Position numbers and translations under genes: made by a program | Shown: positions 1 through 16,896 of the stretch, piece after piece | How positions within the stretch are numbered: position 1 is the first letter of the stretch | Layout: every line of letters begins with the position of its first letter | Notes under the pieces: generated by a model | Told to the model about the DNA's origin: nothing | The model's database searches: none | The model's input: the letters and a program-made list of their open reading frames with translations, nothing else | Virus record (IMG/VR): IMGVR_UViG_2609459854_000004 | Span: 1-16,896 of that record | Reading direction: 5' to 3' (one strand) | Length of the DNA stretch: 16,896 nucleotides | DNA from: a virus | Taxonomy: Duplodnaviria > Heunggongvirae > Uroviricota > Caudoviricetes

Positions 1-534
1 CTACGGGCGCAACGGGCATATGACGGTCTGAGTGTTGCTGGCCCGTCAGGTGCATACGAGTATTTTGCACGCAGCGCCAGCGGTCTGGTACGCGATGCGC
101 GGGCCATCAGCCCGTCTCCGGCCAACGTGACGGTTTCCATCCTGTCCACTGAGGGCGACGGCACAGCAACGGAGGTGTTGCTTAATACCGTTCGCGCCGT
201 TCTGAATGCAGAGGATACCCGCCCGGTGGCCGACCGCCTGACCGTACAGAGTGCCAGAATCGTGACATGGCGGCTGAATGCAAAACTGTACTTTTACCCC
301 GGCCCGGAATCCGAACCTATTCTGGCCGCGGCGGAATCGTCGTTCAGGAAGTGGCTGTCTGAGCAGGGGCTTATCGGTCAGGACGTGGCGTTGTCAGCCA
401 TTGCTGCCGCATTGCATGTGCACGGTGTGCAACGCGTGGAGATAATCGAACCCACACAAAATATGGCCATCAGCGACATACAGGCGGCGCGCTGTGAGTC
501 ATTCACCATCAGCGAAGGTGGGCGTAATGAGTAA
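1..534 (+). CDS. J: Baseplate assembly protein J (P2 gpJ-like), 5'-truncated by the window edge
   Basis: Frame 1 is open from base 1 to TAA at 532-534. Translation (…YDGLSVAGPSGAYEYFARSASGLVRDARAISPSP…DRLTV…YPGPESEP…GVQRVEI) matches what I recall of the P2 gpJ C-terminal half. Stop overlaps the next gene's start (ATGAGTAA). Confidence 0.85.
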   Translation, partial: LRAQRAYDGLSVAGPSGAYEYFARSASGLVRDARAISPSPANVTVSILSTEGDGTATEVLLNTVRAVLNAEDTRPVADRLTVQSARIVTWRLNAKLYFYPGPESEPILAAAESSFRKWLSEQGLIGQDVALSAIAAALHVHGVQRVEIIEPTQNMAISDIQAARCESFTISEGGRNE

Positions 535-1057
535 TTCACTGTTACCGCCATCAGCCAGCAATTTCATGCGTTGTGCCGAAGCTGTCGGAACGCGCATTAC
601 AGACATTCCGGTAGACCTCAACACGCTGTGGTCGCCGGACACCTGCCCGGTGCATCTGCTGCCTTATCTCGCCTGGGCATTTTCCGTTGACCGCTGGGAT
701 CGCAACTGGCAGGAAGAGACAAAGCGACAGGTGATTCGTGATGCATGGCTGATACACCGACACAAAGGGACCATCAGCGCACTGCGCCGGGCCATTGAGC
801 CGCTGGGATACCTCATTCGTGTGTCTGAGTGGTGGGAGTTCGGCGGAGAACCGGGAACATTTACCGTTGAAGTCGGCACGCTGGACAGTGGCGTGACGGA
901 GGAAATGTATCTGGAAATGGAGCGGTTGATTGCTGATGCCCGCCCGGTCAGCCGCCACATGACAGGGCTGAATATCATTCAGGAGATCCCGGGGGATATT
1001 TTCGCGGCGGCAGCAACTTACGACGGTGAAGTCATTACCATTTATCCGGACGATTAA
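527..1057 (+). CDS. I: Baseplate/tail protein I (P2 gpI-like)
   Basis: ATG at 527 overlaps J stop. Motifs [25 protein letters not shown]…VIRDAW…[17 protein letters not shown]…[15 protein letters not shown]…[10 protein letters not shown] resemble P2 gpI. The ORF-track start at 494 is an in-frame upstream extension I consider less likely. Confidence 0.85.
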
Positions 1058-1059
1058 GC

Positions 1060-2754
1060 ATGAGTACCACAACACGAAAATTTAAAACCATTATCACTGA
1101 TACTGGTGCCAAAAAATTAGCTCAGGCAGCCGCGCCAGATGGTAATCCTGTCCGCCTGACTCACATGGCCGTGGGCGACGGTGGCGGCACGTTGCCCACA
1201 CCAGACAGTAAGCAGACCCGTCTGGTGCATGAGGTGTGGCGACATACTGTTAATCGCGTCATCCTGGACGCAACACATCAGAACCGCATTATTGCGGAGC
1301 TGGTTATTCCTCCTGAAACGGGCGGATTCTGGATCCGGGAAATTGGTGTATTTGATGAGCACGGCGATTTAATCGCGGTGGGCAATACTGCCGAAAGTTA
1401 CAAACCAACCGTTGCCGAGGGGTCCGGACGTGCACAAACATTTCGCACCATTCTGACCGTATCCAGCACTGCCACCGTGGCGCTTACCGTGGATAACACC
1501 ATGGTGATGGCCACAGTGGATTACGTGAATGACAAACTGAAAGAACATGAACAGTCACGACGTCACCCGGACGCCTCGCTGACCGCAAAAGGCTTTGTTC
1601 AACTCAGTAGCGCCACTAACAGCACGTCTGAAGCACTGGCCGCAACGCCGAAAGCGGTCAAGACAGCCTATGACCTTGCTAACGGGAAATATACCGCACA
1701 GGACGCCACGACGGCACGAAAAGGAATAGTCCAGCTCAGTAGCGTCACTAACAGTGATTCTGAAACGCTTGCCGCGACTCCGAAAGCGGTGAAAGCCGCT
1801 AATGACAATGCAAACGGGCGTGTGCCCTCTGGACGTAAGGTTAATGGCAAATCACTAGCCAATGATGTCAATGTTACATCGCAGGATATTTTTAACGACC
1901 AGAGTATTGAGATTGGTGCAAATCAGAATCTGGATAATTACAAAACACCGGGGCTGTACCATCAGCCATTGAATGCCAATACAAGCGCAGCGCTGAAATA
2001 CCCGGAGAATTTTGCGGGTACACTGGTTGTGCTTAAAAATGCCGGGATAACACAGATTTACTATGTGTATGACACATCCAGAAGCTATACCCGCAGCCAG
2101 TACTCAACGGGTGACTGGACACCATGGACGCCACAAGATTCATTTCCGGTAGGTGCGGCGATACCGTGGCCTTCTGATTCAGTGCCTACAGGCTATACCG
2201 TTATGCAGGGGCAGACTTTTGATAAAACAGTCTACCCCCTGCTTGCAGTCGCTTATCCGTCTGGTGTGATCCCTGATATGCGTGGCTGGACGATTAAGGG
2301 CAAACCCGCCAGTGGTCGGGCCGTATTATCTCAGGAACAGGACGGCATTAAATCACACTCCCACAGTGCCAGCGCGTCCAGTACGGACTTGGGGACAAAA
2401 ACCACATCATCATTTGACTACGGCACCAAGACGTCCAGTTCATTTAACCATGGCACTAAAACCACGAATAGCGCCGGGGATCATTCACACAATATTCCTG
2501 TTGGCAACACTGGCGCTGGTAATGGTGTTTCGGCTGGTTATAACTCAGGGCTTGGCACTGGAAAAACAAGTAACGCAGGGGGGCACTCTCACACAGTAAA
2601 TATTGGCGCACACACTCATACGGTAGGAATTGGCGCACACACACACTCCGTTGCGATAGGTTCACACGGGCATACCATCACCGTTAACGCTACGGGTAAC
2701 GCAGAAAACACCGTAAAAAACATCGCATTTAACTATATTGTGAGGCTTGCATGA
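1060..2754 (+). CDS. H: Tail fibre protein (P2 gpH-like), with tandem fibre repeats and a His-rich HxH tip
   Basis: 564 aa ORF starting 2 nt after the I stop. The N-terminus resembles the conserved P2 H N-terminal domain. Two tandem repeats (…QLSS[A/V][14 protein letters not shown]…) and a C-terminal run of HxH motifs (DHSHN, GHSHT, AHTHT, AHTHS, SHGHT) are typical of phage distal fibre tips. Confidence 0.9.
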
Positions 2755-3653
2755 TTACGCTCATTCTTTCTGCACCAGTAACAGAAATGGCTGAAGCATT
2801 TAAGCAGGTATTTGCAAATGCAGATAGTGTGAATATTGTCGGAAAGCCATTTGAAACAATCAGAGAATTTGACTGCATGGTAAGTGCGGCAAATAGTTTC
2901 GGCTTGATGGATGGTGGCGTTGATGCCGCCATTACCGCATTCTTCGGTACTCAGTTACAGTCCCGCGTTCAGAATCATATTCTTCGTGAATATCTCGGCG
3001 AACAGCCTGTAGGTTCTGCATTTGTCATTGAAACGGGGCATAATCATCACCCCTGGCTGGTACATGCGCCAACAATGCGTGTTCCGTTGACAATTGACGG
3101 AACAGACGCTGTATATAACGCAACCTGGGCCGCTCTGCTTGCCATCTTTCAGCACAATAAAAACGCAACGACAGACATGAAAATAAAAACAGTGGTATTC
3201 CCTGCAATGGGGGCCGGATGTGGTCAGGTGCCGTTTGAAAGTGTTGCCCGACAGATGAAGCAGGCATGGGATAACTTTAATAAAAAAACAGAATCAATTA
3301 ACTGGGAATACGCACAATCTCGCCAGTCGGCAGTATTTGGCACATATGCATACTGTCCGGGTAATTCCGTTTGCCGTTATGCGGATACTAAATATATTGG
3401 ATGCGGCGATTATCGGACGTGTTGCTCTCGTTCCGGGCAACTCTGTATTAACCCTGAACATCAGGCTGATGATGTACTGATACAACATCAGGCTAATAAC
3501 CGTTTTCGCCCTGGTTCGCATATACACCGGATTAATCCAGAAAATCCCGTAGGTAATGTCACCTCTGGCGCACATAGCCACGGAAGTAGCATCGTTATTG
3601 GTACTCCTACCCATACGCTCAATAAACAATATTCTGTCTCTGATATTAAGTAG
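2751..3653 (+). CDS. Macro-domain-like protein with tail-fibre-tip-like (HxH) C-terminal region; function unknown
   Basis: ATG 2751 overlaps the H stop (ATGA) with GAGG 5 nt upstream. The N-terminal ~170 aa carry macro-domain-like motifs (…[18 protein letters not shown]… and …[14 protein letters not shown]…). The C-terminal ~100 aa are Cys-rich then HxH-containing (SHIHR, AHSHG, PTHT) like the H tip. Assignment is by motif only. Confidence 0.6.
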
Positions 3654-3661
3654 AGGTGAAC

Positions 3662-4240
3662 ATGGATTTCAGAATGAGTGAACAATCACGGACCATAAAA
3701 ATTTATAACCTGCTGGCCGGAACTAATGAATTTATTGGGGAAGGTGATGCATACATTCCACCTCATACAGGTCTGCCTGCAAACAGTACCGATATTGCAC
3801 CACCAGATATTCCGGCAGGCTTCGTGGCTGTTTTCAACAGTGATGAGGCATCGTGGCATCTCGTTGAAGACCATCGGGGTAAAACGGTTTATGACGTGGC
3901 ATCAGGGGACGCGTTATTTATTTCTGAACTCGGTCCGTTACCGGAAAATGTTACCTGGTTGTCGCCGGATGGAGAGTGTCAGAAGTGGAACGGCACATCC
4001 TGGGTGAAAGATGCAGAAGCAGAAAAACTGTTTCGGGTACGGGAGGCAGAAGAAACAAAAAACAGCCTGATGCAGGTAGCCAGTGAGCATATTGCGCCAC
4101 TTCAGGATGCCGTAGATTTGGATATTGCGACGGAGGAAGAGGCATCGTTACTGGCTGCATGGAAGACATATAGGGTATTGTTGAATCGTGTTGATACAAC
4201 AGTAGCAGCGGATGTTGAGTGGCCAGTCGCCCCGCAATAA
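3662..4240 (+). CDS. tfa: Tail fibre assembly protein (lambda Tfa-like chaperone)
   Basis: Translation from ATG 3662 ([54 protein letters not shown]…[33 protein letters not shown]…) is near-identical to lambda Tfa as I recall it. GAGG sits 5 nt upstream. The ORF track begins at an upstream in-frame GTG (3656). Confidence 0.9.
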
Positions 4241-4244
4241 AAAG

Positions 4245-4277
4245 AAAAAGCCATCGACAGAAATATCGATGGCTTTA
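4245..4277. terminator. Bidirectional rho-independent terminator-like hairpin between tfa and the acetyltransferase gene
   Basis: AAAAA-GCCATCGA-cagaaata-TCGATGGC-TTT: a perfect 8-bp stem flanked by an A-run on one side and T's on the other, sitting between two convergent genes. Confidence 0.55.
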
Positions 4278-4283
4278 TGTACT

Positions 4284-4856
4284 CTATTTATACAATACAA
4301 CACCACTCTTTTTAGTTATATATGTGCAGTTTGATGGTATATCTTTATTTATAAAAGACATTGCACCTATTTTTACATTATCCCCAATTTTACGTGACAA
4401 TCCAATGATGCAACAATTAGCTCCGATATCAACGTTACTACCAATTTTCACTCTTGAACCAGGCATGTCACCATCTATCTGTCCAATGGTAGTATTCTGT
4501 CGTAATACCAGATTTTCACCCGCATCAACAGCAAAATGAACAACAATTCCAGCATGATGGGGAATTGTTAACCCTTTTCCAATATTTGCTCCCAATCCTA
4601 TTTCACAACCAAATTTGTTAATTATTTTACTGTTTAACTTTTTGGCTGCTTTCTTATGTAATTTATTACCATTAATATACATTTCGTTAGCCAACCGCCA
4701 CCAGAAAAGGAAATTCCGGTTACGCTGCTTTTTCTCTCTTAAAAGCCTCCAGATATCCATACGTTTCCGCCGAATTACTTCATGTTTCCAGAAGTTTTTT
4801 AAATTAGTAGAGTTCCCAAATAAAACAAAGTGAATTGCCATTAAGTAAGACAGCAC
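4284..4856 (-). CDS. Hexapeptide-repeat acyl/acetyltransferase (serine acetyltransferase CysE / WcaB-like left-handed beta-helix); prophage cargo
   Basis: C-terminal half shows hexapeptide repeats and a CysE-like core (…GCEIGLGANIGKGLTIPHHAGIVVHFAVDAGENLVL…IGSNVDIGANCCIIG…IGDNVKIGAMSFINKDIPSN…). Preferred start is GTG at 4856 with AAGGAG 6 nt upstream; the ORF track extends to 4889. The region is strongly AT-rich compared with the flanking tail genes. Confidence 0.65.
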   Translation of the reverse strand: MLSYLMAIHFVLFGNSTNLKNFWKHEVIRRKRMDIWRLLREKKQRNRNFLFWWRLANEMYINGNKLHKKAAKKLNSKIINKFGCEIGLGANIGKGLTIPHHAGIVVHFAVDAGENLVLRQNTTIGQIDGDMPGSRVKIGSNVDIGANCCIIGLSRKIGDNVKIGAMSFINKDIPSNCTYITKKSGVVLYK

Positions 4857-4907
4857 GAAAATCTCCTTAATTATTATTTCAGACCACACATGTTATAAGG
4901 TTAAGAG

Positions 4908-4936
4908 ATTATAAAATCCTGTTATTTGTTATTCAA
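4908..4936 (-). promoter_or_regulatory. Candidate sigma70 promoter for the acetyltransferase gene (TTGAAT-17 bp-TATAAT on the - strand)
   Basis: Reverse complement of 4908-4913 is TATAAT; reverse complement of 4931-4936 is TTGAAT; 17-bp spacer; about 50 nt upstream of the proposed start. Sequence match only. Confidence 0.4.
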
Positions 4937-5012
4937 AAACAATTTTCTGAGAAGGACATACAACAGCAAGTCGCCAGTCACCTTCATCAGGAAATTGGCG
5001 ACATACGTTAAA

Positions 5013-5507
5013 TCAGAGCAGCCCCTTAACTGAGCTGGCCGCACTATTAAGGGATGATGTCACCTTATCTTTGAAGCCGGACAACATATCGCTGAACGAT
5101 GAGGATTGCAGGCGCTCCCGCAAATCCTCATCACAGCGTTCAAGAGTCAGTGAAAATTCTATCTTTTTCGCCTTACCGTAGCGATCAAACTCGGAACGGG
5201 TCGTATTCGTTCCGGTCAGGACATACATGCCGTAAATCTGCCCGACGCCATCAATCAGAGGCCAGGGTCGCCCTGTATACGCCTGCGTGGTCAGCAGCGA
5301 CAGCGACACTTCACCACCTGTAATTTCAGGATAAAGCACACCAGAAAGAACGATGCGATCATCACCTGCACCGATATACTGCCAGCTTGCTGAACGGTTA
5401 ACGCGTTCATTTTTCACATGCCGCCAGCTTTTGTTTTGCTGTAACTGCTGATGCGGCAACGTGCGCAGCTCAAAAACAAACATGCCGTAGATCATCATCA
5501 TGGCCAT
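5013..5507 (-). CDS. U: Tail protein U (P2 gpU-like)
   Basis: 164 aa; N-terminus M.MMIYGMFVFELRTLPHQQLQ…SWRH…GVLYPEITGG…PWPLIDGVGQIYGMYV…TRSEFDRYG resembles P2 gpU. Lies immediately downstream of T on the same strand. Confidence 0.85.
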   Translation of the reverse strand: MAMMMIYGMFVFELRTLPHQQLQQNKSWRHVKNERVNRSASWQYIGAGDDRIVLSGVLYPEITGGEVSLSLLTTQAYTGRPWPLIDGVGQIYGMYVLTGTNTTRSEFDRYGKAKKIEFSLTLERCDEDLRERLQSSSFSDMLSGFKDKVTSSLNSAASSVKGLL

Positions 5508-5513
5508 GACTCC

Positions 5514-8357
5514 TCAATCTTTATCGTAAAAACTGCCACGCCCGGCACGGGCGCGCCGTTCCATTTCTGCCCTGACCATTTCACCGACCAGTTTCGCCAG
5601 TTCGTGGGGATTCTGCGTAACAACGTTATGCAGATGAACATGAATTTCACCACCAAATCCGGAGGCAACAGGCTCCCGGTTACGGGAAGTTGCAGGCACT
5701 GATGCTACTGGTGATCGTATGGCCTCCGCCACCGGGCGGGTGCTGGCCGCAACAACAGGGACCAGCGCCGGAGGCAGCGGAGCCGGAACCACGGGGGTGA
5801 TATTAATTGCGGGGGCAGGCTTACTGACCTGCGCAATCTTCCGCTCCTGCCACTCCCCACGAACAGCAAGTGCGCGGGGCAGGTTCTTAAAGACAATATC
5901 GCCGGGGCCAATGCGTTTTTTCGTCTCATCAACCAGCTTACCTGTGTTATCAGCAATTTTGCTTAGTCTGCGCAGCGTACCGGTATTGCTGTCTGTGAGC
6001 GGTTTGTTGTCTTTGGGTTTATCACCTCCGGTGCCATTGCCATTTTCCACAGGCTTCGGCGGATTGATTTTCGCCAGGTCCCCCTGAAGCAAGGCAACCT
6101 TGTCCTGAAGAATGGCAGCACGCTGTGCGTCTTCGATTTTCTTGCGCGCCCTTTCCGCTTCATCCGGAAGCACACCGAGCTTTTCAAGTATCCACGCCAG
6201 CGTATCCAGCAACATTTTTGCAGGTGTCAGAACAAGTTGTAACGCACCGCCAAGAACGTTACCGAATATCTCGCCAGCACTGGTACATTTATCCAGCGTT
6301 TCCTTGCTGGACTCCATCGGTGACAGCAGCGATTTAAACCAGTTAAACACCTGGCTGATCCCACTCCCGATTGCGTCAAAAACAGGACCAAACCGTTCAA
6401 AGGTTTCGCGCAACGGGGTCAGCCTTTCCATAATCCCGCTGAACACCCCGGCAAAAAATGCCCTGATGGGATCCCAGTATTTCCAGATAAGAACGGCAGC
6501 TCCGGCAAGCGCAGCCACGATAAGACCAACCGGACTGAACAACGCCCCGATAGCGCCTCCCAGTAAAGAAACGGAACCCGTCACCATTCCCCATAGTGCT
6601 GGCAGAACCCTGACAGCATTCATTGATCCGGTCAGGAGGGAAAAACCAAGACGCAGTTTTGCCAGCGGGCCAGCAAGCACACCAATAGCCAGCGACAACG
6701 AGCCAACCGTTGCAGTCATTGCCAGCAGTGCACTGCCTGCAATCAGTAGCTGGCGCGTCAGTGCGGGATGGGCCTGCGCCAGCGCCGTCACCTTTGATAC
6801 CACACGCGTGAGCCACTGCGTGACAGAACGCAGCGGACCGTCAATCAGATCTGCAATGCGGATGCGCAACCCTTCCCATGCACTGCTGAGTGATTTCAGA
6901 TCGCCGTCAAGGTTGTTGGCCATAACCTTTGCCGTGCGTTCAGCCTCACCGCGCGCGCCTTCAAGTTCTTTTCTCAGTTTGGGTAAGGAGCCGTCACCTG
7001 CCGCATCAACGAGGGCCATAAATGATGTGAAAGCCTCTTCTCCGGCAATGTCCTCAAAGAACGATACCCGGTCAACTTCCCCGTATTTGCGGGTAGCTTT
7101 ATAAAGGTCAGCCAGCACATCCTCCATCGGGCGCATTTTGCCCCCGGCATCCGAGACAGACACGCCAAGCTCTTTCAGCGCCTCTGCTGCCGCCTTTGGC
7201 GGTGATGCCAGACGAGCCAGGCTGGCACGCATTGCCGTCCCGGCATCACTCCCTCTGATACCCATATTCGCCAGCACGCCCGCCATCGCTGCGGCCTGCT
7301 CCAGCGATATTCCCAGCTTACCCGCCACCGGACCTGCATATTTCATGGTTTCGCCCAGCGCGCGAAGGTCAGTGTTAGTACGGGTAAACGCTGCTGTAAG
7401 CGTGTCACCGACCCGGTCCATCTGGTCAGCGGAGAGGCCGAACTGCGTCAGGATATTTGAGCCAATATCCGCCGTCTCGCCAAGGTCCATACCGCCAGCC
7501 GTTGCCATGCTCAGCACGCCCGGAAGCGCAGCCTGAATGGCCTGCGGTGTGAAGCCAGCCATTGCAAGAAATGCCTGCCCACTGGCGGCATCGCCTGCGG
7601 TGAACTGCGTTTCAGAGCCAAGTTTTAACGCCTGCTCACGCAGCGCCTTAAACTGCGGGCTGTTTTTGTCGATTCGCGTCAGTGCCTGAACGCGGGACAT
7701 CTCTTTCCCGAACCCGATCGCAGGCTGCAAAAAACGCCCGACAGCATAGCCGCCCGCCGCTGCCGCACCAATTGCCAGCGCACCACCTGTTTTCAGTTTT
7801 CCCGCTGTTTCCTGCGCGCTCGAATACCGCTCACGCGCCCGCGTTACACGCGCAAGCGCCTGCCGTTCGCGTTCAAGCTGGTTGTTGTATTGTTCGGTGC
7901 GTCTGATGGCCTGCTGGATGGTGTTATCGCTGCCTGTCAGGGAAATGCCGTGGCGTTTCAGCTCTCCGCCAAGCTCCCGCATTTTCTGAATTTCCCGTGC
8001 GCGCGATTCATTCAGGCGTTCAAGCCGGGTGCTTAACTGCTGCATCAGCTTTTGTTGTTTTTCGCTGAGCACTGTACCCGTGCGTTGTAACTGATTAAGG
8101 GCGTTAAGCTGGCGTCGTGCTTTCAATATGCCAGCATCCGCTTTACTGACAGCGTCACGGGCGCGCTCAAATGATCGCGCCTGACGCTCGAGATTTTTGA
8201 TCGCCCCCTGCGTTCGCTGGATGGAGTCACCAAACTGCCCCATCAGGCGGCGGGCGTTTTCGGCAGGACGGGTCAGCCTGTCAACGGCGCTGAAAGCGAC
8301 CCGGATATCAAGAGTCTTCATTGTCTGCATTCCCGCTGCGAAGTGCCGCCCGCTCAC
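5514..8357 (-). CDS. T: Tail tape measure protein (P2 gpT-like)
   Basis: Approximately 940-aa ORF in the conserved position after the E/E' chaperone. Coiled-coil-rich N-terminus, central Ala/Gly-rich hydrophobic segments, Pro-rich C-terminus. Start uncertain: GTG at 8357 or ATG at 8330 or 8321; it overlaps the E' reading frame as in P2. Confidence 0.85.
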   Translation of the reverse strand: MSGRHFAAGMQTMKTLDIRVAFSAVDRLTRPAENARRLMGQFGDSIQRTQGAIKNLERQARSFERARDAVSKADAGILKARRQLNALNQLQRTGTVLSEKQQKLMQQLSTRLERLNESRAREIQKMRELGGELKRHGISLTGSDNTIQQAIRRTEQYNNQLERERQALARVTRARERYSSAQETAGKLKTGGALAIGAAAAGGYAVGRFLQPAIGFGKEMSRVQALTRIDKNSPQFKALREQALKLGSETQFTAGDAASGQAFLAMAGFTPQAIQAALPGVLSMATAGGMDLGETADIGSNILTQFGLSADQMDRVGDTLTAAFTRTNTDLRALGETMKYAGPVAGKLGISLEQAAAMAGVLANMGIRGSDAGTAMRASLARLASPPKAAAEALKELGVSVSDAGGKMRPMEDVLADLYKATRKYGEVDRVSFFEDIAGEEAFTSFMALVDAAGDGSLPKLRKELEGARGEAERTAKVMANNLDGDLKSLSSAWEGLRIRIADLIDGPLRSVTQWLTRVVSKVTALAQAHPALTRQLLIAGSALLAMTATVGSLSLAIGVLAGPLAKLRLGFSLLTGSMNAVRVLPALWGMVTGSVSLLGGAIGALFSPVGLIVAALAGAAVLIWKYWDPIRAFFAGVFSGIMERLTPLRETFERFGPVFDAIGSGISQVFNWFKSLLSPMESSKETLDKCTSAGEIFGNVLGGALQLVLTPAKMLLDTLAWILEKLGVLPDEAERARKKIEDAQRAAILQDKVALLQGDLAKINPPKPVENGNGTGGDKPKDNKPLTDSNTGTLRRLSKIADNTGKLVDETKKRIGPGDIVFKNLPRALAVRGEWQERKIAQVSKPAPAINITPVVPAPLPPALVPVVAASTRPVAEAIRSPVASVPATSRNREPVASGFGGEIHVHLHNVVTQNPHELAKLVGEMVRAEMERRARAGRGSFYDKD

Positions 8358-8837
8358 GCCAGCTAACCACTTCGCCGGGCGTCATCATGAAGATTTCGGC
8401 GGGCGACCAGTTAAAAATGGCGGCAATATCCGCCACAAAGTCTTCTATGTGCTCAAAGCACACAACCGTGATCAGGCTTCCGTCGCCTGTTCGTTCTTCC
8501 CGCCAGAGTCCGCACCGCTCAAAAAATTTACGGCAACCACACATAACTGAATAAAGTCACGGGATGCCATTTTTTTGATCGTCACTTCATCCAGTCGCGG
8601 TGATGTCACGCGTGACAGCAGCGTAAACATGGATTCCGCTTTCAAATTCAGCACATCAGACAGCGACAAATCTCGCAGAGATCCAGCCTGCTCAATAGCC
8701 CCGGTGATCTCCACATACGTGATTTTTTCGCCGCCTCGCTCAATTGGTTGGGTAAGTTTTACGCCACGCTCACTGGTTTCTTTCACAGTGTCAGTAACTA
8801 CCGTGTTTTCGGTATCGATGTTTTTCGTCTCTTTCAT
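8308..8837 (-). CDS. Tail assembly chaperone E+E' (-1 programmed frameshift fusion product)
   Basis: The -1 frame relative to E is open from just downstream of the slippery site to 8308 (…FFERCGLWREERTGDGSLITVV…). A shift at T_TTT_TTG joins the E N-terminus to this extension. The chaperone frameshift is conserved in P2 and other long-tailed phages. Confidence 0.6.
8472..8837 (-). CDS. E: Tail assembly chaperone E (P2 gpE-like), unshifted product
   Basis: 121-aa acidic ORF between the tube gene and T, carrying a canonical slippery heptamer in frame. Confidence 0.8.
   Translation of the reverse strand: MKETKNIDTENTVVTDTVKETSERGVKLTQPIERGGEKITYVEITGAIEQAGSLRDLSLSDVLNLKAESMFTLLSRVTSPRLDEVTIKKMASRDFIQLCVVAVNFLSGADSGGKNEQATEA
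8520..8526 (-). other. Programmed -1 ribosomal frameshift site, slippery heptamer T_TTT_TTG (E/E')
   Basis: On the - strand the E-frame codons read aaT|TTT|TTG, a canonical X_XXY_YYZ heptamer in the correct phase. The -1 frame downstream is open for about 70 codons. Confidence 0.65.
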
Positions 8838-8891
8838 CAGGGAACTCCTTTCAGTCAGGGGCGACGCACTGCGCCGCCTGCATATTACTTA

Positions 8892-9404
8892 TCAGCCAAG
8901 CCCGAGCGCGGAACGGATGCGATCGGGCACAATGTCCTTGCCGTCCTTCCGGTAAATGAAGTTCAGCAGGTCAATCTCCCACAACGGGCGATCGTTAACG
9001 CTCAGCTTGTAGTAGGTGTTTTTAATGGCGTAAGTGTGTGATGTGGCTTCGCCCTGTTTGGCTTCCCCCATATCAATTTCCGTCACGCGTCCGCGCATTT
9101 CGACTTCATACAGGTCGCTTTCTGCATCGGTGTAGTATTCACCCGCAAAACGCAGCAGCGTGCCGTCAATCGTGCCGCCATACTTAAGGAACAGCTCACG
9201 AACTGCGCCCCCCATGACAAAGCTCGCATCAAGCGCGGAGTCGTCCAGACCGAGATCAATACTTACCGCCCCCATCATGCCACCACCCCGGTAGCTGTCG
9301 GTTTTGCGCGTCAGCTTAGGCAGAGTGACGGACGTCACCTTACCCACTTCGTTTTCACCATCCACAAACAGCGTAAAAAAGCGAAGATGTTTTGGCACAG
9401 CCAT
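8892..9404 (-). CDS. FII: Tail tube protein (P2 gpFII-like)
   Basis: 170-aa ORF; its start overlaps the FI stop (TGATG). Size and position match P2 FII. Confidence 0.85.
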   Translation of the reverse strand: MAVPKHLRFFTLFVDGENEVGKVTSVTLPKLTRKTDSYRGGGMMGAVSIDLGLDDSALDASFVMGGAVRELFLKYGGTIDGTLLRFAGEYYTDAESDLYEVEMRGRVTEIDMGEAKQGEATSHTYAIKNTYYKLSVNDRPLWEIDLLNFIYRKDGKDIVPDRIRSALGLG

Positions 9405-10588
9405 CAGGCACCTCCCAGCACCGCAAATGCGGGTTCAAAGTATTCATCAGTAAACGTCTGGTAAAGCTCCATGTCTTCCAGTGGCGGAACGGGCGTATAT
9501 TTGTAGCGAATACGCACACGCCCCTGACGTAAATCCGTGGTGCTGTTATCCACCACGTCATACCAGCACTCCGCGCCAATCAGCTTCCCGGCAGTAACCA
9601 GTGAATCCAGTTTTGCCCTGATGGCACTGATAACATCCTTCACGTTCGCGGGTGTTAATGGACTGTCGATGGTTTCAAACTGCGCTTCCGCAATTGAATC
9701 AGCCAGCACCTGTGCGGTTCGGGTATACACCTCAAAGATGTAGGCGTTCGTTTCCGGTGTGCGGTTGCCCCAGAAGCGGAACCCGTTGCGACGAATAATG
9801 GTCGTGATTTCTTTGTTGTTGAGGCTGTTGGCATCGCTGTCTTCGGCCTGCAACGACCAGAACACATGCCTCGACATCCCCAGCACATTTTTAACCGGAA
9901 CGTTGGACAGTGATTTGTGCCATCCCTGCTCATGGTCAATGTACGCACGAAGGCCGCACGCATAGGCAGGCGCGGGGAACGTTTCGTTTTTGCCACTTTT
10001 CGGGTTGTAGGCGATGAAGTCCGGCCATAAGAGCATCACCTCACGTTCGTTGAATTTCTGGCGGTAGGTAATCGCCTCAGCCATCGTGTTACAGCCGTGA
10101 CATGAGGCATACACAAACGCGCGCAGTTTACCTGCAATCACGCACAGGGATTTTGTTACAGCCTCCGTGTCCAGCTCCGGCGCGGCCAGAATACGCGGAC
10201 GGTATCCGATGCTTTCATCCTGCTCTGCAACAAGCAGCGCATACATCCCCGTATAGCTGCCGTCATCCTCAGAACCACCGATAACCAGTTGATCCTGCGT
10301 CTTTCCGTCTTCTTCTTTGTGTTCAGCCACGCGAACGACGATCACCTTTGTGCTCACCTGGTCTGCGATGGCCTTAAGCGCACGATAAAGCGTCCCCGTT
10401 GTCCCGCATTTTCCCAGCACGTCATTGACGCGGGTCAGCAGTGTGGGCTTGTTCAGCGGGAACAGCTTCGCGTCCGCATCATCCGCCGTTGCCACGATAC
10501 CGATAACGCTGGAATCAACATCGTTAATCGCTGTTACCAGGTCGGTATTTTCCGTAACACGGGCACCATGAAAACGAGTTTCACTCAT
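9404..10588 (-). CDS. FI: Contractile tail sheath protein (P2 gpFI-like)
   Basis: 394-aa ORF; motifs …ATADDADAKLFPLNKP…GTLYRALKAIADQ…LRAFVYASCHGC…LLWPDF…GWHKSLSNV…IRRNGFRFWGNRT…YTRTAQVLADS…YKYTPVPPLEDMEL resemble P2 FI. Confidence 0.9.
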   Translation of the reverse strand: MSETRFHGARVTENTDLVTAINDVDSSVIGIVATADDADAKLFPLNKPTLLTRVNDVLGKCGTTGTLYRALKAIADQVSTKVIVVRVAEHKEEDGKTQDQLVIGGSEDDGSYTGMYALLVAEQDESIGYRPRILAAPELDTEAVTKSLCVIAGKLRAFVYASCHGCNTMAEAITYRQKFNEREVMLLWPDFIAYNPKSGKNETFPAPAYACGLRAYIDHEQGWHKSLSNVPVKNVLGMSRHVFWSLQAEDSDANSLNNKEITTIIRRNGFRFWGNRTPETNAYIFEVYTRTAQVLADSIAEAQFETIDSPLTPANVKDVISAIRAKLDSLVTAGKLIGAECWYDVVDNSTTDLRQGRVRIRYKYTPVPPLEDMELYQTFTDEYFEPAFAVLGGA

Positions 10589-10745
10589 AGCTTCAGCCCC
10601 TTGTATCCGTTAAATGATTCGGCAACAATCATCACCCACCACGCGCGTAATCTCACCCCTGCGCCGTTCTCCCGATTCGGCGACAACAAAAAGCAGTAAC
10701 CCCTTCCGCACGCACATGCGACCATGCCGCACAGGGAGGGAACAG
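10589..10745. promoter_or_regulatory. Divergent FI/D intergenic region; candidate late (Ogr-type) promoter for the FI operon, with repeated GATTCGGCRACAA motif
   Basis: 157-bp non-coding gap between head-to-head FI and D. Contains two direct copies of GATTCGGC[A/G]ACAA (about 10615-10628 and 10674-10689), a dyad ATGATT-n7-AATCAT (10614-10632) and a palindrome CCGATTCGG. Function inferred only from position. Confidence 0.3.
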
Positions 10746-11855
10746 ATGACTGATACCACCATGCAATTGCTCAGTCAGGGCACAGACCCCGTGAAAATGC
10801 CGGATTTTGATATTCTCGCGGAGGGTAAAACGCTGTCCGGCGTGGCAGAGCGCCTGATGAACCTGTCACTGACCGACAACCGGGGATTTGAAGCAGACCA
10901 GCTCACCATCACGCTGGATGATGCGGATGGTCAGTTGCAGCTACCGCCACGGGGCGCGCGCCTGACGGTTCTCATTGGCTGGAAAGGAGAACCGCTGACA
11001 GAAAAAGGCACTTACATCGTTGATGAAATCGCTCACGAGGGACCGCCGGACAGACTGACTGTTTCAGCCAGAAGCGCAGATTTTCGGGATGAATTTAACG
11101 TTAAACGTGAGGTGTCATGGCATGATGTGACCGTTGAGCGTGTGGTATCCGCCATCGCTCATCGGTACGGCCTGAAACCGCAAATCAGCGAAATGCTGAT
11201 GGATATCGAAATCGACCACGCCGACCAGACCGAAGAAAGCGACATGTCCTTCCTTACGCGCATGGCGGAAATGCTGGGCGCAATCACCACAGTAAAAAGC
11301 GGTAATCTGTTATTCATCATGCCAGGCGGTGGCGTGAACGCACAGGGCCAGCCGTTGCCATCGTTCGCCATCACTCGCAGCAGTGGCGATCGCCATCAGT
11401 TCCGCATTGCTGACCGCGAAGCGTATACGGGGGTACGCGCTTACTGGCTTGATCTTAATTACGGGAAAAAGAAAAAAGTCAGCGTGAAACGCCGCAAACC
11501 GAAAAAAGAGAAAAGCAGCAGCCGTGAAGGTGACTATATGGAAGGTTCGGAAGGCAACGTGTTTGTGTTACGCAAAACTTATCAGAACGAACAGGCAGCA
11601 AGACGCGCAGCGGCGGCAAAGTGGCAGCAGCTACAACGCAGAGCCGCATCATTCTCCATCACACTGGCACGTGGACGCGCAGAACTCTACCCCGAAATGC
11701 ATGGCACGGTGACAGGCTTCAAAAGTGACATCGACAATCAGGACTGGATTATTGCAAAAGCCGAGCACACCATTGATAACAGCGGCTTTACCACGCAGCT
11801 TGAGCTTGAGGCAAAAATCCCAGAGTGGATAGCAGAAACAGAGCGAGCAACATAG
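10746..11855 (+). CDS. D: Tail protein D (P2 gpD-like, late-control gene D family)
   Basis: ATG at 10746 with AGGGAGGG upstream. Motifs …DQLTITLDDADGQLQLPPRGARLTV.IGWKGEPL…SARSADFRDEFN…REVSWHD…SDMSFLTRMAEM…AITRSSGDRHQFRIADREAYTGV…, plus a Lys-rich linker, resemble P2 gpD. Confidence 0.85.
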   Translation: MTDTTMQLLSQGTDPVKMPDFDILAEGKTLSGVAERLMNLSLTDNRGFEADQLTITLDDADGQLQLPPRGARLTVLIGWKGEPLTEKGTYIVDEIAHEGPPDRLTVSARSADFRDEFNVKREVSWHDVTVERVVSAIAHRYGLKPQISEMLMDIEIDHADQTEESDMSFLTRMAEMLGAITTVKSGNLLFIMPGGGVNAQGQPLPSFAITRSSGDRHQFRIADREAYTGVRAYWLDLNYGKKKKVSVKRRKPKKEKSSSREGDYMEGSEGNVFVLRKTYQNEQAARRAAAAKWQQLQRRAASFSITLARGRAELYPEMHGTVTGFKSDIDNQDWIIAKAEHTIDNSGFTTQLELEAKIPEWIAETERAT

Positions 11856-11932
11856 ATACATTAGTTCATGCATAAGCTGGCCAGCTTACTACAAAAAGCT
11901 AGAATAAATTTGGCAATCCGCACAAATTAACA

Positions 11933-11951
11933 GGAGGCAGCTCAGGCCTCC
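11933..11951. terminator. Hairpin between convergent D and thsB (GGAGGC-agctcag-GCCTCC)
   Basis: 6-bp stem with 7-nt loop directly downstream of the thsB stop and about 80 nt downstream of the D stop. No strong T-tract, so terminator function is tentative. Confidence 0.3.
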
Positions 11952-11960
11952 GTGGTTGAA

Positions 11961-12428
11961 TTATTGTTTAATGGCGTTTTCTATCCATGTCGCCAAATTG
12001 TTCTTGATATCGCTATAAGCGTCGTTAAAGTTAGGTTCATATACGAGTGGTTTAATTACTCGATCGCCTCGCTTAAATGTAAATTGGTCGAAAGGATTCG
12101 GTCCTTTTGTCCCATAGCCGTTACGAGGGCATTTCAGTCGATGAATATAAATACCCACCACAGCCTTACCCTCTTTCCAGGCTCTTTCGATCTCATACTT
12201 GACCCATGGGCGATTAGCCGTTTGACTCCCGATCAGTACTACTAAGCAGGATTTGCCATTTAAGCTCTGATTAATCCAATTCTTCACGCCCTGCTCAGTT
12301 CGTTTAATTTGTTCCCAAGTATTTGGGCTAACCGGTTCATCCCCCTCCAGCACTCCCATGTTACGAATCTGCTGTACCCGCATAACATCGTTATCAAAGT
12401 GAAAGCTGTAAAATACCTTACGTTTCAT
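11961..12428 (-). CDS. thsB: Thoeris ThsB-like TIR-domain protein (DUF1863-type TIR)
   Basis: 155 aa; MKRKVFYSFHFDNDV…LVVLIGSQTANRPWVKYEIERAW…KGPNPFDQF matches the ThsB/TIR-like signature (KxVFxSFHxxD…LIGSQT…W…YEI). Strong AGGAGG 6 nt upstream of the ATG; 2-bp gap to the thsA stop, so likely co-translated. AT-rich island. Confidence 0.7.
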   Translation of the reverse strand: MKRKVFYSFHFDNDVMRVQQIRNMGVLEGDEPVSPNTWEQIKRTEQGVKNWINQSLNGKSCLVVLIGSQTANRPWVKYEIERAWKEGKAVVGIYIHRLKCPRNGYGTKGPNPFDQFTFKRGDRVIKPLVYEPNFNDAYSDIKNNLATWIENAIKQ

Positions 12429-12430
12429 AT

Positions 12431-13876
12431 CTAACCTCCTAGTTTCTTTAAAATTTCTAAAACTTTCATTTCGATATTTGCCCGATTAGCAGAGAGATCT
12501 GCAAGCTGAGCAACTTCCTTTTCCAACCAAGGGTACCGGACAAAATGTTTACTTGGATCCGTCAGCATCTCGTCAGCTAGTTCCTTGGCCATATAACCAG
12601 TGACGCCAAGTGGAAGCACGACAACCCCTGTTTCCTGAGCAATTTGAAACTCCCTTCGGACCCCATCAGCATTAACGATTCGACCATCATGGAGTTTATT
12701 CCCAAAAAGGAATATAGCGATTCCAGAAAGACCAATCATACGCTGCCGATATTCGTCCCATAGCTCGCTCAGGGCTTTATCGTTTGATGAGTGTTGAGGG
12801 AATGGCCGCATGATAAGTTGCTCTTCTGAGTACTTATCAGGCTTAGAATAAATGGCTTCAAGAGCTCCGTTGATGACCGCACTACCAATACCCCATCCAA
12901 ACCCATTGACAACTCGATAGCCATTCTTCACCAAAGATGACGAAAGTATGTGTACAAAGTTTAGTGCTTCCTGTTTGTCCCAAGCGCCATACTCTTCTGC
13001 ACTACCAGATATAAATATGGTCTTCTTGAGGAAGCGACTCTCAATCTCTTTCAATATAAGTGGAATATCATCGTACTCGTTTACTAATACAGCCTGAATG
13101 CCAAAACGGAGCAAATCGCGAATATGATGTTCTTGCCTACGCTGCCTATACATAGCGCCAGCTTCATCTTCATTTCCTTGCGGCAGAGAGGGTTCCTTAC
13201 GAAGAAAGCAGTAGTGTCTACGACGATGCTTCTCCGGAACATGCAATCGGCTCAATATGTAATCAAGATTAGGATCAGTAAAACTGAAGCCAATAAATAA
13301 GAATGTCTTAGAAATCAAATCTCCACTCAATGCTGTAACAAACCCCTCATGGGTCTTGTAGTACTGCTCATACTGAGCTTTATAAAGTATGGCGTCACCT
13401 GGCGAGCTAACATCACCATGCATTTTGTAAACAACAGCATCTCGTTTAGGACGAGTGGAAATAAGATCATCGGTTCTGCGTTTAATATCTGCGACACGGT
13501 AGTTTTCTTTGAGACTATCTTCAATCAAAGTGTCATAGTTGGTTGTCCAATAAGTTCTAATGGGTAGTCTAGCAAGGATTTTATGGGCTTCGGAAGGTTC
13601 CGCTTGCTCCGAGAATTCCTCTAGGATTTTTCTAGCTAAACCAGTTGAGCTGTTGTTCTTGTTGACATGGTATTGTGCAACCGAAATTAAGTCGTGCTCT
13701 AGCTCAACAGAAAGGCCTAATTCTTCAGCAATTTCACGCAGCAGTTCACTCCAATTAACGAAGCCGCTGGTTCTAGATAGGCCCGCACCAGCAAAAACGG
13801 CGGCAACCCCTTCTTCGAGATCCTTCACATAAGTCCTGATAAAAGCTTCAACTTCAGCCGAAAACTGAACACTCAT
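12431..13876 (-). CDS. thsA: Thoeris ThsA-like protein, N-terminal SIR2 (NADase) domain plus C-terminal SLOG/STALD sensor domain
   Basis: SIR2 motifs AAVFAGAGLSRTSGF…, …RTYWTTNYDTLIE… (catalytic Asn) and …AVVYKMHGDV… (catalytic His), then …TFLFIGFSFTDPNLDYIL…. C-terminal SLOG-like motifs …IFISGSAEEYGAW…NGFGWGIGSAVINGALE…IFLFGN…. Preferred start is ATG 13876 (MSVQF…); the ORF track gives TTG at 13897. Confidence 0.7.
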   Translation of the reverse strand: MSVQFSAEVEAFIRTYVKDLEEGVAAVFAGAGLSRTSGFVNWSELLREIAEELGLSVELEHDLISVAQYHVNKNNSSTGLARKILEEFSEQAEPSEAHKILARLPIRTYWTTNYDTLIEDSLKENYRVADIKRRTDDLISTRPKRDAVVYKMHGDVSSPGDAILYKAQYEQYYKTHEGFVTALSGDLISKTFLFIGFSFTDPNLDYILSRLHVPEKHRRRHYCFLRKEPSLPQGNEDEAGAMYRQRRQEHHIRDLLRFGIQAVLVNEYDDIPLILKEIESRFLKKTIFISGSAEEYGAWDKQEALNFVHILSSSLVKNGYRVVNGFGWGIGSAVINGALEAIYSKPDKYSEEQLIMRPFPQHSSNDKALSELWDEYRQRMIGLSGIAIFLFGNKLHDGRIVNADGVRREFQIAQETGVVVLPLGVTGYMAKELADEMLTDPSKHFVRYPWLEKEVAQLADLSANRANIEMKVLEILKKLGG

Positions 13877-14289
13877 ATTTTTAGACAATCCGGTCAAAAG
13901 ATAGACATAAACTTCTTACCACAAACTAACCTTTGTAGTTCTATACACCGCTTTTACGCTGTGCTTTAGTATCCAAATGGATTCATTACTACTGGGGTCA
14001 GTACCTATTGAGTAAGTAGGTAGAAAGCCATTACTAGCTCCAATACTCGCTAAGTATATGAGGCAATTAGGTGGTATTTTCAAGTTCACCGAGCCTGATA
14101 CAGGGCCATAGGAATAAATAGTCACATTTTCGTAGCTCTTTTCCACTATTGGTAGTTAAATAATTACTTTCACTTTATCGCTCAAAGCGTACTCTCAGGT
14201 TTATTGCTTTTTAGTTACATAAACCGTCAGTTAGAGTTTGTACCTGTACAACCTAGAATAACGGTAGCAACACGTTTGGGGAGGTCGCA

Positions 14290-14550
14290 ATGTTCCGTTG
14301 TCCACTTTGTGGTGCATCTGCCCGTATCCGCACCAGTCGTCCGGAAAATGATTCAAACACTGTACGACAAAAGTATTACCAGTGTAATAACTTAGAATGC
14401 GGCGTATGCTTCTCAACACTGGAAGCTTTTCATAAGTTCACATCAAAACACACCTCCTGCGTTCACTCTTCAGGGGATATTCCGTGGCATGAGCTGCCAG
14501 CTTCACACAAGGGAAACAATCAGATGAGTTTGCCTTTACCTCAGAATTAA
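14290..14550 (+). CDS. ogr: Ogr/Delta-family zinc-finger late transcription activator
   Basis: MFRCPLCGASARIRTSR…YYQCNNLECGVCF: a C-x2-C…C-x4-C zinc finger with Ogr-like spacing; GGGGAGG upstream. At 86 aa it is longer than P2 Ogr by a C-terminal extension. Confidence 0.8.
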   Translation: MFRCPLCGASARIRTSRPENDSNTVRQKYYQCNNLECGVCFSTLEAFHKFTSKHTSCVHSSGDIPWHELPASHKGNNQMSLPLPQN

Positions 14551-14638
14551 CAAGCAGAATTGCCGGAGTAGCAAAAAAGCGATAGATTACGCGCGGGTGC
14601 CTTTCGGCTGATGGTCGGAGGGAATACCCGAAGGCCAG

Positions 14639-14875
14639 ATGTGGAAAGGCCCCGGAAAAACATCTCTGTTTAACCGAGGCCCTAACCGCATTACCTTGAC
14701 AAGTGAAAGGTTAGCGCCTCTCCGGAAAAGGAGCAAGTGCTATGTCGCAAAAATCGCTTACGGCCATCACGTTCTGCGTGACGGCAATCCTCATCATCTG
14801 GATGCTGCACGGTTCGCTGTGCGAAATACGGATGAGCTTCTGGGGAGCGGAGTTTGCGGCGTTCTTACAGTGTAA
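14639..14875 (+). CDS. mok: mok-like overlapping reading frame (modulator of killing) of a hok/sok-type locus
   Basis: 78-aa ORF in a different frame that almost completely overlaps the hok-like ORF and ends 7 nt before its stop. This is the arrangement characteristic of mok/hok. No independent sequence support. Confidence 0.35.
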   Translation: MWKGPGKTSLFNRGPNRITLTSERLAPLRKRSKCYVAKIAYGHHVLRDGNPHHLDAARFAVRNTDELLGSGVCGVLTV

Positions 14876-14882
14876 GCAGTAA
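14742..14882 (+). CDS. hok: Hok/Gef-family type I toxin (small membrane peptide)
   Basis: 46-aa ORF MSQKSLTAITFCVTAILIIWMLHGSLCEIRMSFWGAEFAAFLQCKQ: single TM helix followed by the Hok/Gef signature SLCEIR…E.AAF. Not in the supplied ORF track because it is under 60 aa. Confidence 0.7.
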   Translation: MSQKSLTAITFCVTAILIIWMLHGSLCEIRMSFWGAEFAAFLQCKQ

Positions 14883-14891
14883 GGAAACCGC

Positions 14892-14913
14892 GACGGGGGA
14901 GCAATCCCCCGTC
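14892..14913 (+). other. Strong stem-loop in hok mRNA 3' region (GACGGGGGA-gcaa-TCCCCCGTC)
   Basis: Perfect 9-bp GC-rich stem with 4-nt loop immediately after the hok stop, consistent with the folded 3' elements of hok-family mRNAs. Confidence 0.5.
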
Positions 14914-14968
14914 AATCGGTTGCCAAGGTAAGGTCGATAAGGCACCCTATCTCATAGAGATGAATAAC

Positions 14969-15005
14969 AAACCCGCAGCGTAAAAACTGCGGGGTTTCTT
15001 TTTGG
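14969..15005 (+). terminator. Rho-independent terminator of the hok transcript
   Basis: CCCGCAG-cgtaaaaa-CTGCGGG stem followed by GTTTCTTTTT. Confidence 0.6.
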
Positions 15006-15071
15006 AACTCTCACTAGCTAGTGTACCGTTAGCGGCACATAATGCTCGCACAACAAACCAGTTAAAAGAGA

Positions 15072-15353
15072 TTACTCAGCATTCTCCTGCTTCCATTGCC
15101 GGATCATTTCATCGGTAACATCACTCTCATAACATACCACGTCATACCCTCCAGTACGGCTATATGCACTGCGTCCACCACATCTACTACCATTCCTTGC
15201 ATGATTATAAGGACACGCACAATTGCCTGGATAAGATTCAATGGATTCTTTAATTATTTCTTTCTTGATCTGAGCATCTGACTTTCCTTTTGCTGCATAC
15301 CCACTAAAAGATACCAAACAAAGGCAGATTGCCATTAATAAACCACATCGCAT
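15072..15353 (-). CDS. Small secreted Cys-containing protein of unknown function (predicted signal peptide)
   Basis: From ATG 15353: MRCGLLMAICLCLVSFSGYAAKG… has a typical Sec signal peptide (AxA-like YAA cleavage motif), then a 70-aa mature region with 4 Cys (…GNCACPYNHARNGSRCGG…VVCY…). The ORF-track N-terminal extension to 15467 precedes the signal peptide and is less plausible. AT-rich islet. Confidence 0.4.
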   Translation of the reverse strand: MRCGLLMAICLCLVSFSGYAAKGKSDAQIKKEIIKESIESYPGNCACPYNHARNGSRCGGRSAYSRTGGYDVVCYESDVTDEMIRQWKQENAE

Positions 15354-15812
15354 ACCGATACACTCTATTACTAACCAATCATAGCCCACATCATAAAATC
15401 GAGATGAGGAGTACAACACCTTTAACAAGAAGGTGCCATCACGATAATATGTCGTGCAATTCATCAAAAAAAAGATCTATATCAAAGAGATAGAGTTATT
15501 ATCAGTGCTGCAGACATCAGCATTCGAGGCAGCAGAAAAACAGTTAATCTAACGAATTTGTATTTTCTCAGGATGTTGTCAGATTAAAAAAGATAGATTA
15601 GCGCAGACACCTTTTGGCGGGTGGTAGGAGGAAAAATGAAGTTGAGTGGGAAGATCCCAGAAAAAATTTTGATTTAACCAAGGCCCTAGTTCAACATGCG
15701 AAATACAGATTAGTTGCAGGAGAGTTCTGCTTCACGCTTAGAGCTTCAACAGACGTGCACTATCATTGTTTCTGCATATCGCCACATCATCGCCACTTTA
15801 CCGCCATTGCAC

Positions 15813-15839
15813 AAAAAAAAAAAAAAAAAAAACCCCCCC
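15813..15839. repeat. Homopolymeric tract A20 C7 (T20-preceded-by-G7 on the tRNA strand)
   Basis: Directly visible run of 20 A followed by 7 C on the + strand, about 55 bp beyond the 3' end of tRNA-Leu. Confidence 0.9.
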
Positions 15840-15893
15840 GAAGGTGGTTTCACGACACTGCTTATTGCTTTGATTTTATTCTTATCTTTCCCA

Positions 15894-15980
15894 TGGTACC
15901 CGGAGCGGGACTTGAACCCGCACAGCGCGAACGCCGAGGGATTTTAAATCCCTTGTGTCTACCGATTCCACCATCCGGGC
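15894..15980 (-). tRNA. leuZ: tRNA-Leu (anticodon TAA)
   Basis: Reverse complement reads GCCCGGATGGTGGAATCGGTAGACACAAGGGATTTAAAATCCCTCGGCGTTCGCGCTGTGCGGGTTCAAGTCCCGCTCCGGGTACCA: 87 nt with long variable arm, anticodon loop TT-TAA-AA, encoded CCA. Confidence 0.9.
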
Positions 15981-15992
15981 TCGGGAAGAAAG

Positions 15993-16066
15993 TGGAGGCG
16001 CGTTCCGGAGTCGAACCGGACTAGACGGATTTGCAATCCGCTACATAACCGCTTTGTTAACGCGCC
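15993..16066 (-). tRNA. cysT: tRNA-Cys (anticodon GCA)
   Basis: Reverse complement reads GGCGCGTTAACAAAGCGGTTATGTAGCGGATTGCAAATCCGTCTAGTCCGGTTCGACTCCGGAACGCGCCTCCA. Confidence 0.9.
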
Positions 16067-16120
16067 AAATTCTTCAGGCCTTTCAGCCAGACATCCGCTT
16101 GACGCCGATGTCTTTTAAAC

Positions 16121-16196
<76 letters not shown>

Positions 16197-16347
16197 ATTC
16201 ATCAAGCAATCAGTTAATCACTTGATTTTATTATCGTCTGGCAATCAGTGCCGCCGTTCGATGCGTTGCATTCTACTTACCTGGCGCGATGAGTCAACGA
16301 TATTTTTCACCACTTTTGATTGTTTGCTGAAAATTACGCCGAAACGA

Positions 16348-16896
16348 TCACTGTTCAAGCAAATCTGCACGCGCAGCGCTCAAATATTGCAACATTGACC
16401 ACAGAGTCAGTACCGCAGCCACAAAGAAAAGTGCAATACCGGCGTACTCAACCCAAATGTTCGGACGCCACAGCAGCCAGGCCAACGCCACCATCTGGGC
16501 AGTGGTTTTCACTTTCCCAATCCAGGAGACAGCCACGCTACTGCGTTTACCCAACTCCGCCATCCATTCGCGTAGCGCAGAAATAATAATTTCACGGGCG
16601 ATCATCGTTGCCGCCGGTAAGGTCACCCACCAGCTGTGATAATGCTCGGTTACCAGCACCATGGCGATAGCCACGAGAACTTTATCTGCGACAGGGTCAA
16701 GGAAAGCACCAAACCGGGTACTCTGGTTCCAGCGGCGTGCCAGAAAACCATCGAACCAGTCAGTCACCGCCGCGACGCAGAAAATGAGCGCGGCGGCAAA
16801 CGGCGACCAGGTGACAGGCAGATAAAAGACCAATACAAAGAATGGGATAAGGATGACACGGAACAGTGTAAGCAACGTAGGGATATTAAATTGCAT
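16348..16896 (-). CDS. pgsA: CDP-diacylglycerol--glycerol-3-phosphate 3-phosphatidyltransferase (phosphatidylglycerophosphate synthase)
   Basis: 182-aa polytopic membrane protein [25 protein letters not shown]…[27 protein letters not shown]… with the CDP-alcohol phosphatidyltransferase motif (D…DG..AR…G…D…D). Matches E. coli PgsA as I recall it; the ATG lies at the last 3 bases of the window. Confidence 0.9.

Follow-up and report, generated by a model that had tools for sequence, protein, structure and literature searches.

GxHxH repeats are known from the trimeric, iron-binding needles of phage tail fibres. In phage lambda, the fibre Stf is served by the assembly chaperone Tfa, and a macro-domain gene is absent there. 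Macro-domain proteins are coming to be seen as tools with which phages counter ADP-ribose-based immunity. The phage macrodomain proteins AdfM strip DarT2 ADP-ribose from DNA (PMC13309987; 10.1101/2025.11.20.689424). These characterised phage macro proteins resemble DarG and have no connection with structural modules. Sensitivity to type II Thoeris is set by side tail fibre and chaperone alleles, and the ThsA macro domain of this system binds ADPR derivatives (10.64898/2026.06.04.730250).

The macro-domain gene described here is located in a prophage, in a window of 16,896 nucleotides (the whole stretch of DNA that was analysed). It covers positions 2751-3653 on the + strand and encodes 300 residues, with an ATG start, zero internal stop codons and a TAG stop at 3651-3653. 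The start codon overlaps the end of the 564-residue tail fibre gene H in an ATGA (GC-ATG-A; 2751-2754, + strand), in which TGA is the stop codon of H. The junction is identical in 57 of 57 related loci examined, and the translational coupling to H that had been proposed from it is borne out by the sequence. The fibre upstream has the same C-terminal ending in all 57 loci. The ORF is intact in 53 of them and truncated in the other 4, which speaks against a reading frame that is interrupted or absent in relatives. The window DNA is 100% identical to the copy in E. coli H3, and the RefSeq protein (WP_032197584.1) is named 'macro domain-containing protein'. Homologues of the ORF number 1714 at E<=0.001, and dN/dS is 0.08-0.30 across all three of its segments (macro domain, Cys-rich module and His tail). 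The macro ORF is a genuine, conserved phage gene. The same order of fibre, macro gene and tfa is recurrent in homologous prophages. The original prediction did not recognise this arrangement, but it is already catalogued and annotated in databases (Gifsy-1 STM2588.1n, SEN4/SEN5, PHROG 2613, WP_032197584.1) and is not new. Full-text literature searches found no paper on this macro family, and no biochemical, genetic or proteomic data for any member.

The macro domain (residues 1-195; 2751-3335, + strand) is MacroD/Poa1-like, as judged from PF01661, Foldseek and invariant motifs. PF01661 is matched by residues 44-169 over profile positions 1-118 of 118 (E 9.7e-19; 67.9 bits, cut-off 22), and a Pfam profile search of the ORF matched solely Macro and Macro_2. 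NCBIfam ADP-ribose-binding models are matched as well, yet below their equivalog cut-offs. The AF2 model has pLDDT values of mostly 70-90 in the macro part. With this model, Foldseek finds 101 matches in the PDB at E<=0.001, and the best 50 of the 101 are all macro-domain structures or engineered variants. The top match is yeast Poa1p (1njr, E 6e-9), followed by TTHA0132 (2dx6, E 3.6e-6), macroH2A, MacroD2 and YmdB. The domain is predicted to have the three-layer α/β/α macro fold, and the original assignment of a macro domain holds, with significant matches in both profile and structure.

Residues N48, G55, G56, V57 and D58 and the G154-A-G-x-G158 loop are invariant in a 91-sequence alignment, and the N48, GGVD58 and Gly-loop motifs align with those of Poa1p and OiMacroD. 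The position of the MacroD His is occupied by Thr62. The dN/dS of the domain is 0.08-0.23. The macro domain is complete, and its predicted ADP-ribose-binding and catalytic N/D motifs are intact. Residues 1-195 are ~50% identical to stand-alone bacterial macro proteins (from Chloroflexota, Cyanobacteria, Acidobacteria and others), and this widespread cellular family of ~200 residues is likely the ancestral lineage of the phage domain. In the genomic context of the cellular homologues, a Pfam scan of the 66 immediate neighbours of 33 loci showed no recurrent partner.

The macro domain is followed by a Cys-rich module (residues 196-240; 3336-3470, + strand; YCPx4Cx2Ax3YIGxGDYRTxCx2SGx2CIx3HQ), which in family alignments has the appearance of a putative metal-binding knuckle. 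The rest of the protein is a variable, His-rich tail (residues 241-300; 3471-3653, + strand, including the stop codon TAG), recognised from the sequence and the family alignment, with fibre-like GxHxH repeats. There are six Cys residues in the module, four of which (C202, C208, C225 and C232) are strictly conserved across the family, E. coli and Erwinia included. The tail contains six His residues and two strict HxH motifs (HIH, 257-259, and HSH, 275-277). A third motif is degenerate in the window allele (GTPTHT, compared to GAHTHT in relatives), which also has a Y224C change. The C-terminal third had been described as Cys-rich with HxH motifs, and this stands for the six Cys residues and the two strict motifs, but not for the third. 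Tails in the family have 1-4 GxHxH repeats and in-frame indels, with protein lengths of 255-300 residues. In Salmonella variants, the GxHxH repeats have the 9-residue spacing of a gp37-type needle (GAHTHTIDIGAHNH). The Izhakiella tail is also Cys/His-rich, though its sequence differs (GCDCGCG..., GRHNH, GAHTH, GCHDH, GAHHH). The dN/dS is 0.14-0.27 for the Cys-rich module and 0.30 for the His tail (compared with Chuche, dS 0.56). The Cys/His tail is a clade-specific add-on of about 100 residues, under purifying selection. The pLDDT of the AF2 model is below 50 for most of residues 186-300, with no gain from the 91-sequence alignment.

The likeness of the tail to the repeats of H is at the motif level only (BLASTP E 0.01). 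The C-terminal 115 residues give zero fibre Pfam matches even at E<=10, PF03335 included, and the tail has no significant match to 2XGF (T4 gp37 tip). With the C-terminal 112-115 residues, tblastn against 50,697 phage records finds family members and spurious repeat proteins only; the same is true of phmmer against 1.84 billion representatives, in which no fibre appears. A captured fibre 3′ end as the origin of the tail was rejected as unsupported, as neither search yields a fibre homologue. The suggestion of a moron fused to such an end is likewise unsupported, as the insert fits precisely between the stop codon of stf and the ATG of tfa.

The flanking genes form a recognisable fibre system. 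H (1060-2754, + strand) is a P2 H-like tail fibre gene, with Pfam matches to Phage_tail_fib, Phage_fiber_2 and Collar. Its residues 401-564 match 2XGF with an E of 2e-53, aligned through the final residue, and the C-terminal ending motif is common to T4 gp37 and lambda Stf. The last 164 residues of H make up a complete T4 gp37/lambda Stf-type receptor-binding tip. Comparison of the window by blastn with three related loci (L006, L007 and L008) shows homology at 2145-2429 and 2605-4226, and none at 2430-2604 (+ strand), a variable head/tip segment of H and its likely receptor-contact region. The tfa gene (3662-4240, + strand) encodes a lambda-type tail fibre assembly chaperone of 192 residues (PF02413, E 4e-40; 90% identity to lambda Tfa), as had been predicted. 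It had also been argued that Tfa implies a fibre C-terminus in the macro ORF. This does not hold, as the H tip is complete to its last residue and a Tfa that is 90% identical serves Stf in lambda, macro-free. A hairpin terminator-like site (4247-4276, no strand assigned) closes both the H-macro-tfa unit and a convergent acetyltransferase gene.

In lambda and SPF_0923, the junction reads stf-TAATG-tfa (GCATAATGG), compared to stf-ATGA-macro...SD-tfa in the window. The 3′ end of H contains an SD-like GAGG, and lambda tfa is preceded by this same sequence. By sequence and junction alignment, the Shine-Dalgarno sequence of tfa in the window (GAGGTGA; 3653-3659, + strand) is derived from the 3′ end of the insert. 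Since the H tip is itself complete (2XGF), the macro gene is a precise insertion, a single gene-sized unit with exact boundaries at the stop codon of the fibre gene and the start codon of tfa. It has taken over the translational coupling of tfa seen in lambda, and brings a new Shine-Dalgarno sequence for tfa.

On the + strand upstream, there is no promoter-like site from the H tip to the macro ATG, and there is no terminator between the macro gene and tfa. As it has no promoter of its own, the gene is most probably expressed with the late structural operon. A classical moron, with its own promoter and terminator, was considered and set aside, as only the ATGA coupling to H is present. The neighbouring acetyltransferase gene does fit the moron pattern. 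An H-macro fusion by -1 frameshifting at the heptamer A_AAA_AAC of H (codons V-K-N) was also rejected. The -1 frame reaches a TAA after five codons, six codons upstream of the macro ATG, which makes such a fusion impossible. The ORF is not a Tfa/gp38 chaperone, with no PF02413 match and the true Tfa as the next gene. Nor is it a gp37/Stf-type fibre protein, as it has no fibre profile and no 2XGF match, and its N-terminus is the macro domain.

Both the ORF and Gifsy-1 STM2588.1n are members of PHROG 2613. Among 5426 complete E. coli genomes, 4589 have a lambda-type tfa and 128 have the macro gene, and ~98% of the lambda-type stf-tfa cassettes in E. coli are without it. The 57 macro loci are in P2-like, lambdoid, P1-like and N15-like elements. 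The region at 2605-4226 is common to the lambdoid, P1-like and N15-like loci at 88-94% identity, and the fibre-macro-tfa triad is also found in Gifsy-1, SEN4/5 and Chuche. This distribution points to the macro gene as a passenger of a horizontally mobile cassette (T4-gp37/lambda-Stf-type tip plus Tfa) among temperate enterobacterial phages. E. coli genomes with the LbH acetyltransferase gene number 530; in most of them it immediately follows tfa and the macro gene is absent, and all three genes occur together in only 25. A deacetylase/acetyltransferase pair with the macro gene was rejected, as the linkage of the acetyltransferase is with tfa.

We tentatively favour an account in which the macro ORF is a late-expressed, ADP-ribose-processing accessory gene of the fibre-tip and Tfa cassette, possibly for counter-defence, with a metal-binding or oligomerising tail; we would place it a little short of an even chance. 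Late in the lytic cycle, the macro protein would bind or hydrolyse some ADP-ribose derivative inside the infected cell. Candidate substrates are proteins or nucleic acids that carry ADP-ribose, or a second messenger derived from ADPR. Most plausibly, this would weaken a host defence based on ADP-ribose, one that responds to the synthesis of late structural proteins or acts at that time. The Cys/His tail may bind metal and oligomerise the macro protein, or may tether it to the Tfa/needle assembly machinery. The protein itself is predicted to be neither the receptor-binding tip nor needed for fibre assembly. The fibre should be complete without it because the H tip matches 2XGF to its end, Tfa is 90% lambda Tfa, and 4589 genomes have tfa compared to 128 with the macro gene. 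The ancestry is probably that of a cytoplasmic enzyme, because the ~50% identity to stand-alone macro proteins covers residues 1-195 and the motifs are invariant.

Some observations count against the favoured account. A counter-defence factor is not usually expressed late, together with structural genes, and GxHxH motifs are otherwise known from trimeric, iron-binding needles, which suggests some physical link to the fibre. A DarG2-like anti-DarT macrodomain (AdfM) was tried and rejected, with a PADLOC DarG score of 13.8 bits (E 0.007) and no stretch passing alone. The T4-type tk.4 structure is only a weak Foldseek match (E 2.5e-3 in BFVD), and in PhiPA3 the tblastn match falls under gene 271, not gp108. 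As the domain is not DarG/AdfM-like, the AdfM precedent is not directly transferable.

The link to the fibre could be more direct. The Cys/GxHxH tail may form a short, metal-stapled gp37-like trimer, folded by Tfa and docked on the fibre, so that three macro domains are displayed at the cell surface as a binding or enzymatic head. A position and coupling between the fibre gene and its chaperone gene that do not vary across four phage lineages, the needle-type spacing in Salmonella, and a hypervariable tail with in-frame indels of repeat units, as in receptor-binding regions, are all consistent with such a virion-associated accessory, as is the name 'phage tail protein' in some source records. 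However, these names are positional annotations, there is no N-terminal attachment domain, and residues 1-195 can be aligned over their full length with cytoplasmic macro proteins. Moreover, the macro core has a dN/dS of ~0.1, indicating strong purifying rather than diversifying selection; known macro ligands are intracellular; the tips of gp37, Stf and H work macro-free in almost all cassettes; and the tail matches neither 2XGF nor PF03335 significantly. We consider this arrangement unlikely, if still appreciable. Distinctly unlikely is a variant in which the Cys/HxH tail mimics a gp37-type needle strand and docks the macro domain on the fibre tip or Tfa. The protein would then be a fibre-borne module that binds or hydrolyses ADP-ribose, or an anti-signalling or de-ADP-ribosylating enzyme tied, both genetically and physically, to a fibre and chaperone that are sensed by ADP-ribose/TIR defences. 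The tail could instead belong to a metallochaperone that supplies the HxH sites of a gp37-type needle with Fe2+ or Zn2+, with a regulatory or scaffold role for the macro domain. His/Cys tails act in this manner in SlyD, HypB and UreE. Co-translation with the fibre, strict linkage to fibres with HxH-bearing needles, and a Cys/His-rich composition kept in Izhakiella, where the sequence diverges, agree with such an assembly cofactor. It is quite improbable, as the most conserved part of the protein is a macro domain with intact catalytic motifs, needless for a metallochaperone, and the same needle is assembled without the macro gene by T4 and lambda, and in ~98% of the E. coli cassettes.

A recombination scar, in which a captured cellular macro gene was joined in frame to the remnant of a fibre 3′ end and the tail is non-functional or the whole ORF decaying, would account for HxH motifs like those of the H needle, for tails of variable length, for the 4 truncated copies among 57, and for the third HxH lost in the window allele. 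But the adjoining fibre gene is complete and the boundaries of the insert are exact, the four Cys residues are invariant from E. coli to Erwinia, the tail has a dN/dS of 0.30 at a dS of 0.56, and the C-terminal module is in no fibre protein among the 1.84 billion representatives and 50,697 phage records. A scar is very improbable on this evidence. The prophage also carries a type I Thoeris module on the - strand, with ThsB (TIR; 11961-12428) and ThsA (SIR2-STALD; 12431-13897), as was correctly predicted. The macro protein might bind or destroy the NAD-derived signal of ThsB and shield the induction of its own prophage, as macro domains bind ADPR derivatives, including that of type II ThsA (10.64898/2026.06.04.730250). 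The co-occurrence, which had been called notable, shows no linkage in either direction. A sister prophage (L009) has identical ThsA and ThsB protein accessions and no macro gene, and H18 and H19 likewise have Thoeris without it. The complete phage genomes with a macro gene (Chuche, SEN4, SEN5 and Gifsy-1) have no ThsA homologue, and the spread of the macro gene to lambdoid, P1-like and N15-like elements follows the fibre cassette. Partnership with Thoeris is barely credible.

The family is abundant in medically relevant prophages: Gifsy-1 in Salmonella, and P2-like and lambdoid types in EHEC and ST131 E. coli. Its members have a unique Cys/His tail and are strictly tied to the fibre tip and its chaperone, the module that phages exchange most often. 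Should the protein be a counter-defence enzyme, host-range cassettes would bring along their own cargo for immune evasion. A fibre-associated protein would be a new type of fibre accessory, and docking on the fibre would make it the first macro domain to act on a virion. As a simple housekeeping-like passenger, it would be an ordinary finding.

Among known systems, the AdfM proteins (PhiKZ gp104, PhiPA3 gp108, T4 Tk.4) are likewise phage-encoded macro-domain proteins and a precedent for counter-defence by ADP-ribose removal (PMC13309987; 10.1101/2025.11.20.689424). They are DarG2-like, unlike the window protein, and have neither a Cys/His tail nor a fibre linkage. The T4 gp37 needle and lambda Stf, with gp38/Tfa, are exactly the system of the flanking genes, and the ORF tail carries GxHxH motifs like the iron-binding repeats of the gp37 needle. 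However, the ORF resembles neither gp37 nor Tfa/gp38 significantly, and is an optional insert between the two. The T2/S16-type gp38 adhesin, which caps the fibre tip, is also a separate gene directly 3′ of a gp37-type fibre gene. In comparison, the ORF has no PHROG or Pfam match to this adhesin, a chaperone-type Tfa is also present, and the H tip is of the T4 type, itself receptor-binding.

The MacroD/Poa1 domains (yeast Poa1p/Ymx7, 1njr; T. thermophilus TTHA0132, 2dx6; O. iheyensis MacroD, 5l9k; E. coli YmdB) have the same fold and ADP-ribose-binding motifs, and share with the ORF both the N-x9-D spacing (SAAN48...GGVD58) and the Gly-rich loop at 154-158. The ORF is 19-28% identical to them and differs in Thr62 in place of the catalytic-site His, the extra Cys/His tail, and the phage late-operon context; its activity is predicted from sequence. 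The stand-alone macro proteins of ~200 residues (Acaryochloris marina, Anaerolineae, Acidobacteria) are closer, with ~50% identity across the whole of residues 1-195. They end 10-25 residues past RQxxIRYGGD, without the Cys/His tail, and are found in unrelated, non-conserved chromosomal contexts, unlike the phage gene. The closest relatives are the phage copies Gifsy-1 STM2588.1n, SEN4/SEN5 gp19 and Chuche CDS0053, which belong with WP_032197584.1 to the same family and have the same gene order and ATGA overlap. With these phage copies, the window protein shares 68-88% identity. Nothing essential differs from them, and the window protein is distinguished by its 300-residue E. coli-type tail, the degenerate third HxH and the Y224C change.

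The macro ORF (2751-3653, + strand) comprises 300 uninterrupted codons. Its ATG shares bases with the TGA that ends the P2 H-like fibre gene upstream (H, 1060-2754, 564 aa), the junction reading ...CTT GCA TGA with the ATG in the -1 register, in agreement with the original prediction of an intact macro-domain ORF coupled to H through ATGA. A full-length Macro domain (PF01661) is found by Pfam at residues 44-169 (67.9 bits, cut-off 22; E 9.7e-19), together with a weak second match to Macro_2 (Poa1-like). In the AlphaFold2 model, produced from the family alignments, pLDDT is mostly 70-90 for the macro part and mostly below 50 for residues 186-300. The 50 best of the 101 PDB matches to this model at E<=0.001 are all macro-domain structures or engineered forms of such a structure, which confirms the fold expected for the N-terminal region. 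The best is yeast Poa1p/Ymx7 (1njr; E 6e-9 over 213 columns), followed by TTHA0132, macroH2A, MacroD2, OiMacroD and YmdB.

Residues 1-195 show about 50% identity, end to end, with stand-alone macro proteins, each about 200 aa long, from Chloroflexota, Cyanobacteria (e.g. Acaryochloris), Acidobacteria, Planctomycetes and Bacteroidota. These proteins end 10-25 residues past the conserved RQxxIRYGGD, and no conserved context was found among their neighbour genes. N48, G55-G56-V57-D58 and G154-A-G-x-G158 are invariant across 91 sequences. These residues align with NSYG...GGFD of Poa1p and NAAN...GGGVD of OiMacroD. Residues 1-195 are nearly invariant in the phage clade, with a dN/dS of 0.08-0.23. 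The macro ORF is a real gene under selection, and its sequence predicts a competent-looking macro domain of the MacroD/Poa1 type.

Six Cys are located in residues 196-240 and six His in residues 241-300, including HIH (257-259) and HSH (275-277). The Cys-rich segment followed by HxH motifs had been predicted; it is present, except that the third HxH is degenerate in the window allele (GTPTHT, versus GAHTHT in most relatives). The stretch 196-240 is a module peculiar to the family (YCPx4Cx2Ax3YIGxGDYRTxCx2SGx2CIx3HQ), in which four Cys are invariant and dN/dS is 0.14-0.27. Residues 241-300 are hypervariable: the number of GxHxH units varies from one to four, with in-frame indels of whole units, and protein length ranges from 255 to 300 aa across the family. 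The units in Salmonella variants have the 9-residue spacing of the repeats in the needle, the distal HxH-bearing part of gp37-type tips (GAHTHTIDIGAHNH), and the Izhakiella tail has another sequence yet is Cys/His-rich. Tail dN/dS relative to phage Chuche is 0.30 at a dS of 0.56, and selection is therefore purifying but relaxed. No homologue of the C-terminal module was found beyond the family in 1.84 billion representative proteins, phage records and the PDB. The Pfam fibre repeat matches it below significance, and the likeness of the tail to H is at the motif level only (E 0.01). The Cys/His tail is specific to this phage clade of macro proteins.

The genome of Izhakiella australiensis carries three copies of the macro gene, each with a fibre ORF ending ...NYIVRLA upstream and Tfa downstream. 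The tails differ much in sequence, with GCDCGCG..., GRHNH, GAHTH, GCHDH and GAHHH present. In Salmonella phage SEN34, an orphan fragment (4001-4165 of that locus) corresponds to the Cys-rich module only, with 58% identity across 55 aa. Part of it runs into an annotated 'hypothetical protein'; it adjoins an O-acetyltransferase and lies downstream of a different fibre/tfa pair. This fragment is probably left over from an earlier cassette.

Over its last 164 residues, through to the final one, H aligns with the crystallised receptor-binding tip of T4 gp37 (PDB 2XGF; E 2e-53), and the C-terminal motif of H is that ending T4 gp37 and lambda Stf. The predicted lambda-type tfa is present (3662-4240), encoding a Caudo_TAP chaperone with 90% identity to lambda Tfa. 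However, with the tip of H complete, this chaperone no longer hints at a fibre C-terminus in the macro ORF. In lambda and phage SPF_0923, tfa directly follows the fibre gene with a TAATG overlap (...GCATAATGGCATTC...). The window counterpart of the lambda stf-tfa junction reads ...GCATGATTACG..., and the tfa start reappears 908 nt on, behind a new GAGGTGA Shine-Dalgarno. By this comparison the macro gene is a precise, gene-sized insertion (2751-3661), from stf stop to tfa start, in a gp37/Stf-Tfa cassette, and it inherits the translational coupling held by tfa in lambda. These exact boundaries, and a C-terminal module confined to the family, argue against the captured fibre 3' end that had been suggested. 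A frameshift fusion was also rejected: from the A_AAA_AAC heptamer in H, the -1 frame meets a TAA upstream of the macro ATG, and therefore no H-macro product is possible.

The moving unit is 2605-4226, made up of the ascending needle strand of H together with the macro gene and tfa. Loci of lambdoid, P1-like and N15-like type share it at 88-94% identity; the head segment of H (2430-2604) is variable. H has 608 aa in the otherwise 99.7% identical prophage of E. coli H3 (3060-4886 of that locus), the 132-nt difference lying past about 1818, within the internally repeated Phage_fiber_2 region.

The same DNA occurs in E. coli strain H3 at 100% nucleotide identity, where RefSeq names the product 'macro domain-containing protein' (WP_032197584.1). 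Its PHROG match is family 2613 ('unknown function'; E 7e-146). A large protein collection contains 1714 homologues at E<=0.001, which go under 'phage tail protein' or 'macro domain-containing protein' and come from E. coli, E. albertii, E. fergusonii, Salmonella, Citrobacter, Enterobacter and Erwinia. The gene is carried by P2-like myoviruses (the window, Chuche, SEN4/SEN5), lambdoid Gifsy-1 (STM2588.1n, with pfam01661 already annotated), lambdoid E. coli prophages (behind stfR-type fibres), a P1-like 97-kb plasmid and an N15-like linear plasmid-prophage, with the same neighbours in every context examined. In all 57 loci drawn from these records and from IMG/VR and GTDB genomes, the macro ATG shares bases with the stop codon of an upstream ORF whose product ends in ...E(N/T)T(V/I)KNIA(F/Y)NY(I/L)VRLA, and a lambda-type Tfa is adjacent wherever the locus extends far enough. 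The H-ORF-tfa order is thus shared by relatives, and the arrangement, at first thought unfamiliar, is already public with its family (Gifsy-1 record NC_010392.1, RefSeq, PHROGs); a full-text literature search found no paper on the family. The strangeness of the arrangement is partly dissolved, because this gene order is common and fibre and chaperone can be accounted for without the macro gene.

Of 5426 complete E. coli genomes, 4589 have lambda-type tfa DNA (8821 places), versus 128 with the macro gene (109 places on chromosomes and 22 on plasmids). A sister prophage that shares both the pgsA/tRNA site and the Thoeris genes has a different H tip and tfa and no macro gene. The macro gene is therefore optional for fibre assembly, and dispensable for the fibre system in general.

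No sigma-70-like site was found upstream of the macro ORF on the + strand, and no terminator between it and tfa; a hairpin terminator (4247-4276) closes the H-macro-tfa unit. By this layout the macro protein is a late-operon product, co-expressed with H and Tfa. Convergent to tfa is a 34% GC gene (4284-4889, - strand) for an LbH/hexapeptide acetyltransferase (CysE/WcaB-like; PHROG 2154). It has its own promoter-like site (4936-4908), which makes it a classical moron, and could be a lysogenic-conversion enzyme. Other cassettes have divergent acetyltransferases (36-40% identity) in this position. A link to the macro gene was rejected, as the full triad occurs in only 25 genomes versus 530 E. coli genomes for the acetyltransferase, usually directly 3' of a lambda-type tfa and without the macro gene.

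Elsewhere in the prophage, the tail operon FI-FII-E/E'-T-U (5013-10588, - strand) is on the strand opposite the V-W-J-I-H block and the gpD-like gene. The gene order of P2 itself is different. In SEN5, too, the tape-measure gene and the tail gene next to it follow tfa on the minus strand. Only residues 135-390 of the gpD-like ORF (10614-11855, + strand, 413 aa) match Phage_GPD. RefSeq has here a 267-aa 'VgrG/Pvc8 family' CDS and an opposite-strand pseudogene fragment, and the 5' part of the gene may therefore be rearranged. In the near-identical region of E. coli H3, RefSeq places a Hok/Gef family gene just past ogr. At 15894-16896 the prophage borders on pgsA and a cluster of tRNA-Leu(taa), tRNA-Cys and tRNA-Gly, likely the integration region.

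The reading we prefer, at slightly below an even chance, is that the macro protein acts in the cytoplasm late in infection as an ADP-ribose-directed binder or hydrolase. It would plausibly counter an ADP-ribose-based defence, and its tail may mediate metal-dependent oligomerisation or tethering to Tfa/needle assembly. Its spread would reflect hitch-hiking in the most mobile phage module. A trimeric fibre accessory carried on the virion would suit the needle-like spacing of the tail; with H complete and the fibre-repeat match below significance, we consider it unlikely. A metallochaperone serving the HxH needle, to which the Cys and His residues could lend themselves, is less probable still, and most tfa-bearing genomes do without the gene.

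Truncated copies at 4 of the 57 loci and the hypervariable tail are what a decaying recombination scar might leave; set against the dN/dS values, a scar is very improbable. Lastly, a type I Thoeris pair is indeed present, as originally noted, with ThsB (TIR; 11961-12428) and ThsA (SIR2-STALD; 12431-13897), both on the - strand, inserted between the gpD-like gene and ogr. However, sister prophages have Thoeris without the macro gene, and no ThsA homologue was found in macro-bearing Chuche, SEN4, SEN5 and Gifsy-1. The proposed functional link is rejected, and partnership with the resident Thoeris is scarcely credible.

The putative ADP-ribose enzyme, with its needle-like, putative metal-binding tail, always lies between fibre and chaperone genes. 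A precedent for the counter-defence reading is given by phage macrodomains of the AdfM type, which undo DarT2 DNA ADP-ribosylation (PMC13309987; 10.1101/2025.11.20.689424). Membership in the DarG/AdfM type is not supported here; the tblastn match in PhiPA3 lies under gene 271, not gp108, the characterised AdfM (PMC13309987). By the tests applied, the product of the macro ORF likewise does not qualify as a fibre protein, a Tfa, a classical moron or a Thoeris partner. By sequence, fold and motifs it is a macro domain, with Thr62 in place of the MacroD His, and the most fitting description is an accessory macro-domain protein of phages whose Cys/HxH tail is undescribed and whose place in the fibre cassette is obligate.

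Follow-up and report, generated by a model that had tools for sequence, protein, structure and literature searches.

Foreign genes are known to occur in the Z region of P2 (PMC3091744), and the corresponding junction of a P88-like (Xuanwuvirus) prophage located at leuZ in E. coli strain H3 raises the question of what a short, AT-rich acetyltransferase gene is doing there, directly behind a tail-fiber assembly gene. The window analyzed comprises 16,896 nucleotides of this prophage, and the features relevant to the question are collected in Table 1. The reading preferred here, to which a probability of about one half is assigned, is that the gene is a moron whose product O-acetylates a cell-envelope glycan, altering the receptor for its own fiber type; the acceptor, the expression in the lysogen and the resulting phenotype are the parts of it that we infer. 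No functional study of the gene or its family was found in the literature; the only mentions of the acetyltransferase concern the Neptune comparison of E. coli, where it served as a marker sequence (PMC5737611), and Citrobacter phiNP, among whose cargo it is listed as a 'fitness' gene (PMC6456863).

Table 1. Positions of the acetyltransferase gene, its candidate signals and the surrounding prophage genes in the window.
Feature	Position	Strand	Remarks
Macro-domain protein	2751-3653		Fiber-linked
Tail-fiber assembly (chaperone) gene, tfa	3656..4240	+	Convergent neighbor of the acetyltransferase, recurrent in the family
Bidirectional terminator-like hairpin	4247..4276	.	13-bp stem, T-runs on both sides; common to convergent tfa and acetyltransferase
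Acetyltransferase CDS	4284..4856	-	190 aa; GTG start at 4856; TAG stop at 4286-4284
Shine-Dalgarno AAGGAG	4863..4868	-	Located 6 nt upstream of the GTG; O157 and the 71% allele conserve it
Sigma-70 promoter-like TTGAAT-17 nt-TATAAT	4908..4936	-	Candidate; matches the consensus at 10/12 positions
Hairpin GUCGCCA...UGGCGAC plus U-rich stretch	4970..5002	-	Just past the gpU stop; overall fold z-score only -1.59
gpU tail protein	5013..5507	-	Borders the slot on the right; final gene of the inverted FI-FII-E-E'-T-U block
Sheath gene	9404-10588		Far end of the inverted tail block

Reading frame and distribution of the gene

The longest mechanical ORF at this position spans 4284-4889 on the minus strand (201 aa) and begins at an upstream GTG at 4889. 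The GTG at 4856 is the likely start of the gene, yielding the 190-aa product, since it is the one called by RefSeq/PGAP (WP_000954202.1), agrees with homolog lengths of 188-196 aa and has the AAGGAG 6 nt upstream. A truncated pseudogene, the outcome against which the sequence-only reading had hedged, was looked for and not found, the 190-aa protein being full length in comparison with these homologs. The match to phrog_2154 (E = 2.5e-87; ORF residues 24-201 of 201 against profile positions 3-181 of 185), the 351 homologs and the untruncated frame establish that the gene is genuine and not a chance ORF. PHROG 2154 is annotated as 'unknown function', and the RefSeq name for WP_000954202.1 is "serine acetyltransferase" or serine (O-)acetyltransferase. 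Homologs of 269-278 aa (P0037 and P0038) were considered as fusions and rejected, as these are mis-called upstream extensions.

The gene is already annotated and common, an accessory element that is intact and self-contained and belongs to a P88/P2-like prophage of E. coli. It is carried by about 9% of complete E. coli genomes, including O157:H7, and in about 500 complete genomes its frame is uninterrupted, with 98-100% conservation. In O157:H7, the prophage copy has decayed: its holin gene contains an internal stop, and its tape-measure gene, beside IS elements, is truncated. It has nevertheless kept the acetyltransferase. The persistence of the gene in such a degraded prophage could be taken to mean that it is a functionless passenger, AT-rich, probably silenced and kept by its linkage to the tail-fiber recombination cassette. 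This explanation was considered improbable, however, in view of the conservation of the frame just described and of catalytic residues that are near-invariant in the family down to about 40% identity; retention in the decaying O157 prophage itself points to selection on the host side.

The junction and its expression signals

Compared with P2, the tail block has the opposite orientation, as it does in phage P88, and this FI-U inversion constitutes the P88/Xuanwuvirus arrangement; a search for inverted repeats to account for it revealed only short, imperfect pairs at chance level. As a consequence of the inversion, the slot extends from G to U and not from G to the sheath gene, and it can be called equivalent to the Z/fun site on its G side only. 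According to the sequence-only reading, the minus-strand gene was a lone piece of cargo within an AT-rich island, located between the tail-fiber chaperone and the sheath block at a P2 Z/fun-equivalent slot. This description holds for the island (33-35% GC, directly after tfa), for the chaperone side and for the presence of a variable cargo slot after G, but not for the opposite side, where the inverted block brings gpU to the border and the sheath gene lies at the far end.

Two features expected of a moron were found at this junction. The first was presence or absence among collinear relatives, as P88, PhiR44_2, Chuche and other relatives match the window from position 5007 on and are without the acetyltransferase gene. 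The second was an atypical GC content, which amounts to 34.6% in the CDS and 32.7% in the upstream spacer versus 51% in the left flank and 54.7% in the tail block on the right. The moron would be a promoter-gene-terminator unit of foreign base composition placed in a variable junction after a tail-fiber assembly gene.

Regarding the signals of this putative unit, the plausible sigma70 promoter and Shine-Dalgarno expected from the sequence were both recovered, as a promoter-like TTGAAT-17-TATAAT and an AAGGAG. The promoter-like site was top-ranked in a consensus scan of positions 3600-5700, in which 5 sites were observed versus 4.0 +/- 2.1 in shuffles, so that the match alone is not significant; a match indistinguishable from chance in AT-rich DNA speaks against the moron-promoter reading. 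The support for the site comes instead from its conservation, given that the approximately 125 nt preceding the start are 86-96% identical in an allele that is itself 71% identical. Similarly, the promoter/5′ UTR and the terminator are 84-98% identical to those of one allele whose central coding part is 62-74% identical, and the 43-nt spacer between tfa and the acetyltransferase is 100% identical in the 71% allele. The leader RNA fold of the upstream spacer was nothing unusual (z = -1.59), and Rfam gave no match in the gene or leader, the sole nearby match being IS009, within the 3′ end of tfa.

The gene is co-oriented with gpU and lies 156 nt downstream of it, with only weak terminator-like hairpins in between, among which the hairpin at 4970..5002 may partly terminate the late tail operon. 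This layout, together with the tight tfa linkage found in many phages, would be in keeping with a role in the lytic cycle by read-through of the late tail operon, in which the enzyme would acetylate a virion component, the fiber, the chaperone or the LPS of the dying cell; acetylated LPS would keep the progeny from being trapped on debris. Such a role is nevertheless unlikely. The gene is absent from P88, PhiR44_2, Chuche and relatives with functional virions and is therefore not needed for assembly, and it has its own promoter-like site and a foreign composition. Moreover, on one P1-like plasmid it lies between two oppositely oriented fiber/tfa sets, beside a recombinase gene, and one-sided read-through would not be constant there if that segment is invertible. 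The fiber region of P1 is an invertible segment. An exact-consensus search for the P2 Ogr-type late-promoter motif TGT-N12-ACA found none near the gene and is uninformative on this point, as none was found upstream of the sheath gene either, where it would be expected.

Fold, catalytic residues and acceptor pocket

The AlphaFold model of the protein (mean pLDDT 95.7) presents regularly spaced short strands from residue 110 onwards, and among the Foldseek matches listed against the PDB, 50 of 50 were serine acetyltransferases (TMq 0.61-0.76, probability 1.00). Identity to CysE is 19-32%, and Pfam Hexapep reached 23.6 bits, under its cut-off of 27. A fold search against the viral structures of BFVD returned poor matches only (TMq <= 0.35) and was uninformative. 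On the strength of the predicted structure, the protein is assigned to the left-handed beta-helix (hexapeptide) acyltransferase superfamily. The best-scoring named NCBIfam models were EpsC (75.6 vs a cut-off of 150; E 3.6e-21) and WcaB (54.2 vs 196 and 53.3 vs 194.65; E about 1e-14), and the cysE models also scored below their curated cut-offs (61.6 vs 210.65 for TIGR01172 and 36.6 vs 397 for PRK11132). These profile scores, together with the PDB sequence matches and the CysE matches of Foldseek, supported the CysE/WcaB-like hexapeptide core that had been proposed from the sequence.

The putative catalytic residues are strongly conserved, position 100 being His in 57 of the 58 aligned sequences (H100) and position 85 being Asp or Glu in all 58, and they align to the His of the CysE 'DH' motif and to the Asp of 'G-x-D-I-H-P', respectively. 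A genuine serine O-acetyltransferase, forming O-acetylserine that would boost cysteine synthesis or switch on the CysB regulon without cysteine feedback, would agree with this dyad, with a helical domain that is in part CysE-like, with the RefSeq annotation and with the fact that every top structural match was a CysE. Yet the acceptor side departs from CysE. The 'DH' motif of CysE (Asp of 'LDHATG') is replaced by 'PH', and its 'GDRHP' loop aligns to 'PGSRV'; no stretch of the beta-helix domain varies more than this loop, whose entropy at positions 131-135 is about 3-3.7 bits. The serine/cysteine-binding residues of CysE (D157, R192 and H193 in E. coli numbering) accordingly have as counterparts a Pro, for the first, and the hypervariable loop, for the other two. 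In addition, the protein comprises 190 aa, ends about 10 residues past the last coil without the C-terminal tail through which CysE binds CysK and is subject to feedback, and gave no match to Pfam SATase_N, and its PDB sequence matches span only the C-terminal two thirds of the CysE chains. Its neighbors are fiber and glycosyltransferase genes and not genes of sulfur metabolism. Since its scores fall far short of the thresholds curated for CysE, WcaB and EpsC, and since it is without the serine-binding residues of CysE, the protein is, as judged by sequence comparison, probably not a true serine acetyltransferase, and there is little probability that serine is what it acetylates.

According to the preferred reading, the product would be a cytoplasmic, probably trimeric, acetyl-CoA-dependent O-acetyltransferase of CysE-type architecture, with a helical N-domain, a left-handed beta-helix and a His/acidic dyad, and with an acceptor pocket unlike that of serine acetyltransferase. 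It would O-acetylate a sugar of a cell-envelope glycan during its building on the inner face of the membrane, the foremost candidate being the LPS core or the O-unit. This would change the receptor for the fiber type with which the gene travels, in the lysogen and perhaps also late in infection, and would lead to masking of the receptor, self-exclusion and/or antigenic conversion. Nearly identical copies of the gene are found in strains of differing O types, namely O157:H7, O39:NM and O78:H51, which argues against an O-antigen-specific acceptor.

Genetic neighborhoods and known systems

A comparison of cargo content at this junction, which had been put forward along with the sequence-only reading, revealed that it is a variable cargo slot in sister P88-like prophages. 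In strain M11, it harbors a GT9 glycosyltransferase (heptosyltransferase-family) gene, and in phage Chuche, a phrog_1962 glycosyltransferase, while further sister P88-like prophages carry either a methyltransferase together with the 71% allele or a 37% paralog; another content is an invertase with alternative fiber genes. A 181-aa paralog lacking both catalytic residues occupies the same slot, which implies that catalysis may not be essential to what is selected. In other members of the family, GT25 is found directly after the acetyltransferase in Xenorhabdus, phrog_1962 directly after it in L099, and HtrL/YibB flanks it in L093. The occurrence of these glycosyltransferases (GT9, GT25, HtrL/YibB and phrog_1962) in the slot or adjoining it speaks for the surface-glycan reading, as does the convergent linkage to tfa in several phage types.

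This linkage was counted over the 20 evaluable 80%-identity clusters of the family, and in 10 of them a convergent tfa lies within 150 nt of the acetyltransferase stop. The arrangement was seen in P88/P2-like prophages, P1-like phage-plasmids, Citrobacter phiNP and Hafnia yong2. The other half of the clusters is not beside tfa, some of them being located at prophage ends, by integrases or on the EPEC bfp plasmid, and this half counts against the glycan reading. The synteny with fiber genes could also reflect nothing more than hitch-hiking on the 3′ end of tfa, which is highly recombinogenic.

The contents of the slot bear as well on whether the gene encodes a single-gene intracellular anti-phage or anti-defense factor, acetylating a phage or host protein, a nucleotide or a signaling molecule, as the sequence-only reading had contemplated. 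P2-like phages are known to carry defense hot spots (PMC9122126), the prophage of strain H3 has Thoeris in another slot, and a lysogen-type moron with its own signals would suit such a function. On the other hand, none of the 5027 PADLOC models matched (PADLOC-DB 2.0, E <= 0.01), the six alternative slot contents are glycan-modifying or host-range genes and not defense systems, and the family was not linked to defense in the literature found. A defense function is improbable.

Among the known systems, the best functional analog is NeuO, the polysialic-acid O-acetyltransferase of prophage CUS-3 in E. coli K1, a hexapeptide enzyme whose modification of the K1 capsule confers protection from capsule-specific K1 phages (PMC3046976, PMC9659370). 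Like the gene studied here, it is a single prophage gene encoding an acetyl-CoA-dependent enzyme with a left-handed beta-helix. NeuO was absent from the PDB sequence matches of the acetyltransferase at E <= 1e-3, which indicates a different hexapeptide subfamily. Furthermore, NeuO is phase-variable by means of tandem repeats, of which there are none at positions 4200-5100, and its acceptor is known, whereas that of the acetyltransferase is a candidate only. In P2, the Z/fun region encodes an exclusion protein (PMC3091744, Table 4) and is non-essential. It likewise contains foreign cargo placed directly after the tail-fiber assembly gene and variable among relatives (PMC3091744), and the acetyltransferase gene would resemble it in being separately expressed, although in P88-like phages the inverted FI-U block makes gpU, and not FI, the border of the slot.

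With respect to enzymes of similar fold, CysE is the closest (TMq about 0.7) and shares the two-domain architecture and the His/acidic dyad. The acetyltransferase is distinguished from it by its 190-aa length, its phage context and the missing C-terminal regulatory tail and serine-binding Asp and Arg-His. WcaB and EpsC, likewise small and CysE-like, have been assigned to pathways of exopolysaccharide synthesis and thus to the type of chemistry proposed here, but the acetyltransferase stands alone in a prophage tail region, outside any polysaccharide gene cluster. The llp gene of T5, next to pb5, and cor of phi80 and N15 encode small receptor-blocking lipoproteins that bind FhuA. In these cases, a self-exclusion function adjoins and travels with the receptor-recognition module, as synteny would suggest for the acetyltransferase, which would be a glycan-modifying enzyme and not an FhuA-binding lipoprotein.

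If the preferred reading is true, approximately 1 in 11 sequenced E. coli, including O157:H7, would carry a phage-supplied enzyme editing the envelope glycan, with a bearing on phage host range, escape from phage therapy, serology and possibly innate immune recognition. The recurrent coupling to tfa suggests, as a simple rule, that receptor-binding modules are accompanied by a self-exclusion enzyme, and this rule could help to predict which genes of other prophages modify receptors. Should the assignment to glycans fail, the value would be smaller, and 'serine acetyltransferase' in RefSeq would be a misnomer for the family.

A pairing of the acetyltransferase with the fiber-linked macro-like domain had also been raised, as a speculation, from the sequence. 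The order fiber - macro - tfa - acetyltransferase recurs in strain H3 and O157:H7 and, with the 181-aa paralog, on the P1-like plasmid pMB17626_2. Some macro domains are O-acetyl-ADP-ribose deacetylases, and here the NCBIfam matches are well below cut-off. That both proteins form a functional pair, for example the writer of an acetyl mark and its virion-borne eraser, is nonetheless very improbable. The pairing is not obligatory, as each gene occurs without the other: Chuche, Gifsy-1 and SEN4/5 have macro homologs without any acetyltransferase homolog in the same phage, L015, L024 and L003 have the acetyltransferase without macro, and in Chuche, the macro gene is partnered by a glycosyltransferase instead. 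Both genes may merely ride on the fiber cassette. These co-occurrences were judged by protein-level and annotation comparisons; a megablast count, in which macro, tfa and acetyltransferase were covered in only 25 genomes, was rejected because it missed the diverged O157 macro gene.

It is very unlikely that a receptor-marking contest takes place, in which acetyl marks placed on the LPS receptor by the lysogen would be erased by a virion-borne macro esterase on the fiber of some phages. In such a contest, the acceptor loop would diversify alongside fiber specificity, and host-range cassettes would travel as fiber, eraser, chaperone and writer. The weaker half of this proposal is more likely, namely that in phages of the P2, P1 and further types an enzyme masking the receptor is linked genetically to the cassette for receptor binding.

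Protein family and predicted fold

The product of the minus-strand gene placed between the tail-fibre assembly gene tfa and gpU had been read from the sequence alone as having a CysE/WcaB-like hexapeptide core, which was borne out by a CysE-like predicted fold and a catalytic His/acidic pair, with homology scores below the CysE and WcaB cut-offs. Pfam returned only sub-threshold hexapeptide repeats, the top NCBIfam models scored well under their curated cut-offs (EpsC 75.6 vs 150, cysE 61.6 vs 210.65, WcaB 54 vs 196), and PHROGs placed the protein in family 2154, of unknown function (E = 2.5e-87). The AlphaFold model, built with 58 homologues as input, was confident (pLDDT 95.7) and comprised five N-terminal helices followed by a beta-helix; all 50 matches listed by a PDB Foldseek search were serine acetyltransferases (TMq 0.61-0.76, 18-32% identity). 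In the family alignment, His100 (57/58) and an acidic residue at position 85 (58/58) aligned with the catalytic His and Asp of CysE.

It is unlikely, however, that this is a true serine acetyltransferase, since the curated thresholds were missed and the serine-specificity residues of CysE are not kept in the family. The Asp of the CysE 'LDHATG' motif is replaced by Pro, at a position variable across the family, and the 'GDRHP' loop by one of variable length, whose positions 131-135 vary more than any other stretch in the beta-helix domain; CysE's long N-terminal domain and its C-terminal tail are also absent. With the catalytic pair kept and the serine residues and thresholds missed, the protein is predicted to work like a CysE-type acetyl-CoA-dependent O-acetyltransferase outside the CysE, WcaB and EpsC families, and the database name 'serine acetyltransferase' is a fold-level label.

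Prophage setting, expression signals and allele structure

The window takes in the tail half of a prophage related to P2, whose insertion site adjoins pgsA and the tRNA genes glyW-cysT-leuZ. It matched E. coli strain H3 (NZ_CP010167.1) at 100% over queries of 901 (4200-5100) and 2150 bases (2751-4900), and at 99.9% identity over 3656-5507.

Features of the window, in gene order
Feature	Position	Strand	Remark
Baseplate J, I	left of fibre H	+	
Fibre H	1060-2754	+	
Macro-domain protein	2751-3653	+	300 aa
tfa	3656-4240	+	
Rfam IS009 match	4005-4203	+	inside tfa 3' end
Hairpin, 13 bp	4247-4276		T-runs both sides; between acetyltransferase and convergent tfa
Acetyltransferase ORF	4284-4889	-	probable start GTG at 4856
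Sigma-70-like site	4936-4908	-	TTGAAT-17-TATAAT
Second hairpin	4970-5002		after gpU stop
gpU	5013-5507	-	
Tape measure, E/E', tube		-	in that order
Sheath	9404-10588	-	
gpD	10614-11855	+	open frame
ThsB	11961-12428	-	TIR
ThsA	12431-13897	-	SIR2 + SLOG/STALD
ogr, hok, tRNAs	after Thoeris genes		in that order
Small AT-rich ORF	15072-15353	-	adjoins attachment-site tRNA-Leu

The FI-FII-E-E'-T-U block (5013-10588) lies on the opposite strand to H-G (1-4240) and D, unlike in P2. Such an order is normal for phage P88 and relatives (genus Xuanwuvirus), which match the window at 94-98% from 5007 onward and diverge left of that point; no long inverted repeats bordering the tail block were found. Because the block is inverted relative to P2, the acetyltransferase slot is 'G to U', and its earlier equation with the P2 Z/fun site holds only in that the junction directly follows the tail-fibre assembly gene. 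Foreign genes are documented in the Z region of P2-like phages (PMC3091744). The AT-rich minus-strand cargo gene itself was confirmed (GC 34.6% in the CDS and 32.7% in the 156-nt upstream spacer, against 51% in the left flank and 54.7% in the right-hand tail block), with gpU and not the sheath gene as its right neighbour.

Translation probably starts at the tabulated GTG, giving 190 aa, because the RefSeq call (WP_000954202.1) begins there, the resulting length fits that of homologues (188-196 aa) and an AAGGAG lies 6 nt upstream. The tabulated sigma-70-like site was the best of the region, but the AT-rich stretch held five such sites vs 4.0 +/- 2.1 in shuffles, so the promoter match is a lead and not proof. 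A lytic-cycle role through read-through from gpU is possible, although close relatives manage without the gene.

Alignment of 4070-5519 with a locus carrying a 71%-identical allele (L015 5374-6787) revealed a mosaic identity profile: identity was 84-96% over the promoter, leader and N-terminus, 90-98% from the CDS 3' end through the terminator to the tfa end, only 62-74% in mid-CDS and 48-56% at the gpU 3' end. The pattern would fit a swap of alleles as cassettes, or diversification of the catalytic/acceptor part, between conserved ends.

Two annotations in the setting deserve mention. The IS009 match (191 bits vs a gathering score of 117) falls in a conserved, recombination-prone end common to many tfa genes and may owe its score to coding sequence, not to an RNA gene. 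The gpD frame has a likely start near 10746; RefSeq calls just 11055-11855 and a small pseudogene fragment, which looks more like an annotation error than a true truncation.

Cargo, distribution and proposed role

The proposal that the slot holds variable cargo was supported by comparison of related prophages. In the sister P88-like prophage of strain M11 it carries a GT9 (heptosyltransferase-family) glycosyltransferase; phage Chuche has a phrog_1962 'glycosyltransferase' there, and P88 itself a DNA invertase together with alternative fibre and tfa genes. Other sister prophages have either the 71%-identical allele with a methyltransferase and a tfa fragment or a 37%-identical paralogue in which neither catalytic residue survives. 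This 181-aa paralogue (phrog_2154, E = 1.8e-78; L003 4576-5121 and L025 6493-7038) follows tfa at the corresponding place both in a P88-like prophage and on a P1-like plasmid; its catalytic His is Tyr and the acidic partner Thr, and it may be either inactive or of different chemistry.

The gene and its flanks were found at 95-100% identity in 509 of 5426 complete E. coli genomes, including O157:H7, O39:NM and O78:H51 strains, and a k-mer study listed it among E. coli signature sequences (PMC5737611). The O157:H7 copy belongs to a decayed prophage at the same leuZ site; that of strain PV15-279 (L023 5696-19616) has an internal stop in the holin gene, a truncated tape-measure gene and, adjacent, IS1203 and an IS30 remnant, with the fibre, macro, tfa and acetyltransferase genes all intact. 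P1-like phage-plasmids also carry it: in plasmid pEND_Eco 19025-2 (L024 3771-11138) the same tfa and acetyltransferase pair, 92% identical at the DNA level, is found next to a recombinase gene, flanked by two fibre/tfa gene sets of opposite orientation. The region looks like P1's invertible fibre segment, in which case the orientation of the gene to outside promoters would flip.

Distant family members (35-67% identity) from other genomes and IMG/VR were clustered at 80% identity. In 10 of the 20 evaluable clusters, among them Citrobacter phage phiNP and Hafnia phage yong2, a convergent tfa lay no more than 150 nt from the stop of the acetyltransferase gene. In other clusters the gene is still in the fibre region, followed by GT25 (Xenorhabdus), followed by phrog_1962, or adjoining an HtrL/YibB protein, whose namesake yibB sits in the E. 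coli LPS-core locus. The remaining clusters have the gene at the end of a prophage, next to an integrase, or on the EPEC bfp plasmid.

The gene thus behaves as a moron travelling with the receptor-binding cassette, accompanying or alternating with glycosyltransferases, several from LPS-associated families. Beta-helix acetyltransferases of the cytoplasm can use sugar-nucleotide or lipid-linked intermediates as substrates on the inner side of the membrane. Given this company and chemistry, the most likely role, at a probability of about 0.5, would be O-acetylation of LPS or another envelope sugar in the lysogen, masking the receptor of the accompanying fibre type and changing surface antigenicity; acceptor, expression state and phenotype are what we infer. 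Among proven cases the nearest parallel is NeuO, encoded by prophage CUS-3: this O-acetyltransferase of the hexapeptide type adds acetyl groups to the K1 capsule and gives protection from K1 phages (PMC3046976, PMC9659370).

Against envelope-glycan acetylation stand the presence of a near-identical allele in strains of differing O serotype, which makes an acceptor specific to the O-antigen unlikely, the half of the family not adjoining tfa and the persistence of a catalytically disabled paralogue in the same slot; moreover, the tfa linkage could reflect hitch-hiking on a gene end prone to recombination. A role in intracellular defence or anti-defence had no positive support, as no PADLOC defence model matched the protein and the literature searched held nothing in its favour. 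The gene is very widespread and carries an annotation already, and prophage-borne surface-modifying acetyltransferases are a known kind; in the literature searched, there was no functional study of this family and no report of its recurrent coupling to tail-fibre chaperone genes across phage types.

Macro-domain, Thoeris and attachment-site genes

The suggested pairing with the macro-domain protein recurs three times, but each gene also occurs without the other: the macro gene is present with no acetyltransferase homologue at all in Chuche, Gifsy-1 and SEN4/5, and some loci have the acetyltransferase only, so the two are at most optionally associated. The macro protein (Pfam Macro, E = 1e-18; N-x6-GGVD motif) has a His-rich C-terminus similar to that of the fibre protein, and its relatives occur in those phages, on a P1-like plasmid and, as 'tail proteins', in jumbo phages. 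As a candidate for an ADP-ribose-binding or hydrolase domain associated with the virion, it would merit separate study.

A complete type I Thoeris system (11961-13897) lies between gpD and ogr. This position holds a YecA-family gene in the O157:H7 sister prophage and is empty in P88, which makes D-ogr a further variable cargo slot of P88-like prophages and, in the window, the one carrying defence. The small AT-rich ORF (GC about 0.35-0.41) encodes several cysteines and an N-terminus of lipoprotein- or signal-like character, and its counterpart position holds an ORF of the same size in the O157:H7 prophage and of similar size in P88, a likeness of size and place.

Follow-up and report, generated by a model that had tools for sequence, protein, structure and literature searches.

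An inverted FI-to-U tail block is the fixed gene order of P88-like prophages, with a probable bidirectional Ogr-type late promoter between FI and D

The window, the whole 16,896-nucleotide stretch of viral DNA analysed here, carries a P2-like (Peduoviridae) contractile tail module, recognised by Pfam as FI, FII, E/E', T, U and D. The ORF listing and Pfam matches place U, T, E/E', FII and FI on the minus strand, at 5013-10588, and D and ogr on the plus strand. An earlier note had read the same orientations from the letters, with J, I, H and tfa also on the plus strand, and the present annotation bears it out. The genes and flanking features are these:

127-534, plus: J (partial), from the ORF listing and Pfam
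494-1057, plus: I, from the ORF listing and Pfam
1060-2754, plus: H, from the ORF listing and Pfam
3656-4240, plus: tfa, from the ORF listing and Pfam
4247-4276: hairpin with A-run and T-run flanks, a 13-bp stem and a T-tail, between the converging ends of tfa (plus) and the acetyltransferase gene (minus)
4284-4889, minus: hexapeptide (serine) acetyltransferase, low-GC cargo downstream of U and in the same direction
4890-5012: left junction; P88-like homology begins at 5007, which is 6 nt beyond the stop codon of U
5013-5507, minus: U, tail protein (PF06995, E=1.5e-38; 99.4% amino acid identity to P88; dN/dS 0.03)
5514-8357, minus: T, tape measure protein (PF10145; 98.2% amino acid identity to P88; dN/dS 0.19)
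8472-8837 (E) and 8308-8544 (E' extension frame), minus: tail chaperones E and E' (PF06528 on the E' frame)
8892-9404, minus: FII, tail tube (PF04985, E=7.5e-47; 100% amino acid identity to P88)
9404-10588, minus: FI, tail sheath (PF04984, PF22671, PF17482; 99.7% amino acid identity to P88)
10746-11855, plus: D, tail/baseplate hub protein of 369 aa (PF05954; 98.9% amino acid identity to P88 D; dN/dS 0.04)
11961-12428, minus: thsB, Thoeris pair
12431-13897, minus: thsA, Thoeris pair
14290-14550, plus: ogr, late-gene activator of the Ogr/Delta zinc-finger type (PF04606, E=5e-14), presumed to bind the box between FI and D

The coordinates given for T are those of the longest ORF; the annotated start in relatives is equivalent to about 8321. 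A longer D ORF, from 10614, has no support in relatives, and a plus-strand ORF at 11952-12245 overlaps thsB and is without a family match.

FI and D read divergently across a gap of exactly 157 bp (10589-10745), and U ends 123 bp from the acetyltransferase gene; both junctions are as the earlier note had them. The acetyltransferase gene has its own sigma70-like promoter (TTGAAT-17-TATAAT, 4936 to 4908). The hairpin at 4247-4276 is likely to act as a bidirectional terminator, both for the V-to-tfa transcript and for any read-through from FI..U. All Xuanwuvirus matches begin at window position 5007, and the DNA to the left of this point is a variable cargo slot. At the other end of the block, ogr does not directly follow D, as a type I Thoeris pair lies in between.

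The canonical arrangement, which the earlier note had given correctly, is that of the P2 record (AF063097), where FI FII E E' T U D and ogr are co-directional and U abuts D. The window shares with the P2 F operon its gene set, the order from FI to U, the E/E' frameshift motif, and the type of activator box, which lies some 80 nt upstream of FI and has a -10 element at +34. However, the FI operon of P2 ends with D, whereas in the window D is separated from that operon and divergent from FI; co-directional FI to D, with D after U and a single pF, is not the order found here. Protein identities between P2 and the window are only 32-49%. A -1 frameshift is annotated in E/E' of the P2 record. The window has a slippery site, TTTTTTG (8520-8526, minus strand), within E and upstream of the overlapping E' frame, which is a putative programmed -1 frameshift motif for E/E'.

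A much closer match is found in the plaque-forming phage P88 (Xuanwuvirus P88, NC_026014/KP063541). Alignment to related phages, a check proposed in the earlier note, joins window positions 5007-11856 (U to D) to P88 in one piece of 6.85 kb at 98.1% DNA identity. The same stretch is 94-96% identical to other Xuanwuvirus phages and phiSM, and the U-to-D block is collinear with 13 phage records. In P88, U T E' E FII FI share a strand, the opposite strand carries D followed by ogr, and the FI-D gap is also 157 bp. This order and orientation recur in its relatives phiSM (Citrobacter rodentium), 520873, PhiR44_2 and P884B11. P88 differs from the window in two places: the position of the window's Macro-domain ORF and acetyltransferase gene is taken in P88 by an invertible alternative fibre segment and a DNA invertase, and where the Thoeris pair separates D from ogr in the window, P88 has the two genes about 42 bp apart.

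A near-identical prophage in E. coli H3 contains the complete P88 gene set, from integrase through the tail genes to ogr, which is annotated there as ogr/Delta-like. The conserved core of the window has the gene order of P88 and high identity to it, as in Xuanwuvirus. The ICTV genus criterion is at least 70% genome-wide nucleotide similarity to the type phage. The H3 prophage has an aligned fraction of 0.71 with P88, and the aligned part is 95.8% identical; the product, 0.68, comes from a one-way comparison with approximate prophage ends and is near the 70% line. The window represents the right arm of a P88-like prophage of full length, of Xuanwuvirus type and in the family Peduoviridae. In E. 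coli the integration site of this prophage adjoins leuZ-cysT-glyW/pgsA.

The inverted layout extends well beyond this genus, to Senquatrovirus SEN5, Reginaelenavirus and Reipivirus. In SEN4/5 (Salmonella, Senquatrovirus) and in Klebsiella Reginaelenavirus and Reipivirus prophages, the gap is 157-172 bp and its box and spacing are as in the window, whereas FI and D protein identity is only 55-72%. FI is opposite and adjacent to D in 65 of 65 sampled loci with a D at least about 60% identical, and the co-directional order is present in all 23 more distant loci, including P2, phiCTX, and Mannheimia and Burkholderia phages. These counts cover the 80 species-representative loci listed in a GTDB census (62 inverted, 18 canonical) plus a handful of phage records. 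The inverted layout is thereby found in at least 62 species-representative genomes from more than 25 genera, and a simple neighbour-joining tree built on a single protein, D, groups the inverted loci as one clade. The inverted block is the fixed, normal gene order of the P88-like clade and not an anomaly of this prophage. Of the readings entertained in the earlier note, a natural architectural variant is the one that holds: an entire clade has this as its standard layout. The xenorhabdicin locus of Xenorhabdus (xnp1) was considered as a functional example of the layout and rejected, as its published description puts the variable region between the genes for sheath and fibre, in agreement with the canonical order. 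The layout is already known in the sense that public annotated genomes contain it. A search for "inversion", "inverted" and "orientation" in the P88, SEN4/5, phiSM, P2-diversity and hotspot papers found no description of it or of a shared FI/D promoter.

The gap between FI and D contains the elements of a candidate control region:

10589-10745 (157 bp): FI-D control region, a putative bidirectional Ogr-type late promoter (pF leftward, "pD" rightward)
10628-10633, minus: -10-like hexamer for FI, GATGAT, 34 nt from the left half-site; predicted start about 10621 (minus)
10666-10687: dyad activator box GTTCT-cccgattcggcg-ACAAC (GTTCT-N12-ACAAC), centred at 10676.5
10720-10725, plus: -10-like hexamer for D, GACCAT, 34 nt from the right half-site; predicted start about 10732
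10734-10740, plus: Shine-Dalgarno (SD) sequence GGGAGGG of D, with the ATG at 10746

The consensus for P2 late promoters is TGT-N12-ACA (PMC3931495). The window box, TCT-N12-ACA, is one mismatch away from it, a form that is also seen in the portal/scaffold divergent gap of P88. The orthologous gaps of other genera have perfect TGT-N12-ACA boxes; those of SEN5 and Kp4871-3 are perfect, unlike that of the window. An exact search of the window for TGT-N12-ACA gave two matches, none of them in the gap and no more than chance would give. This search missed the gap box because of its one mismatch, and the box was recognised only through its relatives. With a matrix built from 54 relatives in other genera, the box is the top match in the window at 28.3 bits (next best, 14.2). 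When the other-genera matrix is run on both strands of P88 (35.8 kb), the FI-D gap ranks first at 26.4 bits and the portal/scaffold divergent gap second at 20.3.

The position of the box is kept across genera, 74-88 nt from the FI ATG, and the spacing of the hexamers is kept as well. A NANNNT hexamer lies exactly 34 nt from the half-site on the D side in 56 of 62 unique relatives and on the FI side in 60 of 62, with counts of at most 12 at other offsets (24 to 45 nt). Part of the conservation of the gap could come from the FI promoter alone and from the translation signals of D. Both GATGAT and GACCAT match TATAAT only weakly. At about 13 nt, the leader predicted for D is very short, and the SD sequence begins 2 nt past the predicted start.

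The same geometry is known from P2. In the P2 record, one activator site is common to pP and pO, with mapped starts 55.5 nt either side of its centre and hexamers (TAGCCT and GAAACT) 34 nt from the half-sites; pP, pO and pF share this box spacing, again with mapped starts. The pF box of canonical relatives is found at 76-82 nt from the FI ATG, and its hexamers at +34, GATGAT among them, are the same. The window gap resembles pP/pO in having divergent late operons about 155-175 bp apart, one central dyad box, and -10 hexamers 34 nt out. In P2 this design is confined to the portal-terminase/scaffold junction, whereas the window has a second copy in the FI-D gap, where starts and Ogr dependence are predictions; for P2 both have been mapped. 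The fixed geometry of Ogr-type promoters (a box near -55 and a -10 element about 34 nt from the half-site) is found here relative to predicted starts, and the phage encodes a zinc-finger activator, ogr.

Two other patterns in the gap were set aside. A 25-bp direct repeat, CCGTT..GATTCGGC.ACAA (about 10607-10630 and 10664-10690), is attributed to chance, since the second copy in P88 reads GCCACGGCG and the repeat is lost. A CGCGCG-TAATCT string common to the portal/scaffold and FI-D gaps of P88 lies on opposite strands at unequal distances from the box, and other genera are without it.

Several other explanations of the locus have been weighed. An assembly artefact, with the FI..U block mis-oriented in this one genome, has nothing in its favour beyond the departure from P2 order and practically no chance of being correct: both junction-spanning sequences recur in independently assembled genomes, and a probe across the FI-D junction (10300-11050) is covered over at least 80% of its length in 1,358 of 5,426 complete E. 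coli genomes, about a quarter. The collinear phage records and the species representatives described above argue against it as well. It is scarcely more credible that the block is a phase-variable segment switched by a DNA invertase of the phage, as fibre segments are in Mu, P1 and P88 itself. The P88 invertase gene does adjoin the U end of the block, but no such gene lies in the window, there is no pair among 35 inverted-repeat pairs with arms in 4890-5012 and 10589-10745, a single orientation was found at every sampled inverted locus, and the promoter and translation signals appear adapted to the present orientation. Rearrangement in a decaying, non-functional prophage, raised in the earlier note, is also very improbable. 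Foreign cargo lies at both ends of the block, and RefSeq calls a few accessory genes of H3 pseudogenes and starts D late. However, all tail ORFs are full length at 98-100% protein identity to P88, five tail genes are intact, U, T, FII, FI and D have dN/dS values of 0-0.19, the slippery frameshift motif is undamaged, and the H3 prophage retains its P88 gene set. Moreover, the layout is that of phages known to function: P88 is inducible and plaque-forming, its tail is contractile and its burst size about 65, and SEN4/5 and phiSM are active phages, according to the literature. These are functional relatives in the same orientation with a conserved box and two predicted -10 elements, the very observation that the earlier note had held would count against an anomaly.

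A different question is whether the box serves FI only, with D transcribed from an Ogr-independent promoter elsewhere in the gap of a natural, fixed layout. The weak D-side -10 element and the short predicted leader are consistent with this, as is a TAATCT hexamer on the plus strand at 10648-10653. On the other hand, TAATCT is not conserved in other genera, and the D-side spacing is exactly 34 nt in most relatives despite 40% protein divergence, mirroring both the FI side and P2 pO. D is also a stoichiometric tail component that is needed simultaneously with FI..U. A sigma70 consensus scan found no promoter-like site in 10589-10745; this fits activator-dependent promoters, though by itself it is uninformative. 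An Ogr-independent D promoter is, on balance, unlikely.

Very probably, the locus reflects an ancient, fixed inversion of pF together with FI..U, and the FI-D gap holds a bidirectional Ogr-dependent late promoter. The layout, its fixation and monophyly, the integrity of the genes and the conservation of the box with its spacing are observed, and from there we infer Ogr binding, both start sites and the historical order of events. In the proposed scheme, an ancestral segment comprising the pF promoter and FI FII E/E' T U would have inverted, one breakpoint falling a short way upstream of the pF activator site and the other where U meets D, and would then have become fixed in the clade. The inversion would have put the pF activator site directly upstream of D, where it could act because a dyad can serve promoters on both sides, as in P2 pP/pO. 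One box (10666-10687) would drive leftward transcription of FI..U, starting at about 10621, and rightward transcription of D, starting at about 10732. Where a phage has no cargo behind D, ogr would be part of the rightward transcript as well. The earlier note had argued that D, cut off from its operon, would need a new promoter in the gap. A promoter is indeed predicted there; it is most likely the old pF activator site read both ways rather than a new one.

The evolutionary consequences follow with somewhat less confidence. It is likely that a single dyad Ogr box let an inversion split the F operon into FI..U and D(-ogr) with late control kept, fixing a second pP/pO-style promoter. The by-product would have been a pair of cargo slots with convergent ends, the first behind U and the second between D and ogr, in which genes for lysogenic conversion and defence, Thoeris among them, are now found.

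In genome scans, this layout is no ground for flagging a rearranged, decayed or misassembled prophage; it reliably marks a clade of enterobacterial P2-like prophages that is very common. The two cargo slots beside the conserved U-to-D core, home to defence genes such as Thoeris, are located by it as well. For phage biology, the locus would provide a natural example of a dyad-symmetric activator site that makes an operon robust to inversion, and it predicts a fifth Ogr-dependent late promoter, pD.

The window is the right arm of a P2-like prophage, with the following genes called from the ORF listing and Pfam scans.

Genes of the window, with coordinates and strand
127-534, +, J (partial)
494-1057, +, I
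1060-2754, +, H, tail fibre
2751-3653, +, Macro-domain ORF of 300 aa (PF01661, E=1e-18)
3656-4240, +, tfa, fibre assembly
4284-4889, -, low-GC hexapeptide acetyltransferase
5013-5507, -, U
5514-8357, -, T
8308-8837, -, E/E'
8892-9404, -, FII
9404-10588, -, FI
10746-11855, +, D
11961-12428, -, thsB of type I Thoeris, TIR (PADLOC ThsB1, E=3e-70)
12431-13897, -, thsA of type I Thoeris, SIR2-SLOG (PADLOC ThsA1, E=6e-203)
14290-14550, +, ogr (PF04606)
15894-16196, downstream of ogr, tRNA-Leu (15894-15980), tRNA-Cys and tRNA-Gly
beyond the tRNA genes, pgsA

An Escherichia coli H3 prophage, running from an integrase adjoining yecA to leuZ, is 99.7% identical to the window. The sole sizeable difference lies in H, which is ∼131 bp longer in H3 (608 aa, locus L002 17060-18886, versus 564 aa; 92.8% identity), consistent with a fibre-tip exchange. 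The Macro-domain ORF sits between H and tfa and is translationally coupled to H; in phage SEN5 its place is taken by a second "tail fiber protein" of about the same size. A Macro domain would be unusual in a fibre component. A Hok/Gef-family toxin gene, annotated in the H3 and P88 records, lies directly past ogr (∼14742-14882, +), before the attachment-site end that the prophage has at tRNA-Leu.

In a common phage clade, the inverted tail layout is the usual gene arrangement. An earlier note placed FI through U on the minus strand and D with ogr on the plus strand, with the FI and D starts separated by 157 bp (10589-10745), and the end of U adjoining the acetyltransferase; the ORF listing and Pfam bear out this arrangement and every coordinate. 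Its comparison also holds for the annotated P2 record, in which FI FII E E' T U D ogr all run in one direction and U abuts D. A reading of the layout as an anomaly is not supported, as Escherichia phage P88 (Xuanwuvirus, locus L001), phiSM, SEN5, and other relatives share it. Positions 5007-11856, which start 6 nt beyond the stop codon of U and end at that of D, align with P88 in a single piece at 98.1%; for the Citrobacter phage phiSM and further Xuanwuvirus records the figure is 94-96%. P88 is annotated with the same order, strands, and 157-bp gap; SEN5 has the same inverted layout and likewise a 157-bp gap, and the Klebsiella phage genera Reginaelenavirus and Reipivirus are inverted too. 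P88 is induced by mitomycin C and forms plaques, with a burst of ∼65 and a contractile tail, phiSM is spontaneously active, and SEN4/5 is a plaque-forming myovirus.

A 751-bp probe spanning FI-D, with at least 80% coverage required, finds the junction in 1,358 of the 5,426 complete E. coli genomes; identity is mostly 95-99%. When D was aligned to one genome per GTDB species and the loci checked by tblastn, FI was opposite and adjacent to D in 62 of the loci listed and in canonical order in 18. Hosts of inverted loci include Escherichia, Salmonella, Klebsiella, Enterobacter, Citrobacter, Serratia, Erwinia, Pantoea, Pectobacterium, Brenneria, Symbiopectobacterium, Edwardsiella, Providencia, Morganella, Xenorhabdus, Photorhabdus, Yersinia, Hafnia, and others. 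Among these listed loci, identity to the window D separates the layouts: all at or above ∼60% are inverted and all at or below 53% are canonical. In a neighbour-joining tree of D, 65 inverted loci form one clade with no canonical tips inside. The tree includes P2, Kapieceevirus, phiCTX, Mannheimia PHL101, and Burkholderia phiE12-2, and canonical order is ancestral, because all outgroups have it. One prophage block (L009, NZ_JBQPOM010000071.1), on a 226-kb contig labelled Vagococcus sp. WN89Y, has 96-99% protein identity to the window; given this Firmicute label, the assembly has most likely been contaminated or mislabelled.

Besides a natural variant, the earlier note had entertained rearrangement in a decaying prophage and an assembly artefact. 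The five large tail genes are full length, with dN/dS of 0.00-0.19 against P88 and two further relatives, and the E/E' slippery site TTTTTTG is intact. No inverted repeats flanking the tail block and no invertase gene were found in the window, and the block has a single orientation at 65/65 loci. The block is neither decayed nor a switch, and it is virtually certain that the layout is natural and fixed in the clade. For H3 (L002 27134-27987), RefSeq starts D late (266 aa) and adds a pseudo-ORF; the D ORF itself is intact and 100% identical to that of the window.

When the gaps between FI and D across the inverted clade are aligned, each on its best dyad, a box of the form G[G/T]T[G/C]T-N12-ACAAC proves conserved; its centre is 74-88 nt away from the start codon of FI. 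The window box, GTTCT-cccgattcggcg-ACAAC (10666-10687), reads TCT-N12-ACA; TGT-N12-ACA, the P2 late-promoter consensus (PMC3931495), differs from it at one position and is matched perfectly by the SEN5 and Kp4871-3 boxes. A matrix trained only on 54 unique gaps from other genera was used to scan both strands of the whole P88 genome, and it ranks the FI-D gap first (26.4 bits). Second is the divergent portal-terminase/scaffold gap (20.3 bits, GTTCTggccgttttcttACAACAAAAG), the site of the late promoters pP and pO in P2, and the third hit falls to 14.2 bits. The fourth (L001 18636-18666, 14.0 bits, GTTCT-N12-ACCAC), inside a DUF2570/LysB-like gene ∼450 bp upstream of the P88 tail-completion genes, could mark another late promoter or have arisen by chance. 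The P88 record also annotates a 43-aa "hypothetical protein" (L001 33155-33286) within its FI-D gap.

Across 62 unique gaps, a -10-type hexamer (NANNNT) stands at a distance of exactly 34 nt from the right half-site 56 times and from the left half-site 60 times; no other offset between 24 and 45 nt has a count above 12. The window hexamers are GACCAT toward D (10720-10725, +) and GATGAT toward FI (complement of 10628-10633). The P2 record annotates a single activator site common to pP and pO (TGT-N12-CCA by sequence, centre 3071.5); their mapped starts, 3016 and 3127, each lie 55.5 nt from this centre, and the two hexamers, TAGCCT and GAAACT, are each exactly 34 nt away from a half-site and precede a start by 7 nt. 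The single P2 pF, with a mapped start and annotated activator site, has the same geometry. Matrix rank, hexamer spacing, and P2 geometry support the box as the late activator site. By this geometry, starts are predicted near 10621 (-), with a 32-nt leader to FI, and near 10732 (+), with a leader of ∼13 nt to D, whose ATG at 10746 follows a GGGAGGG Shine-Dalgarno sequence. A sigma70 consensus scan of the gap found no promoter, which is what activator-dependent promoters without a -35 element should give. The gap is probably a bidirectional Ogr-dependent promoter, in which Ogr would bind the box and drive late firing in both directions.

The pF box of canonical relatives sits 76-82 nt away from the FI ATG and shares the +34 hexamers, GATGAT among them; evidently, then, the promoter moved together with FI at the inversion. 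A single inversion, breaking upstream of pF and at the U-D boundary, would have moved pF with FI and thereby brought the symmetric box next to D.

P88-like homology ends precisely at the U and D stop codons, and the contents beyond vary, which marks a core flanked by two cargo slots. Left of U, P88 has an invertible fibre segment and invertase, SEN5 only a 203-bp gap, and the window an acetyltransferase of the serine/hexapeptide type with its own sigma70-like promoter (TTGAAT-17-TATAAT, 4936 to 4908) and a likely bidirectional terminator (4247-4276). GC content here is 35-41% (4200-4936), and 4200-4848, from the tfa end through the acetyltransferase, is 91% identical to DNA of the unrelated large phages JL22 and vB_EcoM-Ro157c2YLVW, suggesting a mobile tfa-linked module. 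Right of D, ogr follows directly in P88, after only ∼42 bp, whereas the window has a complete type I Thoeris system on the opposite strand. Two other loci (L009 and L054) also carry additional DNA here, so this looks like a cargo or defence slot of the clade. A transcript from the predicted D-ward promoter would run into Thoeris transcription from the opposite direction, so ogr presumably has to depend on a promoter of its own.

The tail block behaves as a P2 tail module, probably under late control of the P2 type, although the one feature that defines the canonical F operon, co-directional FI to D, is absent. Its best placement is among the P88-like phages; whole-genome similarity, ∼68% one-way for the H3 copy against P88, makes genus membership borderline. 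The layout is already known as data, being present in many deposited, annotated, ICTV-classified genomes; no text found in the searchable literature comments on the inversion or proposes a shared FI/D late promoter. The promoter logic is a modest new point, and the outcome is an architecture common to a clade plus a small, testable mechanistic insight.

Follow-up and report, generated by a model that had tools for sequence, protein, structure and literature searches.

An operon on a P88-like prophage of Escherichia coli, very probably intact type I Thoeris, located between tail gene D and ogr

The two genes thsA and thsB, located in the window (the whole 16,896-nucleotide stretch of viral DNA analysed here), very probably constitute an intact canonical type I Thoeris operon, a non-essential cargo of a temperate P88-like E. 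coli phage. Judged by the 100% identity of its proteins to deposited E. coli proteins, the system is classified as Thoeris proper, beyond the merely 'Thoeris-like' module proposed in an earlier sequence-only reading. It is a known system whose protein pair has been crystallised before, and as a canonical type I representative it adds little to Thoeris biology. The analysis rather provides the crystallised E. coli ThsA/ThsB pair with a genomic context, as cargo of a P88-like temperate phage, and reveals an operon that is rare in intact form and commonly an IS-truncated relic, as well as a productive variable slot in the D-ogr interval of P88-like phages.

Both open reading frames (ORFs) were recovered on the minus strand, directly adjoining each other as had been read from the sequence, with a gap of exactly 2 bp (AT, 12429-12430) between them. 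The operon comprises the following features:

12431..13876, minus strand: thsA, SIR2-SLOG effector of 481 aa (ORF; start ATG at 13876, stop TAG at 12431-12433)
13175..13555, minus strand: SIR2 NADase domain of ThsA, residues 108-234 (Pfam PF13289 SIR2_2, E=1.8e-28)
13538-13540 and 13418-13420, minus strand: predicted catalytic Asn113 and His153 of ThsA (aligned to N112 and H152 of BcThsA, the Bacillus cereus homologue)
12443..13069, minus strand: SLOG/STALD signal-binding domain of ThsA, residues 270-478 (Pfam PF18185 STALD, E=9.3e-78)
11961..12428, minus strand: thsB, TIR-like signal synthase/sensor of 155 aa (ORF with ATG start; Pfam and PADLOC)
12135-12413, minus strand: TIR-like domain of ThsB, residues 6-98 (Pfam PF08937 ThsB_TIR, E=1e-23)
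12192-12194, minus strand: predicted catalytic Glu79 of ThsB (aligned to BcThsB E85 in WV(K/R)YEI)
12435..12440, minus strand: AGGAGG Shine-Dalgarno of thsB within the 3' end of thsA (direct sequence reading)
11933..11951, minus strand: terminator-like GC hairpin, 10 bp past the thsB stop (consensus scan; weak evidence)
13877..14169, minus strand: AT-rich 293 bp within the cassette upstream of thsA, the presumed thsAB promoter region

The start of thsA was taken as the ATG at 13876, on which RefSeq and the PDB construct agree; the raw ORF reaches a TTG at 13897. The 2-bp gap implies co-transcription and translational coupling of thsA and thsB. The hairpin past thsB has a predicted fold of -10.7 kcal/mol (z=-1.9), and the G + C content of 13877-14289 is 0.38. 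A 76-aa ORF at 13916-14146, between thsA and ogr, had no family match and was treated as spurious.

All three profile families expected of a type I system (SIR2_2, STALD, and ThsB_TIR) were matched, in agreement with the sequence-only reading, and both proteins were matched over their full length by PADLOC models (ThsA1, E=6.4e-203; ThsB1, E=3e-70). The TTNYD and KMHGD motifs ascribed to the upstream gene start at ThsA residues 111 and 151, and the SLOG-like domain claimed for its C-terminus corresponds to the STALD match, which spans 210 of the 211 profile positions. ThsB, whose N-terminus reads MKRKVFYSFHFDND, had been described as a short TIR-like protein with a conserved Glu, a description with which both the PF08937 match and the alignment of E79 to BcThsB E85 agree. 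Nine of ten BcThsA residues that were compared are identical in ThsA, including the two SIR2 catalytic residues and seven of the eight residues of the 3'cADPR pocket (G291, S292, Q361, R377, K394, G405, and E409 in the alignment); the sole mismatch is W328, which replaces L326 of BcThsA.

The pairing of the two genes is widely conserved. A ThsB-like gene was found beside the ThsA homologue on the same strand in 77 of 80 loci from species representatives of many phyla, and directly downstream of it in 62 of them. Identical copies of the ThsA protein were found on 340 contigs, in every case with ThsB alongside. An assignment to type II Thoeris was rejected, as ThsA matches SIR2_2 and STALD only and has no Macro or transmembrane domain, and the best PADLOC models were ThsA1 and ThsB1. 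Type II Thoeris (e.g., the E. coli system of PMC11204291) shares the relay from a TIR sensor via a nucleotide signal to a partner effector, but its effector is a Macro-domain or transmembrane ThsA, whereas SIR2 and SLOG domains are combined in the ThsA studied here. DSR2 was also rejected since the NCBIfam Dsr2 model scored 54 bits against a cut-off of 1400 bits and matched the SIR2 region only, as were other stand-alone SIR2 defence proteins, because the PADLOC matches to Dsr and LmuA models were confined to ThsA residues ~10-234.

ThsA is 100% identical over 481 aa to PDB entry 8WC0 ('NAD(+) hydrolase ThsA'), which PMC12700824 cites as the ThsA of E. coli, and ThsB is 100% identical over 155 residues to the TIR partner in 8WCF. 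There is thus no difference at the protein level between the deposits, which lack genomic context, and the products of thsAB. No publication on 8WC0, 8WCF, or the RefSeq accessions of ThsA and ThsB was found in the literature searched. The functionally characterised ThsA of B. cereus MSX-D12 (6LHX/8BTO) is 49.8% identical to ThsA (E=6e-138 for 6LHX), and the B. cereus system shares with thsAB the two-gene order, the SIR2-SLOG/TIR-like architecture, the catalytic Asn/His pair, the TIR Glu, and most of the SLOG pocket residues. Its BcThsB (6LHY/9B7D) is far more diverged, with ~120 residues aligned to ThsB (E=6e-21), which is ~40 aa shorter. Unlike the B. cereus system, thsAB is prophage-borne and resides in a Gram-negative host.

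By analogy with characterised systems, anti-phage and NADase activities are inferred for thsAB. The presumed signal chemistry, NAD depletion, and phage resistance are modelled on the systems of B. cereus and S. equi and follow the published Thoeris mechanism (PMC9122126; 10.1101/2022.05.07.491051; PMC11204291). In the lysogen, thsA and thsB would be co-transcribed from a cassette-internal promoter, antisense to the phage late genes; because the consensus scan detected no sigma-70-like promoter at ≥9/12 on the minus strand upstream of thsA, expression in the lysogen is an assumption. Upon infection by another phage, ThsB would use Glu79 to make from NAD+ a cyclic ADP-ribose isomer, most probably 3'cADPR, which would be bound by the C-terminal SLOG pocket of ThsA (S292, R377, K394, and E409). 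Signal binding would then activate the N-terminal SIR2 NADase (Asn113 and His153), and the resulting depletion of NAD+ may leave the cell unable to support phage growth, so that clonal lysogens and the resident prophage would be protected by abortive infection.

Two other readings of the locus were weighed against a functional type I system of the B. cereus kind. That thsAB is structurally intact but silent or decaying cargo, which confers no defence in this strain, is considered very unlikely, although the promoter scan upstream of thsA is in its favour and the operon is mostly found broken. Among 5426 complete E. coli genomes, intact thsAB was found in five; these belong to 70 complete genomes with the thsAB allele, in 65 of which IS1, an IS3-family element, or a group II intron has cut the copy short (IS-truncated remnants number ~60). 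Such a prevalence of broken copies is compatible with a cost of the operon or with weak selection. However, the truncated copies have common breakpoints and near-identical sequences, which suggests few clonally inherited IS events and not repeated decay. Moreover, both ORFs in the window are full length, the catalytic and compared ligand-binding residues are intact save for the substitution of L326 by W328, and ThsB is the constant companion of the identical ThsA on the 340 contigs. Truncated copies that consist of thsB and a 3' piece of thsA could be mistaken for a novel chimera in which SLOG is fused to a new effector, but this interpretation was rejected as they are IS and intron truncations of one and the same prophage, all at a single tRNA-Leu site.

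The single pocket substitution also bears on the other reading, a Thoeris-family system whose signal or output departs from the B. cereus paradigm by using 2'cADPR or another ADPR derivative, or by acting without NAD depletion. Trp328 occupies the position of the adenine-stacking Leu326 of BcThsA, a residue that contacts the adenine-linked ribose and tells 2' from 3'cADPR, and the isomer preference of ThsA could therefore be shifted. In addition, ThsB is short (155 vs 193 aa), its alignment with BcThsB is limited to the N-terminal ~120 residues, and one type II Thoeris system has been reported to cause growth arrest without NAD depletion (10.64898/2026.01.22.701046). Nevertheless, ThsA matches BcThsA exactly at the SIR2 catalytic pair and at the residues in contact with the diphosphate and ribose, and the top PADLOC models for both genes are those of type I, which renders this reading extremely improbable.

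The window is a 100% match to E. coli H3, and the prophage to which it belongs is a P88-like member of the Peduoviridae (Xuanwuvirus/Gemsvirus), not P2 proper. The framing of the host as a P2-like phage in the sequence-only reading holds at the level of the P2 family but not for P2 itself: in P2 the genes from FI to D form one operon, whereas here FI-FII-E-T-U lie on the strand opposite D. The cargo and its surroundings are delimited as follows:

10746..11855, plus strand: tail gene D, left flank, 369 aa (Pfam PF05954 Phage_GPD; 369 aa in public assemblies)
11857..14249, no strand assigned: cargo island of 2.4 kb with a G + C content of 0.422, missing from empty D-ogr loci
14290..14550, plus strand: ogr late-gene activator, right flank, 86 aa (Pfam PF04606 Ogr_Delta, E=5e-14)
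11853..11921, plus strand: left copy of a ~90-bp Z-region-type inverted repeat, starting from the D stop codon (nhmmer E=5.8e-6 and 7.8e-7)
14170..14255, minus strand: right copy of this repeat, with its end 35 bp short of the ogr ATG (nhmmer E=3.7e-5 and 4.9e-6)

The profile matches to both flanking genes confirmed the placement between D and ogr that had been read from the sequence. In blastn comparisons, homology to the empty locus and to P88 stops at 11856 and restarts at 14250. The contrast between an AT-rich island and GC-rich tail genes was likewise reproduced, with a G + C content of 0.422 for the island as opposed to 0.533 in D, 0.538 in the sheath gene, and 0.549 across the tail operon. 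P88 and most sister prophages lack the thsAB island, and no sequenced free phage with the operon was found in the phage collection (megablast yielded no matches, and the best tblastn match was 32% identical).

Comparison of the D-ogr interval across related prophages, which the sequence-only reading had suggested, revealed a variable slot that measures 42 bp from the D stop to the ogr ATG in its empty state and is split in ~40% of carrier genomes. At least ten alternative cargos were found, with single-gene cargos in sister prophages. Other occupants include GmrSD-like, PIN, DUF3800, SEC-C, ComF-like, and ParA-like proteins, a weak HEPN match, and two unknowns. None of these occupants was matched by a full-length PADLOC model, which makes them candidate defence genes.

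The cargo is found at neither of the classical P2 junctions, i.e., old/tin between A and Q, and Z/fun between G and FI. The old/tin hotspot between gpA and gpQ (Rousset et al., 2022; PMC9122126) is likewise a prophage-borne locus of swappable anti-phage cargo, but differs in its genomic position, and an inverted-repeat bracket was not found reported for it in the literature examined. The claim that thsAB lies outside the P2 cargo positions known to the sequence-only reading thus applies to the D-ogr junction itself but not to the kind of slot, which by its flanking repeats is the same as that of Z/fun.

A repeat profile was built for nhmmer from D-ogr flanks, with sequences of the window excluded. 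It matched both flanks of fun(Z) in P2 and both annotated inverted repeats of P2-EC67 (E=5e-15 and 5.5e-10), and gave zero matches in 930 kb of control loci. GenBank record AJ512685 annotates the ~90-bp element as the inverted repeats to the left and right of the P2 Z-region, a cargo slot reportedly treated by Nilsson, Karlsson and Haggard-Ljungquist in 2004 (Mol Biol Evol 21:1-13; cited in PMC9122126). The two copies in the window are diverged and the weakest of the set (E ~1e-5 to 1e-6), and their pairing within the window alone was not significant (z=0.5). The assignment of a bracket consequently draws on the profile search and the sister loci, among which the GmrSD-type left flank matches the reverse complement of the right copy (z=5.5). 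On this evidence, the thsAB cassette is considered to lie between inverted copies of the Z-region-type ~90-bp element. The Z/fun slot of P2, likewise in a phage of the P2 family, also has cargo that is AT-rich and non-essential enclosed by an inverted pair of this element, whereas it is situated between G and FI and the thsAB slot lies between D and ogr in another phage genus with an inverted tail operon. The 8-bp sequence AACTTAGA, which overlaps the repeat terminus, is present as a single copy in empty sites and flanks occupied sites on either side, a pattern that deletion between short repeats would explain as well as target duplication would.

The same element also brackets cargo in an unrelated integrase-proximal slot, in the yfdPQR prophage at yjjG/tRNA-Leu, for which no empty state was found among 698 genomes. 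Unrelated cargos of one or two genes are located between ~90-bp repeats in at least three prophage slots (G-FI, D-ogr, and integrase-proximal), and a comparison of 19 proteins revealed no cargo common to the integrase-proximal and D-ogr slots. The repeats might be portable recombination sites or non-autonomous cassette ends that shift defence genes between unrelated mobile elements, a tentative and rather doubtful interpretation; no recombinase for the repeat-bracketed cassette was identified. If the inverted-repeat bracket does serve as an active substrate for recombination, fast swaps of defence cassettes among prophage hotspots would have a concrete mechanism; how such exchange proceeds was explicitly left open in a 2026 study of P2/P4 hotspots. 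The element matched no Rfam family and gave no significant fold, and was accordingly rejected as a known or structured RNA; it was also rejected as a high-copy MITE since it occurs in one or two places per genome. Solo copies of the element adjoin accessory genes at chromosomal sites.

The thsA and thsB genes, which encode a SIR2-SLOG effector and a TIR-like protein, respectively, are adjacent minus-strand genes separated by a gap of 2 bp and are flanked by tail gene D and ogr, an arrangement that the sequence-only reading had proposed:

10746–11855, plus strand: D, left flank (PF05954)
11961–12428, minus strand: thsB, ORF of 155 aa
12431–13876, minus strand: thsA, ORF from the ATG, 481 aa
14290–14550, plus strand: ogr, right flank (PF04606)

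Delimited mechanically, the thsA ORF extends to a TTG at 13897 (488 aa); the start is placed at the ATG in both RefSeq and the PDB construct. The thsA stop codon (TAG) is followed after 2 bp by the thsB ATG, and the Shine-Dalgarno sequence of thsB (AGGAGG) lies within the final thsA codons. A consensus scan detected a terminator-like hairpin 3' of thsB; in the 293 bp preceding thsA it showed no clear promoter. The motifs TTNYD, KMHGD, and KVFYSFHFDND quoted in the initial reading were found, and the cargo island (11857–14249), described there as AT-rich against GC-rich tail genes, has a G + C content of 0.422 versus 0.533 in D and 0.549 in the tail operon. The initial observation was confirmed in all particulars.

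Profile and PADLOC searches, which had been suggested as checks of a type I Thoeris architecture (SIR2-SLOG plus TIR), yielded matches in all expected families. ThsA matched the Pfam families SIR2_2 (E = 1.8e-28) and, over nearly the whole profile, STALD (“Sir2- and TIR-associating SLOG family”; E = 9.3e-78), and ThsB matched PF08937 (ThsB_TIR; E = 1e-23). The top PADLOC model was ThsA1 for ThsA (E = 6.4e-203), covering residues 12–486 of the 488-aa ORF, and ThsB1 for ThsB, matched over its full length with E = 3e-70. The PADLOC models for LmuA, DSR, and pAgo-associated SIR2 proteins matched ThsA weakly and in the SIR2 part alone, and its sole NCBIfam match, Dsr2, was far below threshold. Both proteins are identical to solved structures, ThsA to PDB 8WC0 (“NAD(+) hydrolase ThsA”; 100% over all 481 residues), which is named as Escherichia coli ThsA in PMC12700824, and ThsB to PDB 8WCF (100% over all 155 residues). 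The second-best ThsA structures were 6LHX and 8BTO from Bacillus cereus MSX-D12 (E ~1e-137, 49.8% identity over 436 aligned residues), with S. equi ThsA (7UXT) also among the next-best matches; after 8WCF, the best ThsB structures were B. cereus 6LHY and 9B7D (E = 6e-21).

The published list of contacts between B. cereus ThsA (BcThsA) and 3'cADPR (10.1101/2022.05.07.491051) was transferred to the window ThsA by alignment. The catalytic pair N112/H152 is N113/H153 in the window protein, and the pocket residues G289, S290, Q359, R371, K388, G399, and E403 are identical at positions 291, 292, 361, 377, 394, 405, and 409, whereas L326 of BcThsA, the sole differing mapped residue, is replaced by W328. 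In ThsB, Glu79 lies within WVKYEI, which aligns with the BcThsB motif WVRYEI that includes E85. The role of BcThsB E85 was reportedly addressed by Ofir et al. in 2021.

Operon architecture and residues fit the type I Thoeris pathway as published (PMC11204291; PMC9122126; 10.1101/2022.05.07.491051), in which the TIR protein ThsB produces a cyclic ADP-ribose isomer that acts through the SLOG domain of ThsA to cause NAD+ loss. By analogy, the window ThsB would sense infection and make a cyclic ADP-ribose isomer from NAD+, and binding of this isomer to the SLOG domain of ThsA would be followed by NAD+ depletion through the SIR2 domain and by abortive infection. A literature search found no functional publication on this thsAB allele. 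The canonical type I Thoeris reading is very probably correct; the main residual doubts are whether the operon is expressed in the lysogen and which isomer is used, the latter because W328 replaces L326. The system is already known, residue for residue, and is neither a new member nor a variant; as a Thoeris finding it has little discovery value; only the cargo slot and its inverted-repeat bracket have some.

Pairing of the two genes is conserved. Of 80 genomes with a ThsA relative (47–80% identical), each representing one species and together spanning many phyla, 77 carry a ThsB-like gene on the same strand, directly downstream in 62 of them. The allele itself (at least 99% identity) was found in 70 complete E. 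coli genomes and is whole in only five. Most non-intact carriers have either thsB with 580 bp from the 3' end of thsA, which is broken by an IS3-family element and a group II intron, or other IS truncations; all of these copies lie at the same tRNA-Leu site in eroded prophages. Examples are the truncated copy of E. coli DA33133 (L003, 8091–9187), shared with ~60 other complete genomes, and the truncated-allele locus of NCTC9040 (L004). The remnant consists of an intact thsB beside a 208-aa SLOG-only ORF in an eroded prophage, next to a type I restriction island. Identical ThsA occurs on 340 contigs, with the same prophage end as context in 10 of the 10 places listed, and identical ThsB on at least 1000. 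Proteins at least 90% identical were found in Salmonella, Leclercia, Serratia, Rahnella, Enterobacter, and Shewanella, and no record in the phage collection contained this operon.

The sequence-only reading had placed the cargo outside the two classical P2 cargo positions, which is correct as to position, the cargo lying between D and ogr. In the empty state, which occurs in many prophages as well as in P88 and phage Chuche, 42 bp separate the D stop from the ogr ATG; relative to this state the window contains 2393 additional bases (11857–14249). Junction sequences of D and ogr are present in ~1200 of 5426 complete E. coli genomes and contiguous in 720; in the other ~40%, cargo or insertion sequences lie between them. 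Evenly spaced sampling of the junction matches with follow-up annotation, including sister prophages and phage 500465-2 (loci L005–L008 and L099–L105), revealed at least 10 alternative occupants, on either strand and with a G + C content of 0.33–0.43, among them:

SEC-C-motif protein, most frequent occupant in the evenly spaced sample
GmrSD_N protein
PIN_4 protein
DUF3800 protein
ComF-like gene plus a second gene
ParA-like ATPase
HEPN-RiboL-PSP protein (weak match), also in phage 500465-2
two proteins without family match

Since ~40% of the junctions are split and at least 10 alternative occupants exist, the D–ogr interval is a true hotspot. None of these occupants had a full-length PADLOC model match, and they are therefore candidate defence genes. 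Besides the A–Q slot and the Z/fun slot (G–FI), the hotspot literature searched reports a “third hotspot between a tail protein and CI” and several minor P2 slots; it does not name D–ogr as a slot.

All occupied loci compared share a conserved sequence immediately 3' of the D stop and immediately 5' of ogr, and the left and right flanks are reverse complements of each other. Within loci, permissive local alignment gave inverted-match z values of 10.5 (SEC-C), 6.1 (ComF), and 4.1 (GmrSD), but only 0.5 for the Thoeris locus, with same-strand controls below 1. An nhmmer profile that combined six left flanks with the reverse complements of two right flanks, and included no window sequence, detected both copies in the window and had no match in 930 kb of unrelated loci:

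11853–11921, plus strand: left repeat copy (E = 6e-6)
14170–14255, minus strand: right repeat copy (E = 4e-5)

The 8-mer AACTTAGA, which overlaps the repeat terminus, occurs once at empty sites and on both sides at occupied sites. This pattern resembles a target duplication, and deletion between short repeats is equally compatible with it. The ~90-bp element matched no Rfam family, and its predicted RNA folds were not significant.

Sensitive BLAST with one repeat copy found one to two places per E. coli genome. A second slot with repeats belongs to the yfdPQR prophage at yjjG/tRNA-Leu and is situated next to its integrase, between the early genes and the integrase, where three of four different cargos checked had an inverted pair and one had a single detectable copy. 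These cargos (L108, L111–L113) are single genes of 413, 515, 271, and 342 aa without Pfam match; an empty state of this slot was never seen in 698 E. coli genomes. Solo copies were found near nadR, adjoining a GNAT gene, and within a tRNA-Ser island, where the copy follows a pair of dynamin-like genes. Run on the phage collection, the repeat query matched P2 and AJ512685 (“P2-EC67 proviral Z-region,” 1.5 kb), in the latter at the annotated “right inverted repeat.” The inverted pairs are located as follows:

L006, 2751–2842 and 4452–4542: D–ogr interval
L099, 1554–1643 and 3123–3210: D–ogr interval
L108, 3352–3430 and 5000–5079: integrase-proximal slot
L111, 2530–2614 and 4421–4504: integrase-proximal slot
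L113, 3002–3054 and 4437–4503: integrase-proximal slot
L115 (phage P2), 842–931 and 3002–3086: around fun(Z)
L114 (P2-EC67), 26–116 and 1254–1338: Z-region

Because the profile matches both annotated P2-EC67 repeats (E = 5e-15 and 5.5e-10) and, in P2, the two flanks of fun(Z) (E = 7e-11 and 6e-8), the D–ogr slot is, judged by sequence, a Z/fun-type cassette slot at another genomic position. The repeats were evidently already described with the Z-region records, AJ512685 annotating the ~90-bp element as left and right inverted repeats, and this precedent is said to date from 2004. They are unmentioned in the recent hotspot literature searched, and a 2026 hotspot study counts the way in which elements exchange defence genes among the unresolved questions. 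Inverted pairs surround unrelated cargos in three prophage slots, namely D–ogr (P88-like), G–FI (P2), and integrase-proximal (yfdPQR), and no cargo common to the D–ogr and integrase-proximal slots was found in a small sample. A tentative idea, which we consider rather unlikely, is that these repeats act as portable recombination sites by which defence cassettes travel between unrelated prophage slots.

E. coli strain H3 (NZ_CP010167) matches the window at 100% identity; the prophage adjoins tRNA-Leu/Cys/Gly upstream of pgsA. Its tail genes are 94–98% identical to phage P88 and relatives (Xuanwuvirus, Gemsvirus; Peduoviridae), and the prophage is P88-like and not P2 proper; in P88-like phages U-T-E-FII-FI lie on the strand opposite to D, whereas in P2 the F operon runs from FI through D. 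Beyond ogr, a hok/gef toxin gene (14742–14882, plus strand) and an AT-rich ORF without Pfam match (15072–15467, minus strand; phrog_27544) precede the prophage end at tRNA-Leu (15894–15980). This ogr-to-att stretch varies, containing com/methyltransferase genes in phage Chuche and zinc-ribbon and TagO-like genes in phage 500465-2. The most AT-rich island of the window (4241–5012, G + C 0.34) lies between the tail-fibre assembly gene and gene U, lacks the 90-bp repeat bracket, and encodes a hexapeptide-repeat acetyltransferase (4284–4889, minus strand; annotated as serine acetyltransferase, phrog_2154), whose probable role is in lysogenic conversion; the corresponding site of P88 holds a DNA invertase and alternative fibre genes. 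Between the tail-fibre and tail-fibre assembly genes, with overlapping stop and start codons, lies the gene for a 300-aa Macro-domain protein (2751–3653, plus strand; PF01661, E = 1e-18; also matching phrog_2613 and a “tail protein” phrog). This gene is missing at the corresponding place in P88, and its product might be a fibre-associated esterase or have some ADP-ribose-related function. An Rfam IS009 small-RNA match (4005–4203, plus strand), which exceeds the gathering score with 191 bits, falls within the tail-fibre assembly gene, in its 3' part.

What the first reader, a model, noticed from the sequence alone, without database searches (positions are those of the whole stretch)
14600..15005. 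hok/mok-type type I toxin-antitoxin locus immediately beyond ogr
A 46-aa Hok/Gef-like toxin ORF (absent from the ORF track, being under 60 aa) is almost fully overlapped by a 78-aa ORF in another frame, the mok arrangement. It is followed by a 9-bp GC stem-loop and a rho-independent terminator, as in hok-family mRNAs. The C-terminal half of the toxin (RMSFWGAEFAAFLQCKQ) diverges from canonical Hok. The antisense Sok-like RNA expected opposite the mok leader (roughly 14600-14700, - strand) could not be placed confidently; a perfect TTGACA at 14693-14698 on the + strand is noted. The locus may stabilise the prophage or the islet beside the tRNA cluster.
Basis: partly seen in the sequence, partly recalled or inferred. 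Interest (0 to 1): 0.45.

Follow-up and report, generated by a model that had tools for sequence, protein, structure and literature searches.

The report
Known prophage Hok/Sok toxin–antitoxin module
This is a real but ordinary hok/sok-type toxin–antitoxin cassette carried at the end of a P2-like prophage in E. coli; its 46-residue toxin is already annotated, catalogued and reported toxic, and the only unusual point is that the overlapping "mok" reading frame is not conserved in its relatives.

Summary
A 46-aa ORF (14742-14882, +) matches Pfam HOK_GEF above threshold. It is followed by a 9-bp GC hairpin and an intrinsic terminator.

The window is E. coli chromosome, 100% identical to strain H3. 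The locus lies just after ogr, at the right end of a P2-like (P88/Xuanwuvirus-type) prophage inserted downstream of leuZ. RefSeq annotates the gene as "Hok/Gef family protein". About 1,700 of 5,426 complete E. coli genomes hold a match covering at least 80% of the locus.

The exact peptide is entry 72_1621 in a 2026 preprint cataloguing Hok. It was among 45 homologues tested there and is not one of the three reported non-toxic.

Comparison of 26 homologous loci supports the hok-mRNA design:
- a 5'-3' fold-back (fbi 14933-14947 with 14595-14608);
- an alternative 5' hairpin;
- a Sok-target hairpin;
- a minus-strand Sok-like RNA (about 14700 to 14640) whose promoter aligns with the experimentally defined sokW promoter.

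Three corrections:
- TTGACA is at 14696-14701, is not conserved, and is not a promoter.
- The C-terminus is conserved and HokA-like, not a frameshift remnant.
- The 78-aa "mok" ORF is not conserved: 22 of 45 distinct homologues have no leader ORF.

Verdict: already known, low interest.

The parts
14560..14588 (+). Putative hok promoter: -35 TTGCCG (14560-14565), 17-nt spacer, -10 TAGATT (14583-14588), 7 nt before the conserved 5' end
   Evidence: Read from the sequence. The -10 (TAGATT/TAGAAT) and its distance to GGGTGCC are conserved in homologues. hokW has the same layout (TAGAAT, 6 nt, GGGTGC). The -35 is inferred only, and the simple promoter scan did not call it.
14595..15003 (+). Predicted full-length hok mRNA, about 405 nt
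   Evidence: Sequence conservation begins sharply at GCGGGTGCC. The Rfam sok/hok-leader model starts at 14595. The terminator is at 14972-14993 plus a T-run. The fold has z = -8.9. Transcript ends are inferred, not measured.
14595..14608 (+). 5' element (tac-like) that pairs either with the 3' fbi box or with an internal partner at 14644-14653
   Evidence: The fbi pairing is 95% paired, with 3 pairs changed on both sides (helix 1). The alternative 5' hairpin is 94.6% paired, with 2 pairs changed on both sides at the same 5' nucleotides (helix 1).
14639..14875 (+).
   Evidence: Present in the window. The ATG at 14639 is AAA in the Salmonella and Klebsiella homologues. TTG 14696 is TAA or TAG in P88 and many others. 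22 of 45 distinct units have no leader ORF. No Pfam or NCBIfam hit.
14676..14720 (+). Sok-target hairpin (stems 14676-14680/14716-14720 and 14682-14687/14709-14714; about 21-nt variable loop)
   Evidence: 93.7% of cells paired, with 2 pairs changed on both sides (helix 4). It occupies the same position as the hairpin that holds the leader ATG in hokW and in plasmid hok.
14708..14736 (-). Sok-like antisense promoter: -35 TTGCTC (14736-14731), 17-nt spacer, -10 TAACCT (14713-14708)
   Evidence: It aligns column for column with the hokW locus (TAACCT) and IncFII hok (TATCCT). In hokW, the 'pro-less' mutagenesis primers replace TAGGTTA, the complement of this box, and that construct lost antitoxin activity.
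14640..14700 (-). Predicted Sok-like antitoxin RNA, about 60 nt: a roughly 10-nt single-stranded 5' tail, then a terminator hairpin (14682-14647) and a U-rich tail
   Evidence: The fold is -28.3 kcal/mol, z = -4.85. The hairpin is 92.5% paired on the minus strand. An invariant U.G pair (22/22) is a C.A mismatch on the + strand (26/26), so the minus strand is the one under selection. Both ends are inferred.
14730..14733 (+). hok Shine-Dalgarno GGAG, 8 nt before the ATG, inside a predicted sequestering hairpin (14714-14717/14737-14740 and 14720-14723/14730-14733)
   Evidence: Sequence. The MFE folds of both the full-length and the 3'-shortened RNA keep it paired. The outer helix is 100% paired in 26 homologues, with one-sided changes only.
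14742..14882 (+). hok toxin gene, 46 aa (Hok cluster 72; HokA-like, with hard-coded Cys27 and Cys44)
   Evidence: Pfam HOK_GEF 29.9 bits against a cut-off of 22. RefSeq WP_000078916.1 'Hok/Gef family protein'. The 46-aa length is conserved across E. coli, Shigella, Salmonella and Klebsiella. The identical peptide is entry 72_1621, which was cloned and tested.
14886..14921 (+). GC-rich hairpin just after the stop codon
   Evidence: 98.7% paired, with 5 of 9 pairs showing changes on both sides (helices 5-6).
14933..14947 (+). fbi (fold-back inhibition) box: GTCG..AAGGCACCC, complementary to 14595-14608
   Evidence: AAGGCACCC is the exact complement of GGGTGCCTT. The MFE fold pairs the two ends. 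Nearly invariant, with compensatory changes in the extension.
14972..15003 (+). Intrinsic terminator of hok mRNA
   Evidence: Terminator scan. 5 of 7 pairs show changes on both sides in the homologues that keep it. Several E. coli variants replace this segment just after fbi.

Best explanation
Region 14560-15003 is a complete hok/sok-family type I toxin-antitoxin cassette. It is terminal cargo of a P2-like prophage integrated downstream of leuZ.

Proposed mechanism:
1. A weak promoter makes a stable mRNA of about 405 nt. Its first 14 nt pair with the fbi box near the 3' end, which keeps the RNA closed to translation and to antisense binding.
2. Slow 3' trimming removes fbi. The 5' end then refolds and the Sok-target hairpin forms.
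3. A short-lived antisense RNA of about 60 nt is made from the opposite strand, from about 14700 to 14640. It binds the target loop through its free 5' tail. This blocks expression and probably triggers RNase III cleavage.
4. When Sok synthesis stops, the remaining hok mRNA is translated. This could follow prophage loss, a transcription shut-off by an infecting phage, or prophage induction.
5. The 46-aa Hok inserts into the inner membrane and kills or lyses the cell.

Shown here: family membership of the peptide, and conservation with covariation of the RNA elements on both strands.

Shown elsewhere: toxicity of the identical peptide (preprint), and the function of the homologous sokW promoter.

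Inferred: transcript ends, 3' processing, how Sok blocks translation (apparently without a conserved Mok leader), and the biological role.
For: - Peptide: Pfam HOK_GEF above cut-off. 43% identical to HokA and 39% to R1 Hok over the core.
- Conservation: the 46-aa length and C-terminus are conserved in 30 sequences from four genera.
- Existing annotation: 100% identical DNA in E. coli H3 is annotated Hok/Gef. The same locus is in phage P88 and other Peduoviridae.
- Toxicity: the identical peptide, 72_1621, was cloned. It is not among the 3 of 45 tested homologues reported non-toxic.
- Leader RNA: the Rfam hok-leader model hits at E 1.9e-9. hokW scores 113.5 bits and plasmid hok 87.2 bits on the same model.
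- mRNA structure: across 26 loci, 94.3% of cells are paired and 16 pairs have changes on both sides. 0 of 500 shuffles reach this, and slid controls give 35-49% paired. The alternative 5' hairpin covaries at the same 5' nucleotides.
- Fold-back: the MFE fold pairs the 5' end with fbi, z = -8.9.
- Antisense RNA: the promoter aligns with sokW and plasmid sok. The terminator hairpin is valid only on the minus strand. Sok-like fold z = -4.85.
- Context: gpD-ogr-hok at a prophage end recurs in Salmonella.
Against: - No transcript data exist for this locus. Both promoters are weak matches that the consensus scan did not call.
- The Rfam score is below the gathering threshold (47.6 against 59).
- The Mok leader ORF, required for Hok translation in R1, is not conserved here. 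The step 'Sok blocks translation' therefore has no demonstrated route.
- MFE folds keep the hok ribosome-binding site paired even in the 3'-shortened RNA. They do not reproduce the target hairpin.
- The toxicity evidence comes from over-expression of the coding sequence alone, in a preprint.
- Some chromosomal hok loci are reported not to mediate post-segregational killing.
Confidence: 0.85

Rival explanations
1. It is a canonical hok/mok/sok locus. The 78-aa ORF, or a shorter version starting at TTG 14696 in the target-hairpin loop, would be a functional Mok. Its translation would open the hok ribosome-binding site, and Sok would act by blocking Mok initiation.
For: - The ORF is open from 14639 to 14875 in this window.
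- TTG 14696 lies in the loop of the Sok-target hairpin, where hokW and plasmid hok have their leader ATG.
- 23 of 45 distinct units have some canonical-start ORF that reads through the hok SD.
- In R1, leader translation up to the hok SD is mandatory.
Against: - No start position is shared across the subfamily.
- The ATG at 14639 is absent from all the Salmonella and Klebsiella units.
- TTG 14696 is TAA or TAG in P88 and many close E. coli relatives.
- 22 of 45 units have no ATG/GTG/TTG leader ORF in any frame.
- No Shine-Dalgarno lies at a usable distance from TTG 14696; the conserved GAGG is 17 nt upstream.
Confidence: 0.2
2. It is an inactive relic: a Hok coding sequence that is toxic only when over-expressed artificially. 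Its native regulation would be decayed, as reported for several E. coli K-12 chromosomal hok loci.
For: - Chromosomal hokA, hokB and hokC were reported unable to mediate post-segregational killing.
- K-12 hokA is interrupted by IS150.
- The leader ORF is not conserved.
- The Rfam score is sub-threshold.
Against: - Every other regulatory element is intact and shows compensatory substitutions across genera.
- The peptide length and C-terminus are conserved.
- The locus is carried by isolated temperate phages and is amplified in tandem in Salmonella.
Confidence: 0.1
3. This is the same module, but its main role is not prophage stabilisation. It would act either as abortive-infection defence against other phages, or as an aid to lysis and phage release on induction, as reported for hokW-sokW.
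For: - hokW-sokW doubled Sp5 phage release after mitomycin C.
- R1 hok/sok reduces T4 plating, as cited.
- The neighbouring cargo slot of this prophage holds a Thoeris defence system.
Against: - The preprint found no enrichment of hok next to defence systems.
- Nothing in the sequence distinguishes between these roles.
Confidence: 0.4

Closest known systems
Hok cluster 72 (entries 72_1621 and 72_1589) in Escalera-Maurer et al., bioRxiv 10.1101/2025.08.07.668861
   Same: The window's peptide is identical to 72_1621. It is listed as a high-abundance cluster, was cloned under an arabinose promoter, and is not among the three tested homologues reported non-toxic.
   Different: That study analysed coding sequences only. 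It explicitly left Mok, Sok and the mRNA structure aside. The RNA anatomy given here is not in the parts of that paper I read.
hokW-sokW of Stx2 prophage Sp5 / 933W (Takada et al. 2021, PMC8621323)
   Same: - Both are prophage-borne.
- The mRNA 5' end is the same (GGGTGC...).
- The Sok -10 box is the same (TAACCT), in the same place relative to the target hairpin.
- The layout is the same: GC hairpin, then a GCACCC box complementary to the 5' end.
   Different: - HokW is 51 aa and HokD-like, with a YESEK-type C-terminus.
- It has an ATG-initiated 70-aa leader ORF in frame with hokW.
- Its leader scores 113.5 bits on Rfam sok, against 47.6 here.
- Stx2 phages also carry a separate 46-aa gene of the present type, at about 81% nucleotide identity.
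hok/mok/sok (parB) of plasmid R1 and IncF plasmids
   Same: The overall design is shared: fbi fold-back, 5' alternative pairing, a target hairpin, a Sok promoter overlapping the hok SD region (TTGCGC-17-TATCCT against TTGCTC-17-TAACCT), a GC hairpin and a terminator.
   Different: - The toxin is 52 aa, only 39% identical over 31 residues.
- Mok translation is essential in R1.
- It is plasmid-borne and has a proven post-segregational killing role.
HokA (E. coli chromosomal hokA)
   Same: It is the closest named toxin: 43% identity, an MxQK N-terminus, WM..SLCE, and AAFLxCK with a hard-coded second cysteine. It is also the best NCBIfam hit.
   Different: It is not an equivalog (34 bits against a cut-off of 89). 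It is 4 residues longer and lies at a different chromosomal site. The K-12 copy's leader is cut by IS150, so the leaders could not be compared.

Membership tests
Hok/Gef toxin family (Pfam PF01848) | Peptide matches the family profile above the curated cut-off | tested here: met
   29.9 bits against a gathering score of 22, E 4.1e-7, covering residues 7-44.
Hok/Gef toxin family (Pfam PF01848) | Short peptide of about 50 aa with an N-terminal hydrophobic helix, the conserved LCE motif, and a C-terminal periplasmic tail carrying a second Cys or Tyr | tested here: met
   SLCE at residues 25-28. Cys27 and Cys44 are invariant in 30 homologues. These correspond to logo positions C31 and C48 as described.
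Hok/Gef toxin family (Pfam PF01848) | Toxic when expressed | not testable with these tools
   A preprint tested the identical peptide, 72_1621. 42 of 45 homologues were toxic, and the three exceptions are other entries.
HokA equivalog (NCBIfam NF007290) | Score above the equivalog cut-off | tested here: not met
   34 bits against a cut-off of 89. It is HokA-like but not HokA.
hok/sok RNA locus (Rfam RF01794 and the Gerdes-type hok mRNA design) | Leader matches the Rfam covariance model at gathering score | tested here: inconclusive
   47.6 bits against 59, E 1.9e-9, full-length model match on the + strand. Relatives in the same subfamily score 38-57 bits; hokW scores 113.5 and plasmid hok 87.2.
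hok/sok RNA locus (Rfam RF01794 and the Gerdes-type hok mRNA design) | fbi: the 3'-end box pairs with the extreme 5' end of the mRNA | tested here: met
   A 9-nt exact complement plus a 4-bp extension. Predicted in the MFE fold. 95% paired, with 3 compensatory pairs.
hok/sok RNA locus (Rfam RF01794 and the Gerdes-type hok mRNA design) | The same 5' nucleotides have an alternative internal partner (tac-type refolding; coupled covariation) | tested here: met
   The 5' hairpin 14595-14605 with 14644-14653 is 94.6% paired. Columns 36-37 covary with both partners. The MFE fold of the shortened RNA chose a different local 5' hairpin.
hok/sok RNA locus (Rfam RF01794 and the Gerdes-type hok mRNA design) | Cis-antisense Sok gene with its own promoter and terminator opposite the leader | tested here: met
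   Sequence level only. The promoter boxes align with sokW and plasmid sok. The terminator hairpin is selected on the minus strand. Whether it is transcribed was not tested.
hok/mok/sok (canonical three-gene locus) | Conserved Mok leader ORF that starts in the Sok-target region and reads through the hok ribosome-binding site | tested here: not met
   An ORF is present in this window, but no start is conserved. 22 of 45 distinct units lack any ATG/GTG/TTG leader ORF. Positive controls hokW and IncFII hok both have one.

The most novel reading that the evidence does not exclude
The 46-aa 'cluster 72' hok loci may work without any Mok leader peptide. Sok would then repress hok by a different route. 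One possibility is that it blocks a ribosome stand-by site in the roughly 21-nt loop of the target hairpin. Another is that it frees the 3' arm (GCGCCUCUCC) to lock the hok Shine-Dalgarno in the conserved GCGC...GGAG...GYGC hairpin, in either case with or without RNase III cleavage. This would be a mok-independent branch of the textbook hok/mok/sok paradigm.
Probability: 0.35. Interest if true: 0.4.

Novelty: already known. Interest (0 to 1): 0.15.

Why it matters
This matters little as a discovery. The gene is annotated in RefSeq and in phage records. The exact peptide is in a published catalogue of Hok toxins and was tested there. Prophage-borne hok/sok has an experimental precedent in hokW-sokW.

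Three things are useful:
- The Mok reading frame is dispensable at the sequence level in this cluster. If confirmed, textbook mok-coupled translation would not be universal in the hok family.
- The cassette sits beside a Thoeris system in the cargo region of a P2-like prophage. That makes it a convenient natural context for testing whether prophage hok loci stabilise the prophage, defend against other phages, or tune lysis.

Tried and rejected
It was rerun with an alignment.
- The genome-contig scan gave only 6 loci. Three of them carried implausible organism titles (Planococcaceae, Vagococcus, Xanthomonas) for E. coli-like DNA, which I took to be probable contamination. I used L004 only in the first alignments and L005 in the unit counts; neither went into the structure counts.
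- The viral-contig scan returned 80 loci, all with the identical protein. They were useful for context but not for covariation. Diversity came instead from the look-up of encoding contigs on Salmonella and Klebsiella homologues.
- The consensus promoter scan found no promoter on either strand. The family's promoters match at only 7-8 of 12 positions, so I placed them by homology.
- The + strand TTGACA as a promoter was rejected. It is mis-located by 3 nt, has no -10 partner 17 nt downstream, and is replaced by TTAAGC, TAGACA or TCAACA in relatives.
- 'Frameshifted remnant of a longer hok' was rejected on the conserved length and C-terminus.
- The MFE fold of a 3'-shortened mRNA reproduced neither the Rfam-type 5' stem nor the target hairpin, and it kept the SD paired. 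Single-sequence folding therefore could not show the activation step.
- The K-12 hokA leader could not serve as a comparator, because IS150 sits 32 nt upstream of hokA.
- A literature search for mok-less hok systems returned nothing relevant.
- The PADLOC library has no model that hits the Hok peptide.

Full report
**What is in the sequence**

The 46-aa ORF (14742-14882, +) and the 78-aa ORF that overlaps it in another frame (14639-14875) are both present. Downstream lie a 9-bp GC hairpin (14892-14900 with 14905-14913) and an intrinsic terminator (stem 14972-14993, then a T-run).

The 46-aa product matches Pfam HOK_GEF at 29.9 bits, above the cut-off of 22. Its best NCBIfam hit is HokA, but far below the equivalog cut-off (34 against 89). 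The 78-aa product matches nothing.

**Where the window comes from**

The 451-nt query is 100% identical to E. coli strain H3. A match covering at least 80% of it occurs in 1,703 of 5,426 complete E. coli genomes. RefSeq annotates the gene as 'Hok/Gef family protein'.

The neighbours, in order, are a gpD-like tail gene, a TIR gene, a SIR2 gene, ogr, hok, a small hypothetical gene, then leuZ-cysT-glyW and pgsA. Homology to K-12 resumes at 15826, at the end of the leuZ 3' trailer. Everything to the left of that point is therefore inserted DNA.

The same locus is present at 93-98% identity in isolated P2-like phages (P88, P884B11, PhiR44_2 and 500465-2; Peduoviridae). There it is labelled 'MokW-like host killing'. 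It is present at about 81% identity in many Stx2 phages. Many IMG/VR prophage contigs of about 35 kb end with this gene. In Salmonella, gpD-ogr-hok again sits at the end of P2-like prophages, sometimes as two or three tandem copies.

**Is the peptide a decayed Hok?**

No. Thirty homologues from E. coli, Shigella, Salmonella and Klebsiella oxytoca are all 46-47 aa long. The C-terminal block GAEFAAFLQCKQ is almost invariant in them. The peptide is 43% identical to HokA across its full length and 39% identical to R1 Hok over the core. The 'divergent' C-terminus is the signature of a HokA-like subfamily in which both cysteines are hard-coded.

**Already catalogued and tested**

A 2026 preprint on Hok diversity lists this exact peptide as 72_1621, in 60%-identity cluster 72, which it calls a high-abundance cluster. 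The coding sequence was cloned under an arabinose promoter. The text reports that 42 of 45 tested homologues were toxic. It names the three exceptions, and none of them is 72_1621. [quoted passage not shown] It also states that Mok, Sok and mRNA structure were not analysed.

**RNA anatomy, plus strand**

I aligned 26 homologous units at 68-95% nucleotide identity. Conservation starts abruptly at GCGGGTGCC (14593), seven bases after a conserved TAGATT/TAGAAT box. hokW has the same layout.

- *fbi box.* Between the GC hairpin and the terminator lies AAGGCACCC (14939-14947). This is the exact complement of the first nine transcript bases, GGGTGCCTT (14595-14603). A 4-bp extension (14605-14608 with 14933-14936) continues the pairing.
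- *Fold.* The MFE fold of the 404-nt RNA pairs the two ends, with z = -8.9.
- *Pair counts.* I counted a structure made of the fbi helix, two leader hairpins, the Sok-target hairpin, the GC hairpin and the terminator. 94.3% of cells form standard pairs, and 16 pairs have changes on both sides. No shuffle in 500 reaches this, and slid controls give 35-49% paired.
- *Alternative 5' pairing.* The same 5' nucleotides also pair with 14644-14653, and they covary with that partner too. From my own knowledge, this coupled covariation was described for the hok family by Gultyaev, Franch and Gerdes in 1997. I did not read that paper here.
- *Rfam.* The 'sok' model (RF01794) is in fact oriented with the hok leader. 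It matches 14595-14755 at 47.6 bits (E 1.9e-9), below its gathering score of 59. That is why the default scan missed it. On the same model hokW scores 113.5 bits, an IncFII plasmid hok 87.2, and other members of this 46-aa subfamily 38-57.

I aligned the reverse strand with the hokW and plasmid hok loci. A -35 box (TTGCTC, 14736-14731), a 17-nt spacer and a -10 box (TAACCT, 14713-14708) fall in the same columns as the corresponding boxes of the other two loci.

In the hokW study, the 'promoter-less' construct was made with primers that replace TAGGTTA, the complement of this same box. That construct lost antitoxin activity, and sokW supplied in trans partly restored it.

A transcript starting near 14700 would have a free 5' tail of about 10 nt. 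A stable hairpin (14682-14647) and a U-rich stretch would follow (-28.3 kcal/mol, z = -4.85). The hairpin is 92.5% paired on the minus strand, including a U.G pair present in 22 of 22 sequences. On the plus strand that same position is a C.A mismatch in 26 of 26 sequences. Selection therefore acts on the minus-strand RNA.

The segment complementary to the Sok 5' tail is the most variable part of the locus, and it differs between tandem copies.

**The mok question**

In R1, translation of the Mok leader up to the hok ribosome-binding site is required for Hok synthesis. As positive controls, hokW and an IncFII hok variant each have an ATG in the target hairpin that opens a frame running through the hok start. 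In these two cases it is in frame with hok.

In the present subfamily no such frame is conserved:
- The window's ATG 14639 is AAA in all Salmonella and Klebsiella units.
- The window's TTG 14696 is TAA or TAG in P88 and many close E. coli relatives.
- The hok frame itself is closed by the TAG inside the conserved GGTTAG.
- Overall, 22 of 45 distinct units have no ATG/GTG/TTG leader ORF in any frame that reaches the hok Shine-Dalgarno. The 23 that do have one use at least five different start positions.

The 78-aa ORF is therefore probably incidental.

The predicted Sok duplex ends about 30 nt upstream of the hok Shine-Dalgarno, so direct occlusion of the ribosome-binding site is unlikely. The GGAG lies in a conserved small hairpin. 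How Sok controls translation here is thus not explained by the textbook model. Blocking of a stand-by site, Sok-induced refolding, or RNase III-triggered decay are my inferences, not results.

**Function**

The last of these is reported for hokW-sokW, which doubled phage release after mitomycin C. The adjacent cargo slot of this prophage carries a type I Thoeris system (ThsA 673 bits, ThsB 234 bits). The preprint, however, found no general enrichment of hok next to defence systems.

**Verdict**

It is also already known: annotated, catalogued and tested. Three details of the interpretation are wrong or unsupported: the mok arrangement, the TTGACA, and the 'divergent' C-terminus. The one point of modest novelty is the apparent absence of a conserved Mok leader in this Hok cluster. 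A search of the paper library for mok-less hok systems returned nothing relevant.

Noticed in passing
window 11961-13897 (- strand): A type I Thoeris anti-phage system (ThsB TIR protein, 155 aa; ThsA SIR2/STALD protein, 488 aa) is inserted between the gpD-like tail gene and ogr. Phage P88 has nothing at that spot, so this is a variable cargo slot of the prophage.
   Followed up: partly
L101 505-1641; L095 1501-2131; L096 1501-2135 (Salmonella enterica): There are two or three tandem copies of the whole hok unit (period about 490-500 nt), directly after ogr in L101 (no ogr was listed in L095 or L096). The loop that pairs with the Sok 5' tail differs between copies, as if to avoid cross-talk.
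   Followed up: partly
L103 815-1027 (phage VT2-Sakai hokW) and L104 444-659 (IncFII plasmid hok): In both loci the leader ATG is in frame with hok, giving an N-terminally extended Hok of 70-71 aa rather than a separate-frame Mok. This probably explains the 'MokW-like' label that phage records give the 46-aa gene.
   Followed up: partly
window 14957 onward; L013, L081, L011, L003, L100, L024: Several E. coli and phage variants of the locus lose homology a few bases after the fbi box and carry unrelated 3' sequence in place of the terminator. The mobile unit therefore seems to end right after fbi.
   Followed up: no
window 15004-15825 (ORF 15072-15467, - strand): An 822-nt stretch lies between the hok terminator and the point where K-12 homology resumes. 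It holds a small cysteine-rich ORF with a hydrophobic N-terminus, which RefSeq annotates as a 282-nt hypothetical gene. It has no significant Pfam hit (only a weak sub-threshold Sclerostin match) and no PADLOC hit, and P88 has different DNA here.
   Followed up: partly
window 4005-4203 (+ strand): There is a full-length match to Rfam IS009 (RF02111; 191 bits against a gathering score of 117) in the upstream part of the window. I did not examine it.
   Followed up: no
L004, L005, L008 (genome-contig hits): E. coli-type hok loci appear in assemblies titled Planococcaceae, Vagococcus and Xanthomonas pisi. These are most likely contaminating enterobacterial contigs in those assemblies.
   Followed up: no
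L091 1795-1992 (- strand): In Salmonella the P2-like prophage that carries hok abuts a strong Rfam STnc540 match (171.6 bits), next to a Bac_DNA_binding (HU/IHF-family) gene. The attachment site there differs from the leuZ site in this window.
   Followed up: no
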